The position numbers and the translations under genes were made by a program. The notes beneath the pieces were generated by a model. That model was not told where the DNA came from, made no database searches, and saw only the letters and a program-made list of their open reading frames with translations. A stretch of DNA of 64,000 nt from Utricularia gibba (lineage: Eukaryota > Plantae > Magnoliophyta): contig CM007989.1 in assembly GCA_002189035.1 (NCBI GenBank), positions 2,294,001-2,358,000 on the forward strand. The letters are read 5' to 3'. This document shows, one piece after another, positions 1-64,000 of this stretch; positions within the stretch are counted from its first letter, which is position 1, and each line of letters starts with the position of its first letter.

Positions 1-54
1 AACAAATAATTCAATAAAAATTATTTGAGATAATGTTTTTAAAAATGTAATTAA

Positions 55-56
<2 letters not shown>

Positions 57-86
<30 letters not shown>
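57..86. repeat. (AT)15 microsatellite in a very AT-rich intergenic stretch (1-750)
   Basis: Perfect AT dinucleotide run read directly, 57-86. Confidence 0.95.
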
Positions 87-90
<4 letters not shown>

Positions 91-759
91 ATATAAATAT
101 ATGTTATTCAAAGTTTTAATTTTGATTTCAAATTAATTCAATAATTTATGAATTGTAAAATCAAAATTTTTTTACAAAAACATGTCTTTACTATAATCAT
201 AACTTACATCTATAACAAATACATGGTATAATCATATATCGTTTTAACTATGGATTACATAGATATGAATTAAATAATAAATATTTATAATTTAATTTAT
301 TACATGTGATTTATGTACATATAAGTGTAACATATGCTTTAGTTTATTTATTTAAATTGTATTTTATTAAATATCTGATTTATAATGGAATTTATGTAAT
401 TGATTTATGCATAAAATTTTTAAATATTATACTTAATTTAACAAAATTGTATGTAACATAATTTATAAAATTTATTAAAAATATAATAATAAGATAGAAT
501 TATTGATCAGATTATTATTTAAAAACAATATTTCTATAAATGTATTAATAAATTCAATTGAAAATATAACAAAATAAATTAAAATTTATTTGAAAAAATA
601 TTTGTATAAAAATATTTTTGTAAATGCATGTATTTATTTTTCATATATTATTCATATGTATTTTTTTATTATTTTTTCGTATAAAAACTAAAGGTATTCA
701 ACAAATAAAACAAAAAGTTGGAGTATTATACAAAAAAAGTGAAAAGTCAGATTCATCAA

Positions 760-1501
760 AGGAGATTTTTACAGTGGTGTATTCTACCAAATTAATCGGA
801 AGCATTGTGCAGCGGTGTGGGACCCGGGTGCATTGTGAAGGTGGGGTAGCGGATCCGGTGACGGTTTGGTGTAGATCTGGGGTTAGGTGGGTATTGTGCT
901 GCACGAGTTCTTCAATTCTGCTGCCTGATGCTGTCTTCTTTATTTCGAAAAACGCAGAGCCGGTCCCGTGAAATCCAACAACCACACTTAAGAGTTGCAC
1001 ATCGTCCAGAGGCATGGAATCAATACGCCAACTTCCAACATTTTTTTTAATCCGTCTGAAGTGTAGCACATGCTTGCGCAGTGATACACTCGATAACCCT
1101 AATCGTGACATTGCAGTTCGATGATGTGCTGCGACCCAGAGCCGCTGCCCGCCGCAGGCCGATCCATAGACGAAGGGCCCCCACCCAACTGGAACAACCA
1201 AGCCGTCCACATCAGGATTACTTTAGGATCATACACTAATTTCGTGTGGGCCGACACCTTACTGGTAAACAGGCTGTTTTCTTTGATTGTGTTTACTTTG
1301 GTTGAGTGAAGTGACCATATATTAAAATATGAATTGTACTTAATATTTTTTAATGTGATTTATGTTTATTATGTAATTGAATTTCAATAAGGTACGCCTG
1401 AATACTGTCTTCATCTACGTGCCTTGATGCAAACTCCCAATGACTTTATGTAGTGTCCGTACTTCGGATAGCTCCCAGATAGTGTCCGTAGTGCCTGGGT
1501 G
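760..1501 (+). pseudogene. Degenerate coding-like remnant, possibly a plant-mobile-domain (PMD) type TE gene, interrupted by the copia element and continuing at 6433-6760
   Basis: GC-richer island in AT-rich DNA. U-rich intron-like segment 1265-1391 (G|GTAAAC...TAAG|). Joining across the TSD gives ...LHLRALMQTPNDFM*CPYFG*LP...AWV, resembling the PMD F-x-W-x-P-Y motif with TGG>TAG. Many stops; strand and identity uncertain. Confidence 0.3.
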
Positions 1502-1942
1502 TGTAGGAGGTAAGTAAGCCCATAATCTACAAATGGGCTGCTCAATAACGGAAGTGAGGCGTGAGATGCGTCTAATGGTTACCTCCCACTACGTCCACAA
1601 TTTATGGGAGTGGAGCATATGGAGCAGAGGTGGGGTCTGATCCAAGGAGTGGAGGGAGAGGGGAGTTATGTCTGGACAAGGGGGCACGGTGGATGATCCT
1701 AGCAGCTACTGAAGGAGTGATCACAAGAAGTGTGTGTTTCCTACGCTGGTGTGCGTTGTAGTAACTCTGTGTAAGTGGATCAGGGTGCTTCTTCTTGTTT
1801 ATAGTGAACTCTTGCATCTGGTGTGATTAACCAGAGGACATGAGGTTTTACCAACCAAGGAGCTGGCTTTTTACCTGAAACAGATTGTGTTCATTACACA
1901 TATTCAGCTGATTTTACAGGGTGACAGAATTGATTTCCTACA
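1502..1942 (+). repeat. 5' LTR (441 bp), TGTAGGA...TCCTACA
   Basis: TG...CA ends with a 7-bp inverted repeat; direct repeat of 5987-6432. Confidence 0.95.
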
Positions 1943-1944
1943 GG

Positions 1945-1956
1945 TGGTATCAGAGC
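1945..1956 (+). other. Primer-binding site complementary to initiator tRNA-Met 3' end
   Basis: TGGTATCAGAGC 2 nt after the 5' LTR; the gag ATG follows at 1958. Confidence 0.93.
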
Positions 1957-1957
1957 C

Positions 1958-4900
1958 ATGGATGAGGTCCATGGTGTGCCAAAATTGAACACCACGAACT
2001 ACTCGTTGTGGCGTTCGAAGATCAAATCAGTGCTGGTATGCAAAGATGATTTATGGGACCCAGTCGTGACAGGGGTGAGTAGACCTTCCAATGTGGAGGA
2101 TATAGACTTGAAACAGTTGCACTTGAAGGCTGTGGCGATAATGAATCTGTGCATCGACAATACCCTATCGCACCGTATTAGTGAGTTTGATGATGCCCAA
2201 CAGCTATGGAAGACAGTGGAGGAGATGTTCCGTCCAGACAATGCGCTCAACAAGATAGCCCTATATAAACGCATGTCCAGGTTACGGTACAAAGATGGAG
2301 AATCGATGTCAGAGCATCTAAGCCGGTTCAAAGACATTGTTGATCAAATGGTGTCTGTGAAAATGAGTTTTGATGAGGAGATTCAAGCCATTCAGCTAAT
2401 GGACACACTACCTCACTCTTGGGAGACTCTGGTAATCACGTTAAGTAATTTTGCCAATAGTGGGCTGAAGTATGATGCGGTGGCTACGGCATTGCTTCAA
2501 GAGGAGTTGCGCAGACGCATTACTGGCCTAGAAAAAGGTTTTGATGCTAAGAACACTCTTGCCTACATTGATGGAGAGCACCAGAATCGGTCACAAGATC
2601 GCCAAAACCGTAGTGCTCGAGAAACCTCCAGAAAGCGAGACAAGTCCAATACTAGACATGGGAAGAACGATAAAAAAACAGAAACAAGGTCGTGCTTCTA
2701 ATGTGGGAAAAAAGGGCACCTACGTAAGGATTGTCGAAGCTATAAGAAGTCTCAACAAGCTGCATCACAAGAGTGGAAGGGCAAAGAACCGTCTGAAACG
2801 AATTCTGCAGCATACCTGAGCGATGCTGATGACGATTTACTAGTACTCCTGGCAGCAGAAGCCGGCGAGACGGGTTTAGAAAACTCCTGGTTTGTTGATT
2901 CAGCAGCTTCCTTTCATGCGACTTCCAGAGGAACTGAGCTAGAAAATTATAGATGGTGCACCTCAAGCATCGTGAAGATAGGGAATCACTCTGTCTCAGA
3001 AGTAGCGGGGATCGGGGATTTAGAGGTTATCACGAATCTGGGAACATCATTACGGCTCAAGGATGTGAGACATGTGCCATCACTTCGTGTGAATCTACTG
3101 TCCGCGGGAGAGTTAGAATCACAAGGGTACAAACATAGCTTGGGAGACAGGACATGGAAGCTTCTGAAAGGGTCATTGGTGATAGCGAAAGGCCAGATGG
3201 TTGGACGTTTGTATAAAACAGAGCTCAAGCACAAGATGGCTGAGCTGAATGCTATTTCTGGTTCAACCACATCTTATGACCTTTGGCATCGAAGGTTGGG
3301 ACATTTATCTGAGATGGGTGTTCAGAGATTACTGAGCAGTGGTAGGATCGAATACTCAGGGGGCTAAAAGTGGCTGTGAGAGTTGTATTTATGGCAAACA
3401 TCATCGGGTATCATTTCAATCCAACTTTCGAAAACAATCAGGGAAATTAGAGGTTGTTTTCGCAGATGTTGGTGGACCCGTAAATGTCTCAACCGCTGGA
3501 GGAATGAGGCATTATTTACTCTTTGTGGATGATGCCACCAGAAAAACCTGGATATATCTTGTGAAAAAGAAATCTGATGTGTTTGAATACTTCAAGCAAT
3601 TCCATCGTATGGTGGAAAGAGAAGCAAGTACAAAACTCAAGTGCTTCTGGACTGATAATGGAGGTGAGTTTTGCAGTGACGAATTCAAACGGTATTGCTT
3701 GGAGTTGGGGATTAGGAAAGTGGCAACGGAACCTGGAACCCCGCAACATAACCCAATTGCAGAGAGATTGAATAGAACCTTGTTTGACAAGGTGCGTTGC
3801 ATGGTGAAAGATGCAAGGCTTCCTACAAGGTTCTGGGGGGAAGCCTTGAAAACTACTTGTTATCTGTCAAACAGGAGCCCCCAAAAGGCCCTTGCGTTCC
3901 GCATTCTAGAGGAAGAATGGCTAGGCAAACAGGTGAACTTCGATCATTTAAAAGTGTTTGGTTGCAAAGCTTTTGTTTTTGTGCCAGCAGATCAACGAAA
4001 GAAGCTAGATGATCACTCGAGACCATGTATTTTTCTGGGCTATGGAGACCCTGAAATGGGTTATCGCTTTTGGGATCCTGCTGGAAAACGAGTTGTACGA
4101 TCGAGAGATGTAAAATTTTTGGAGGATCAGAAGCACCCAGATCAGCTATCTCAGGGTCTTGATGAGGTCAGGCTGAATTTAGAGTTTTTAGGAGTGCAAA
4201 GCTGTGTTGGAGAGGTTCCTCCCACTGCTTCGGTTCTGCCAGAGGTGGGCAGCTCCTCCCAAGGTGTAGATTTAACCTCGAATGAGGCTCCTGAGAGGGC
4301 TACATCTGTGCCTGAACAGCCACGACGTTCAGCATGAGAATCAGTTCCGAGTACAAGATATTCAACTGATGAATTTATTCTTGTCACAGAAGAAGGTGAA
4401 CCAGAATCTGTGGAGGATGTGTTGCGATCACCAGATAAAGAAAAATGGCTAGAAGCAATGAGGGATGAGATGCAATCTCTTTGGAAGAACAAGACTTATA
4501 TACTCACAGAGCTACCTGCGAGAAGGAAAGCATTGGAAAATAAATGGATCTTCAAGCTAAAGAAAAACCCTGATGGCACCATTAGGTATAAAGCAAGGAT
4601 TATGGTAAAGGGCTTTCATCAAAAAGAGGGAATTGATTACCAAGAAATCTTCTCTCCAGTAGCAAAATTGTGAACCATCAAGATAATCCTGGCAATTGTG
4701 GCAGTGTTGAATTTAGAGCTCCAGCAGATGGATGTAAAAACTGCGTTTTTGCATGGAGAGTTAAAAGAAGATATTTTCATGAAGCAAGTACCTGGTTTTG
4801 TGGCAAAGGGTCGAGAGAAACTAGTCTGCAAACTCCAAAGAAGCCTCTATGGTCTGAAACAGGCTCCTAGGGAGTGAACAAGCGCTTTGATGGATACATG

Positions 4901-5953
4901 ATGCAGCTTGGGTTTCAGAAATCAGTTTCTGATCCGTGTGTATATCTAAAGGGAGTTGAAGATGATGTGGTGATCTTGATTTTATATGTTGATGATATGC
5001 TGCTCATCAGCAAGGAGATAAAACATATTGATGCTCTCAAGAAGCAATTGGGGTCAGAATTTGATATGAAAGACTTAGGTGCAGCTAAGAGAATTTTGGG
5101 TATTGACATTGAACGAGATAGAGCTCGTGGGATATTAACTCTCAGCCAGACACGCTACATTAATCAAGTCATAGAAAAATTTGGTTTGAGAAATAGTCGG
5201 TCAGTGTCAGTGCCTATGAATCTTGCTGTTAAATTGTCTACAGAATTCTGTCCAAAAGGGGAGTGTGAGCAGCATGAGATGAACAAGGTGCCCTTTGCTT
5301 CCTTGGTAGGATCGGTCATATACATAATGGTGAGCACTCGACCTGACATCGCTTATGCAATTAGTTGTATCAGCAGGTACATGTCGAATCCAGGTCGTCA
5401 ACATTGGGAAGCTGCCAAATGGCTGGTGCGTTATTTGAAGGGGACAGCCGAGTTATGCCTCTGTTATGACAGCAAGTTCTTGACCCCATGTGTGTATGTG
5501 GATTCTGATTTGGCAGGGGACATTGATACAAGAAGATCTACTACTGGGTTAATTGCTCTGTTAGGTGGAGCAGGAGTCATTTGGATGTCAACGTTACAAA
5601 AGTGTGTAGCTCTGTCAAGCACAGAAGCCGAATATATGGCCTTGTCTGAAGCTGGAAAGGAGGCCATATGGCTTGGTCGGTTCATGGCAGAACTTGGTCT
5701 GCAGGAACACAAGGTAACCATTTTATGTGATAATCAAAGTGCATTAATTTTGAGCAGACATCAGACTTATCACTCAAGGACCAAGCACGTTGATATGAGA
5801 TACCATTGGGTGAGAGATATGGTAGAACAGAATCAATTCCTGCTGGAAAAGGTGAAGACAGTTGATAATACAGCAGATATGCTGACAAAAATGTTAGCCT
5901 CCTCATGGCATATGATACTACTAAAGGAGGCTGGTCTAATGCTCAGCTGCTAA
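1958..5953 (+). pseudogene. Copia gag-pol polyprotein, disrupted
   Basis: Zn knuckle CF*CGKKGHLRKDC (stop 2699-2701), protease WFVDSAASFH, integrase HRRLGH...CESC...TDNGGEF...AERLNRT, RT SLYGLKQAP and YVDD (4985-4996), RNaseH YVDSD/EAE/CDNQS/ADMLTK. In-frame stops at 2699, 4335 and 4671; frameshifts near 3360 and 4875. Confidence 0.95.
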
Positions 5954-5975
5954 ATCTGATCCCCCCTTCCAGCCT

Positions 5976-5986
5976 GAGGGGGTGAT
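5976..5986 (+). other. Polypurine tract
   Basis: GAGGGGGTGAT directly upstream of the 3' LTR. Confidence 0.8.
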
Positions 5987-6432
5987 TGTAGGAGGTAAGT
6001 AAGCCCATAATGTACAAATGGGCTGCTCAATAACAGGCTGGAAGTGAGGCGTGAGATGCGTCTGATGGTTACCTCCCACTACGTCCACAATTTATGGGAG
6101 TGGAGCATATGGAGCAGAGGTGGGGTCTGATCCAAGGAGTGGAGGGAGAGGGGAGTTCTGTCTGGACAAGGGGGCACGGTGGATGATCCTAGCAGATACT
6201 GAAGGAGTGATCACAAGAAGTGTGTGTTTCCTGCGCTGGTGTGCGTTGTAGTAACTCTGTGTAAGTGGATCAGGGTGCTTCTCCTTATTTATAGTGAACT
6301 CTTGCATCTGGTGTGATTAAACAGAGGACAGGAGGTTTTACCAGCCAAGGAGCTGGGTTTTTACCTGAAACAGATTGTGTTCATTACACATATTCAACTG
6401 TTTTTACAGGGTGACAGAACTGATTTTCTATA
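5987..6432 (+). repeat. 3' LTR (446 bp), ends TA instead of CA
   Basis: Aligns to the 5' LTR with 16 substitutions and one 5-bp insertion (AGGCT); followed by TSD GGGTG. Confidence 0.95.
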
Positions 6433-6820
6433 GGGTGGGCGTGGTTTTCTGATCTGAGCAGCAAGCTTACGTAAAATAGCACAGACTCATAGGATGTAGT
6501 CTGGTAAACCCTAGAAATTCTGGGAAACTTCCAGGGTCAGCATCCTGAGTAACGAAATTCAATGTGTTTTGGACGAGTGATTACACTGAGCGTCATAGGT
6601 ATAATACAAGAAGGACAAGTCAGAACACTCAGCATTGGGTTGCTGATTCTTATCACAGATAAGAAACTCGTGGGCTTCACCGAAAAAGCTGAACTCCTCA
6701 GAATCGACTCTCAGCGAACTTCACCATAACCAGACAGAATTTCATGCTGCTAGCTTGTGTTTAGATATTAAAAACATTTATAATAATTCATCCTACATTT
6801 TATCCAAATTAAAATAAATA

Positions 6821-7173
6821 TGGGCTACTTGATCTCATTACTACACGGGTCGGCCCATTAAAAGACCCTTGGATTACATCACGGGATGGATATCTGTGTT
6901 CTCAAAAGAAAATGGGCCACACCGAGGCCCATTTTAAAAAAAAGACTGTGGGGGCTGAAAAGCCTAAATCGCGAAAGTATTTTGGGGAGTAATGGAATTT
7001 TAGGTAGTTTTGGGGTAACAAATGAAAATTCGGGGAAATGTGCTCCGCCGACGAAAAAGTCATCAACGGTTTGAAGTCGGATTAAGAAGGGGAACGAAAG
7101 CGCGAGTCTTTTTTCCCTCCCAATCTTTTGCTTTTCCACTCAGTTTGCAGAGATCAACTCATTTTTAGGGTTT
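6821..7173 (+). promoter_or_regulatory. Site II (TGGGCY/GGCCCA) cluster plus telo-box upstream of ubinuclein
   Basis: TGGGCT 6821, GGCCCA 6852, TGGGCC 6913, GGCCCA 6926, TAGGGTTT 7166-7173; this combination is typical of plant housekeeping and proliferation gene promoters. Confidence 0.55.
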
Positions 7174-7249
7174 TTTTAAACGCGATTTTCTCTGTTTTCG
7201 TTGTGATATCGGATTGATTCCGGCGATTTCGCTTAACACCGGAAAATTG

Positions 7250-10200
7250 ATGGCCGAAGGCGATGGTGGTCGGGGTCAAGAATTCAGTGGTCGTTCAAAG
7301 CTTGCGTCCGTATGCGAATCAGCCGGCGGTCGCCTTAGGTTTAGGGTAGAACTCAGGCCGGGAGAAGCAACAATTGTTTCATGGAAAAGGCTTCTCAAAG
7401 AGGCGAATTTGAGTGACCCGGATGGTCCAAACCCGTCCGTTCCGGGTCCTTCGATGGCAGAACGTCAGGATGCTCCTCACCCCCCTCCTCCGAGTACGTC
7501 TGCTTTGCCTCCTTCTTCAAGGCAACTCATGGAGAAGGACACAAAGGATTCGCAAGCACAGGCAGGATCGAGTCGTTTGAACAACGTGATTGAGAGAATT
7601 GAGCGAATGTATGCCGTAAGTATCGCAGGATGGTACATTCAATGTTTCCAAATCGATATCCTGAAACGCTCGCGGATTTGTGATTTTACGCACAATATTC
7701 CATTTTTCTGGTTGGACAATGGATGGCATGCATTGTTTAGACACTTTCTTCGAACGTTTCTGGAGACTCCCTAGCTTTACAGGTTTTAGGCAGTTGATAA
7801 CGACATGCATCTGGATTTTGTAACTTAAAGCTTGGTAAACTTTCAGGGTGATGGGAGTAGTGACGAGGAAGCTGGAGTTCTTGACAATGTACCTTATGAT
7901 GATGAATATGATACAAGCGATTCTTTCATAGATGATGCTGAATTGGTACGATTTCTGAATTCAAGCAGTTTTTTTCCCTTCTTCCAGATACGACTGGTTA
8001 AAATGATAGTTTAACTGTTTATGCAGGATGACTATTTTCAGGTTGATAATTCTGCTATAAAACATGACGGGTTTTTCGTCAATCGTGGCAAGTTGGAGCG
8101 CATGTCAGTTCCATCATTCCTTCTCATTTTGTTTTTGATATTTGACAAAATAATAATATGTCATTATTTGGGTGACGTAAGCTTTGTATTCCTAGATGAT
8201 GATTTTGGCCCCGTTTGGCTGTCTTTATTAACTGCAGTGAAACAACAATATCTAAAGACCAACAGCCGAAGAAGAGGAAAAGGAAAAATCTTGCCAAAAG
8301 TCATGTTGGGAATGATGATGGATTTTCTCCAAACAAAATCTTAAAAGTAGGAGATACGGGAAGAAAACAACATTCATCACCGAGAGCATCTCTTGAGGTC
8401 ACTATGCGAAGGCGAGATGCAGAGGCTGTTCAATTTCCAGATTCTATGGGAAATGGTTCTGAAGTTGTTCTGAAGAAAAAATCAGTCAACGCTGCAGCAA
8501 ATATGGGTCCATTGGGACTGTCAGGTGTTGATCCCGGCAAGCAGTATAGGGAAACTGACCAGTGGAAGCCTGACAATGTTTCTTCAGCAAGCCACAAGAG
8601 TTCAGTGGATTTGCACAGGTCTACTGAAGCATCTCTTGGAGTCAACACAATAGGCCTAAATAGAGAGGCATTGCAATATCGAGATTCCATGCCAAATGGT
8701 TCTGATGTTTTACAGAATAAGAAGGCAGCCAATGCAGCAGTTACTGTGGATGCACATGGACTATCTAGGCTTGATGCCAACAAGAAGCATAAGGATACTG
8801 ACTCACGGAAGCCTGGAATTCCTTCTTCAGCAAACCAGGCTAGTTCAATGGATTCATTGTCGCACAGGTCCATTGCGAAAAGCCATGTAAGCAAACACTG
8901 TTACCACTATCAGTAAAATGTTGAGGATATCTTGTTAAGCGGGTAAGCAATGGCACTTGAGACAAGATTCACAATTCATGCTCATTGTATCCGTGGATGA
9001 GGGTAGTTAGTTTTGACTATTCCATTTTCGTACATTTTTTTAGATGCCGGTCAAATATCCATCTCTTTTACCGTAATATGTGCCCATTTCTTCATGTATC
9101 GGCTGCCCATGGCATCAACAGTAATTACAATTTATTCTGGTTTAATGCTCTTGGCGCCAGTGCATGCAACTTATTTTTCGTCGCTGTGCTAATGTTTGAT
9201 GAAATGCTAACTCTTTTGTGCAGAGAAGGGAAGGATCTAGCGCTAGACCTAAAAGTATGATGCTTGACAAGGCAATCAAAGATCTAGAGAAAATTGTAGC
9301 AGAATGTCTCTACTGCCTTCATCTACAACAGAGTCTTTTATCAATTGTACTGCCTTAGTAACTTATTTGCACTTGTGGTTTCTCACTGCAGCTAGACCAG
9401 CTTCTACAGAAGTGCAGGATCCTGATAATTCATTTCAGGCAGTGAAAAGGAGATTGCCCCTTGAAATAAAACTGAAGTTGGCTAAAGTTGCTAGATTAGC
9501 AGTAATAATCTGCCACTCATTTTTATCTATAGCAATGCAGCTTCAATGACAATTTTTTTTTCAGTGGTATTGGGTTGCAGGGTTGGCCTTTTCTGATTTA
9601 TAATTGGTATTGTTGCCCTGTTTTTTTTCCCGTGGCAGCAGCAATCCAATTGTGGAGCGATACCAAAGGATGTGATTAATCGTCTGATGAGCATTGTCGG
9701 CCACTTGATGCAAGTGAGAACCCTGAAGGTATCTTCTTATCAGTATAGCTTAGCTCCATTTATTATAACTATGTAATGATATTATGGGCATAGACTCTTT
9801 GATGTTATGCTCTGGGTGCTCAAAGATTATTGCTATTTTTTTATGGTTTATAATATGCTACAAGAAAATAATGACCACTTTGCTGACTCAGAAATCTAAG
9901 AACCCTTTACCTCGTCTTCTAGATATCCAATATTGTGGCTGGAGATAATGCCTTTGCTTGTGTTTTCTTCTAGGTCTCTAGTTTTCATAAGCCTTCGTAG
10001 ATGTATAATGTGAAATCCAAATCAAGGATCTCTTCAACTCTTACTCTTATGAAGTTCTATTCTATAATTATCATATTGAAATTGACTTGTTTCTTGTGTG
10101 CTACTATTGGTGACAAGTTTCATTACTCAAATTCCTAAATTTGTTAGCGTTCAATGTATCTTAAATTTTGAATTTTGATGAGTGGGTCTGATTAATTCTT

Positions 10201-11681
10201 TTGAACAAATTGCTAATGCTTCAGTTTTGACAGAGAAATCTCAAACTTATGGCTAAAATTGGATTAACTGCGAAACAAGAAAAGGATGACCGGATACGGA
10301 GAATAAAACAAGAAATTGCAGAAATGGTTGAGCTCCAGGTTTCAAGTTTGAAACCAAATGTAGGGGAATATTTTTTGATTCCTTCTGATCTATGCCTGTG
10401 GATTTTCAATCAATGCTTTTAGTAGTATAGTTGTTGCCTCATTTTTGCTTTCTGTAAGAATTTGTGGTTTATTCGTATGAATACCTGGTTCTTGTACACG
10501 CTTTGCAGGTTGAGCACCTTGCTGCAAATTCAGATGGAATTCATGAAGATGGTCAAGAAACAAAAGATGGTAGAAAGCCTAAGTACTGCATGGACGATAT
10601 GTTGGAAAATAAGATCTGTGAACTATGTGAAGTTTACCTGGAGGTATGCATCAAGTTTGGTATTACCAAAACTTGCGATCCGTTGAGGCAGATAAAGAAA
10701 CAAAAAGGGAAAAGTAAATTCTGTAAAGTTGAATCCTGACATTTTCTGTTTTCACTTTAGGGAGGAGATGAAGATTCACATCCATCAGTTAGAAAGTTGT
10801 ATGAAGAGGTACCTAATAGGTCATTGGTTCATTTTCTACATCTGCAATTCTATAAAATTTTTACATTCGATGAATGATTCAAGCAATTAATTTTTTTTGC
10901 TAAGGGCAACTTGGAATTTTTTAGAAAATTCTCTGGACGGCTATAAATGCAGTGGACCATTTTGTAAACATGGCATCGTCAGAATCATTTTAATTTCGTT
11001 TGTAACAATCGATGTTTCCTTGGGGCAGCTCACAGTGTTGTGGCCTAATGGCTTTACTGACGTTGATGGAGTAAAACGTGCTATACACCGAGCAAAAGAA
11101 CGGAAGGGGCTACACAGCCTGTTTAAGGTATAAATAATTCTTGTTTGCAAATCGATCATGAATTTCATATCGTTCAGCTGAATAATAAGCTTTTTGAAGC
11201 CATTTTGTCATGACGTGTATCATTTCTTGTTTTTCTTTCATGCGTAGCGTGAGAAAATCAGGATGAAACGGCCCCCTTAGCTCAAGAAGCGGAAGAGGAT
11301 CCTGAAAAAGCTCCTCTTTTAATGCATTCTCATAAGAAGAAACTTGCGTTAGACTCTCATGAACATGGCTTCACTTCGAACGTCAGACCCACCACCGTTT
11401 CTCATTTTCGTCCACATGCTCCTCCCACCGCTTCATCTGATGGTCCTGCAGTGGACACGATGGCTCTAGATAAAGCCAGGGGGAGTCTTACTATCAGCTC
11501 TGTTGATGGCGTACCAAGAAAGAAACTGAAAAAGAAACCACCCACTGATGCGTTGGAAGATCAGTATCATCCCAAGAAGTTTGCCTCTGCGCTTTCCAAA
11601 GAGCAGCAGATCCAGCAGAAGCAGCAATTAACTGCCCCTCTGAGTAAACCCAACTTCCAGCCCGGTGGAGGAAACCCTTAA
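7250..11681 (+). CDS. UBN: Ubinuclein (HIRA complex subunit, UBN1/2-like), about 12 exons
   Basis: FRVELRPGEATIVSWKRLLKE N-terminus; HUN domain YDDEYDTSDSFIDDAELDDYFQVD...GFFVNRGKLE across exons 7847-7945 and 8027-8103; later exons DKAIKDLEKIVAESRP, KRRLPLEIKLKLAKVARLA, LWPNGFTD; GT-AG introns. Probable 1-bp C deletion at 11272-11276, or use of an acceptor at 11261. Confidence 0.9.
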
Positions 11682-12149
11682 CGTAGTGAGATCATTCGAC
11701 CACCGCAGGTTGGCTGGTAAGTAGCCCCTTAACTTGGTGGTTTTTCATCCTTCTAGACACAGGTTTTGCTTTGGTGATTGCCTCTAACCTTGTAAATCGT
11801 TGTGTGCTCAGCTGAGCACAGAACAATCCTGATGTAGTCATGTCTGGTCATCTGTGACTTGTAGAACAAATGAAGCTGATGCTCAATAAAGGCAAGCTAT
11901 CCCATGAATACAGATCGCCACTTATGACTCTTGTAAATTATTCTTTGGTTTCTACAAGTTTAATACGATGAAAAATATTATTTCAAATTCTGATATTTCT
12001 TCGATTTGTTTTCGTGTTTTCGCAATAACAGTGGCATGTGATTGGTTAGCTAATCCAACATTAGCCAGCTTGACCGTGGCTTGGTTGTAGTATTGGTCAA
12101 GATTCTGGGATGGCCTACTGGCCTTCCAGGTAGAAACTGAGTGATCTCT

Positions 12150-13749
12150 TCATGGTTGCAGGCCATTGTTGCACTTCACCTCTTTCTGCTGCGACGGAAC
12201 TTCATCACTGCTCTTGCTCTCAGCCACTACCGGAAGTACTTCCGCTTCCGACTTCTGTTTGCTTTTGCCCCAGACCACGGAGTACAATCCGAAAACGATG
12301 ATCACGGCCCCGATTAAGCTGCAATGCGGTGCCATCCAATCATCAGAAATCACTAAGACAGCCACCTGAGCACTGTATCGTATGTGTGGTAATGTTACCT
12401 ACCTTCCGAGGTAGATCTGTTCAGCCAAAACTATGGCACCCAAGACGGCGGTGATGATCATGCTCAGCGGCTGAAAGCTGTTACGAAAACTGGTCCCCTG
12501 CTTCTGTTCACAACGCTTTGTAAGTAGTAAGCGATTCCTGAGCAGATTATACCCTGAAACAAGCCACAACACGGCGTTATTCTGCTTTTCTTGATGATGG
12601 AATTTGAGCATGGATGGACAAGGGTAACTAGACTAACGGAGTAGGTAGCTGCAAGAAGCCTAGTGTCGAAGCCGATGGCCCAAGCGCTCGGCCGTCGCTC
12701 CATTACAACCGCCACGGCGCCGCCCTCAAGGGTTCCCATCAAGCAAACTAGCGCCGTCAACGACAACTCCGCCGGGTAGTCCTTCAACGTGTTTTTCTGT
12801 TACAGGAATTGTAAGTTGAATCTTTATCATTCGTCCCTGCGTGGTTTCATGGAAGATAGGGGGGGCATTGAGTGATTACCTGAAGAATGAAGAAGCCTGC
12901 CCAGCCGCTAACTGTACCGAGCATCATGATTGTCCCGAGGACCCAGTGATGACTGGAGGCTTCTCCGCCGGGCCCGTGGGAGATGGAGTGGCTGTTAGGG
13001 AAAATGTCGAACGAGGGTCCTTTGAAGAGCGTCATCACCATTGCTCCACCTAGAGTTACAACAGTTCCGATCACCATTGCCAAACTGTGAGCCTTTTTCA
13101 AGTTCACCCTCTCCATCCTGAACAAAGGACACCAGGGTCAGATCTCCCTCCTCCCGATTCAGGCAAGTTTCAGAGTAAAAACGCAGTGATATCACCTGAA
13201 GATTAAGGCCAAGATAAAGGTTATGGCTGGCAAGACATTCATCATGGCCGCTGCGAATGCTGCAGATGTATACTGCAGCGCAACACCGTAAAGGTTCTGG
13301 TCGATCACAGGCCTGAATCAAACAAGCAGTCACAAACATCACAAAGTGCGAAAGATATGCATCAACATGTGTTTATGCAGCAGCAAGATTACTCTAATAA
13401 TGCAAGCCCCATGATCTTCAAAAAAGTCATCTTCGTCATCTTCGGCCTCACCTTCCTGAACAGAAGATCGTAAGGTTATACATACGCTAACAACCAAGAT
13501 AAGTGCAGTCCAGATGAACTTCTACAAGGAGCAAGCAACTGGGAACCGATTTTATCACCTTTCAAGGAAGAAGGCGAATGGGGCGAAGAGCACAGTGGCG
13601 ACGGCGTGGCGGTAGACGACGAATACCCAGTGACTGAATCCTTTTTTGAAGGAAAGGAGGACGATGACATGCATCCCCGAGTAGCCCAATTGCAGAGAGA
13701 TCATCGCTATGTAAGTCTTGGCGCTCTGCCATATGCTTTGGCTCCCCAT
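12150..13749 (-). CDS. WAT1-related / UMAMIT (MtN21, EamA) transporter, 7 exons, apparent 1-bp frameshift in exon 6
   Basis: FVVYRHAVATVLFAPFAFFLER, PVIDQNLY, YPAELSLTALVCLMG, RGPVFVTAF, LIGAVIIVFGLYSVVWGK. TTCAGCCGCTGA near 12470 needs one more C to read FSPLSMII. Confidence 0.9.
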
Positions 13750-13967
13750 TCTGCTCACCACCTAGCGACTTGCTCTGCAAATGCGATCGCGGTTGATGCC
13801 TTTTATATAGGCGTGTGAGCTGCTTGTCACTGTCCTCCATGTAAATACTCTTTCAACTTCTACTTCTAATGTGGGATAACTTTCATTACACAGAGTTGAA
13901 CTTGGTGTTCCCTACTCTGCAAAAAAAACAAAAAAAAAAGAAGGAAAACCATATCCAAAAGCACCAA

Positions 13968-14437
13968 GGGCTTGTTTGGTAGTATATTAGAAGTTGGTTT
14001 ACCTTAAATAACATGTTCTAATCATGATAAACAATGATATTTAGTATTAGAAATTAGATATTCAAATAATTTATTTTATTTTAAACTATCTTAATAGTAA
14101 AACACAAAAGAATCATTTGAACAGAATATAAAAGATTTATAGTCAAATTTACATATAAATTCTATTTAATAATTATTATATGTATATTAGTATTGTATGA
14201 CTATAACATTCATATACTCATTTTTTAAACATATAGATAATAAAATACTATGGAGTACAATGATGATAAAAGACAATAGTATTCTTATTATTTAAAAAAA
14301 TATAATTATTTATTATGTAATTATACAATTTTCTATCAAATGTTATCTAGAAAACATACTTTTTAATTTATTTTTTATAAATTAATACAAACCTTATTTA
14401 ATATGGAATAAATTAAAACATCCTACCAAACTAATCC
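13968..14437. mobile_element. Possible Tourist (PIF/Harbinger)-like MITE
   Basis: AT-rich 470 bp bounded by degenerate TIRs GGGCTTGTTTGGTAG and CTACCAAACTAATCC (12/15 matches); flanks CAA and TAA; no ORF. Confidence 0.4.
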
Positions 14438-16684
14438 TAAAATAATTATTTATCAAATAAAAATATCTAGAAAACATACTCATAATTTTCAAATTATTCA
14501 TTTTTATATAAATTAATTTAGTTTTTATTTAACACCCAACAAATAGTCCTAAAATAAGAAGCCCTTTGCACTTTAGTGTCCAACCATAAAAGCCTGTCCA
14601 AGACAGTCATCTTATGTTGCTGTAGTAAAGTGAGAAGACAGAAGGGCGATGCACATGACCGGTATTTCATCCTTGTTCACTAGGAACATGGACGATCTTC
14701 GAAGCTTTTACCCTTTACACTGATCTCTTATCCTTTTAACCTAAAGTAGAACAACATTATTGCCCTCCTCCTGCTGACATGAATGAAGTCGATTATTAAA
14801 GAAGCTGAATAGATTTCCATCTGAAGCTGGGGTGTGAGTGTTGTCTCATCTCATCATCCTGTTGCCATTTGGATTGTGGCCCATTATCATCTTTAGGTCA
14901 CCCATTGCCTTTAGGGTTTGGTGCTTCCTGACATTGCCTACTTTTTCCCCCTTTCTTCCTCCTCTAAAACATGCTTGCTTACACCAGCCTTCGTTCCATA
15001 ACATGGGATTAAGAAATCAGATTAAACCCTAACTCGGCATCTTCCAACTAAAAAGGCGAGCAGATCAGATAAACACGTTTTTTCTTTTTCTCATCTTCAG
15101 AGTAACATGGTTGGAGATACGATTGTCTGTGTGTAAGAAACCATGCATATGATCCCTGTCATGTCCCACAGCAGATGCAAAAAAGGCAAAAGGGCAGTGA
15201 TTATTCTACAAACAAGTTTTCTGGATTACTATTGAAACATTTCTGGATGACTATTGAAATCAAACATGATTTCTCCTTGCTGTTCCTGCTTTAGTGCTGC
15301 GTGGCTAAAAGGACCTCGTCTTTGCACAGTCTTTCTTTTAAATAAAGCAATGGACGCTTTGGGGTACCGTATATCAGCCAAATACATCTACTGCAACGTG
15401 CATGAAGTGCGTGCAAAGAAGACGACATGTCCCTTTGCTGGTTTGTTTTTTCCTGCCACAGTCGTCTGGAATTGGACGATGGAAAATCCAAAACGGAGCT
15501 CCTTTCGACGACAAAACGCAATATTGAACATGTTTATTTTCGAGGCGCCGAGCTGCCGACGCAAAGTAGTCAAAAGTGTGCAAAAGAGGGGGGCAAGCGA
15601 AGGAGGACAGTCCCAACGTATCGTGGCTTAACTCAACCCTAGCCCCATGTTCACTTTGCTTTCATAAAGAGTGGGCGGCATTGAAGAGAGGATGAGGAAC
15701 ACAATAATAAACATCCGATCTCTCAAACCCCCTATTTTCATATTGAAATTCGAATTGAGTAAGTATAAGTGAAATTCAATTATACAATAAATATAAATTA
15801 TATTAAAAAAGATAAAGTACAATCAATTACCAATAATATATAATTTCTTATACATTTAATTATTTTAATTTCAAATCCTAATATGAGATTATTTATTTTA
15901 ATAGTATCATGATCGAGTTTCCGGCAAATTGGGATAGAAGAGTTTTTCACTGAAGGAAGACAAGGCAAATGAAACAGTGTTCAGCCAGCCCCAAAACAAG
16001 CTATTCTATAGAGGATATTGCAGCTAGTGAAGAATGAAACACCATAGCACGCACACATGCTGATGATGATATAACGAGTCATGGAGCCAGGTCCATTATG
16101 ATTATGATTATTTCCATGTATCTTCTTAATATTCTTGATTATAATAATCAAAGAATATTCCAAAGCATGTGAAACTCGGCCCAGGTCCATTATGGTTAGG
16201 CTCTTTGTCTTTGTTTGAGCAAGTATTGGAAGAGAGTTGTCCAAATGCTACAAAAAAAACAGTATTTGAAAAATTCCGAGAATATTTCATGGCAATGAGT
16301 GGATTAAACTCGAATCATCTAACTAGAATTAGAATCGCATTGGATTGTTGATTCCGGTTGGATTCAAGAGGAAGTAAACGTTTTGGTTCAATTCATTAAA
16401 ATTCAGAATCACGAACCTAAACCAACAAATTTGATTTCAGTTTGGATTTGATTTTTTCAAAAAAAAAGTGATTCTTGGTTCGAATATTTCTTATGTTGAG
16501 TTCACAACTGCTGCAAAATTTAGAATGCTGGTTCTGGAACCTTTGCAATAAGGGGAAAAGTTGTCAAAGATTCCAAAGAAGCAATCTTTTCTGGTTAAGA
16601 TGAAATGGGATTGAGTACAGCTATTCAATGGGTTCCTAGATAGCTCTAGCTGTTTTATTGATCCTGCAAAAAGTTGCAGAAGCT

Positions 16685-17591
16685 CTAAATCAGCTTCTTC
16701 TTTCTGAAATATCGTTTCAGATAACATAACTGCAGCAGTGAACCCGCAATGCAGATGCCAAAAGAAGCGAAGCTGCACCACGCCACTACAGCATTTGCAG
16801 ACTCACTCGCCATCCTCATTTCCCATTCTCTGCAGGAAGATTCAAAGTAGTGCCTCCATGGGATTCATGAAGTTGTGAAATCAAGCAAAGTATTGTTTGA
16901 AGCTCACCTATTCACCATGTTGATCACGTTTGTGTGGACGGCATAAACCCTAGCTTCGAGTTTTTGCAGCTCAAGTTCCAGACCCTGCATAGTGATTGCT
17001 AATAAGAATCATGAACCTCCATCAGAGCACAGGGGAGTAGTGTTAAAAAAAGGGGGAACCTCGATCTTCTCCTTCTTCGCAACGGAATCCCAATCCTCAG
17101 CCGCAACCCCGTATCGCCATTCGATTCCCACAGTCACATTTTTGTCGGGGAGGGATTCGCTACCCACCCTGAAGCATGCCATGTAGTTTCCGGCCTCCGT
17201 TGTAGTGAAGGAGAACTGGCCATACGTCGCGTTCTCTTGGTGATGGAGTTTCTTCCCATACGGCGACGAAACCTGAAACCGAACAAAGTGAAAAGTAAAA
17301 TGTATGGTCGGATTCACTACTTAATCAGGATCCGGAACACTGATTACAGAGTACCGACGCTTGAAAAATAGCGTAAATATGACGAACCTCAACGGAAATG
17401 GGTGGGAAGCCAGTTGCATTGAAATCGGAAACGCCGCTGTAGAAAGAATAGTAATCTGCCATTACCACCACCTTGCTCTGCAATGACTCCGTCAGGCACT
17501 TCTCCCCAGAGCGCGGAAGTTCCACCCATAATCCACGCGATGCCGGCACGATTATCGCCACCGCCGCAATCAGAATCCACACCACCGTCAT
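16685..17591 (-). CDS. Transmembrane emp24/GOLD domain protein, p24delta subfamily, 4 exons
   Basis: Signal peptide, KCLTE...VVVMADY, VSSPYGK...GQFSFTTTEAGNYMACF, WRYGVAAEDWDSVAKKEKIE, coiled coil, TM helix and dilysine tail YFRKKKLI*. Confidence 0.93.
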
Positions 17592-18001
17592 CGCTGTTCC
17601 GTCCTGAATCGATAGACAGCGGCGCCATAGACATTTGTATGGCTTGTGACGCGCTGCTGGAAAAGAAAAAACGACACGTCGAGGGTTTTCCTCCAGCCAA
17701 TGGCATTCAAGAACTCTGCTGACGTGGATGTCAACACACTGCACTGTTCCAACTTTAATTCGAAAATTATTTTTTAAAAAATAGAAATCAATTATCACAC
17801 ACTTCCAAATTTTTATTTTTTTATGAGAGAATAAGTTACTTTCAACATAAAAAAGAAAATTACTTGACTTCTCATATAATGCAATTTATTCTCGAATAAG
17901 ATGTTCAATATTTTATATAATAAATGAGAAATATATTTTTATTTTATGTTACAATATTTATTTGATAACTAACATAAACCGCCATAATTTTATATATTGA
18001 A

Positions 18002-18186
18002 CACGTGCCGTTGCCGAGCACACCTGCCGGCGTCACTCACTCACCATGCGTGATTTTCTCTTTTAAGAAACGTTTCTAGTAGTGCACGTGCGTTTAGGCG
18101 CATGCTGGTTGACTACGTAACTCCATGCTCTCGTGCATGTTGACGTCATCCTGTCTACGTAACACAGTCATGTCGTGTAACACGTG
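18002..18186. promoter_or_regulatory. Dense ACGT-core cluster in the divergent p24delta / ACA-like intergenic region
   Basis: CACGTG at 18002, 18085 and 18181; TACGTA at 18114 and 18156; TGACGTCA at 18141. Confidence 0.55.
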
Positions 18187-18479
18187 ACCCTATGGGAAAA
18201 AGAAGAAGATACCCAGAGCAGCTGTTGAGCTGTTTAAAGGAATTCAACGTTGTGTTGAAATCTCATCCAACTTTGCATGGAGCAGTTGGTGGAGGTGCAA
18301 CTCGCAAGAATCTTCCGAGAAGCTTCGCGGGAGTCAAATGGCTGATTTTTTTACGCGAAACAATCAATTCAGGTGAGGCTCCGGTTGCAGCACATCGTTT
18401 GTTGTTGATAGTTATACTTTGAGTTTTCCTTCAACTTTGTTGTTGTTGTTGCGATAAACCAGTGTATTCCATCTGAAAA

Positions 18480-21400
18480 ATGGGGCCATACGTTCCTCAA
18501 CAGTTCGCCGGTGATGGCAGGAAAAAGCAGCAGTTAGAAATTGTAAGAGTCAAAAGGAACCCTTTCGAGAAGATGCGTAGATGGAAGGTGAGTGAAGGTC
18601 GCGGAAAAATTAGGGTTGTGATTTCCTCCAAAATTGAATTTCTCTCTCTCTGTGTTTTTTTTTTTTTTTTTTTTTTTTGTTCTCAGCAAGCTACTATGGT
18701 GTTGAGTGCCTTTCGGTTATTTGGGTCCAAATCAGGATCCAAGATTCAAAAGCAGGGGAAGCATTTGAGGGCCAAGATGAAAGCAAATGCTCATGCTGTT
18801 AGGGTTGCTGAAAGTTTGAAGTTGAAAATTTTTTATTCTTGTCTGTGTTGATAATGAGTCATGATTTTTTTTTTTATTGGAGGCAGGCTGCTGCGCATCT
18901 CCAAGCTTCTACAAACGGTATGAAGTTTAATTTTCCTTGCCTCTATATAAAAACTATCTGCTTGATTCGATATATTTATGAACAGATGATAATGGACTAC
19001 GGAAGGAACAGGACGAAGGGAGTAAAAGATATGTTGTTTGTACAGAAAAGAAGTCTACAACACCTGTGGGAGAATTCCTACAGAAAGATGGTGTGGATTC
19101 AGGAAAAGGTTTAGTGGTTTTCTTGTTTGGTTTAGGAATGCAAGAAACTTGAAGTTGATATACTGATTTTTAGATTCTAAAGGAAGCTTACATGTAGGTA
19201 GTAAAAGATATAGTGTTTGTACAGAAAAGAAGTCTTCGACAACAATGGCACAACTCCTACAGGAAGATAATTTGCATTTGAAAAAACGTCGGTTAGATGA
19301 ATCTGAGGTTTTCTTGTATTGTTTACGAAACTTGGAATTTTGATGTCTATATTTTTATCAAATGCAGAAGAATTGTGCCATGAAGGAAGCAAGAGATATA
19401 CTATTCGTACAGAAAAGTTAACAACATCCAGGAGTGAATTCCTACAGAAAGATGATTTGGGTTCGGGAAAAGGTTTGTTAAAAATCCATCCACGGTTTTC
19501 ATGTTTGGTTCTTAATCTTGTAAACTTGATGCTGGTAAAATCTTGATCAGATGCGAAAGGAATATGCCATGAAAGAAGCAACAGACATACTATATGTGCA
19601 GAAAATAAATCTGCAACAACTGAGAACGAACAGCTACAATATGATGGCTTGGACATGGGAAAAAGTTCCTTAGATCATTCCACGGTTTGCTTATTGAGTT
19701 TACGTGTCTCTGTTCTTTTTTCCTTCTAATTCATTGTGATTGACAGCAAGCATGACGCTAGTTCAGGGATACATGAAAAAGCTGGAGACTGTAACAAGAA
19801 TTGACAACTTTGGTATCAGCCTTAAGGATCTATCTGCCATGTCTAAGGAGCATGACATCTCTTTCTTAGAGCGAAATGGAGGGGCAAGTTTTCTGTCTAT
19901 TATGCATGTATCAACACTGAAATGTTTTTCCATTTGATGGATTTCCTTTTACGTTAGATTGGAGGAATTGCTGGGAAGCTAATAACGAATTTGAAAGAAG
20001 GTATATGTGGAGATGAGACTGATGTGAAACTTAGAAAAATGACTTTTGGATCAAATGAATATCCTAAGAAAAAGAGAAGCTTCTGGGTAAATTCATCTAC
20101 TCAAGAGATTATGTCGGTCCTGTTAGTGTAGGATTTTGCTCCACTTTCTTAACTTTTTCACCTGCTTATCTTCAGAGATTCATCCAGGATTCATGTACGG
20201 ACACCACCTTGGTTATCTTGATGTTTGCAGCTGTTGCTACTTCAGCCTTTGGAATAAAGACAGAGGTGAGGGATAGTACAATATTGGGTGAATAAAGGTC
20301 ATCTTCTGCTTAGATGAATAAAACAGGACTTTCGTATGTTATTAGGGAATAAACCGAGGTTGGTATGAAGGAGCAAGTATTGTTTTGGCTGTTCTTATAT
20401 TCATCATGTTTACAGGTATCTTTTGCATACTCATCATGTTTTGAGATAGCAACTATTTCGTTGTTGTAAAGGTTGGTTTTATTTCTTCTCAGCTGTCAAT
20501 AATTTCAAACAATTCATACTGATCCAGAAGATGGAAGAAGAAAAGGAGAAGATACAAGTGGAGGTCAGGGATATGCGCTGCCACTGTGCTTGCTTCTCTT
20601 CGTTTTCTTACTCACATGTTATGAATCACAGGTCCTTAGGGGCAATTCCCAAACAAAAGTTCACATAACAGAAATAGTTGCTGGGGACATTGTTAACTTG
20701 AGAACTGGTGATGAGGTGAAACCAAGTGTAACCAGTTTTCTTGTAGGCTCTTTCTCATCTTGTTAGTATATGATCTGTATTTATCTTCCCTTCAAAACAA
20801 AAAAACAGGTACCTGCAGACGGACTTGTCATCACCAGTCATTCCCTGTCAGTCGACGAGTCAAGAATGACAGGGGACAGTAAAATTGTGAGTAAATGCGA
20901 CAGTATACATTTTTTAGTTGTACACATTTTGTCTTAACGAAACGGGTTTTGTTTTTCTCTACAGATTCACAAGGATGCTGCAAGAGAGCCCTTTCTTATG
21001 GCAGGATCTAAAGTTGTTGATGGCAGGGGAAGAATGATGGTAAGAATCTTATATTCATGAAAGCCATCCTAAAATCATAAAAAATTGTGGGATTATTTAT
21101 TCTTGCACAGGTTACAAGTGTAGGAACCAATACTGAGTGGGGACTACTCAAGGCAAGCAGCATAAACGATCATCAAGAAACTCCTCTGCAGGTTACACAC
21201 TGCTGTTGGCAATTTTTAACATGCCCTCCCACCATCTTCTGATCATGAAACTGCTGCATCTTTGTCATGATTTCAGGTGCGGCTGGACGACGCAGGCACA
21301 TTCATCGGCATAGTTGCTGTTGTAGTATCTGCAGTGTTTCTCACTGTTCTTGTCATCGGGTACAAATACAACAAACACAGTTAGTTCTCTGGTTATTCCC

Positions 21401-21985
21401 TTCCTATTCTTTGACAACTCAATCACTATTTGTATGTGTAGGCTTTTTAGTTGGCGCAGTAGAAACCCCTATGGTAGTCTAGAGTTCATGACCTCAAGGA
21501 TCAAGTTGGTCAATGCAACAAACACCTTCATCAAGATTTTTACTGTGGCAGTAAATTCTCACACATTTCATTTGTGAATCAAAACCACATAACTGTTTAC
21601 AGCATATTACACTTTTTTTTTTTACCTGTTTCCTTCAGGTCACCATATTTGTGAAAGAAGCCCGTGAAGGCCTCCTCTTGGGCATCATTTTAGTGTAAGT
21701 TGAATGTCTAATATTAAAGTTGTTTATAAAACCCTTTTCAAAATGAATAACTAATAGTATATGCTTTCCATGCAGGTTTGCCTACTTGATGAAGGAATTA
21801 TATGCCAAAAAGGTCAATCCCATCATTGCATATATTTTATTTCTATTATTATTATTTATTTAAAAAACAAAACATGACTTGCCGTTTGCCTTCTACGCCA
21901 GGTACAAGCCAAGGGGCTATCCACAAGCCTGGAGATGGATGAGGTGAAAGAGCGAAAGAGGCGCAAACTTTTTCTTTGCATTTAG
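18480..21985 (+). CDS. Truncated, diverged ACA8/9/10-type (P2B) Ca2+-ATPase-derived protein, 21 exons, 631 aa, lacking P/N domains and M5-M10
   Basis: Exons 18480-18587, 18687-18803, 18887-18917, 18986-19108, 19174-19287, 19368-19472, 19551-19664, 19747-19883, 19958-20086, 20176-20265, 20346-20415, 20493-20563, 20632-20715, 20809-20886, 20965-21039, 21111-21191, 21277-21359, 21442-21550, 21639-21694, 21776-21812 and 21902-21985 sum to 1896 nt with matching phases and no internal stop. Motifs: RRWKQA..VL, FGSNEYP, WYEGASI, VPADG, DESRMTGDS, VGTNTEWG, ETPLQVRL. Confidence 0.85.
18986..19746 (+). repeat. Four tandem exon+intron units (period about 185-195 bp) inside the ACA-derived gene
   Basis: Exons of 123, 114, 105 and 114 nt, all phase 1-1, consensus GSKRYxxCTEKKSxT...LQxDxLxxGK; the introns share GGTTTTC, AAACTTG and CCACGGTTT. 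Confidence 0.9.
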
Positions 21986-22412
21986 GAGGTGTTCTGATAA
22001 TATTGATTATTAAATGTCACAATTTTGAGATACAGACGCAGAATCACATATTATACCTTCTTTTCTTTTCTGTTGAAAGTAAGATATGATCGAACCGTGT
22101 ATATATAGACTGTGAGCTCATTACAGAACAGCACAGCTGTGTTCTTTTCAGGGATTCCTGCTCTGCATTGTCTAGTTTGTGTGATCTTGCTCAACTCTGA
22201 TTCCTCAACGCTTGGTGGAAACCTCGTCTGAAGTGAAGTGCTAGCTAGCTTTATTGTGATGAGTCCATAAAAATACAAGCACAAGATGAAGAAAGAAAGC
22301 CTACTGCCTGACTGAACTCCCATGCTTCATCTCTGGTTGGTTGAGAGGAAGAATGGAATTTCACAGGTGACGCGAGACTGGCGTTTACAAAAGCATGCAA
22401 CTGGGTGCCTCT

Positions 22413-24862
22413 TTAAAACTGCCGGGATGTCGACCAAAGCTTCTTTCTGGCAACGAGCACTGCGTCTTCCTCTAGGCTGGCTTCTGGAACCGAATCGCCT
22501 ATGGCTTCCCAGCGCAATGGGCCCAGATACTTCTTTACATAGTTGACTACAGTTAGCTTATCATGGATGATGACAACGCCGGAAGGTCTAAGAATGCGGT
22601 CCATCTCAAGAAGAAGATCCTCGCTGCTACATCCTTTCTTCTTGATATCCGAAAAGACGGTCCAGGCATGGAGTAGGTCGTAAGTTCTGGGGTACGTGGA
22701 GAAGGCCTCGCACCTGCATGCAGAATGGTTCAGAGATGAAGCAAAGAGTGAAAAGACACAGTTAGTAAAAGGAAGCATAAAAGGTAGGCGTACCAGTTGT
22801 GCACACTGCCAATCAAACCTCGGTCATAGATAATCTTGAGTGTATTGGGTCCATCTTCAGGAACAACATTCATCACCCAGACATCCCTTTCTTTCAATGC
22901 AGCAGCAAAGGATCCTATGTTTGCTTTCATGTCCATCACATTTCTTATGCTATCAGCCAAAATATTTGGACCCAATATACTCCAATATTTGTCCACCCTT
23001 TGACGCCACAGATCCTGCTTGCAAAATTTCTCAACATTACACAAAGAACTGCCATCCCATATTTTGTCCAGAGTTGCAGATAATAATAGCAAGGTGAAGG
23101 AGAAGATACCGAATCATTTTCAAATATCTCGGATGAATAGCCGAGGTCAGCAAGGCGAGGAGGAGGAGAAATTAATCGAGCAGGCCATGGAGCCAGTCCA
23201 CTGCCTCTGGCTTTATGATCATCTGCAGTAAGAAAGAAGGAAAATAACATTGAAGTCAACGACTGATCAGCAAAAAAGGAGGGAGATGATAGTTTTCCAT
23301 CCAGGGTGGACATGCAGAAAGTAGGTATATGGTCTTTGTGTTAGCGATGCTCACGTTCAGAGTAGGGCATGATACAGGCCTTCATTGGTACACCCCAAAC
23401 GGCATCAGGATCATCATCTGATGCACAGAGAGGCGGCCGGGTTCCAGGCTTTCTTTCCAAATAGCAATGATTTGTTAATGGTTTTTGCCAAATAGCAGTC
23501 TGGTTTTTCCTTGCCACAACTTTCCAACACATGCGGCCAACAAGTGCATTCATCTCCTTCCATATTCTGCGATCCTCTTCATCCTGAGCATAAGCTTCAG
23601 GTGATGAGTAAACAAAATAACCGCCAGGTCGAAGAAGCCGATCCAACTCCAGAAGTAGTATCCCATCCCGCTGCAGCCAGTCGATTCTACAACGAGAACA
23701 ATGAGCTAGTTCAAAGGATCTGCTTGGGTAAGTGAGTCTCTTTGAACCTAGAACACCAAGGTATGCAGGAATTCCTCTTTCTAATGCGAATTGGATCTGA
23801 TTTTCATGCACATCATTAGGAGCAAGTGACATTGCAATCATGTCCGATGAAAGAAGGTAACCACCAAAGCTTGCAACACCACAACCAACATCAAGAACTG
23901 TGCGCAGTTTTCCTCTGTTGTTCAGGTTACTGTTCGGAAACTTGAGCATCTGCGATATCAAAAACAGTGTTCAGTAAGTGCCCATGCATTCCAAGGAGCT
24001 AGTGAGTCAGAAATTGCAATATGCTGAAATCAGCCGGTCAATTAGCATTTTCATATTTAAAACTCACACTTGCAATAGAAGCAATGTATTTATCAGCTCC
24101 ATAGTGAAAGTGAGTTCCTCCACCAGGAAAATAAATTTTGTTCCCTTTAACAACCATCCAATTCTGGTCAGATTTCTCGTGTGCTAAGTGAGTGTGAGGA
24201 ATGTTGGCTTTCCATACTTCATCTCTACTTTTTGGCCATTTTACTGGAATCTGTGGCTCAAAATGTTGCAAAACATTAGAGAAACAACAGAAACTGAGGT
24301 GATAAAACCACAATAACAACCATGAACGTAGATGTCCTCACCTTATATCCTCGAGGAGGTGGGATCAGACAATTGTAACGTCTGTCAGGTAATGGGCAGT
24401 GCCGTTCGTAGTGTTCCATTAAAGAATAATCCACCTTCAATCTCGTTTGATAAATAAGATTTTTGTCCAGGCAGGGGATCAACTCTGAAAGGTTATCATC
24501 ACAGACCTTTTGACATGCAGAAGATGATAATCAGAAATTGATAGCGGACTTCTAGTGTACTACTACTAGAATCTGAAGTGCCACAAAAATATGAAATCAC
24601 TTACAGGAAAGCTCTTGGGGAAAGCATCATCTGTCCATAATTTGGTGTAAGCTTCATGTAGCATACTAACAGAATCGGAATCTTCATCTCCATGCAAATA
24701 TGAAGATCCCAGTTTCATCAGAGACTCTTTGCCATACTGCAGAGCAGACTCTCCGGAAGTTCTTTTGCCAAAGTGGGCGTACAAAAACACAAGAAAAAGA
24801 GCAGCAAACACCACATAAGCAAAGATCCGCTTTTTATGTGCTCGAACTGAGCGCCCTCTCAT
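22413..24862 (-). CDS. Probable Golgi SAM-dependent methyltransferase, PMT1/3/8-like (DUF248, Methyltransf_29)
   Basis: Type II anchor; ELIPCLD...MEHYERHCP; [16 protein letters not shown]; [12 protein letters not shown]; RNVMDMKA; [11 protein letters not shown]; MDRILRP. Confidence 0.93.
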
Positions 24863-25079
24863 ATTTTCCAAAGGTTGACTGACTCAAGTGTAGGGGTTAA
24901 ACTCTCCAGATACAGAATACACAATGCTCAAAACATCATCCAATCGTCAATAAACGTTCAAATCCACCAAAATTATTGCATGCAGGACAATCACATCTAC
25001 CTGCATACGCTGTTCACAATATTAATATGCAACAAGAAATCCAACAAAGGATTTCAACAACAAGAATTATAACGAAGAT

Positions 25080-25231
25080 ACACCCACAAAATGAAGTACC
25101 AAGCTACACTGTGGAATGTGACTAGGTATTAATTCTACGCCCACAAAATAAAGTAACAATCTGCACTGCGGAATGTGACTAGGTATTAATCTCTACACCC
25201 ACAAAATAAAGTAACAGTATACACTGTGGAA
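25080..25231. repeat. Minisatellite, 57-58 bp unit, about 2.6 copies
   Basis: CCACAAAA at 25084, 25141 and 25199; GGAATGTGACTAGGTATTAAT repeated. Confidence 0.85.
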
Positions 25232-27221
25232 ACAATTTACAAGAATCATTTGGGAGAACAGATCTTCCAACTACTACATTGCCATTCTCTTTATACATTC
25301 AGAAAATCAGGAATTTGTGAAGACTAGATTTCCTAGCCAATCCAGCCTGATTGTCTAAGCCCTACGGAGTGTCAGAAAGGTTCAGATCTGAAACCTATCA
25401 TTATATATATTCTACATTCACACAGAATATATAACATGAAAAGTAGTTGGATGTCATATTTGGGTTTCCATTTCTCGAAAAATCGAATTTTTGACCTTCA
25501 GAAGTCAAGTGTCTCCCTAATAGTTCAAGAACAGCCCCCTCCCCATACATGATCTTACAAGAGAAAGTCACAATCCAGACGCCTCAAGAATCCGGATAGT
25601 CTTGCGATTTCAAACCGCCGGGAAAAACATACACAACATCTTATTGAATTCCAGGTAGATGAAACGGTAAATCAAACTCAAAAACAAATAGATCCGCAGA
25701 CAAAACAACAGATAAGGTCTAAAAGAAATAGGATTCTAAACTTATCGGATAATGTGACAGCATACGTGTGTCCAGTCAGAAGAATAAAAAACCAGAATAT
25801 TTGTTGCCCAATAACACATACCAGATCTATGCCTTCCTTTGAAGCGTTTGTATTATACATCTTACTTGCATACACTTGAATCGGAATGCGTCAATGGAGA
25901 AAAAGATAACTCATAGAAAACGTTGAAGCTAAAAGTGACAGGTCGGGTGCCAACTTGGGGATCAAAACAGTGATAATTTGGCAGCGGATTTGGGGATACA
26001 ACCGGCGTCCGCGATTTGGGCATGAATTGATGAGACCCAGAATTTGTGGAAGACGGTCAATCGAGAAAATGCAATGAAAATGAACCCTATGTGATTAACG
26101 CCGTTCAAGTAGCTGTTTGCCATTCCTTCTCAAAAACCACAAACGAAGTAGCCGTTTGTCATTGATGAAGGCGCATTTTAACCATATCATTATTTTCTTG
26201 GGTTCCTTTTCTTTGCTTTCTATAATTTCTTTTTTACGTTAGTCAGGCGGAGGGCGATGCAGTGGCGGCGGTCAGACAACCCGGCGCGGCGGGATATTGC
26301 CACAGCAATTTTAGTAATTAGGGTTTCATAATTGGGATTAGTCGTACGGTATCACTTTATAAAAACCTTATTTTTCTAAAATGTAATTTTTTCAAATGAT
26401 AGGGATAAGTTTACTAAAAATCCGCGGGAACTACAGCTTCTCGCTTTGAACTAATTAAAATAAACGGTATTTTTTAAAAAAAACAAATAATAATAGTGAT
26501 TATTAGCGCCATATCATCATTTGGAAATGAATGTTCTATGGATGCCTTTAGTTGTAAGATTCATATATGTTAAAAATATGTGTGGATAGGATAAAATATA
26601 ATTTTTTAATAAATTATGTTTAGGATGAAAACATTATTATTTATATAACAATTATTATATTATTATTATTTTTAATGTGTATTAAAAGAAAAATAAAAGA
26701 TGAAAATGCAAAATTTATATATTCTAAACTTTAGATATATCTAATACTAATTCCAATCATAAGTTTTATTTCAATTATTAAATGTGATATTTTAATGTCT
26801 CTTGAAATTTTCCCTCTAATACCATCAACAAGTTGGACCTCCAAAAACGGTTTAACAGAGTGTAGGCTGTGAAGCACTGAACACCGTCTTCCATGAAGCA
26901 CTATCACTTCACCTAACCTGCACATGGGAGGAGATGTAAAGGAGGTGCGATCAGTGGGGGGTGGCCTGGCCAATATGTTGTACGGATACTTGACTTGTTC
27001 GTGAGGGGTGTAGTGTAGTGTGGAACCGAGCAGAAAAATGGGAACATTTAGAGGAATCTTTTATTGCTGAATCGTGTGTTGTGGTGGACAACACGAAGAA
27101 CAGATTTCATGTTGTGGTGGGGACCTTAGCTAGTGCTGTGGATGTACGCGTTGTCTGTTGTCTATAAATGCCATTCTGCTGCGTCCATGGAGGATCAAGT
27201 TTGTAGGCATAGCACAGTGCT

Positions 27222-27779
27222 ATGGAAGCCAAGAAGGGAAGCGTTGTTGCCATTCTTGTCTTCCTGGTGCTGTGGGTTGCAGCATGCTCTGCAGCCAGGA
27301 CCTTGATTGGGGTGGAGACATACCATGGAGCTTTCGGTGAGGGTGGAGGGTCGGGCTTCGGGGGTGGAGAAGGTGGAGGCGGCGGTGGTGGAGGTGGGTT
27401 TGCAGCAGGTGGTGAGTATGGTTCCGGGTATGGGAGTGGTGGTGGGGAAGGCCATGGCGGCGGTGGTGGACTCAATGGTGGCGGTGGTGGTGGCGGCGGT
27501 GGTGGAGGCGGCGGAGGTGGAGCTGCTGGTGGATACCCTGGCTATGGTGGTGGGCATGCGTGGGGATACGGAGGAGGTGAAGGAGCAGGCATTGGTGGCG
27601 GACATCCCGGAGGATATGGCGGCAGTGGCATCGGGGGCATTTACGGTGGGGGTGGCCGCGGTGGCTCCGGCTACGGGAGCGGAGGAGGAGCAGGTGGAGG
27701 TGCCGCAGGCGCAGCACATGGAGGAGGATATGGTGGAGGCGAAGGAGGCGGCGGCGGTTATGGTGGCTATGCTCCTTGA
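27222..27779 (+). CDS. Secreted glycine-rich cell wall protein, intronless
   Basis: Signal peptide MEAKKGSVVAILVFLVLWVAACSA followed by GGGxG/GYG repeats; TATAAAT at about 27163. Confidence 0.92.
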   Translation: MEAKKGSVVAILVFLVLWVAACSAARTLIGVETYHGAFGEGGGSGFGGGEGGGGGGGGGFAAGGEYGSGYGSGGGEGHGGGGGLNGGGGGGGGGGGGGGGAAGGYPGYGGGHAWGYGGGEGAGIGGGHPGGYGGSGIGGIYGGGGRGGSGYGSGGGAGGGAAGAAHGGGYGGGEGGGGGYGGYAP

Positions 27780-27937
27780 CGCCGGGTGATGATCATGCAC
27801 TACTGATTCTGCAAATGCAAGCATGCCTCAAACTGGAAGGATGCCCCATACGGCATTCCAGTGATGTATGGCAATGTACTTTGCTTATGCATCTTCATAA
27901 TACAAACTACATTTAAAAAAGAACATCATCTGTCTAC

Positions 27938-28616
27938 TTAATCTACCTTAGATATGACAGCTCCATTGAAGATATTACAGCTCCATTTGTTGTTGCACCT
28001 GGAGCTTCCATAGATTCCTTTCAGGCACGACACAATCCTTGCCTGCAAAATCCTCTCACCATAAATAAGTACCCACAAAATCTAGTTCAAAATACACCAG
28101 AACGAACACTCTCCAACTAACACAAACACAAGATTTCCTCCTCTCATGGCTGTAGTCATCAGTGGCTATGGGCTGGTATCCCATTTTCCCATTTCTGAGC
28201 CGCCATCCGGGAAACATTAGCTTGATCTTCTTAAGCCCGCACCATTGCCTCTGTTCAACCTTTTTACCCAATCAGGTTTCGTAATGCCATAACACAAGAA
28301 GCTAGTGACAGCAGCAGCAGTATTATTTTACACAAAAACAATCAGCTTTTTCTGTAAAAAAAAACCATTAGATCCAGCAGAAAAACAACAACGGTAATGG
28401 TGAATACCTTCCATTTAGGGGACCGACGCAACTCTACATCATTCCTTAGGACCTGAACCCGCGGGTCGCATGCTCGTCCTTTTGCTGAAACGACGGGCTT
28501 CGTGGCTTGAGGCCGCGGTCGATTTCGGCGGTGGTCCGATGAGATCGTGGGTTTGTAGACTCGGTGTACACAGTGATGATGACGCTCATGCTCTCTCGTC
28601 GCATCATCATCACCAT
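27938..28616 (-). CDS. Small unidentified 3-exon plant gene (about 145 aa), needs +1 nt in exon 1
   Basis: MVMMMRRESMSVIITVYTES start; adding one C in the CCC run (plus-strand GGG 28549-28551) opens the frame to a phase-0 donor at 28408; exon 2 from 28250 (RQWCGLKKIKLMFPGWRLRNGKMGYQPIA); exon 3 ends at 27938. Confidence 0.4.
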
Positions 28617-29247
28617 TTCTTTAATTCTGCATAGTTCTCATAATATAAACAGTTACTCGGATCCAAAATGTATGGAATTGATGAATTTTTATGTATTAAT
28701 ATTTATTTATTCTTATTTATATGCTGAAATCTTATTTGAGAGGGATTACTATGTTGAAAAGTAATTTTATTATTAGATATAAATGACTTATGATGAATAT
28801 AAATAAAAAAAGCACTGAACATTTCAACTATTATTTATTAGATTTATTTTTTCAAAATTCAATTAATAAGATTTAGTAATATATAGTAATACTTATAATT
28901 AAAAATAAATTAGTATTTAAATAAAAACCAAAGTACTTTAATAAAGTTATTTCATTAAATGTAAAATGTTTCTGTAAATTAGTGTAATAAAATTAGAAGC
29001 AATTTTATTATGATTGGAAACTGCAACAATTATATTTAAAGTATAGAGTCATAATACGAATAAATTCCTTTTTACATATAATTTCAATTTTCTATTAAAT
29101 ATTATTATTGATATAGATGGATTATTTAACATATTGCGGGCCGCTTCTATTTGGTGTTCGGGTGCAGGGGTCGGTTTCAAATTTTAGGGTTTAAAAAACG
29201 CTCGCCGTGAGCTTCGCTGCAGTACGGAAGTATCCGGCAGCCGGGAG

Positions 29248-29901
29248 ATGGGAAGTTCATCAAACTACAGAAACCCTTGTTTGACGATGCACCAACCGTG
29301 GGCTTCACTGCTGGTCCATGGTATCAAACGAATCGAGGGCAGGTCTTGGCCTGCTCCGATTCGAGGGCGTCTTTGGATCCATGCCGCTGGTAAGGTTCCA
29401 GAGCCTGATACCATAAAAGCTATGGAAGATTTTTACCGTGAAATCTATGCTGTGGATGGAATAACAGACCTAAAGTTTCCAGAGCATTACCCAGTATCCA
29501 GGTTACTTGGTTGCGTTGATGTAGTTGGGTGTGTTACTTGTGAAGAGCTAGTAAATTGGGATGCTGTACCGCAATCTGTGAGATTGGAAGGGCAAACATC
29601 GTTTTGTTGGCTGTGTGAGCGACCCCAGAAACTAGTTATCCCATTTGAGATGCGTGGCTACCAGGGGGTATATAATTTGCAGAAGAAGGTATACGAATCC
29701 GCCGTCAGGGGTCTTGCATCTGCTTCTGCCCCTTTACCAGCCACATTCCCACTTCCGTATCCTGGAGATCGGTTCTCGTTGAAACCTTGCTCACGTCCTT
29801 CACCAGATGAGGAAAAGCCTCCTGGTCTTGAAGCTGCCATCGCTGGTGCTAGGATGGCTGCGAATCAATTTTCGAAGAAGACATCTCATGGCGGCAAGTA
29901 A
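29248..29901 (+). CDS. ASCH-domain (ASC-1 homology) RNA-binding protein, single exon, 217 aa
   Basis: CLTMHQPWASLLVHGIKRIEGRSW...GRLWIHAA signature; uninterrupted ORF. Confidence 0.92.
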   Translation: MGSSSNYRNPCLTMHQPWASLLVHGIKRIEGRSWPAPIRGRLWIHAAGKVPEPDTIKAMEDFYREIYAVDGITDLKFPEHYPVSRLLGCVDVVGCVTCEELVNWDAVPQSVRLEGQTSFCWLCERPQKLVIPFEMRGYQGVYNLQKKVYESAVRGLASASAPLPATFPLPYPGDRFSLKPCSRPSPDEEKPPGLEAAIAGARMAANQFSKKTSHGGK

Positions 29902-32172
29902 ATCCATTATTGTGTTCGTGTTTGCACATGTTCTCTTTTAGGAAAATACAGCCTTTCATAGTAAAAAGAAGCCCCCTTTTTCGAACAAACACTATTCAAA
30001 AAACACACACACACAAAAATCAATCTTTTTCAAAACTGATTTCAAATCTATCCTGTTCCTAAACCCATCTGCTTCTCAACTATCGTATGCTTGAGTTCAG
30101 GTGGTGTAATTTGATGATGTGTAGTTTTAATTTGGTTTACTTGATGCGTAAGTTGCACATGGATTCTTAGTGTTATGATTCCTATCTATCATTCGAGTGC
30201 ATTGCACTTGCCACTCCTCGGTTCCTTGTTTGTTGATTTAAATATGGAAATGATGGCAAAAGTAAAAGGTCTGAGCAGCAAAGTGGTGGTAGTTGCCGGA
30301 GTTTGGTAGAATGAGTAGTGCAGAAAGATGAAGAAGGCCCTTGTCTGTGCCTTAAGCATTGGCATCTGACAGTCGCAACTTCTTCTATATCAACACAGGG
30401 CTGCCAGAAAAGGCGTGGATTGCATTCTAGTATTGAATCGCAATTTAGATCGCTGCCCTTCACCTTCCCATTCTCTTACAAGTTGGTTGACAGGCCACCA
30501 CTTTGTTCTGCATTGATCAAATTTCTCATGCTGATCCACTTGATGTTTGTTTGCCTCTTTTTTTTGCTGCCTTAAATGGGGATTACTTCATCCAAGCTCT
30601 GGTATTCAGTTGCTCGCATAGATAGGTTTTCAATGTCTGAGGCAATAAGACTCACTCAGCATGATAAGCCTTTTGAGACCCGATTCTGCTTTTCAGAGCA
30701 TTTTCTGTTCCATTTGGTATGCTAAATTGTAAATAGTTTCTTGTTACTGAAATGGGTGAATTAATTTTGTTTTTATTATCAAATAAAAACATATATACAA
30801 AAATAATAATAATAAGTGAATGTTATCAACTAAGGATAATATCTCTATTATTGCAAGTAGTTGGAGGGATATTTTCTCTAGTCGGCCAAGAGGCAGTGTT
30901 TTAAAACCATGGGTTCCACCCGTGGTCCGGATTAGATCTTAATTGATATTTTGATGGGTCGGAGTTAATTTTATTTTTTTTTACTTTTATTCTCTTATTT
31001 TTTTAATTTTTACTATTTATCTTATGTAGATGATTAATAACAATATAAGACATGTCATAAATATTTAATTTATATATTTTAAATAAATTTTAATAATTAT
31101 ATGTTTATATATGTATTTGTATTGATAATAGAAAATACTTATTTGTATTTGGATTATACATTATTTGAATGAGATATAAGATGAAGATGATTTTGATAAA
31201 GCTTTTTGATTTAATTATTTCAAGTGTTTAGAGATGTATTTTTAATGTTCTATATTTTGAATATTTTGATGCATTGAATTATGATTTTATAATTAAATTT
31301 TAATATTTTAATAAATATAATTAAAATTAATATATCCTATTCAATTTATTCTAAAAAGAATTTAATCCAAACACATAATTAAATATTTCATTGAGTTTAA
31401 ACCGTTTTTCAACAGGTCTAAAGCGGGAGGCGGTGTTGTTGATTTTGAAATTATTAATTCACTTTCTTTCTGAAGCCCAATCCTTGCAGCTAGGGTTTCC
31501 TCCACTCTTCTCTTTATATATAACCATTGCTGCCGTGCCCACATTTCCTAGCTCCTTTATGTGCTCTTCTGAAGGGGAATTTTCATCCCATCGTCGGCTG
31601 CGGCGTACTTTCGTCTTCCGTGCCTAGTGAGTTGAGGTATTTGCTGATGCTGTTTCTCTTACAATTTGAGTATTTTTTGTGCACCGCTTTACGCTGAATC
31701 GAATATTATTTATGTTTTCCGGTGTTTAAATTATCTGTGATTAACGTAAGGTATTTAGCCGATCGATTTCAGATCCACGGAAGTTTTTGTTTGAATTGAT
31801 GATTGATTGACGATTGAATCCATTTGATCTAAAAGGACGTTCGGATTTGGTTATGTTGTTGAAGTTTCGTTGCTTTTCGTTATCGTTCTGGATGATTGTT
31901 TTTGTGGATCTGAAGTTTTCCTTTGTTGGATTTGACTCGTATGCCATATGATAGAGACAGAGTTCAGATCTTATGTTGATAGTTTTGGTGTTTTGAATTG
32001 AAAATATGCTATTTTTTTCTTTCACTGTTTCTGCCTAGCTAGTTATGTTGGGCTAATTGGTTCATATTGATGTAATTTATTCCGACTTTAATATATTTCC
32101 AGGATTTGGCTGGTAGAGTTGCTGCGGTACCAGTTAGCAACAGTGAAGAGTATTAAGTTTGTATCTTCTTTT

Positions 32173-32409
32173 ATGTCTGAACGAGAATCTCACTTTTTAT
32201 CATCGGTTGGCTTGCTTGTGGAGCATTTTCCGTCGCCCAGAATAAAGGATAAACATCCTGTTCCAGAGGTTGGCTGTATGCATCTGAGGCCGCGACAAGG
32301 ATTCAACATAAACTGTAAATACTACCAGTTTATGCCACTTTTCCGTGCTGCAAAGAATTATAAAGATACTGGAAAGAAGCTCTCTGTGAACCTATTGTCT
32401 GTCTTCTGA
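32173..32409 (+). CDS. 78-aa upstream ORF in the eIF5 leader, probable conserved-peptide uORF
   Basis: ATG 32173 to TGA 32409, 25 nt before the eIF5 ATG and downstream of the leader-intron acceptor near 32102; MSERESHFLSSVGLLVEHFPS...GFNINCKYY...KDTGKK. Plant eIF5 genes are known CPuORF carriers. Confidence 0.7.
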   Translation: MSERESHFLSSVGLLVEHFPSPRIKDKHPVPEVGCMHLRPRQGFNINCKYYQFMPLFRAAKNYKDTGKKLSVNLLSVF

Positions 32410-32434
32410 TAAAGAGTGATACCTTCAGTCAAAA

Positions 32435-33784
32435 ATGGCTTTGCAGAATATTGGTGCTGGCAACAAAGATGATGCCTTCTACCGGTATAAGATGCCTAAA
32501 ATGGTTACTAAAATTGAAGGTCGTGGAAATGGCATCAAGACCAATGTAGTGAATATGGTTGAAATTGCAAAGGCTCTTGGAAGGCCTGCATCGTATACCA
32601 CAAAGTATTTTGGTTGTGAGCTGGGGGCACAGTCGAAGTTCGATGAGAAGACTGGTACATCACATGTCAATGGAGCTCATGATACTTCCAAGCTTGCTGG
32701 ACTCCTTGAAAACTTCATCAAGAAATTTGTGCAGTGCTATGGTTGTGGCAACCCTGAAACAGAAGTTATCATAACGAAGTCCCAGATGATCAATCTCAAG
32801 TGTGCAGCATGTGGTTTCATCTCTGAAGTTGACATGAGGGACAAGTTGACGACTTTCATCTTGAAAAACCCTCCAGAGTCCAAAAAGTCTTCCAAGGACA
32901 AGAAGGCTATGAGAAGGGCTGAGAAAGAGAGGCTGAAGGAAGGCGAGGCTGCTGATGAAGAGCAGAAGAAACTCAAGAAAGAGGCGTCTAAGAAGAAAGG
33001 TTCAACTGGCAGCTCCAAAGATGCAGCCTCAAAAGTGTCTGGCAAGAAAAAGTCTCAATCTGATGAGGAGCAATCTCCCACTGGCAGCCAAGTAGATGAA
33101 CAGGAAGTTGCTGCAGCTGCTGCTAATGAGAGTGATGATGACGTGGAATGGCAGACAGATATCTCTGCGGTTGCCGCACAGCGAACAATCCAGGAGCAGC
33201 TGAATGCTGTTACAGCAAGTATGGTCATGCTCGCACCAAACGAGGACAAAAAAGAACATGTGAAAAGTTCTCCAAAAGAAGAGGACCATAAAGCCAACGG
33301 GAAGTCAAATGGAATCCATGCTGATGGTCCTGATCCTATCATCCATTCAATAAAAGAGTATTTGAAGAAGGGTTCTCCTGCTTCCCAACTGAAATCTTTC
33401 CTGGACTCCCTCTCTGGCACGCAGCAGGAAATCATGGATGCCTTGTTCGAGGCTTTATTCGAGGGAGTGGGGAAGGGCTTCTCCAAAGAGGTTCTAAAAA
33501 AGAAGAACTACATCGCTGCTGCAGTGCAGGTGGAGGGCTCACAGCCTCTCCTGCTTCATGCCATCGAGTCCTTCTGCACGAAAGCCGCAAGCCCTGAGGC
33601 CGTGAAGGAGGTGGCTCTGGTTCTAAAGTCGCTCTATGATGGTGATGTCCTGGAAGAGGAACACATCGTGGAGTGGTACAACAAGGGTTCAGCTGGCAGC
33701 AATAAGGGCTCTCCGATCTGGAAGAATACCAAGCCATTCGTGGAGTGGCTCCAGAGCGCAGAATCCGAATCCGAAGAAGAGTGA
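32435..33784 (+). CDS. eIF5: Eukaryotic translation initiation factor 5
   Basis: DDAFYRYKMP...GRGNGIKT, CYGCGNPET/CAACG zinc motif, C-terminal W2 domain with acidic tail. Confidence 0.98.
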   Translation: MALQNIGAGNKDDAFYRYKMPKMVTKIEGRGNGIKTNVVNMVEIAKALGRPASYTTKYFGCELGAQSKFDEKTGTSHVNGAHDTSKLAGLLENFIKKFVQCYGCGNPETEVIITKSQMINLKCAACGFISEVDMRDKLTTFILKNPPESKKSSKDKKAMRRAEKERLKEGEAADEEQKKLKKEASKKKGSTGSSKDAASKVSGKKKSQSDEEQSPTGSQVDEQEVAAAAANESDDDVEWQTDISAVAAQRTIQEQLNAVTASMVMLAPNEDKKEHVKSSPKEEDHKANGKSNGIHADGPDPIIHSIKEYLKKGSPASQLKSFLDSLSGTQQEIMDALFEALFEGVGKGFSKEVLKKKNYIAAAVQVEGSQPLLLHAIESFCTKAASPEAVKEVALVLKSLYDGDVLEEEHIVEWYNKGSAGSNKGSPIWKNTKPFVEWLQSAESESEEE

Positions 33785-35386
33785 GGTGAAAAAGTGAGCG
33801 CTATATTATCATACTGGTGGCTTCCGTATCCTGTGCTGTTTCATTTTCCCAAGCAATAACACCATGAGAGTTCTTGTGTGCTCACTCTCATTGGTTCGTG
33901 TGGCATTTTACATGGATTTGATCGCTGTGCTGTTCTGAACTACATGTTTGTTCCCTTCGATTTCTCATGTCGGCCTGCAACTTTTTAAGGACGTTTCTGG
34001 CTTCCTTGAGCTCAACGTCGCTGCTGGCTAGTGCAGCTTCCACAATTTCGTGGACTCCCCGTGTGCCTTAGAAATAGGGTGTGTTCGCTCTCGGTAACGA
34101 ACATTGATGGATTGATTACAAGAGTTGGGCAGAGGCTCGTGTGTGCGCAAATTGGGTTTCATTCTCGACACTACACGACGAATTGTGTTGGGTGAGAACT
34201 CATCTTCATGATTTTACGTTTTGGATTTTAATAACTTCTGGAGGGTCATGCATACATACGTACGTACATACGCTAGCGTTCTTGTTATACTCATCTTCAT
34301 TGATGAGATTCGGCATGCCTGAAATCTGAACCAGAAAAACACTGCAAATAAAGAATGTGTTGAACTTTTTGCAGACAGACAGAAGAGCAGCAGCAATTTC
34401 ACCAGTTTGATTAAGGGATTTTTGGGGTGCGCAGTGCTTGTAATGGCGGGCTTCGGGGGCTAATCTGCTTCCACGCCAAGATCTGATTTTTGCACAATTC
34501 CATAACACTGCGATCGAGGGGGAGTACTGGGAAAGCGAAAAGAATTGGGAGAAGGGGGCTTCAGAATCAGGCGACTGAAAAGAAGAATTTTTTTACGCAA
34601 ACCCCAAAGGAAATATCACATTCGTGGAGACAAACAACACGCTTATTCAGTAAAAGCAACAGCGACTTAGTCTCGGATCCAGCGAGAATATCCACCATTC
34701 TCAAAGGCTTTCCTGGACAAACTCATGCAGGGCATGTGCTAGTTAGTTATTATGTTGCGCAACCCAGAAGCATACTCCACTGTCATTCATCACATGTGTG
34801 TTAAAAAGAAGCCGTTTTGATCTTTCTAGATCTGCTCACACGTCTTCAGGGCCGGCCGGTTCATGGAGGGAGCCAATAGGGGCAGTAAAAATTGCATCTT
34901 TTTTATCCGGTAAACCAAGAAGACGAGTTAAAAAGCAAAAGATTCCAGCTAGACTTGTCGGTGGAGTGGCTGGGAAGAGCAGATATCAAGATTTTTGAGC
35001 CCCCAACAGCCGCAACTTCGCTGGCTTTAAATGCAACTGCTTTCTTCATATGGAAGAGAGGAAGGAAACAACAACAGCGGAAAAGTTAACTGCTTTTATG
35101 GCTCTGCTCTAGTTTAAAGTATGTTTCTGTTCACTACCTTACCTAGCTGAAGTGGCCATGTCAAGCTTTTCTTTATTTCTGCTTTTTATTGTGCAATGGT
35201 TCGCCTTTTTGTTGGCCTGCATCTTCTGAGAATCATGCTTTTGTTGTTGTTTTTCGTAACAGCGGAAAGGGATTTGAATGATCATCATCAAAAAGAAAGT
35301 AGCAATGGGTGGGGGATTCAGAGTGTTTTGTTGCTGAGCCAGAATCTGGTCATTTGATAAGCAAAACAAAACTGTTTCCTTTTTCT

Positions 35387-36414
35387 CTACCTATGGCTAC
35401 AGAAATCAGACAGCTTCTTCCTCCCTTCAACGATCTCGTCGAAGAAGTCATCAAGTTGCCCGATTACATTCTCTGATCCATCTCTCAGTACAGAGAAGCA
35501 GTTCTTGAGACCTTCGATTTTTTCTCTGATGGAGGCTTCTGATCCCCTGCTCGTTTCAAGCTCTCCTCTCAATTCATCAATGACGGCTCTCGATTTCCTG
35601 AACTCACACAACAGAACCCCACCTCCGCCAGGTAAATGGGCCATCTCTGAAACAACCCTTTGCTGCAATCGCGCAGCAGAGACCATGAACGATGATCCAT
35701 AAAAAACACAGCCATCGTACTCGGTAATGGAAAAATCAGCAGCAAATTGCGATGAAGAATAGCAGTAAACGAAGCCCTGTAGCAGTATCATCAGCAGAAA
35801 CGAACTGACATTTCTCATTGCGTAAATAACACCTCTGAATCCACTAAAGGCGTTTAGCTTCGATTCGACAGATACCCTTTCACCGAACTTCAATGACAGA
35901 GGCCCAATCCTGGTTTCAACCAATCCCCTGTTTTCTTCTTCTACGCCGACAGCTTCCCTTCTGCAACGCGAGATGGCTCGAACAATCTGACACAAAAAAG
36001 AACAGCATCTTCATATGTTCTAATCTGTGAAATGAAAATTCGTTTTTTTTTTTTTACCTGTCGAGAAAGCTGTGAACCGAGGCGACGATTGGCGTCGAGA
36101 GAAGAAGCCATTTCAAGGCCTGCAGAGCAGTAATTCTCCATAGCAGAAATCCCATCTTTGAGAACATGACAGACATCCCAAAGCTTGGAGCTTTCATCCA
36201 TGTATTCATCGAGCCATTTTTCACCCACGGGGAGATGAAGCTTCTGCACCAAAACGAGGAGTTGAGAGTGAAATGATCTCAGAAGGGAAACAACTGTCTG
36301 CAAGAACTGCATCGACATGAAGTCGTTGGATAAGAAAACGCGCTCAAGATCATCGATTCCCCTGGTGAGGAAACTGTAGAAGCCGTTGACAGAATTAGAT
36401 GAAAAGGGATCCAT
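35387..36414 (-). CDS. BYPASS1-like / DUF793 protein, 2 exons (36414-36058, 35986-35387)
   Basis: FMSMQFLQ...LRSFHSQL...[24 protein letters not shown]; RAISRCRRE; [11 protein letters not shown]. Confidence 0.9.
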
Positions 36415-39399
36415 GAAAACCGAAAGAAGAAGAAGAAGAAGAGGGATGAATGAAATGAATAGGAGAAATACAAGAGGAGGAGACAGTGATATCTGAACAG
36501 AGGAAAAGAAAAGCAAGAAAGAGGAGAAGCGGGTGAGGGATTGTGAGTGAATCCACACAGTTATAGGTTCCCTGGAGAGGGAAGAAGACTAGAATTCTTC
36601 CATTTTCAATGTTTGAAAATGAACCAGAGTTGCAGAAAGACAGGAGACAAGCACAATTTCCCATCTCACTACGAGGAAACAACACTTCAACCACAATCAA
36701 AAAATGCACAAATTCCCATTTCCATAACCAGAGGGATACCAAACAGGCACTCCCACCAAAGGTATGTACATCAAAAAAAGCAAACAGGGTTTTTTTTTCT
36801 TAATGAATTAAAGCAACTTGGATTTGAAAATATTTGTTTTTACTTCAATGTTGCCTGGTTGATTGCGAGTGATTACCCAGTCTTCTCTCTTCTCCAGCTA
36901 ATCAACATCGATGCCAAACTTAATCTGTGTACATATGTTTTGTTTTGGATTCTTGTGTAGATTTGTTGATTGCAATGTAAGGATACTGCATCAATGAAAC
37001 TTCACTCCATTCCACTGCATCCCATCCCATCTAACAATCCAGGAAAAGCTCATACTGAAGCCTGCCTGCCACGCAAAATCCAACGTCTGTTAAACATAAT
37101 ATAACTGAGACCTTGTGGAAATTTATCATGAGATCTATTCGACAATACAAGTGGAACCATTTTCATTACAATTTCAAAGCTAAACATGATATCATAACAG
37201 TGGATGAGAAACCATAACGCTCCTCAAAACAGACAATATCATATCAGGATGAACAGGAAGCCATCAGCAGCTGCCAAACAAAAAACAACCGAGACCTGGG
37301 GGGCAAAAAAGGGTAAATAGCCCTAGGAGGGATGTAATTTGGAGTTGATCCCAAGTCATTATCTTCCTGGGGTTCCGCGTGTGCGAGATATGAGTACAGT
37401 GACTTGTAAACCAGCAGCAGCTTGTCTTCTTCCCAGCCACGAACACCGCGGGCCACCAATAATCCCCTCGTGCTGGTTCATTGAGCGTGCCTCCTCTCCC
37501 TCCCTGCGTTGGAATTTTGTTCTGTTTTTGAAATGGCTGTATTTTACACTTTAATAATTAAATAATAAACTAACTAAAAAAGTTATCATATTTATTTGTT
37601 TATATTTTTTAAAAATACATTTGTATCTTCATATTAAATTATATATTAATTTAACTTATTAAATTTTAATATTTCAATAACAATTTTATAAAATCCTAAA
37701 ATTGATTTTTATTATCAAATACATTTAACTTTCGAATTAATATAAAATATCTTATACAATGCTTTAAAAAAGACATGGTACAAGATTTTTATAATCATTC
37801 TACTTAAATTCATACTATTTTTCATTTGAAATCGATATTAAATTCAACTAAAATGGTTAATCCACCTTTCATTGAGGGGGACCTTACAATTCTATTCTAC
37901 ATAATATGCAACAAAAATGAAAAACATATCCCTAGTTACTAACACATTTACGGAAGTGAATTGAATTAATTCCCTCCCACGTAGTTTCCAAAGCCTAGAA
38001 TTGGACACGGCGGTCGGACCGGTGAAACTACTAATTTTGTCCTAATTACAAATACACAGTGGCCAGCGAAGAGTCCTTAACGGCGTCCTAACCAGACAAT
38101 TAATTATTCAAATAAAAAGAGAGAGAGAGAAGAAGAAGCAGATCTGGATGAATGTGTTCGTGGGTCCACTTGCTGCTTGGAGATTTCATGGGATGAGTAT
38201 TGTATTATTTCTATTCACCCGTGTCTTGAATTATTGCCTTTTTAAAATTCCATTATAATAATCATTTAGGAAGCAGCAAGTATCATAGGCAGAAGAGCAG
38301 GCACAGCTCATTTTTGTCGTCCACACATGCAATACTCGGACAATAAAATAAAGTATTAAAATACACACAAACAAACAATCCTCATTTGATTACTCAAGGT
38401 ATTTTGAGTTGGAATGGTTAAGGCCCAAGATGCCTTCATTTTAAGATGTATAGTTTTATTAGTTTTTAAAAAATGTATACAAATGTGTATAAAATGTTAA
38501 AAATATAAAATAATAGATTATGAAGGTGGAATGATGACAGAGTTTCATCATCATAGTTCAACCAACCATTTCTTTAAATGCATATACTGTTCCTTTCGTT
38601 TATTTTGTATCAAATGAAATAATTATAATTGAACTATTTGAGAATAACGGTCTCAAATATATAAAGACAACATTAAAAGCGTGACTGACCCTCCAGATTT
38701 GGTTTGCTAACAATGTGTGTATTAAGAGTAAGATTAGTGATGAATAATTCCTCACCAATACGTACTTAAACAATGTTCCATAATATTTTTGAAACATGTG
38801 TTTATTTTTTAAAATTATTTTAGAAAAATAGAAATAAGAATTAAAAATAACCAATTCATTACTTTTTTAAAAATAACTTTTGTAATATAATATTAAAAGT
38901 GTTTTTAATAGAATTACTTTTATAATTAAAAACATTTTTAAACAAAACTATTTTTATTTTTGAATAGTAAAAATATGTTTTAAAATTTTTCCAAAACACT
39001 ACTTTAATATATATGATTAAATTGCATTGCAAATGGTGTGTGTGCATATTGATGTAATGAAAAAAGAAGAGTGAGATATCAATGATTGCAATTGATATGT
39101 GGGTTGGGTTTGGGGGTTAAAAGGAGGGAGGAAGCGCGGGATGAATGAAATGAATCAATGATTCGTAGGCGGTTGGGGTTGTCGGTGGGGGTAGGCCCAG
39201 GGGCGCGAGCTTGTCTGAGTCTGGGCAGGCAACTCCATTACTCCACCTGCTCTCTGCTTTTTACTACCGTACCATGTGGGGATCCGATTCAGCCTTGATC
39301 CCTCCGGAGACAGATAAAAAAAAGGAACAAAATAACCAAGATCTTGGCTTTGGTGCCAACCATAGCTTTATCATCTCTTTCCACGCTAACCCCCACTCC

Positions 39400-40510
39400 T
39401 AATGTTATCTTAATCTCTCTCACGCTACTAATGAAAGCTTAATTAGCATCCATCAGCCATGGCTGAATGGCAAGGCTGCTGTTTCCATCTTCATGTGAAG
39501 CTTTAACAAGGCGACTACATCAGCTGCAAATGCGCAAGCTTGGATCAGTCAAAGATTAAAGAGCAGTTTCCAGCAGATATAGATAGACATGTTTGTCTTC
39601 CCATAGCATGATTCACAGCAGAAGTTTAGCACCAAGAAAGGTATTCTAACAGCGGCTGCATGTGATGGAAAAGATGGAGGAAAGAATGACGGGAAGCTAC
39701 AACTGATTGATTATCTCTCAGAAAAAAAAAAAGAAGAAAAAAGCAGGACCAAGAACGTATCTGGATGAGTGGATAGCTTCCAAATTTTGTCTACCGAGAC
39801 AATGCTGTGTACATCATGAACAATATGCAGTCAAAATGCATCCTAATATTCCCAACCTCAACAATTTCTCTTGCAGCAAGACATGCGCTACGATGGCACC
39901 ACTGATGCCACGTGCCATTTCCATATCCTTATTTTCCAATGATGCGATTATACGTACATACTGCACCAAGGGAGCGTTGGAAAGACAGGAGGAGACTTAA
40001 TGTAGGCACTAAAATTTTCGAAAGTTCAGAACAAAAGCCTTCCATCAATGAAAATTAAAAAGCAGGCAATGCGAATAAACCACAAAACTCATCAACGACC
40101 ATTCCATTCCAATCCTCCTGAACCTGAACTCAACAAAAAATAAATAAATTCATAAAAAAGGTGAAAAACAACGACATTCACGGTCATGGAAAGAGTTGGA
40201 TTCCGATCGAGATTCCTTACAGTGGCGAGTGCCACTGGCGTCAACCCTCTGCAAACCCTTCTTCTTTAGGATGAAATTGACCCCATTACGTTCTCCCTGA
40301 CACGACCAAGCAAGCCCCTGTGAATCTAAACAAAAAAAAAAAACAATCTTTCACAGGCGTTCAAAAAACCGATTACGGAGAACTTAATCGGACCTCTTCT
40401 CCCATTTCTTCTGAAAGCAATTATGTACATGCGGCCAACAGCATTGATGCACCAGTCAAGTGCTCCCACTTCTCACTGCGTACGCCCAGAACGCCATGTG
40501 CTGTAGCTTG
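39400..40510 (-). ncRNA. Candidate spliced non-coding or sORF-only transcription unit
   Basis: Exon-like blocks about 40510-40394, 40317-40221, 39960-39757 and below about 39700, bounded by GT/AG; only short ORFs; recalled resemblance to SAC51-family leaders is unverified. Confidence 0.3.
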
Positions 40511-41869
40511 TTGAACAGGTTTGGGGCCTAGGGCTGGAGGGAGGGAACACACGCAACCACACATTTCAAATCCTACTATTTTAGGTTGATGACGCTCATT
40601 TTATTCTTTGTTGTTTTTAGTAGGTACAAATAAAAATAATCGACGTGAATACCAAATTTTGTTTTATTTAATTGTTAATTATTTGGTTCGGGCATGATCC
40701 GATTGCCCGTTTTACTGACGGGTTTGGGTGGCCCGATGGGATCAAACCGGGTTTTAAAACGTAAGTGGAAACCAGGGAAACAAACTACGTCAATGCATTC
40801 CAAATCCAATAGATGCGAAAAATGCGGGAAAAAGAAATAAAAAATTTAATGAAAATATTATTATACACAAGTTTCCCTTTCCAGCTTGACTGTAATAGGA
40901 TCCGCATTCAATTACAAAAATAGCAACGTTTTCAAAAGGAATCGCTCGCTCGCCCTTATTTTCTCACCCTGTCGGCTTCATTTCACACGAGGAGGAGGAG
41001 GGAGAGTGAGGTAAAAGAGACGGGGTTTTCCGTTCATTGCGAGGTACCTCTTCGGCATCATTTTCTCCTGAAAAGGGTAACTCTTTGAACCGCAGGTGTT
41101 TCTTCATCTCACCCCTACATATATTTATAGTGAATCTTGAATCTCACCTGAACTTTCTGCTGCCTTTTTCTCCTTCTCCGTTTAAAGCTAGAATCTTGAA
41201 CTGGGTTGGAGGCTTTGATCATGAGAATGGAAAATTTTCAAAGGTTTAGCCAGCGCTTTGAATTAAACTAGAATCTTGAACTGAAGCCAGGTTTCGCCGC
41301 CGTCGTGCTCCGGGACTCGTATCATCTGTTCAAAAAAGAAAGGCACAAACCCATGAAAATTTACGGACTGGTACTCATAAAAGTGGTATGACTGCGAGAT
41401 TCTTTACCACTGTTTCGTGTTTGGTGAAGAATAAATGGATGAGATGCAGATTCTGCATATAATCATAAATGCGATGAAAATTTCTCTCATCTCCATTGGA
41501 GAGTTTACCTGGGGTTATTCCTGTATAGGAAACTTTCATCGTCTTCCTGCAGCCTTACCTGTACTTCACTGCACAAACCTCTGTAATTCACCAATTAGCA
41601 TCCTTGCCCATCTCCCCTGCCACTTCGCTTTCCCATATATGTTGGCAGCCAAGTCGATAAAGTAATGAAGTCAGTGGGCTTTCACCATCCCAAAGAATAA
41701 TTTACTCCTAATCTGTGTGGGAAAAGCATCTTTCTCAACACTCAATCTCCTTTCCCTTGTATAACTCGAGATACGATTTTTTCCGAGAAGAATTCACCTT
41801 GGTTTGTTATCTTCTTCGCAGACGCAGCACGAAATTTAATTCGTCAACTTTCTACAACCGGGTTTCTTG

Positions 41870-43506
41870 ATGGCTGAAAGAAGCAGAGACTTGGAAAGCA
41901 ACAGATACCCTGTTTCGACCCAGGTGGTGGAGGAGTTGAAAGATCTCTGGTCAATGGCGCTCCCAACGACGGCGATGAACTTTCTGGTTTACATCAGAGC
42001 AGCGGTTTCAGTAATGTTCTTGGGAATGCTCGGAAGTTTAGAGTTAGCCGGCGGCGCACTCTCGATTGGGTTCACAAATATCACTGGCTACTCTGTTTTA
42101 GTCGGCCTTGCTTCAGGGCTCGAGCCTGTATGCAGTCAAGCGTACGGCAGTCAAAATTGGGAGCTCCTTTCTCTATCTCTGCATCGAATGATCTTCATAC
42201 TCCTCTTAGCCATCATCCCCATATCTTTTCTCTGGATCAAACTCGAAACCATCATGAATTTCCTCGGGCAAGACAAGGAAATCACTGCGATTTCCGCAAC
42301 TTACTGCCTCTACGCGCTTCCAGACCTGTTAATCAACGTGATGTTACAACCGATTAGGGTATACTTGCGATCTCAGGGAGTGACAAAGCCCCAAATGTGG
42401 TGTACCCTAATTGCAGTAGCGTTTCACGTACCTCTGAATTACTTTCTGGTGGTGACCAACAATTTAGGGATTCGAGGTGTAGCGATTGCCTCGGTGCTGA
42501 CGAATTTGAGCATGACGACGCTGATGACTGCGTATGTTTGCATGTATGGGAGATGGGAAAGAAGATTGAAAGGGGGATTTGGTGAGATCTGCGGCGGCAT
42601 TGGGCCCCTACTGAGGCTGGCGGTGCCGAGCTGTGTCGGAATATGTTTCGAGTGGTGGTGGTATGAAATCGTGACCATTCTCGCCGGGTACTTACCGACG
42701 CCGAAGTTGGCCGTCGCTGCCACCGGAATCATAATTCAAACCACCAGTCTCATGTACACTGTTCCCATGGCCTTGGCTGGTTGTGCCTCCGCACGGGTAA
42801 ATTTGCTACTCCTTTCAAAATACATATTTTTTAATAGGAAAAATTATATGATTTTAAGCTTTAATCATATTAAATTATTTTTTTAAAAAATGGTCGATTA
42901 ATTACTTTATTATTTAGAATATAATCAGTTAATCAGTATAAGAAAATTCAGACGTGTTTGGGATTGCAATTGCAGGTGGGCAATGAGCTCGGAGCAGGAA
43001 GGCCACACAAGGCCAAGGTAGCTGCAATCGTGGCACTGGGTTGCGCATTCGCGATCGGCTGCATAAACGTCGCATGGACGGTGGCGTTTCGCAACCACTG
43101 GGGCGGCGTCTTCACCCCAGACAACGATCTCAAGCTCCTCGTCGCCTCCGTTCTTCCGGTGATCGGTCTCTGTGAGCTGGGGAACTGTCCCCAAACCACC
43201 GGCTGCGGCATTCTTCGAGGATGCGCACGGCCGTCGGTCGGCGCTCGCATCAACCTCGGATCGTTCTACTTTGTCGGCACGCCGGTTGCCGTGGGGGCTG
43301 CGTTTTGGCTGGGCGCAGGGTTCATGGGTCTGTGGCTTGGGCTGCTGTCTGCCCAAGCCACATGCTCTGTGTCGATTCTGTACGTCGTGTTGCGGTGCAC
43401 GGACTGGGAAGGCGAAGCCATGAAGGCACGGAAGATGAGCAGTGTGGAGATGGCCAGTAGCAGACGAGCTGAAGAGGACGAGCAAAGGCTGCTCAGCGGA
43501 GGGTGA
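41870..43506 (+). CDS. MATE efflux protein, DTX54-like, 2 exons (41870-42796, 42976-43506), 485 aa
   Basis: [37 protein letters not shown]; CFEWWWYE; [11 protein letters not shown]; [16 protein letters not shown]; intact frame. Confidence 0.93.
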
Positions 43507-44581
43507 TGAGTCTGGGAAGACGATCCACAGCATGTGCACTCTTTTGCTGACTTCTTAAATCAAATTTTGTTTAGTAACATAATAAAATATTTTGTAAATG
43601 ATGTTTTTAAATAATAATGATCACATAATTATTTAATCCGTAACATGAAGAGAGCATTTTGGATAATTAAATTTTAATAATATATGAAGTGTAATTGTTA
43701 ATTTAATTTTTTATTGGTCACAGTTTTGGTGAATTGAGAATTCATGTAATAAACAAAATAAAGGAAGAAATTAAAGAGAAGGCTGTCTCTTTTCTTTCTA
43801 CTGGAGGTGTTCTGTTGGCTGGCTACCAGAAAAGTGAGTTACACTGGAAGGGTTTCCGAAGGCGATCAAGGTTTCGGCCTGAAATATGGGAATGTGATCT
43901 TAGACTAGAAATCGGCGTCGTTCAGGTTTTTTGGTGCAACCTTGTCGGGGAATCACGAATCCGGAGCAGCTCTGTATTTGATTTGATCTATTTCTGCTGA
44001 ATTGTAAGTCGGACTAAACACCAATATCTTGATATTGTTCTTCTATTTGGATGTGTTACTGTAATTTCCGTTCTAGCGTTTTAGTCAAATCGAATTTTCA
44101 CTATATACCATGCTGTTTCGCATGGCGAATTGGGTTTGTTAAATACTCACGCATGCTGTAGTTTTTAAATGCTAGTGTGTAAAGATTCATTTTTTATGGT
44201 TGTCGTATCGTGGATTCGATGATGATATGCCTTGATTGTAATCGGGGGTTACTTTATTGAATTTTTATGGTCATTTGTCTACTGCAGTCATCCTTATTGA
44301 ATTTTTGCTATGCTGAAAGTAAGTTCTCCCCTCTATTTTTGGGACTGTAACGAAGCACTTGATAGTTTGGTGACATGATGTTGAAGATCATTCAGCCGTT
44401 GCTCATCTTTGTCAACAATTATTCGCTTTGGTTTCGTTCAGTAGGTTTGCATGATGATTCCATGGAAGTCTTTCATTTGTATGTCTCCACTGATTTAGTT
44501 TGCACTGGCGTTGGAAATCTGGAATTTGGAAGTGCTTTCTGATACTCCTGTGGTTTTCTCTCTTGTTAGATTCTGGACCTG

Positions 44582-45347
44582 ATGGGTGTCACAAGCAAGT
44601 TTATTATAGCATCTGCATTAATGTGGGTTTTACCGATCTTGATTATATATGGGTTTAACCATAAGGTTTATGCTGGTGAGCGTGCATTCTTTATCATAGT
44701 TGGCGTTTATACTTCCTTTGTTTACTGTTTTCTCTCTTTCTCACTTGTATTTCACCCAAGTTCAGGTTCGGTTTATTGTCTGGTAACTACGTATTATGAA
44801 AAGCCTTTTGAGCCTCACTACTTTTGAGGGCATTTTTTTTCCTGTTCCATTTTCTTGGACTTGCGCCTTGCTCTTTTTTTTCCCAACCAAGTTTCAATCT
44901 GAAGCACTTCAATAAAACGGTGGCTGTGATCTTTTTTGCTTGTAATAAGAAAATAAGCAGCTTCTGTGGAAACCTTCTATAGGATTTCTAATGCCGGTTG
45001 ATTTTTTTTTTGTGAAAAACCAGATTTTTATATGCGGTGTATCTCTGAGATTGCATAGCCTTCTTTGCATCATGTTATACGTTTTTCGAGTGTAATGGTT
45101 TCTGGCCATTTGAATCTTATAAGCAGGTATCGTTGATTTGACTCCCGAGTCTGTCACGTTGTGGAGTGGTATCCTGGCAGTCGTCTCTGTGAATATTGTC
45201 ATAGCACTGTATATCTACGCCGCCATTAAAGAACCTGCAAACAAACATGAGCCAGATCCCAAATTCGTGTCTGATGCCAAGGAAAGCATAAAAAACTTTG
45301 GATCAGTTGAAGCGGACTCATCATCAGATCGTGCAAAGCAAGAGTAG
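44582..45347 (+). CDS. VMA21: V-ATPase assembly factor VMA21 homolog, 2 coding exons (44582-44675, 45127-45347)
   Basis: Two TM helices; SGILAVVSVNIVIALYIYAAIKEP; HEPDPKF; matching phase-1 splice. Confidence 0.85.
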
Positions 45348-46226
45348 TAAGCAGTGAGTGATAGGAGAAGCTTCTTGATACAGCACTCTGCTTTGCCTTC
45401 GCTAGTGAGTTGTGGCTGATTTGAGGATACTCATTCCCTTCAAAAAGTATTGTTACTGAATAAACGAACGCTTAGTCTTTTGTACTAGTTTTCTCAGAAT
45501 ACAATTCTTCTGAATGTAGCACAAGCTTCGTTTTTGCTCTTCATACATTCCTTTAGCTTGTAGCTTGTGAGGAGACAATCTTTAAAAGATAACTTCAAGA
45601 GAAGTGCTTTTGGGATCCAAAACTAAAACTAGACTATCATTGTCTTCTTGGTCTCCGATCCCAAATCTTTTTTAAGAGGAGAAGCAGAACTTCAAAGTAT
45701 GCTCAAAAAGAAAGAATAATGGAGGTGCTACTGCCCTTCTATCGTTTCTTGTGCTAGATTCATTGTATTTTCCTTAGCATCCGTGCTCAGGGATGAAAAC
45801 CCTGTGTTTTCAATAAAGGCTAACACCTGTTTTCTCAAGGTTCACACAATCGCTCAAATTCAACACGCCATTTCTGGGGACGAAGGTGATGCCTTGATGT
45901 GACATAAGGGGCACGTTAGCTCTCAGCGAGATGTTGTTAACTGCCCATAAAACAAAAACCCTCACAATGATCAATGAATGGATAAATCGAAGGTAAAGAT
46001 GGCTGGCTATCTGCAGAATCAAATAGCTGGTTCAAAAGTACAAAATACAGTAATATACAGGCACCCCTTGCGTCCTGGCCACTGAGAATGAAGTCCGGGA
46101 AGTCGTCAATTGTCCCTGGGGAGGGTCTTGCCACCAAGCTCTGAGAATCAACATAAGAATCAATGGCATTGTTCTGCGATGATCTTTTCCCAATCCGTAA
46201 TGCAGAAAAGAAACTTCCATCCATTT

Positions 46227-49200
46227 CTACATTGTTGTTGCAGGAAAGGTCCTTCTCTCCTCAGACCTATGATGATACAATTTGGCAATCTTCCGCCTCT
46301 CACAGTCCTGTAATGCATACAACGATCAAAGCTTATCAATGGGAGCACACTCCAGTTTACTCACTAGATGCTTTTTTGGCATGAAATTGTGATAAAAATT
46401 GAACCTTGAACATATTTAGAAAGAAGGGTTTCTCAGGATTCTTCCTTCTCAACTTGTGGTATGTATAGGCAAAACTCAGCTGATCACGAGGGGTAAACCG
46501 ATCAACCTCATTGAACCAAAGGCAAGAAAACAAGTTTGACATAGGTGTATGAGCTCTGACAATGAAGGAGCCTTCTGGTACATCTGCCATAAAAGATTGA
46601 CTTGAGCATATAAACAGCTACTAATATAAAAGAATATACTTGAGGAGATGACCAAAGGGGCACATACTGCTGGGAAGAAGTTTTTCAGGATCTGATGCAT
46701 TGAATCTTTTCATTCCATCTGCTTGATAAAATGCAAATTGCTCATCGATTATGCTGTGATTATATTTGTTAAGCCTCTTGTTTTGTGCAACCTCTTCCCA
46801 CAAACAATGGCGGTCATAGTGATTTGAAATGGCATACTCATATCCTTTTCTCCAAAGAAAGTACTCCAAGATAAGCATAGGGTCAAGCTGGAGACGCAGT
46901 TTGCTATCCAACCAGATTGAGTACCTAAGCAAGTTTCAAAGCAGATTTAGTCAGGGATGTCATTCACAATCTCATATATTAAAACAATGCATTTCACTGA
47001 ATCAATTTGTAACTGAAATGCAACTCATAAACCAATAATCCCTTTAAAGTGGACGTGCCTCAGGAGTAATACCTAGCAGAAGGAAATAACCGGTGCGGCA
47101 AAAATTTAGGTATCTTCCCTACTCGTCTCATATCAGCATAAGGAAGATTCTTCACCACAACAATTTTCCATAGACCAACAAAGCCCATTATATCTGGCTG
47201 TTGGCCCTCTGCTGAAAGAGTTTGCATGGTTTCTTCATCCACAAACATGACAAAACATATGTTTTTCCTTGACAGACGAGAAACCTGAAAAGAAATAGAA
47301 AGTTTAACATGAAATATAATGCGAAGTCTTAAGTACAAATCATACGCCTATCTTAGCATACAGAAAAAAAGCTCCACTCTTTTTTTTCGACTCACATTAG
47401 AATCAGCGTAGCATAAGTTAGAAACACTATAAAGCATCAGCACCTTTCTACCCAGTGGTGATCTCAGGCGGTCAGAGTTCCCAAAGATGCAAGACATAAC
47501 AGCAATGTGACAACTACTGATATAATTCATATCATCTTGGCTCAAGTCAAACCCTGTGCTTTTGGACTCCTTGGGACCTTTCACAAATCCACAGTGAATT
47601 TTCTGATCATGAGCAGTAAAAGATTCCTCCCGCTCGCTAAGTGACTGATGTCCAGCAAACCGATGCTCCCACTTCTGATCCTCAATAGGTTTTTCTTCTT
47701 GTTGAACGTACAGCAGGGAAAATCTGGCAAATTTCCTACTTTCCACAGGCTCAATAATTAGCGCAGAAGAATTTGAAATTTTCATGTCACATGCACCTGT
47801 GATCAGATGAAGGGAGAGCATGAACATAATACTATAACAGAAATGGTCAAAGGAATACCTTCCAAAAAAAGGAACACAAATAAGGCTACATGAGAATTCT
47901 TCAAAGGATCAAAGGGTCAACATCTAACTCCGAAATCAAGCATGAAAGCAGAAAAATGGCAACTTTCCGGAATTTTAAAGATGAACTAATCGCATACAAA
48001 ACATGCACAGATGAACTCCTAAAACCATCCTTACCATGAAATTTTCGACGTTTTGGCTTCTTTTTCAAACTTGATTGCTTTGCAGAACTCACATGGACAC
48101 CCAAATTCTTCCTTTTGCCCTCGTGTTCATGAGAAGTCTCGCGAATGGGTTGTTTAGTGGCATGCGACTCATCCTTATGATCATGCCTGGAATCAACGTA
48201 CTCATCGTCCTCCAAATTAACACCATCATCATATTCATCATCTTCTACTTCTTTAACGTTTCCAATGCCATTATTGCTCAGTTGTTCGTTTCCTTTCTTG
48301 TACTCATCTTGCAATTTTTCATATTTTGCTATTGATGACATGTCTTTGGTTTTATCTCGTGTCATTTCGTGGTGTGCAGTTTCATGGAAGCCATTATCTT
48401 GGTGATCCAAGACCTTCTGAGTTGTTTCAGAAGCAGACAGCTCTTTATGAGCCTTGCTCTCAGCATCATTCCTTGCTTTTAGAATTTCCTCATCATAGTC
48501 TTCATCCCTCCTCCTATCATCCTTATCCAGTAACGAGAATCCTGGCCATATGTGACTGAACCCGCACCAAATTCTAGCCCCTTCAGCCTTTGTATTCTTG
48601 TAGCATTCATGACATAATCTGAATCCATGCTGCCATCATCCTGGGACGTATCTCTGTCTCCATCTGTATCAATTCCCAGCATTTAACACTTTGAAATATA
48701 AGATCACGATATTGCTGAAAATTAGCACTTGTAGCTTGCATATGAGATCCATTGACATGATCAGATACTAGATGTATTACTCCGAAGTAAACCAAACAGG
48801 AGCAACAGAAAAATCAACTAGATTTTGACTAACCCACAGCTTGGATTGAGAAGCAAGCATTGGATCTAGTTCACAGTTCCTAAAGGCTTATCTAATCACA
48901 GGCCAAAAGAAATAAAAAAGCATACGTTAGTAATCCCATGAACCCGGCTTGATTTCAACTTCACCAATAAACTAAACAAACTACAGTTTCCACTCAATGC
49001 ATTACTCAATAAAGACAGCCACTTGATTGCCATTTCAGCGGGAAAAATCTAATAAAGAAACGCATAGCTTCTTACCTTTACTCTGCAACAAGACATAGAA
49101 AGACGTCGCGACTAGTAGAACGAGAAGGAGCGTGAAAACCCAGAATATGTTCAATACATTGCAACCCCGTGTAGCTTTGGATCGTCGGTGGTGGTGAAAC

Positions 49201-49295
49201 GGACGCAAACCGCCGCGGACACCGATTGAAATGTGATCCGCGGCGACACCGTTTCGCCACCAGTTGACGCCCACTGATTGCCTTTGCTGGGTCAT
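46227..49295 (-). CDS. DUF616 protein (MUCI70/TOD1-related family), apparent 1-bp frameshift in exon 2
   Basis: FAGHQSLSEREESF, DMRRVGKIPKFLPHRLFPSARYSIWLDSKL, NHYDRHC, NEVDRFTPRDQLSFAY, DCERR. TACTGGATAAGG at about 48527 needs one more G to read YWDKDDRRRDEDY. Confidence 0.9.
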
Positions 49296-49449
49296 CCGCT
49301 CATCATAGAGTGCCCCTGAGTTTGTTGAATAGCTCGGGAAACTTTCACCAGAGAGTTTCAATTTCACCAGAAAGGAGATGCAACGGAAGATGAAACTTTC
49401 AACATCATCTGATTTTCCCTTGCATTTCCTTTTCGGACCAAACAGTTAA

Positions 49450-49689
49450 TGGGCCGGAATTGGGTTGGGCTTTACGTAGAGCCAACTTTTCAGACCGGAT
49501 AGTTCAATCCTATTTGGTCTTAACTATAAATGGGCTGCTGTCGGTTTAGGTATATTTAGAAAGAACTTCAGTTCTGGATATATTATTTTACAAAATAAAT
49601 TAAAAATATATATTTAAATACTTCTGAGCAAGGCCGGACACGGGCCATCATTGTGGGCTGCCGGTGCCGGGCCTACCGCATGGGGCCCA
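49450..49689. promoter_or_regulatory. Site II cluster in the bidirectional DUF616 / SNARE-associated promoter
   Basis: TGGGCC 49450, TGGGCT 49466, 49531 and 49654, GGCCCA 49684; the two start codons are about 890 bp apart. Confidence 0.55.
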
Positions 49690-50186
49690 CCAATAGTCAA
49701 ACGTACGGCCGCTGATATTATTACCCCCATCATAAAAATATAATTTAAAATTTCTCTAATATTTTATTATTTTAATTTGAAAAAGCGGAATGAAAATCGC
49801 ATCTGTTGGATTCCATTGACTTATGCCGTGCTTCTCCCACGCCAAATCAACAACTCGCCGAATTTCTCTTCTTTTCTTGTCTTCTCCTGGAATCTGTATT
49901 CGTTGTTGGTATATGGGGTTTTAAAAATGGTTCATGTGAACCCGTCGTGGCGTCCTCGCCTCGCATCCCTATTCAATCCCGCTTTTGAAACCTTTTTCTC
50001 CGTTCTCACTTCTGCCATTTGGGGTATTCTTGATTGCTTGCCAAGATTCTGATGTCCGTGATCTCTAAAATATCACTCCTATTCATAGGATCGATAATTC
50101 AGGTTGTGAACTTTGGTTTCTAGGCGAATTTGTCGCAAACCCATCTCGTGTTCTATGCCTGGCGCTGAGTGAAAGCCAGCGGTATC

Positions 50187-51770
50187 ATGGCGGCGCAGCG
50201 AGGGGCGGTGTTGGATACCAGTGACTGGCCTTTGGTGCGGGATGTGGAGAAAAGTTTGGATTCTCCTGGGAGAAAGGTGAAGGCTGGGAAATTCCCTTTC
50301 TCTAGCTGGGAATTTGTGGTGGCTATGGTGACCTTTTTTGTGTTTTCTTTTGGGTTGTTGTGCGTTTACATCACCATGCCTGCTGCGGAGTATGAGATTC
50401 TAAAGCTGCCTCGTTCCTTGGCTGATCTTCGTCTGATCAAGTAAGGAGATGTCCTGCTTTACATGGTTAAGCTTTTGTTTGCTCTTAGGGAAGAAATATG
50501 TGTTTCTGAACAGCCTAATGTTGTTTAATACCCCTATATTCTCAGCTTTTTCTCTGATCTTTCAGCAGTTAATTTAAGTGCATGAGGGCTTATTAATTGA
50601 AAGCCTACTCGCTTAAGAGATTGCATTCTATACTTTGTTTATGATTTGTCTAGCTACCCGGACACCTAATGTGCCGAACTATTTTGTAACATTTTCTCTG
50701 TTTGCTGATTAGAAACATTGATATTCTTAAAAGATATTTGTGAAGGACCATCATCTTAAAGGCTGAATTTTTCAGGGATCATCTTGCAGCATATTCCGAA
50801 TTACATCCATCCAAGTTCATTCTGGTCTACTGTTCCACATATATTTTCATGCAGACTTTCATGATTCCTGGGACGCTTTTCTTGTCTTTGTTAGCGGGAG
50901 CACTTTTTGGCATTATCAGAGGTCTTTTCTTGGTTGTTTTCAATGCAACTGCAGGCGCATCAACTTGCTATTTTTTGTCAAAACTGATCGGTCGACCTAT
51001 TGTCTTTTGGCTGTGGCCTGAAAAGCTCCATTATTTTCAAGGGGAGGTATGCTTCTTCTATGCAGATCCAAATCTGGATCCGTGGCTTCTGCTTTGTAAA
51101 ATTGTTCAAATTCTTCATCTCAGCTAGGTTGTGTTTCAAATTTAAGATAGTAGATGTCGTTCAGTATCTGCTTCTCAACCAGGATTGGTTTCATTTTCAG
51201 GACTTTTGTGCTCATATGTGTTATAGCACGCATTTAATTTGTTCCTTTTTGAAATCTACGTTGTTTAGTAGCTGGTGATTCTTAATATTCATTTTAAAAG
51301 CGTTTGTTTGATGTTCAGATAGCAAAGCGGAAAGACAAGCTGCTGAACTACATGCTGTTTTTAAGAGTTACTCCAACTCTGCCAAATCTGTTTATCAACT
51401 TGGCATCTCCCATTGTGGATGTCCCATTCCATATTTTCTTCGTGGGACATTATTTGGGCTCATCCCAGCTGCCTACATCACAGTTCGAGTAAGCATCACT
51501 TGCCTTCTACATTACTCGTGGGCATGCTTTTTCTTGGTATCTCTTGTTGTATCACCCACATGAAATGTGGATTTAGATATGAGTGATCCATATTTCTGTT
51601 TTTTCCATATTGATAGTAGCAGTTGTGTGTAATGACAGGCGGGGTTGGCCCTTGGAGATCTGAAGTCGGTAAAGGATTTGTATGACTATAAGACGCTGAC
51701 CATACTTTTCCTGATTGGATCACTTTTACTACTACCCACACTTATGAAGAAGAAGCAGGTTTACGAGTAG
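50187..51770 (+). CDS. SNARE-associated Golgi protein (VTT/DedA, TMEM41-like), apparent 1-bp frameshift in exon 3
   Basis: LKLPRSLADLR, YIFMQTFMIPGT...SLLAGALFG, LFLRVTPTLPNLFINLASPIVDVP, AGLALGDL. GTGGGACA near 51443 needs one more G to reach the CGA|GTAAG donor in frame. Confidence 0.9.
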
Positions 51771-52072
51771 ATAGTTTTTTTAGAGAGGAAACTGCTTTGT
51801 ATTGTGCTGTGTGCATTAGAAATGGCAGGGGCATGTCTCTTGGTTTGTGGAATGAGAACTTGCGGGCTTCAACTTCATGTTCATGTTGTGGAGTCTGATG
51901 CCATATTTTGGGAAGAAGCGTAATCGGAACCGGGAATATGATAACTTGGAAACAAAGATTTATTTAACAGAATGTTGCCGCAGCAAACAAGAAAAGTTGG
52001 CAAAAGATAACCCAACTGTTTAAACATCATAATACGCAGTGCTATGTACTGAAGTCTAAAGCCATCCATCTC

Positions 52073-52842
52073 TCAGACGTTCAATGTCCCCTTCCCAGAA
52101 TGAGGCTGGAGTGTTTGACTGGGGACAACTTGAAGCACCCCTGGTTGTTCTGCGCAATCCAGGAAACAAAATCATCAGAACATAACTAAAATTGAAGACA
52201 GAATTCCAACAGTTGGAACTCAAATTCAAAGATCAAATTTTGATCGCAGTGGGATCACAAGCCAGAGTATTCTCCGTCAAATACCAGTACAGGATGGGGT
52301 GAAGCATGGTATTTATCTACGTGTAACAAAGGGCAAGTACAATACATAAAAGATCCCTCAGCGAGGACGACAAACAGGAAGTCAATTTCTTTCAAGGCTT
52401 ACTTGACAGCTGAGAAGCCTGTTCGGGAGTCAGCTTAGCAGAGAACCCACTCGCCGCATGCTTGTAGCTGTACAACGGAGCGTCCTTGGCAGCGTCCTCA
52501 CTGAAAACAAAATGTGAAACTGAACATTTGCGTTACCACAGAACAAAGTTCGAAACAGAATTAACAATGGAATTCGGGGAGTGCACACGCAGTGGAAACC
52601 TAGAAATTTCAAATCGCCCATCACAGCAAATCTAAGAGGGAGAAAATTGTAACCTGCTGAAAACAGAGGCGAGGGTCTCGATGTGATACTCCGCAGGCTC
52701 CTCATCTTCCGGTCTCGGTGTACACTATGTGTGCTTTCGGCTCAGAGGATGATGAATCCGCAGCAGCCATTGACGATGACGCTATGTCGGAGACGACGTA
52801 GAACAGCAGACGCGCAGCACCTGGGCTTCTGGGCATTCTCAT
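52073..52842 (-). CDS. Subtilisin propeptide-like inhibitor (peptidase inhibitor I9), 3 exons, frameshifted (2-bp deletion); pseudogene or sequence error
   Basis: HIVYTE(R)PEDEEPAEYHIETLASVF, YSYKHAASGFSAKLTPEQ, KQPGVLQVVPS. ACCGAGACCGG at 52711-52720 lacks GA. Confidence 0.8.
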
Positions 52843-53776
52843 ATTCTTTTGTTGAAAGTGGACACCACCTCCACCGCGTTTCTTAATATTTAATATATGC
52901 ATTATATTGTACTTTATTTTATTTTATTTTTTTTGTTAAGCCAACCTCGTTCCTACAAAAGGATTCATTCAATTGGCCAAACCCCACACCATCAAGCTTT
53001 CTTCCCACCGCAGACTCGAGTTCCTGTTTTTGACTCCTTTAGCATTCGACTCTCACCTTCACCGGCGAATCAACGTCGTCCCCCTGCGTTCAAGCTTCCT
53101 GTGCATATCTCATCCTCTGGATTCCCACAAGTATCGGCAATGAGATGTGCTAATTCCTTTCATCCAACTGAAGGCACTTCGGATATCTTGTCAGTTTACA
53201 TGCACAAAAAGTGATCCATAGCATGACGTTTTACAATTGTCACCAAACACAGCAGCCACACACAACTCGAAGTCTTCCTGGTTTCCACACTCAACAGGCA
53301 TTCCCAAATCTACTTCAGGAGTGGCACCTGCAGCATCCAAATGATGATATAAATCCTTTAGTGTGTAAGCCAGCAGTAAAACTGAAAGAAAGGCTTTCTG
53401 CACTGCTGTGTCATTTTTCCATCCATCATGAATACAAAGAATAATCGATAACTCGATTCTGCATGATGCATTATTTAAAGCTACATTGACATGAGTTCAT
53501 GGAAGAAAGCACAATAATAGGCAAATAAGTTTCTTCATCCCCGTACACCCTAAGGAGAAACGCCATGCATTATTTTCTTTTTGTGTGTGCATTTATATTT
53601 CAATTCGAGATTACTAGTTGTTAGCCTTGGAATTATTATTGGCATTCTTCCTTCTCGCACATGATCCATTGGTGGCCACTCAATAGGGAATGTTCCTTAA
53701 CTGAATACTATGCCCACTGAAGGTATAATGAGCCACGTATTAGAATTAAATCAACTTACAGGATCAAAAATCCATG

Positions 53777-55598
53777 TCAGCCCAACCTTGCCTCGCGCTG
53801 TAGAACCTAAAAGACACAAATATCACAGAGTAGATAATCAGGAATCTGAAGCCTAAGAGCTTTAATCTCACTAATTCTTCCAGCGACTTATTTCAGTAAT
53901 AGATTTAGAGAGTCGGTGCAACAAAATTATTTAATGTCTAATTGAGAAGTACCTCTTCAGCAAACTTAATCAAAATGGTTGTTCTGGGTCTCTGCTGACC
54001 ATCCACGGGAACAAAATGAGCTGTTACCACCGCCGGGAAGCCTGCATTATCCAGAACCCCCTTCCAAGATAGAAAAATATTTTAATTCATATAGCTTGGA
54101 GGAACAAAAATTCTTAGATAGTTTCTTTATGTTTAGAACGCACCCTAACAATTCCAGCAACAAATGCCCCACAGTTGAAGGCACCCATATCCTTGGGTAT
54201 TGAAATAAATCTACGATAAGCAAGAAAGAAAAAGGGTATATAAATGTATTGTTCCCACTGTGACAGAAGACATCAATTTGGCTACCTGTTAACCAGAAGT
54301 TCCTTCTCACTGATCATGTACTCATCTTCATGCTCAGTACCTTTTTCAAGTGAGTCAGCTACCTGAATTGATGAGAATAAAAGATAAATTGCTAACTGAG
54401 ATTTCTATCAACCATTCGTCCCTTAAGAAATAAATGCCATTTAATGTAAAATGTGGCACGTTAATAGAGAGGCTCCATATAATACTTATGAGAAAACCAT
54501 AAGAAGATGTACCAAACCTTTCCAAACAAGACCTTCCACATTGTGCTATGAATAAAGGATAAGATTCCCAATAGCCTTGTCTCCCTCCTATTACCCTATG
54601 AAGATGAAAATCGATATATTGATCATATTAGAAAACTGAAAGAAAGAAGCTGAAATAAATACTGTAATATGCCGGTTAGCGGAATATTGTAAGGTATTTT
54701 GAGGTCAATTGAATCATAATAGTCACAGCTGAATTAAATCATAACAGACTTTTCTAGAAACTAAACTTTACACAACGAAATGCAAAGAGTAGGAATATCT
54801 GATGAAAATCTAAACTTTACACATTACCTCTGTCCATCTACATGTCCTCCAATGAAGAGCATAATAATGAAAGAATACGCTAGATAAAAAATTAACAAAG
54901 ACACATCACTTCTAATACGGTGACATATAATGAAACCAGAGCAATTTAATTGGATGGTGTTGTAAATTAAAAAAGAAAAAGAAGCACACCTTCTCTCGAT
55001 GGCAAAGAAGTTCCAAAACTCTAACTCCGACAGCATAACCCGCATCCTCAAGCCTGATCTCAATTATAAAAAGAAAAAAGAAGCTCCAAGATTACATCAA
55101 CTCTTCGAACTTTCACTATTTGTATTTTACTCCGCAATATGTAAGCAATGAAAAGATGCCCATGGCTAGGGAAGCGAGAAAAAGTTCTATCAGAATTAAA
55201 ACCAATCGAATGATCAATTTACTCATTTTCCATTACGCTCATGACCATATTTGGATAAAATATTCTTGAGAAGACGAAAACAGATTGATTACAGTTTACC
55301 TCCTTTCCAATTCAGTAATATTGTCCACCTGCGTCTGATTATACTGAACAAGCTCGGAGAACAAGAACGCAAATGCACTTAGACTGACCTGCATCACAAA
55401 CTCAGTTAACGTACATATCACAATCCAAAACGCTATCCCGTGAATCTAATGGCTAACACATAGGATCGAGAAAACTCGCGAAAATCGAAGCATTAACTAT
55501 CAGAATTCAAACAAAATTGAAACCACCTCTTGCTTCCCTTTTCCGAGAGGTCTGTCGAGCACATTGGAGTACTGCCGTATCTTCCCACTTCCGATCAT
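53777..55598 (-). CDS. TRS31: TRAPP complex subunit 5 (TRS31/TRAPPC5), 8 exons
   Basis: MIGSGKIRQYSNVLDRPL, VSLSAFAFLFSELVQY, RRETRLLGIL, FNCGAFVAGIVRGVL, VTAHF, REARLG*. Confidence 0.95.
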
Positions 55599-55913
55599 CC
55601 TTCTTCCAGAGGTAAGCAAAGTCCAAGGATCAGGGGTTACTGCTAGCCTTCTTCTCGTCAATCATCTGTGTGAGATTTGTTCAATTGGATCGCTGTGCTT
55701 CATTCTTGGGCTTATGGAAGGGCCCTCCCAATATAAATTTTCTTTTTTATATTAAAAGAATTTAATTTTAATATAACAAACAACTCTGAATAAAGGTCAA
55801 AATAAAAGCCAAGGAAAATAAAAAAGAAAAGGGATGAAAAGAAATGGTGATGAAGCAAACACTTGGATTTCACCGGCTAATCTTCGCTGAGCTTCCCGTA
55901 GTACCCACCGGAG

Positions 55914-58069
55914 ATGATGAACCTCCGGCCGAAATTCATGCCGACACCCGTCAACTCCGCTAGATACTGTCCGTCGATCACAAAAATGGTCCGGAAATCT
56001 CAGCTGAGACCTACTCTTGTCCTCGCCTGTCTCATCACTCTCTACGTGCTCTATTCCTTCTTCACATACTCTCCTTTTTATCATATAAGTAGAGCCTCGA
56101 TAGATTTGGAAAGTGAGGGAATCCCATATCGGAGATCAAAGGTCAAAGTATACATGTATGATTTGCCCAGGAGATTCACTTACGGGGTGATTGAAAGCTA
56201 CGTTTTTGCTCGTGGAGGTGAAGCCGTGGCCAGCGATGCCCTGCTCAAGTATCCTGGGAATCAACACTCTGCGGAATGGTTCTTGTTTTCTGATTTAAAT
56301 CGGATGGATCAGGACCGCGGTGATTCCTTTGTGACTCGAGTTAAGAACCCTGATGAAGCTGAGCTCTTCTATGTGCCCTTTTTCTCTTCGTTGAGCCTTA
56401 TTGTTAATCCAATTCGACCGAACGCGACTAATGTCTCTCCAGATAGACCTATTTACAATGACGAGCAGACACAGGTAAGTCTGAACTTAGGTAGCCTAAT
56501 TTTTGAAATGTAACTATTACATTACCTTTAGAAATGAAAGCTGGTTCTGCTTCTGCCCCACGAAGACTGTACTCATTTTCCTCTCAGTGATTTCTTCTCC
56601 TTTCAAGTGCCTTACGTTTTTGTGAACTCTTTTGCATGATGAGTAATGAATCTTCATTATCAAGTCGTTCATTGTTGTACCAGATGTGCTCATGTGATCA
56701 TACTTATTCAGGAGGATCTTCTGGAATGGTTAGAAAAGCAGGTGCATTGGAGGAGGAATGATGGTCGAGATCATGTTTTTATATGCCAGGATCCCAATGC
56801 TCTTTACAAGATTGTCGACAGAGTAAAAAATGCCATTTTACTGGTTTCTGATTTTGGGAGGTTGGCCCCCAATCAAGCGTCACTGGTGAAAGATGTTATC
56901 CTGCCGTATTCACACAGAATTAATCCGTACAAAGGGGAAATTGGACTTGAGAATCGCAAGTCTCTCCTTTTCTTTATGGGTAATCGATACAGAAAGGAGG
57001 TAACAATCCCCTGTTATTTTTTTTTTTCTGCATCTGCTTCTAGCATTAGTTTCTCTACTACCCTGTTATTTCGATTGTCTCTGCTCCAATGAATCAAAAT
57101 GTCATAAACCATGATTGGACATTTTCATCTCTGTTACGAATTTCCAAGGCCTCCTTATGAAATTGTATGTGATTCCCATCCTTCTTAGAAGTAAATTCTG
57201 TTATTTCCTGGTCTATTTATTTGACACGGTGTAGCTTCAGTGGCACGTAAAAAGTATCGTCTGTGTAACTGGTTTTTGTGCAGTGTTAGATAGTACATTC
57301 GTCTTTTCTTCACTTTCACGAACACTTCTGTTACTACTTTCCTGTGGTTTGCAGGGTGGTAAGATTCGAGATATGCTGTTTCAAGTCCTTGAGAATGAAC
57401 CAGATGTTATAATCAAACATGGGGCACAATCTAGGGAGAGTCGTCGCATAGCATCACAGGGTATGCACACTTCAAGATTCTGTTTACATCCAGCTGGAGA
57501 TACTCCATCAGCATGTCGACTTTTTGATGCTATTGTGAGTTTGTGTGTTCCTGTGATCGTGAGTGACTTCATTGAGTTGCCTTTTGAAGATGTAATTGAT
57601 TATCAAAAAATATCTGTTTTCGTTGACACAAAAAATGCTGTGACACCTGGACACTTGGTGAATCTTTTGAGGAAAACGAGTCCAAAGAGAATATTGGAGT
57701 ACCAAAAGGAATTGAAAGAGGTACAGTTTTCTTTTAGTAACAAGAGCTTGATTACTCTTTTCACCTTGCCATTGAACTAAAGATTTTCAGAGTCTCTTGA
57801 GAGCTACCATCTCCTAAACTCTCTTGACCGTGGTGAACAGAACAATGTTATGCCTTACTACTGCTTCTGACAACCTGCAGGTCAAGAGGTATTTCGAGTA
57901 TCAAGACCCAAATGGGACTGTCAAAGAAATCTGGCGCCAAGTTTCCTTAAAGCTGCCCCTCGTGAAACTGATGTGTAATCGCAGCAAACGTCTCGTGATA
58001 AGAGACCTGACACAGCCCGACTGTTCATGCCTTTGCTCTAACCAGTCGGGAGTACTCCCTACACTGTGA
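55914..58069 (+). CDS. Exostosin family (GT47) glycosyltransferase, ARAD1-like, 4 exons
   Basis: [72 protein letters not shown]. Start could be 55914 or 55986. Confidence 0.92.
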
Positions 58070-58642
58070 AATTCCTTGGAAAGGTTATAGAATGATCTCT
58101 GCAGCATGCCTAGAGATTGACTGGAACCAGCCTGATAAGTTATTGATGCCTTTACATCACCTGAAAATTTTGCTGCCCTCCCTACTGTTGGTTAGGGCAT
58201 GCGGTTTCTTTTGTTGACATTAGTTTTGCGGCTGCAATTCCCTGTATAGTAACATCTATACATTTAGAGCCTCACTGAGGTCGGTGTCTGATAGTTGCAG
58301 AGTTTTTCTTTTTGTTCAAGTTCCTGGGGATTGTGAGATGCTTTCTAGTTACAGTTTTTGTTCAGAAATCTTGCAACAGTGGGAGCTTCTATAAGGATAA
58401 TAGCTCAAGTCCATTTTTGTGTAACGCTAATAAGCTGACACTCATTTCATTACAGTATCATCCATCCCAAATCTGCGTGTTATGTGTTTACAGAGGTGGA
58501 TTAACACAGTTTTAATGAATCTATACTGAAAACTCTGGCATCAAACCTCATACACTGAAATTTAAAAGTTTTGCACAGAAGGCAGGCGAAGAAGGAAAAG
58601 GTCGTGGAATGGAGACCATTTCATTTCCTTGCAAGACTTGAT

Positions 58643-59828
<1,186 letters not shown>

Positions 59829-60323
59829 AGGACCACTGTTGAATATAGCATCTGTCAGTGAATTCCCTAGTCGAATTCATCTCAAAACAAGAGCAAGAAG
59901 AAGAGAGGGGGAAGAGTTGGGAACCATCGCCACCGTAGTAGAGATGAGGAATTCACGGCCGCCATTGACGAGAACCAGCAAACGCTGCCGGAATGGAATT
60001 TTGTTTTTATTTTCAAAAAAAGAAAACAAATCTTGAAATACTATTTTAACGTGGGACCCACATACTAGGGTTTTGAGGTACGTTTCAGTGGGGCCCAAAA
60101 GGGGTAACATACAAGCAAGGGACTTGTGTGTACAAGAGATATGGGATGGGCATTTTTCTGATGCTCTTATTTGTACTCACCGGAGATGAATAAAGTTAGC
60201 GATGCGATGGGTCTCGTGGGAACACAGGGAGGAAGGTCACGTGCACAGGGCTTGCCATTGCAGCTTCCAAGGAGATGGGAGAGAAATGGTTGATTATCAT
60301 CAGATTTTTTTACGTCTACAGCG

Positions 60324-60396
60324 GCCGTCTTAGCTCAGTCGGTAGAGCGCGTGGCTTTTAACCACGTGGTCGTGGGTTCAAGTCCCACAGACGGCG
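60324..60396 (+). tRNA. trnK-UUU: Nuclear tRNA-Lys, anticodon UUU
   Basis: 73 nt; acceptor stem GCCGTCT/AGACGGC; anticodon arm CGTGG-CT-TTT-AA-CCACG; T loop GTTCAAGTC; T-runs just downstream. Confidence 0.97.
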
Positions 60397-61044
60397 ATGC
60401 GGAAACACGTTTTCGTTTCATTTGTATTTTGTTTGACGTTCGATTATCCAACAGAAAATTCATTGCGATGGCGATTCGCTTCCGAGACTCGCAGCGGCAC
60501 AGGGCGATGCTGAGACATAGTGGCAGTTGCCAGTGTGCTGCGGTAACTTAACTGGAATGACTTGAGGGACAGGACAGACAGTATGCGTCATATTTCAAAA
60601 TTAAATTTATTATCAGATTTTTATTTAACAATATAAAAATTTGTGAATAATTTTTATTTTTTTAAAAAATTGAATTCCTGTTTGTTATTTTATTAGAAAC
60701 GTCTTTCCAAAAATAATTTTAAAAAAGAAAATTAACATACCCGATTCATCCGTTGGCCCGATTACTCCACAATCGGTTACCCGATTACAGCGTCCGTTCG
60801 GATGGATTGGGTTCCAAGTTCCAACGGCTCTATTTCTGGAACTGAGCTGGAGTAATGGTGGGCTGGGCCCTGGTATGAGCCCAATATCGTTTCTGGATCG
60901 TCACCTTCAGCCTTCAACAGTCATCCATAGCATAACGGCTAGCAGTCGGATCTTGTAGCCGTTACGCACAACATTCGAAAGGTACACTCAGCAGTCTTCG
61001 CATTTTTGCTGCCCTCAACCGGAGGATTCTGTCTCTGCCACAAG

Positions 61045-63193
61045 ATGAATCTCAACATCTTCAAGAAGAAAACTTCCCCCAAAGGTGATTCTGCGGCGCA
61101 TCTCCGTTTTTGTATTGAATCACTCTTTTGTGCTCACCGAAGGAAAGCGTTTCCACATTCACCCGTTTTTTTCCGTTTAATGTCTTGCTACTTCATATGG
61201 GTTTTTCTCATTTGGGTTGGAGAGAAGGTGAACTAACTATCGTCGTTTACTTTGCATTTTCAGAAGCTCTCAGGACGAGCAAAAGGGAAATGGCAGTTGC
61301 CACCAGAGGTGGATGTTTCAACATTTTTTCCCTCTAATTGGCTATCTGATGTGTGTGATCTCATAGTTTTTTTCTTCCGCGACAGGCATTGAACGAGAGA
61401 TTGCGTCATTGCAGTTAGAGGTATTTTCATTTAAACAATGGCTTCTCGAGTTTGTGCTTATGCGTGCTGCTTCCCACGGAGTAAACTAATTCCAATCTGA
61501 CAAGTTTTAGGAGAAGAAGTTGGTTGCTGAGATCAAGAAGACTGCTAAAACAGGAAATGAGGCAAGTTTCTTCGATTTCATTGATCCAATACCAATACAT
61601 AGTGGCAGAATATAGATGAAAAAAAAAAAGAATGATTCCCATCCTCGTGAAGACTTGTACAGTTTGGAGCCAAGCCTTGGTATCCTTTGGATGTTAGAGG
61701 AGTTATGGCTTTAGCGATCTGTTCATTTTAACTGTTATTCGAGTTACCTATAAAAATGGTTTCTTGCTACTTTTGTTTTTACAGACTGCTACTAAAATCT
61801 TGGCTCGTCAATTGGTTCGCCTGCGGCAGCAGATAACTAACTTGCAGGGAAGCCGTGCACAAATCCGAGGAGTTGCGAACTATACACAGGTCAGGGTGCA
61901 CTTAGTATGAAGCAAACTCGGTGGAATCATCACCGAGATTCCAATGAAGTGTCATAACATGAAAATTGTAGATAGCCTTCCAAGGCATGTTGATACTCTT
62001 TATTCTATTTCGTTCACATTTTCATGTTTTCAGGCACTGCATGCTAGTACCTCGATTTCAACTGGCATGAAAGGTGCAACTAAGGCAATGACTGCAATGA
62101 ACAAGGTAGGTTTTGGGTTGTCATCATATGGTTTAAATATATCTTCAGTATCACTTCGCCAAAGATGGCGCACAATCATTTCATGAGTAATTCTATTTCA
62201 GCAAATGGAGCCTGCAAAACAAGCTAAATTGATTAGAGAGTTCCAGAAACAGTCTTCGCAGATGGATATGACGGTAATTTGCAACATTGTCAAGCTGTAT
62301 TTAGGATCACCGGGGATGCCTTAACACTCTATCCAGTATGGTGTATCTGCATTATGCATTAAAGATACTATTTTCTTTTCAGATTGAGATGATGTCTGAG
62401 GCTATTGATGAGACATTGGACAAGGATGAGGCAGAAGAAGAAACTGAAGAGCTTACTAACCAGGTGAAGAATTACTCCAGCAGAGGAACATATCCCACAC
62501 ATTTTGGCCCTTTTAATTAGTTTCTTTTTGCAGGTGCTTGACGAGATTGGCGTGGATATTGCTTCTCAGGTTAGTTTCCTTTAAAGCTGTGTGTGGACAA
62601 TCCTCTTTGTGAAGTAGATATACTGGCCTGTGTTATAAAGAAGCAGATATTGACTTGTTCAATCCTCGTAAAACCTTATGATGGAGTTTGACCCTGTTTT
62701 TTTTTGGGAACAGTTATCATCAGCCCCAAAAGGAAGGATCGCATCAAGGAAAGCTGAAAATGCTGCTCCCAGTCCCAAGTAAGCATCCTTTTTGGCCTTT
62801 GACCTTTAAATTATATAATGGGTGCACTTGCAATCTAGATTGATAGCAACTTTATACCCATTTCTCTAGCGGCTTTGGACCATTTGATTCATTGCTTTGA
62901 TGGATTTGGATTTTGCATGAACCAGTTTGATCAGATTTTGATTTTTTTTGTGAGCTCTTGGTTTGGTTTGTTTGCGTTGTTCCTACGAATATGTATGGGA
63001 TTCATTGTAATGGTATTGATTCATTTATACTGCGAATTTTGAGTGTCTCGAGTGTTCTCTCTGCATGCTCATGTTTGTTTTGTTTTCTACCATCAATGCA
63101 TGGCATCCTATTGACAGTAACGCTGCATCTGCATCAACTGATGCTGACGTCGAGGATCTGGAGAAACGGCTAGCATCTCTGCGGAGAACATGA
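61045..63193 (+). CDS. VPS2.2: ESCRT-III VPS2/CHMP2 homolog, VPS2.2-like, 11 exons
   Basis: NIFKKKTSPKEALRTSKREMAVATRGIERE, KILARQLVRLRQQI, VLDEIGVD, LEKRLASLRR; all phases consistent; GC donor at 61562. Confidence 0.93.
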
Positions 63194-63522
63194 CAACATT
63201 ATCAGTCACCACCCCCTGCTTTTATGTATCATCAAACAGATACAGGCTTGTAATGTTTCTATTTACATCGAGGACTACTTCACATCCATTTAGGATCAAA
63301 TGCTATCACTAAACCATAGTTAATATGTTTGGATCATATCATGCATAACAAAAGCTGAAAAATCCCTTCAGTATTTAGCTGCTACAGTCAAATCTCTGAC
63401 TCTTTCAATCAAAAGTTACAAAAATCAACCATTCCCTAACAATTTTTACTGTTGGGAATGACAGCGCTAGCAAGAATTTTGTATGTAATAAGCAAAAGCA
63501 TGTTCTACGAGACAAAGAAAGG

Positions 63523-63984
63523 TCAAGAAGACAAAACATCCGCGGCAGTTACCTTATGCACATCATCAGCTTCTCTAGTCCACTCCCAAATGGGAGTACA
63601 AGGGCTATCCTCCATTCTGCCCACCCTAATACCATCGTCCAGCCTTCTGAATATTGCAATTTGTGATGCAAAACCCGGCTCAACATCACCAGAACCACCA
63701 ACTCCACTGAACTCGACACCATAGTTGTGCCTCGCAGCCAACTCAGATGCCCAATGCTGGAATTGTTGCCTTGTCCACTCAAACTTGTGGTCATGGTTTC
63801 TGAACTTACAGATGGACTGGTTCTTCTCTTCGAGGTCTTCATCATGGCTACTTGGGGCTGATCTCTGGAGGATCGTGTTGTATTCATAGTTTGGTGTGGA
63901 GACAATGAGGATTTTGGGGCAGAAAGAGCCTAGAGTCAAGTCGCCAAATATCCATGCATCTTCTTCCTCCATGTGCTCAATCAC
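63523..63984 (-). CDS. HEN1: Small RNA 2'-O-methyltransferase HEN1, last exon only (gene continues beyond the window)
   Basis: VIEHM, ILIVSTPNYEYN, FRNHDHKFEWTR..F..WA, FSGVG, ASQIAIFRR; acceptor CAG|GTG at 63984. Confidence 0.93.
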   Translation of the reverse strand: MIEHMEEEDAWIFGDLTLGSFCPKILIVSTPNYEYNTILQRSAPSSHDEDLEEKNQSICKFRNHDHKFEWTRQQFQHWASELAARHNYGVEFSGVGGSGDVEPGFASQIAIFRRLDDGIRVGRMEDSPCTPIWEWTREADDVHKVTAADVLSS

Positions 63985-64000
63985 CTGATTGTCAAAATAA

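What the first reader, a model, noticed from the sequence alone, without database searches (positions are those of the whole stretch)
18480..21985. An intact 21-exon 'half-pump' derived from an autoinhibited Ca2+-ATPase that cannot be a pump
Seen: 21 exons splice into a 631-aa ORF with every phase matching and 20 intact introns (19 GT-AG, 1 GC-AG). Homology ends at FAYLMKELYAKK. The last exon (VQAKG...LCI*) replaces the VRRLSACETMG...DKTGT exon, and a convergent PMT gene ends 427 bp later, leaving no room for the P, N and M5-M10 exons. Established: P2B pumps need the DKTGT aspartate and the C-terminal helices. Inference: heavy amino-acid divergence with no stop or splice loss suggests selection on a new function, for example a membrane-anchored CaM-binding decoy or scaffold, or a dominant-negative partner of ACA8/9/10-type pumps. 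The stop lies in the last exon, so an NMD trigger is not expected.
Basis: partly seen in the sequence, partly recalled or inferred. Interest (0 to 1): 0.9.

Follow-up and report, generated by a model that had tools for sequence, protein, structure and literature searches.

The report
Expressed, selected half of a calcium pump
A plant gene that keeps only the front half of a calcium pump is transcribed, correctly spliced and still held open by natural selection, so it probably has a new job that is not pumping, but that job is unknown.

Summary
RNA contigs from two independent studies confirm the junctions. They shift one acceptor and one intron, both in frame, giving a 623-aa product. Transcripts end 60-225 nt after the stop, 19 nt short of the convergent PMT transcript. 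No significant trace of later pump exons remains.

The gene nests inside the core-Lamiales ACA10-like clade and matches the first 17 of their 33-34 exons, plus four inserted tandem repeat exons.

It cannot pump. DKTGT, the P and N domains and M5-M10 are absent, TGES is TGDS, PEGL is REGL, and 48 of 141 positions invariant in 160 eudicot pumps are changed.

It is not drifting either. On its branch dN/dS is 0.24 (about 0.17-0.33). Neutrality is rejected (p=4e-19), and so is the pump background of 0.07 (p=2e-6). A neutral phase long enough to explain the excess changes would leave the ORF stop-free with probability about 3e-11.

Much of the "heavy divergence" is lineage-wide: dS is 1.3, and a neighbouring control gene has dS 1.2 with unchanged dN/dS.

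The function is untested. It is most likely a membrane-anchored regulator, comparable to the truncated SERCA1 variants. No ortholog was found. Two other first-reader notes cover parts of this same stretch.

The parts
18407..18479 (+). 5' UTR (minimum extent)
   Evidence: The RNA contig of run X1 starts at 18407. No upstream ATG occurs between 18407 and 18479.
18480..18917 (+). Exons 1-3 (18480-18587, 18687-18803, 18887-18917): N-terminal autoinhibitory, CaM-binding-type region
   Evidence: BLASTP to the N-terminus of a full-length ACA10-like protein gives 34% identity over 71 aa, E=8e-9. The only PDB hit of exon 2 is the ACA8 regulatory domain of the CaM complex 4AQR, and it is weak (E=0.8). 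The W (18582-18584), L (18702-18704) and F (18720-18722) residues lie at 1-8-14 spacing. Branch dN/dS is 0.26.
18986..19684 (+). Four tandem repeat exons with their introns. RNA-supported exons: 18986-19108, 19198-19287, 19368-19472, 19551-19684. This inserted ~150-aa hydrophilic segment is absent from other ACAs.
   Evidence: the repeat finder reports 4 copies spaced 179-192 nt apart. Exon identity is 63-77% against 49-64% for introns. Pooled dN/dS among copies is about 0.6. All four exons are included in the mRNA, since contig lengths fit. The segment is absent from the Lamiales orthologs.
19685..19766 (+). Intron 7 as used in RNA, partly retained in a minority of transcripts
   Evidence: Exon 7 contigs run to 19684/5 and exon 8 contigs begin at 19766. 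Unspliced contigs cover 19656-19795 at depth 4-5, against 13-18 for the flanking exons.
19767..20563 (+). Exons 8-12 (19767-19883, 19958-20086, 20176-20265, 20346-20415, 20493-20563): linker, Cation_ATPase_N, M1 and M2. Includes the GC-AG intron 19884-19957.
   Evidence: Pfam Cation_ATPase_N scores E=2e-5 on exon 9. Junctions are seen in 3-4 RNA runs. Hydrophobic segments M1 and M2 are present.
20632..21191 (+). Exons 13-16: A-domain beta-barrel. TGES is changed to TGDS at 20869-20880.
   Evidence: Pfam E1-E2_ATPase matches exons 13 and 14. Alignment. This region has the lowest dN of the gene (0.243) and one of its lowest branch dN/dS values, 0.18.
21277..21812 (+). Exons 17-20: M3 and a degenerate M4. 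VVAVPEGLPLAVT has become VKEAREGLLLGII, with REGL at 21663-21674.
   Evidence: Alignment. Changed invariant positions are listed. This region has the highest dN of the gene, 0.47. The hydrophobic peak is shifted to GLLLGIILVFAYLM.
21902..21985 (+). Last exon (27 aa plus stop). Its 5' part is the remnant of the ancestral exon that carried DKTGT. The rest is a basic tail of unrecognisable origin.
   Evidence: Nucleotide alignment to exon 17 of three Lamiales genes shows a 4-nt insertion. RNA junction 21812/21902 is seen in 3 runs.
21986..22210 (+). 3' UTR. Transcripts end at about 22045-22047 or 22210.
   Evidence: Contig ends in runs X3, X5 and X1. No significant relic of later ACA exons was found.
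22229..25000 (-). Convergent PMT-type methyltransferase gene (neighbour, not part of the element). The end coordinate is approximate.
   Evidence: Pfam Methyltransf_29. RNA contigs start at 22229.

Best explanation
This is a real, expressed gene derived from an ACA8/10-type autoinhibited Ca2+-ATPase of the Lamiales lineage, and it has lost everything from the middle of the DKTGT exon onward.

The 623-aa product contains:
- the N-terminal autoinhibitory, CaM-binding-type region;
- about 150 new residues from four tandemly duplicated exons;
- the A domain;
- hydrophobic segments M1-M3;
- a degenerate M4;
- a 27-residue basic tail.

It cannot hydrolyse ATP or transport Ca2+ (shown). Its reading frame and splice sites have been kept by relaxed purifying selection, while residues that never vary in working pumps were free to change (shown). 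It therefore most likely serves a non-pump role (inferred).

The most likely mechanism (inference, about 0.3) is a membrane-anchored regulator of Ca2+ handling. One form is a regulatory N-terminus and A domain that bind CaM and/or full-length ACAs in trans. The other is a leak-promoting half-pump like the truncated SERCA1 proteins.
For: Gene model.

Expression: spliced RNA contigs from studies P1 (2020) and P2 (2017), and partly P3 (2024), confirm the junctions of exons 8-21, including the GC-AG intron. Word depth is similar to the neighbouring PMT gene. There are no loose ends leading to other exons. Contig lengths fit the 623-aa model exactly.

Ancestry:
- It nests in the core Lamiales ACA10-like clade (support 96/92 and 98/100) on a terminal branch about 75 times the median.
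- Exon order and sizes match the first 17 exons of the 33-34-exon genes of Andrographis, Paulownia and Sesamum.

Not a pump:
- No DKTGT, P, N or M5-M10.
- TGES is TGDS and PEGL is REGL.
- 48 of 141 positions invariant in 160 eudicot pumps are changed.
- Identity to any ACA is 46-50%, where pumps share 77-100%.

Selection:
- Branch model gives dS 1.31, dN 0.31, omega 0.24 (profile interval about 0.17-0.33).
- Omega=1 is rejected with LRT 80, p=4e-19. Omega equal to the background 0.071 is rejected with p=2e-6.
- Raw pN/pS is 0.38.
- The control gene ASCH in the same window has dS 1.2 and omega 0.08, equal to its background.
- A neutral phase of d=0.24, which is what the excess dN would need, leaves no in-frame stop with P=3e-11. 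P>=0.05 requires d<=0.03.
- Repeat exons are more alike than their introns.
Against: - No ortholog or same-genome paralog could be examined. The omega is an average over a long branch that must include an unknown period as a working pump, and the date of truncation is unknown.
- dS is close to saturation (pS 0.65-0.68).
- The codon model is my own four-taxon implementation, not PAML.
- No evidence of translation (no Ribo-seq or peptides).
- Both of the two transcript polymorphisms with listed positions are nonsynonymous (R26S, Q59E), and the repeat exons evolve at omega about 0.6.
- The N-terminal CaM-type region is less conserved than the core. Pfam CaATP_NAI did not score on the separate exons.
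- The tissue of expression is unknown.
Confidence: 0.6

Rival explanations
1. It is a transcribed relic. The gene lost its 3' half during genome shrinkage, has no function, and has simply not yet acquired a stop or a splice defect.
For: - The end of the ORF looks like damage: indel scars in the ancestral DKTGT exon and a read-through tail.
- A third of the pump-invariant residues are changed and M4 is wrecked.
- No ortholog was found among 1.84 billion representative proteins.
- Both listed polymorphisms are nonsynonymous.
- Other unchecked notes describe 'mini' genes in the same genome.
Against: - Omega=1 is rejected at p=4e-19.
- The neutral divergence needed for the observed changes (d about 0.18-0.24) gives P(no stop) of 1e-8 to 3e-11, before counting indels and 40 splice sites.
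- All 20 introns are still spliced correctly, and expression is comparable to the neighbouring gene.
- Repeat exons are more conserved than repeat introns.
Confidence: 0.2
2. The truncation is recent. The selection signal comes from a long earlier life as a full-length, already deviant ACA paralog. That paralog was either a weakly functional pump or a pseudo-pump. Today's half-gene is freshly dead or of uncertain value.
For: - The age of the 3' deletion cannot be dated with the data at hand.
- One large deletion with a breakpoint inside the DKTGT exon would leave exactly this structure and no relics.
Against: - The M4 Ca2+-site helix carries at least 11 changes at invariant positions, including inserted K, E and R. 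M3-M4 has the highest dN of the gene, 0.47. This is hard to reconcile with any working pump, so pump function was lost long ago.
- An intact ORF limits any unconstrained period to d<=0.03.
Confidence: 0.12
3. It is a split pump. The missing P, N and M5-M10 half is encoded elsewhere, and the two polypeptides assemble into an active ATPase.
For: None directly. The rest of the genome could not be searched.
Against: The retained half has lost residues that every pump keeps (TGES, PEGL, the M4 core; 34% of invariant positions). No transcript joins to other exons.
Confidence: 0.02
4. It is an assembly artefact that dropped the 3' half of a normal ACA gene.
For: None.
Against: RNA contigs from three runs run from exon 20 through exon 21 into the 3' UTR, colinear with the genome up to 22210. 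DNA runs hold 93-97% of the words, although the best holder may be the sample the window was assembled from. The retained half is itself far diverged from any pump.
Confidence: 0.01

Closest known systems
Plant autoinhibited Ca2+-ATPases of the ACA8/9/10 group (P2B), specifically the Lamiales ACA10-like genes (Andrographis P0344, Paulownia P0317, Sesamum P0320)
   Same: It descends from them (tree). The first 17 exons have the same order and sizes, and it shares Lamiales-specific residues. The N-terminal regulatory region, Cation_ATPase_N, the A domain and M1-M3 are recognisable.
   Different: - It lacks exons 18-34: DKTGT, the P and N domains, and M5-M10.
- TGES is TGDS and PEGL is REGL.
- 34% of invariant positions are changed.
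- Four extra repeat exons are present.
- dN/dS is 0.24 instead of 0.07.
- The genomic neighbours differ.
S1T, the truncated SERCA1 proteins of human cells (Chami et al. 2001, PMC2192035)
   Same: Both are C-terminally truncated P2 Ca2+-ATPases that keep the N-terminal part with the early membrane helices and the M4 glutamate. Both lose M5-M10, end in a short frameshifted or novel tail (22 aa there, 27 aa here), and cannot pump. S1T proteins form homodimers, increase ER Ca2+ leak and lower ER Ca2+. This is a tested precedent for a half-pump with an activity.
   Different: S1T are splice variants of an intact pump gene. Here the truncation is fixed in the gene, the sequence has diverged for a long time under its own selective regime, and it carries a plant CaM-type regulatory N-terminus plus new repeats. 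Leak activity has not been tested here.
Expressed duplicated or unitary pseudogenes
   Same: It is truncated relative to its parent. There are indel scars at the end of the ORF, catalytic motifs are lost and evolution is faster.
   Different: It does not evolve neutrally (omega=1 is rejected). There is no internal stop or frameshift in 623 codons, and all 20 introns are spliced.

Membership tests
P2B Ca2+-ATPase (functional ACA pump) | DKTGT phosphorylation motif and P domain | tested here: not met
   The ORF stops before the motif. No significant relic lies downstream or elsewhere in the window.
P2B Ca2+-ATPase (functional ACA pump) | TGES dephosphorylation loop in the A domain | tested here: not met
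   It reads TGDS at 20869-20880. E is invariant in 160 panel pumps.
P2B Ca2+-ATPase (functional ACA pump) | PEGL(P) motif and M4 core of the Ca2+ site | tested here: not met
   VVAVPEGLPLAVT has become VKEAREGLLLGII. Only E, G and L are kept.
P2B Ca2+-ATPase (functional ACA pump) | Ten membrane helices, N domain and Cation_ATPase_C | tested here: not met
   Four hydrophobic segments only. The gene ends 427 nt before the next gene.
P2B Ca2+-ATPase (by descent: ACA8/9/10-type gene lineage) | Phylogenetic position and shared intron-exon structure | tested here: met
   Nested in the Lamiales ACA10-like clade with starred support. Exon sizes and order match exons 1-17 of three Lamiales genes.
P2B Ca2+-ATPase (by descent: ACA8/9/10-type gene lineage) | N-terminal autoinhibitory CaM-binding domain (CaATP_NAI) | tested here: inconclusive
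   Homologous by BLASTP (E=8e-9). W/L/F anchors at 1-8-14 spacing are kept. The only PDB hit is the ACA8-CaM complex 4AQR, at E=0.8. Pfam did not score the two exons separately. CaM binding was not tested.
S1T-like truncated P2 ATPase | Truncation after M4 with loss of M5-M10, M4 glutamate retained, unable to pump | tested here: met
S1T-like truncated P2 ATPase | Made by alternative splicing of a full-length pump gene | tested here: not met
   No downstream exons exist. All transcripts end in the 3' UTR.
S1T-like truncated P2 ATPase | Homodimer that raises Ca2+ leak | not testable with these tools
   Needs expression and Ca2+ imaging.
Pseudogene | Neutral evolution (dN/dS about 1) with accumulation of stops, frameshifts and splice defects | tested here: not met
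   Omega is 0.24 and omega=1 is rejected at p=4e-19. The ORF and all 40 splice sites are intact. P=3e-11 under the required neutral divergence.
Pseudogene | Not transcribed, or transcript degraded | tested here: not met
   Spliced contigs in runs of three studies, at depth similar to the neighbour.

The most novel reading that the evidence does not exclude
A gene-encoded 'half-pump' has been kept by selection as a new kind of Ca2+-signalling component. It would be a membrane-anchored protein made of the ACA regulatory N-terminus, a new repeat linker, the A domain and M1-M4. It would either modulate full-length ACAs or CaM in trans, or form an S1T-like Ca2+ leak pathway. This would show that P-type ATPase fragments can evolve into stand-alone regulators.
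Probability: 0.3. Interest if true: 0.8.

Novelty: new variant of a known kind. Interest (0 to 1): 0.58.

Why it matters
Truncated P-type ATPases are known mainly as splice variants or disease alleles. Here, a pump's front half exists as its own gene, has lost pump-specific constraint, and is still protected by selection and expressed.

If its role is confirmed, it would add a new type of player to plant Ca2+ signalling. It would also give a natural experiment on what the regulatory N-terminus, A domain and M1-M4 can do without the catalytic core.

It also illustrates how a shrinking, fast-evolving genome can turn deletion damage into a new gene. And it warns that raw divergence in such a lineage overstates gene-specific change, because here dS alone is about 1.3.

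Tried and rejected
(1) Finding the protein itself or an ortholog. An HMMER search of 1.84 billion representatives with exon 9 gave only fragments and mis-predicted ACAs at 67% identity or less.

(2) Building a mixed profile from exon pieces aligned to a full-length ACA. MAFFT scattered the fragments, so the alignment was unusable and was not searched.

(3) Whole-protein searches, Pfam on the whole protein, and structure prediction. None was done, because the spliced protein has no reference and I did not paste it.

(4) Synteny.
- The ACA10-like genes of Andrographis, Paulownia and Sesamum alatum have other neighbours (retroelement gag, O-FucT, LRR, Rieske). None has p24 or PMT within 10 kb.
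- The ASCH gene's neighbours in three Lamiales are also different.
- It is therefore unknown whether this locus is the ancestral ACA position.
- Sesamum indicum P0292 was not on record.

(5) Relics of later exons in the 3' UTR.
- 'CSDNIDY' just after the stop looked like CSDKTGT. 'FFSFLLKVRYDRTVY' looked like the VVKVVRWGRSVY exon.
- Neither beats shuffled sequence (fraction of shuffles scoring as high: 0.22-0.76). Both were dropped.

(6) Origin of the repeat unit. It has no consistent similarity to exons 3, 8 or 9 or their introns (two isolated R2 scores, at shuffle p about 0.01, were not followed), and no other copy in the window.

(7) Literature. No paper describing this gene, or a truncated ACA of this kind, was found in the searches made.

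(8) The earlier-findings word search for ACA returned nothing.
Full report
**Anatomy**

Reading 18000-23000 and translating the three forward frames shows ACA-type peptide blocks in order. There are 19 GT-AG introns and one GC-AG intron (19884-19957), all 65-99 nt long.

Pfam recognises Cation_ATPase_N on exon 9 and E1-E2_ATPase on exons 13 and 14. The flanking genes are a p24 (EMP24_GP25L) gene upstream and a convergent PMT (Methyltransf_29) gene. The PMT stop codon begins 427 nt after the ACA-like stop.

**Transcripts**

Eight RNA runs of one coded organism were listed, and six of them hold part of the stretch. The best five hold 33-38% of the sampled 31-mers. That is what full exon coverage predicts, since short exons contribute few genomic 31-mers.

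I laid four runs from three studies on 17900-23400.
- One contig per run in three runs (two studies) joins exons 8 to 21 through thirteen junctions.
- Those junctions coincide with the model, including the GC-AG intron, which a fourth run also shows.
- The contigs continue colinearly into the 3' UTR, to 22045-22047 (X3, X5) or 22210 (X1).
- The PMT transcript begins at 22229.
- No loose end leads from this gene to other sequence.
- Word depth (about 7-20) is in the range of PMT (about 11-30).

The 5' contigs run from 18407/18443 through exon 1 to 19684/5.
- Their total lengths (781 and 746 nt) require exons 2-6 to sum to 466 nt, not 490. An exon 5 acceptor at 19198 gives exactly this.
The main intron 7 is therefore 19685-19766 (GT-AG, in frame).
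- Low-depth contigs (19656-19795) show some intron retention.
- The exon 7-8 junction and the exon 5 acceptor are inferred from contig ends and lengths. They were not displayed as joints.

The RNA-supported product is 623 aa with no internal stop. DNA runs of 2013 hold 93-97% of the words, although the best holder may be the sample the window was assembled from. The truncated structure is real and is not an assembly error.

**Ancestry**

Exon 9 found no identical or closely related protein among 1.84 billion representatives. The best matches were fragments or mis-predicted ACAs.

Full-length eudicot ACA8/9/10-type pumps are 77-100% identical to one another over the N-terminal 480 residues. The window protein reaches only 46-50% against any of them.

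In a 37-taxon tree it sits inside the core Lamiales ACA10-like clade (96/92 and 98/100), on a terminal branch about 75 times the median.

The genes of Andrographis, Paulownia and Sesamum alatum have 33-34 exons. Their exons 1-3 and 4-17 correspond in order and size to window exons 1-3 and 8-21. Window exons 4-7 have no counterpart. They are four tandem copies of a roughly 185-nt exon-plus-intron unit.

The last exon is not foreign. Its first ~13 codons align with the start of the ancestral exon that encodes RRLSACETMG...DKTGT, with a 4-nt insertion that is compensated a few codons later (p 0.03-0.06 by shuffling, at the expected position). After that, homology is lost, and the frame runs 14 more codons to a stop.

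Apparent relics of DKTGT and of a later exon in the 3' UTR did not beat shuffled controls. The Lamiales genes are not flanked by p24 or PMT. So I cannot say whether this locus is the ancestral one.

**It cannot be a pump**

- DKTGT, the P and N domains and M5-M10 are absent.
- Within the retained half, TGES reads TGDS.
- The M4 core VVAVPEGLPLAVT reads VKEAREGLLLGII.
- The stalk motif SDYKQSLQFQ reads NNFKQFILIQ.
- Overall, 48 of 141 positions that are invariant in 160 eudicot pumps are changed.
- Four hydrophobic segments remain, and the fourth is shifted.

**It is not drifting**

I threaded codons onto a four-taxon alignment (380 codons, excluding the repeats and exon 21).

| Quantity | Window branch | Lamiales background |
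|---|---|---|
| dS | 1.31 | 0.08-0.43 |
| dN | 0.31 | 0.006-0.03 |
| omega | 0.24 | 0.071 |

- Omega=1 is rejected (LRT 80, p=4e-19), and so is a single omega (p=2e-6).
- The profile interval for omega is about 0.17-0.33.
- Raw pN/pS is 0.38, with pS 0.65-0.68. dS is therefore near saturation, and omega is, if anything, overestimated.
- Every region rejects omega=1. dN is lowest in the A-domain barrel (0.24) and highest in M3-M4 (0.47).

As a control, the ASCH gene 7 kb away shows the same long synonymous branch (dS 1.2). Its omega is 0.08 against a background of 0.09. The lineage as a whole evolves fast. What is specific to the half-pump is a roughly 3.4-fold relaxation of constraint, not the bulk of the divergence.

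Could this be a pump phase followed by drift?
- Explaining the excess dN, or the 34% change at invariant sites, by a neutral phase needs d of about 0.18-0.24 substitutions per site.
- With intron base composition and kappa 2.4, the 623 codons would collect about 100 nonsense substitutions per unit d.
- That gives P(no stop) of about 1e-8 to 3e-11, before counting frameshifts and 40 splice sites.
- P>=0.05 limits any neutral phase to d<=0.03.
- Most of the change therefore accumulated while broken alleles were being removed.
- The repeat units give an internal check. Their exons (63-77% identity) are more alike than their introns (49-64%). Yet their pooled omega is about 0.6, as expected for a weakly constrained linker.

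**What it may do (inference)**

The protein keeps a basic N-terminal helix with W, L and F at 1-8-14 spacing, as in the ACA8 CaM-binding site. The only PDB match of exon 2 is that complex, and it is weak. It also keeps a well-preserved A domain, and the M4 glutamate.

The closest tested precedent is S1T, the truncated SERCA1 proteins. They lose M5-M10, end in a 22-aa frameshifted tail, cannot pump, dimerise and raise ER Ca2+ leak (PMC2192035).

I therefore favour a membrane-anchored modulator of Ca2+ handling, acting through CaM, through full-length ACAs or through leak. I hold this loosely, because the regulatory region is less conserved than the core, and nothing here tests binding, location or translation.

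**Limits**

- No ortholog or same-genome paralog was available, so the age of the truncation is unknown.
- Read laying could be used only once.
- The spliced protein could not be submitted to whole-protein searches or to folding.
- The organism is coded. A compact Lamiales (total DNA-run contigs about 95 Mb, introns about 80 nt, high dS) fits Lentibulariaceae, but that is an inference.

**Verdict**

The 'not a pump' reading is sound. The inference of selection is now supported quantitatively. The specific function remains open.

Noticed in passing
window 29248-29901 (+): The ASCH-domain gene is a single uninterrupted 217-codon ORF here. Its orthologs in Andrographis, Erythranthe and Sesamum have 6-7 exons (5 introns within the part shared with this ORF). 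Its dN/dS on this lineage is unchanged (0.08). This points to complete intron loss or a retrocopy that replaced the parent.
   Followed up: partly
window-wide (measured on 18480-21812 and 29248-29898): The window's lineage has a very long synonymous branch (dS about 1.2-1.3), against 0.1-0.8 for other Lamiales. Genome-wide fast evolution inflates every protein divergence in this genome.
   Followed up: partly
window 19656-19795: Low-depth RNA contigs in two runs retain intron 7. Read-through would stop after about 14 codons and give a product of about 250 aa, made of the regulatory N-terminus and the repeats only.
   Followed up: no
window 18557 and 18753: Run X5 (another study) differs from the genome at G>T and C>G. 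Both are nonsynonymous (R26S, Q59E) and lie in the N-terminal regulatory region. Two further differences in exons 9 and 21 were not located.
   Followed up: partly
window 22210-22229: The longest half-pump transcript and the convergent PMT transcript end only 19 nt apart, so their terminators are almost back to back.
   Followed up: no
same genome, other windows (notes s1-195063, s1-195042, s1-222626): Unchecked first-reader notes describe an ATPase-less mini-ClpB 113 kb beyond this window, a mini-SMXL3, and an intronless ACA8/9/10-type fragment in the mitochondrial genome. Domain-losing 'mini' genes may be a pattern in this compact genome.
   Followed up: no
window 27107-27824, both strands: A glycine-rich protein ORF (27222-27779, +) lies in a low-complexity GC-rich stretch that also gives long ORFs on the opposite strand. 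The antisense ORFs are probably compositional artefacts.
   Followed up: no

What the first reader, a model, noticed from the sequence alone, without database searches (positions are those of the whole stretch)
18986..19746. Four tandem-duplicated symmetric exons inserted just after the autoinhibitory domain
Seen: DNGLRKEQDEGSKRYVVCTEKKSTTPVGEFLQKDGVDSGK / SKGSLHVGSKRYSVCTEKKSSTTMAQLLQEDNLHLKK / ELCHEGSKRYTIRTEKLTTSRSEFLQKDDLGSGK / AKGICHERSNRHTICAENKSATTENEQLQYDGLDMGK. All are phase 1-1 with lengths divisible by 3, so any subset can be skipped in frame. The introns are co-duplicated, so this is genomic exon-unit amplification. Inference: it is an expansion of the short linker exon between the CaM-binding region and the first membrane segment, giving an approximately 150-aa S/T/K-rich repeat that I do not recognise, and whose length splicing could tune.
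Basis: partly seen in the sequence, partly recalled or inferred. Interest (0 to 1): 0.8.

Follow-up and report, generated by a model that had tools for sequence, protein, structure and literature searches.

The report
Four new repeat exons in half-pump
A plant gene derived from the front half of a calcium pump has gained four tandem copies of a new exon-plus-intron unit, all spliced into its mRNA; they add about 150 residues of probably floppy linker, a real but fairly ordinary case of exon amplification.

Summary
Window 18966-19746 carries four diverged copies (period 179-192 bp, 61-78% identity) of an exon-plus-intron unit.

RNA contigs from three studies show a fully spliced 21-exon mRNA that includes all four exons. 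Exon b starts at 19198, not 19174. Exon d ends at 19684, not 19664, and joins the next exon at 19767, not 19747. So a, b and c are phase 1-1, but d is phase 1-to-0.

There is no sign of exon skipping. Removing d, or all four exons, would break the frame with the splice sites in use.

Genomic and transcript copies of normal ACA8/9/10 genes, fetched from metagenomes, show no such exon. The short linker exon persists as window exon 3, and the repeats lie inside what is normally phase-1 intron 3. They are therefore new exons, not an expanded linker exon.

No match was found in Pfam, in 1.84 billion protein representatives, or elsewhere in the window. The region is highly charged, hydrophilic and folds with low confidence. 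dN/dS among units is 0.5-1.1, yet the frame has been kept.

The host gene is a 623-residue ACA-derived "half-pump" with decayed catalytic motifs, which this scan had already noted at this locus.

Verdict: a new member of a known kind (tandem exon amplification), of moderate interest.

The parts
18295..18372 (+). 5' UTR exon (seen spliced in run X3; the intron 18373-18462 is retained in the X1/X5 contigs)
   Evidence: contig length 803 nt and depth fractions; inferred by arithmetic
18463..18587 (+). Exon 1, ATG at 18480; encodes the start of the regulatory N-terminus, ending ...RRWK
   Evidence: blastp to canonical ACA N-termini E 1e-8 to 1e-10
18687..18803 (+). Exon 2, 39 codons; calmodulin-binding/autoinhibitory segment, same length as the canonical QAALVLNAS...AHAQVIR exon
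   Evidence: its only PDB match is the ACA8 regulatory fragment 4AQR_D, weak (E 0.8)
18887..18917 (+). Exon 3, 31 nt, phase 0 to 1; the true homologue of the canonical short linker exon (40 nt in dicot-type loci, 58 nt in grass loci, also ending in phase 1 at G|GTA)
18986..19108 (+). Repeat exon a, 123 nt, phase 1-1
19198..19287 (+).
   Evidence: (95 nt covered in bin 19104-19287 in X1, X3, X5; contig lengths)
19368..19472 (+). Repeat exon c, 105 nt, phase 1-1
19551..19684 (+). Repeat exon d, 134 nt, phase 1 to 0; uses the distal donor ACG|GT, which all four units keep as a conserved GGTTT(T/G)C motif
   Evidence: (contigs end at 19684/19685, with 30-nt overlaps to the retained-intron contig)
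19685..19766 (+). Last intron of the array, 82 nt; retained in low-depth contigs (depth 4-5 against 13-29)
   Evidence: records 6 and 10
19767..19883 (+). Exon 8, 117 nt, phase 0, GYMKK...NFGISL...ERNGG; homologue of the canonical GDFGI...YGG exon; followed by a GC-AG intron
19958..21985 (+). Exons 9-21 of the half-pump up to the stop codon at 21983-21985: Cation_ATPase_N, A domain, TM1-TM4 region. Motif changes: TGES to TGDS, PEGLP to REGLL, DKTGT region to ERKRR
   Evidence: 13 GT-AG joints. The canonical motif spellings are established P-type ATPase knowledge

Best explanation
A unit of about 185 bp, made of one new coding exon plus its downstream intron, was amplified to four tandem copies. 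This happened inside what is the phase-1 intron 3 of ordinary ACA8/9/10-type Ca2+-ATPase genes.

All four exons are constitutively spliced into the mRNA. Together they insert 151 residues (residues 86-236 of a 623-residue ORF). The insertion lies between the calmodulin-binding regulatory segment and the Cation_ATPase_N/A-domain part of a truncated, catalytically decayed ACA derivative.

Units a-c are symmetric 1-1 exons because they use a proximal donor. Unit d uses the distal donor (phase 0) and pairs with an exon-8 acceptor that is also in phase 0, a compensated pair.

The encoded repeat has the consensus xKGLCHEGSKRYTVCTEKKSTTTxxEFLQKDGLDSGK. It is hydrophilic, highly charged and predicted without stable structure. 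It most likely acts as a flexible spacer or tether, possibly carrying repeated short Ser/Thr or Cys motifs, rather than as a folded domain.

Shown here: the repeat, its expression, the splice pattern, the lack of relatives, and its absence from canonical genes. Inferred: the disordered-spacer role and selection for an open frame.
For: - Repeat anatomy.
- Expression and splice sites: with arithmetic checked. Contigs of 781/746/803 nt equal the sum of the proposed exons. The same four-copy length is seen in three studies, one of them with SNPs.
- Canonical gene structure from 59 fetched plant ACA loci: exon 3 ends in phase 1 and is followed directly by the GDFGI exon. None has a unit-like sequence.
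- The distance from exon 3 to exon 8 here is 849 nt. Subtracting the 761-bp array leaves about 90 nt, like this gene's other introns (68-93 nt).
- No homologue: Pfam, profile against 1.84 billion representatives, word search, metagenome scan.
- Composition: K+R 26, D+E 26, S+T 30 of 151; mean hydropathy -1.19; below the Uversky boundary.
- AF2 of a unit with the 4-row alignment: pLDDT 62.6, essentially no secondary structure (one 3-residue helical turn).
- Frame maintenance: exonic length differences between units are whole codons. The simulated chance that all four exons stay stop-free under neutral change is about 1-2% at branch length 0.2-0.3.
- The stop codon lies in the last exon, so no NMD is expected.
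Against: - dN/dS among units is 0.47-1.08, and exon identity (63-79%) is only slightly above intron identity (51-69%). The residue sequence is therefore weakly constrained or not at all.
- There is no protein-level evidence.
- The host gene is only 44-50% identical to canonical ACAs, which are 75-81% identical to each other. It has lost its catalytic motifs, so it might be decaying.
One search did not print those joints.
- Orthologues or the parent gene in the same or related species could not be examined.
- The AF2 run used a single 40-residue unit with a 4-row alignment, which is weak evidence for disorder.
Confidence: 0.6

Rival explanations
1. Neutral passenger. The array is a selectively irrelevant intronic tandem duplication that happens to be spliced in. 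Its host is a transcribed gene remnant under relaxed constraint, and the repeat does nothing for the protein, if a protein is made at all.
For: dN/dS among units reaches 1.08. The host has lost TGES, PEGLP and DKTGT and is truncated before the P and N domains. An overlapping upstream ORF starts in the 5' UTR exon (read). No homologues were found anywhere.
Against: The 1869-nt ORF is intact across 20 spliced introns despite about 50% protein divergence. Simulated neutral change at only 0.1 substitutions per site leaves the CDS stop-free in 0.13% of trials, and the four repeat exons in about 11%. Exonic indels between units are whole codons, while intronic ones are not. The mRNA is present at depths similar to the neighbouring gene in three studies.
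Confidence: 0.27
2. The repeat is an expansion of a pre-existing short linker exon, made of four fully symmetric 1-1 exons, so that alternative splicing can tune linker length.
For: Canonical intron 3 is phase 1, and a, b and c are 1-1. One low-depth contig in X6 starts at 19756, upstream of the acceptor in use.
Against: The canonical linker exon is still present as exon 3 and is unrelated to the unit. No canonical gene has an exon at this position. The contigs show no branch at 19664 or 19747 and no skipping, and the joint count is fully accounted for by constitutive introns. With the sites in use, skipping d or all four exons shifts the frame (31+117 nt).
Confidence: 0.06
3. Foreign origin. 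The unit is an exonised transposon fragment or a piece captured from another gene, later amplified.
For: The unit has no detectable similarity to the flanking exons or introns or to any canonical ACA locus. Its origin is therefore open.
Against: There are no terminal inverted repeats at the array edges. There is no second copy in 64 kb, no Pfam family and no protein match in 1.84 billion representatives. Plant transposon libraries and the rest of the genome could not be searched.
Confidence: 0.07

Closest known systems
Tandem exon duplication (exon-unit amplification), as reviewed by Ivanov and Pervouchine 2022 (PMC9013439)
   Same: Adjacent exons with their introns are copied in tandem inside one gene. 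Splice sites are kept, and the intron and exon phases are compatible (1-1 exons in a phase-1 intron).
   Different: Many described cases are mutually exclusive exons that substitute for each other. Here all copies are included together and lengthen the protein. The amplified exon has no counterpart in the canonical gene, and the last copy has shifted to an asymmetric 1-to-0 form paired with a shifted acceptor.
Plant autoinhibited Ca2+-ATPases of the ACA8/9/10 group (P2B)
   Same: Same exon-intron layout for exons 1-3 and 8-21. The N-terminal segment is homologous to the calmodulin-binding regulatory region. Cation_ATPase_N and E1-E2 ATPase pieces and the TM1-TM3 hydrophobic segments are present.
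   Different: It stops after the M4-equivalent region, before the phosphorylation site. TGES, PEGLP and DKTGT are altered. It is only 44-50% identical to canonical members. It carries the 151-residue repeat where canonical proteins have a linker of about 15-20 residues (Ser99 of ACA8, a known phosphosite, lies just past the crystallised regulatory fragment; PMC3276087).
Exonisation of intronic sequence
   Same: New coding exons appear inside an old intron without disturbing the neighbouring exons.
   Different: No transposon source was identified. The new exon was then amplified fourfold, and inclusion appears constitutive rather than minor or alternative.

Membership tests
Tandem exon duplication | Two or more neighbouring exons with significant mutual similarity | tested here: met
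   Four units; tblastn E 1e-4 to 1e-8, 61-78% nt identity in register
Tandem exon duplication | Flanking intron sequence duplicated with the exon (a genomic, not RNA-level, event) | tested here: met
   The intron parts align at 51-69% identity, with a conserved GGTTTTCTTGT motif in all four units
Tandem exon duplication | Copies carry working splice sites and appear in mRNA | tested here: met
   AG/GT at all boundaries. RNA contig lengths and depth fractions in 3 studies fit inclusion of all four. The joints inside the array are inferred, not printed.
Tandem exon duplication | Mutually exclusive or otherwise alternative use of the copies | tested here: not met
   Unbranched contigs run through all four exons in X1, X3 and X5. 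Contigs drop rare variants, so minor isoforms are not excluded.
Symmetric (1-1) exon modules | Each exon starts and ends in the same phase, with a length divisible by 3 | tested here: inconclusive
   a (123), b (90) and c (105) are 1-1. d is 134 nt, phase 1 to 0, in the expressed form. A symmetric 114-nt form of d is possible on paper but not seen.
Autoinhibited Ca2+-ATPase (ACA, P2B) | N-terminal calmodulin-binding autoinhibitory region | tested here: inconclusive
   Homologous to canonical N-termini (blastp E 1e-8 to 1e-10 at 30-42% identity). The only PDB hit is ACA8 fragment 4AQR_D at E 0.8. Calmodulin binding was not tested.
Autoinhibited Ca2+-ATPase (ACA, P2B) | Catalytic motifs TGES, PEGLP and DKTGT | tested here: not met
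   The model reads TGDS, REGLL and ERKRR at the aligned places (alignment to canonical proteins). The motif definitions come from established P-type ATPase knowledge.
Autoinhibited Ca2+-ATPase (ACA, P2B) | P and N domains and TM5-TM10 | tested here: not met
   The ORF ends at 21985. No further ACA-like sequence lies downstream. A convergent Methyltransf_29 gene starts by about 22147.
Known protein repeat or domain families (Pfam) | Significant match of a unit to a curated family | tested here: not met
   No family for units a-c. Unit d has only a chance-level CCDC23 match (E 0.1, 13 bits against a cut-off of 27).
Transposon-derived exon | Terminal repeats, dispersed copies, or a match to a transposon protein or family | tested here: inconclusive
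   No inverted repeats at the array edges and no other copy in the window. Plant repeat libraries and the whole genome are not available here.

The most novel reading that the evidence does not exclude
The array is a selected, lineage-specific regulatory tether. A catalytically dead, membrane-anchored half-ACA keeps its calmodulin-binding head. It would use four copies of a new Ser/Thr/Lys- and Cys-containing motif as a long disordered arm, for example for multisite phosphorylation or partner docking. In that form it could act as a calmodulin sink or a regulator of full-length Ca2+ pumps. This would be an example of de novo exon birth plus amplification building a new signalling protein.
Probability: 0.12. 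Interest if true: 0.65.

Novelty: new member of a known kind. Interest (0 to 1): 0.36.

Why it matters
This is a clean, RNA-supported example of how a protein gains a new internal repeat. A new exon arises inside an old phase-1 intron, is amplified with its intron, and stays in frame through donor choice, including a compensated donor/acceptor shift at the last copy.

It sits in the regulatory N-terminus of a Ca2+-pump derivative, a region where linker residues are known phosphorylation sites in ACA8 (PMC3276087). If the protein is made, the repeat could change how the calmodulin-binding head is presented.

By itself it does not open a long-standing question. Most of the biological interest lies in the host 'half-pump', which this scan had already noted at this locus.

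Tried and rejected
- Tandem Repeats Finder found nothing, because the copies are below about 70% identity with indels. The repeat finder and alignments recovered the array.
- A profile of the four units against 1.84 billion protein representatives gave 0 hits.
- The unit-c ORF against 5.8 billion clusters gave no candidate. The length window of that tool excludes full-length kin, so this is weak.
- Pfam on each unit gave nothing.
- A metagenome scan with the unit alignment matched 217 patterns, none confirmed.
- Local alignment of the units against exon 2 to intron 3, against the sequence after d, and against a control region was no better than shuffles (p 0.1-0.8). I first thought by eye that the start of exon 8 resembled the start of the unit; the test rejects this.
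- I first assumed from memory that canonical exon 3 is 36 nt and phase 0. The fetched loci show 40 or 58 nt and phase 1, so that idea was dropped.
- Inverted repeats at the array edges, which would suggest a transposon, were not found.
- The antisense 159-codon ORF 19177-19656 has no Pfam match and reads as chance.
- An exact look-up of two neighbouring proteins, to learn the organism, found them not in the collection.
Orthologues and the annotated protein were therefore not retrieved.

Full report
**1. What is in the sequence**

Window 18966-19746 holds four head-to-tail units of 183-216 bp.
- The repeat finder aligns a 94-nt core in register at 19017, 19196, 19381 and 19573 (spacing 179, 185, 192 nt; 61-78% identity to copy a). 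It finds a second family in the intron part of every unit around GGTTTTCTTGT.
- Tandem Repeats Finder missed the array, because the copies are too diverged.
- Translated, the units hit each other with E 1e-4 to 1e-8 and hit nothing else in the 64-kb window.
- The protein alignment has nine invariant columns and the consensus xKGLCHEGSKRYTVCTEKKSTTTxxEFLQKDGLDSGK.
- The DNA alignment shows that the intron parts are co-linear as well.

**2. Expression and true exon boundaries**

RNA-type runs from three studies hold the locus. Their contigs laid on 18000-23500 give 13 printed GT-AG (one GC-AG) joints from 19883 to 21902, and long contigs upstream.

The joints inside the array were among ten not printed, so I reconstructed them.
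- Contig X1-1 is 781 nt and starts with 18407-18587 (181 nt). The remaining 600 nt equal 117+31+123+90+105+134.
- X5-9 (746 nt) and X3-5 (803 nt, with a 78-nt 5' UTR exon) fit the same sum.
- The depth fraction per bin agrees in all three runs. About 119 nt are covered in 18920-19103, 95 nt in 19104-19287, 103 nt in 19288-19471 and 108 nt in 19472-19655.
- The exons are therefore a 18986-19108, b 19198-19287, c 19368-19472 and d 19551-19684. All have AG/GT.

The contigs end at 19684/19685 and resume at 19766. They have exact 30-nt overlaps to a low-depth contig spanning 19656-19790/95. That is the signature of a bubble between a spliced path (19684 joined to 19767) and a retained intron.

The ten unprinted joints are exactly accounted for:
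- seven upstream coding introns;
- the 5' UTR intron;
- one intron of the neighbouring gene;
- one alternative acceptor seen in X6.
This leaves no room for exon-skipping joints. Contigs drop rare variants, so minor isoforms remain possible.

**3.

Exons a, b and c are symmetric phase 1-1. Exon d is 134 nt, phase 1 to 0, and exon 8 starts in phase 0 at 19767.

It may be ancestral or a minor form, but it is not what the contigs show.

With the sites in use, skipping a, b or c keeps the frame. Skipping d, or all four, does not (31+117 nt).

The repeat region is 151 residues, residues 86-236 of a 623-residue ORF.

**4. Host gene**

The spliced model has 21 exons and an intact ORF from 18480 to the stop at 21983-21985, in the last exon.
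- Pieces match Cation_ATPase_N and E1-E2_ATPase.
- Exon 2's only PDB match is the ACA8 regulatory fragment 4AQR_D, and it is weak.
- Against canonical plant ACA8/9/10-type proteins, the region after the repeat is 44-50% identical. Those proteins are 75-81% identical to each other.
- At the places of TGES, PEGLP and DKTGT the model reads TGDS, REGLL and ERKRR. The protein ends there.
- A convergent Methyltransf_29 gene follows.

So the host is an ACA-derived 'half-pump', as two earlier notes of this scan on the same stretch say.

A neutral simulation leaves the 1869-nt CDS stop-free in only 0.13% of trials at 0.1 substitutions per site. This argues that the open frame has been maintained.

**5. 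Where the repeat sits relative to normal ACA genes**

A degenerate DNA pattern for FGSNTYPxKKG fetched 59 plant ACA loci from metagenome collections. They comprise spliced transcripts and genomic contigs from several plants, including Arabidopsis-like ACA9/ACA10 sequences (recognised from memory) and grass sequences.

Transcript-to-genome alignments, tblastn and inspection of the boundaries give a conserved layout:
- an exon ending ...RRWR;
- a 39-codon exon QAALVLNAS...AHAQVIR;
- a short exon AALLFKLAGE..., 40 nt in the five dicot-type loci and 58 nt in the two grass loci read, always ending in phase 1 at G|GTA;
- then directly the GDFGI...YGG exon.

Window exons 2, 3 and 8 correspond to these. 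Exon 3 (31 nt) even keeps the G|GTATGA donor.

None of the 59 loci has anything like the unit, at protein level (best E 0.09) or DNA level. The units are no more similar to the flanking exons and introns than shuffled sequence is.

The repeat exons therefore lie inside canonical phase-1 intron 3 and are new exons, not copies of the linker exon. Removing the 761-bp array from the 849 nt between exons 3 and 8 leaves about 90 nt, the size of this gene's other introns (68-93 nt).

**6. Nature of the encoded repeat**

No relative was found:
- no Pfam family;
- no hit for the four-unit profile in 1.84 billion representatives;
- no word-sharing candidate;
- no metagenome locus.

Composition is 26 K+R, 26 D+E, 30 S+T and 5 Cys in 151 residues. 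Mean hydropathy is -1.19, below the Uversky order/disorder boundary. AlphaFold2 on a unit with the four-row alignment gives pLDDT 62.6 and essentially no secondary structure. That is weak evidence, but it is consistent with disorder.

Among units, dN/dS is 0.47-1.08 and dS is 0.34-0.84. Exon identity is only slightly above intron identity. The duplications are therefore old and the residues little constrained.

Against pure neutrality:
- length differences in the exons are whole codons;
- the chance that all four exons stay stop-free is about 1-2% at branch length 0.2-0.3;
- the same four-copy length is seen in three studies, one with SNPs.

**7. Most likely mechanism, and rivals**

Best reading (0.6): a lineage-specific new exon was born in intron 3, amplified fourfold and constitutively included. 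It encodes a flexible charged spacer between the calmodulin-binding head and the membrane-bound remnant of the pump. In ACA8 this neighbourhood carries regulatory phosphosites (PMC3276087), so repeated Ser/Thr motifs could matter. That part is inference.

Rivals:
- neutral passenger in a decaying but transcribed gene (0.27);
- transposon or captured-fragment origin (0.07). This rival concerns origin only and cannot be settled without a genome-wide and repeat-library search.

**8. Novelty**

Tandem exon duplication is common and well described (PMC9013439), and exonisation of intron sequence is too. This is a new member of that kind.

It has two less usual details: all copies are included rather than mutually exclusive, and the last copy has a compensated donor/acceptor shift. 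I found no report of such an insertion in ACA N-termini in the searches made, but those searches were not exhaustive.

**9. Limits**

- The organism is coded and unknown to me.
- The junctions inside the array are inferred from lengths and depths.
- The parent gene, orthologues and the annotated protein could not be retrieved, because the spliced protein has no contiguous reference.

Noticed in passing
window 19884-19957: The intron after exon 8 is a GC-AG intron (GG|GCAAGT...TTAG). Spliced contigs in all four runs support it.
   Followed up: partly
window 18295-18480: The 5' UTR exon holds an ATG (about 18341). After splicing to 18463 it opens an upstream ORF of about 28 codons that overlaps the main ATG out of frame. 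The 5' UTR intron 18373-18462 is spliced in run X3 but retained in the X1/X5 contigs.
   Followed up: no
window 20085-20188: One contig in run X6 joins 20085 to about 20187 instead of 20176. This is an alternative acceptor 11-12 nt downstream in the exon encoding RFIQDSC...
   Followed up: no
window 19177-19656 (minus strand): A 159-codon ORF runs antisense through units b-d, crossing both exons and introns. It has no Pfam match, and all joints are GT-AG on the plus strand, so it is probably chance.
   Followed up: partly
window 17831-17857 and 22061-22087: A 27-nt inverted repeat (81% complementary) brackets the whole half-pump gene. It is AT-rich and may be chance, but it would be worth checking as a possible mobile-element or duplication boundary.
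   Followed up: no
window 19648-19672 and 19823-19847: A 25-nt, 80% complementary pair joins the unused proximal donor of exon d to exon 8. It could mask that donor in the pre-mRNA. Not tested.
   Followed up: no
window 22147-23961 and beyond (minus strand): A convergent, expressed, spliced Methyltransf_29 (putative pectin methyltransferase type) gene. Its 3' end abuts or overlaps the 3' end of the half-pump transcript (X1 contig to 22210, X3 contig from 22147).
   Followed up: partly
window 27222-27779, 29248-29901, 32435-33784 (plus strand): Other ORFs in the window: a glycine-rich protein ORF (no Pfam family), an ASCH-domain ORF, and an apparently single-exon eIF5 gene (eIF-5_eIF-2B plus W2 domains).
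   Followed up: partly
L007 10523-10810: One metagenome-derived plant contig carries, about 8 kb from its ACA gene, a second degraded copy of the Cation_ATPase_N exon region (42% to the query). Partial ACA duplicates therefore occur in other plants too.
   Followed up: no
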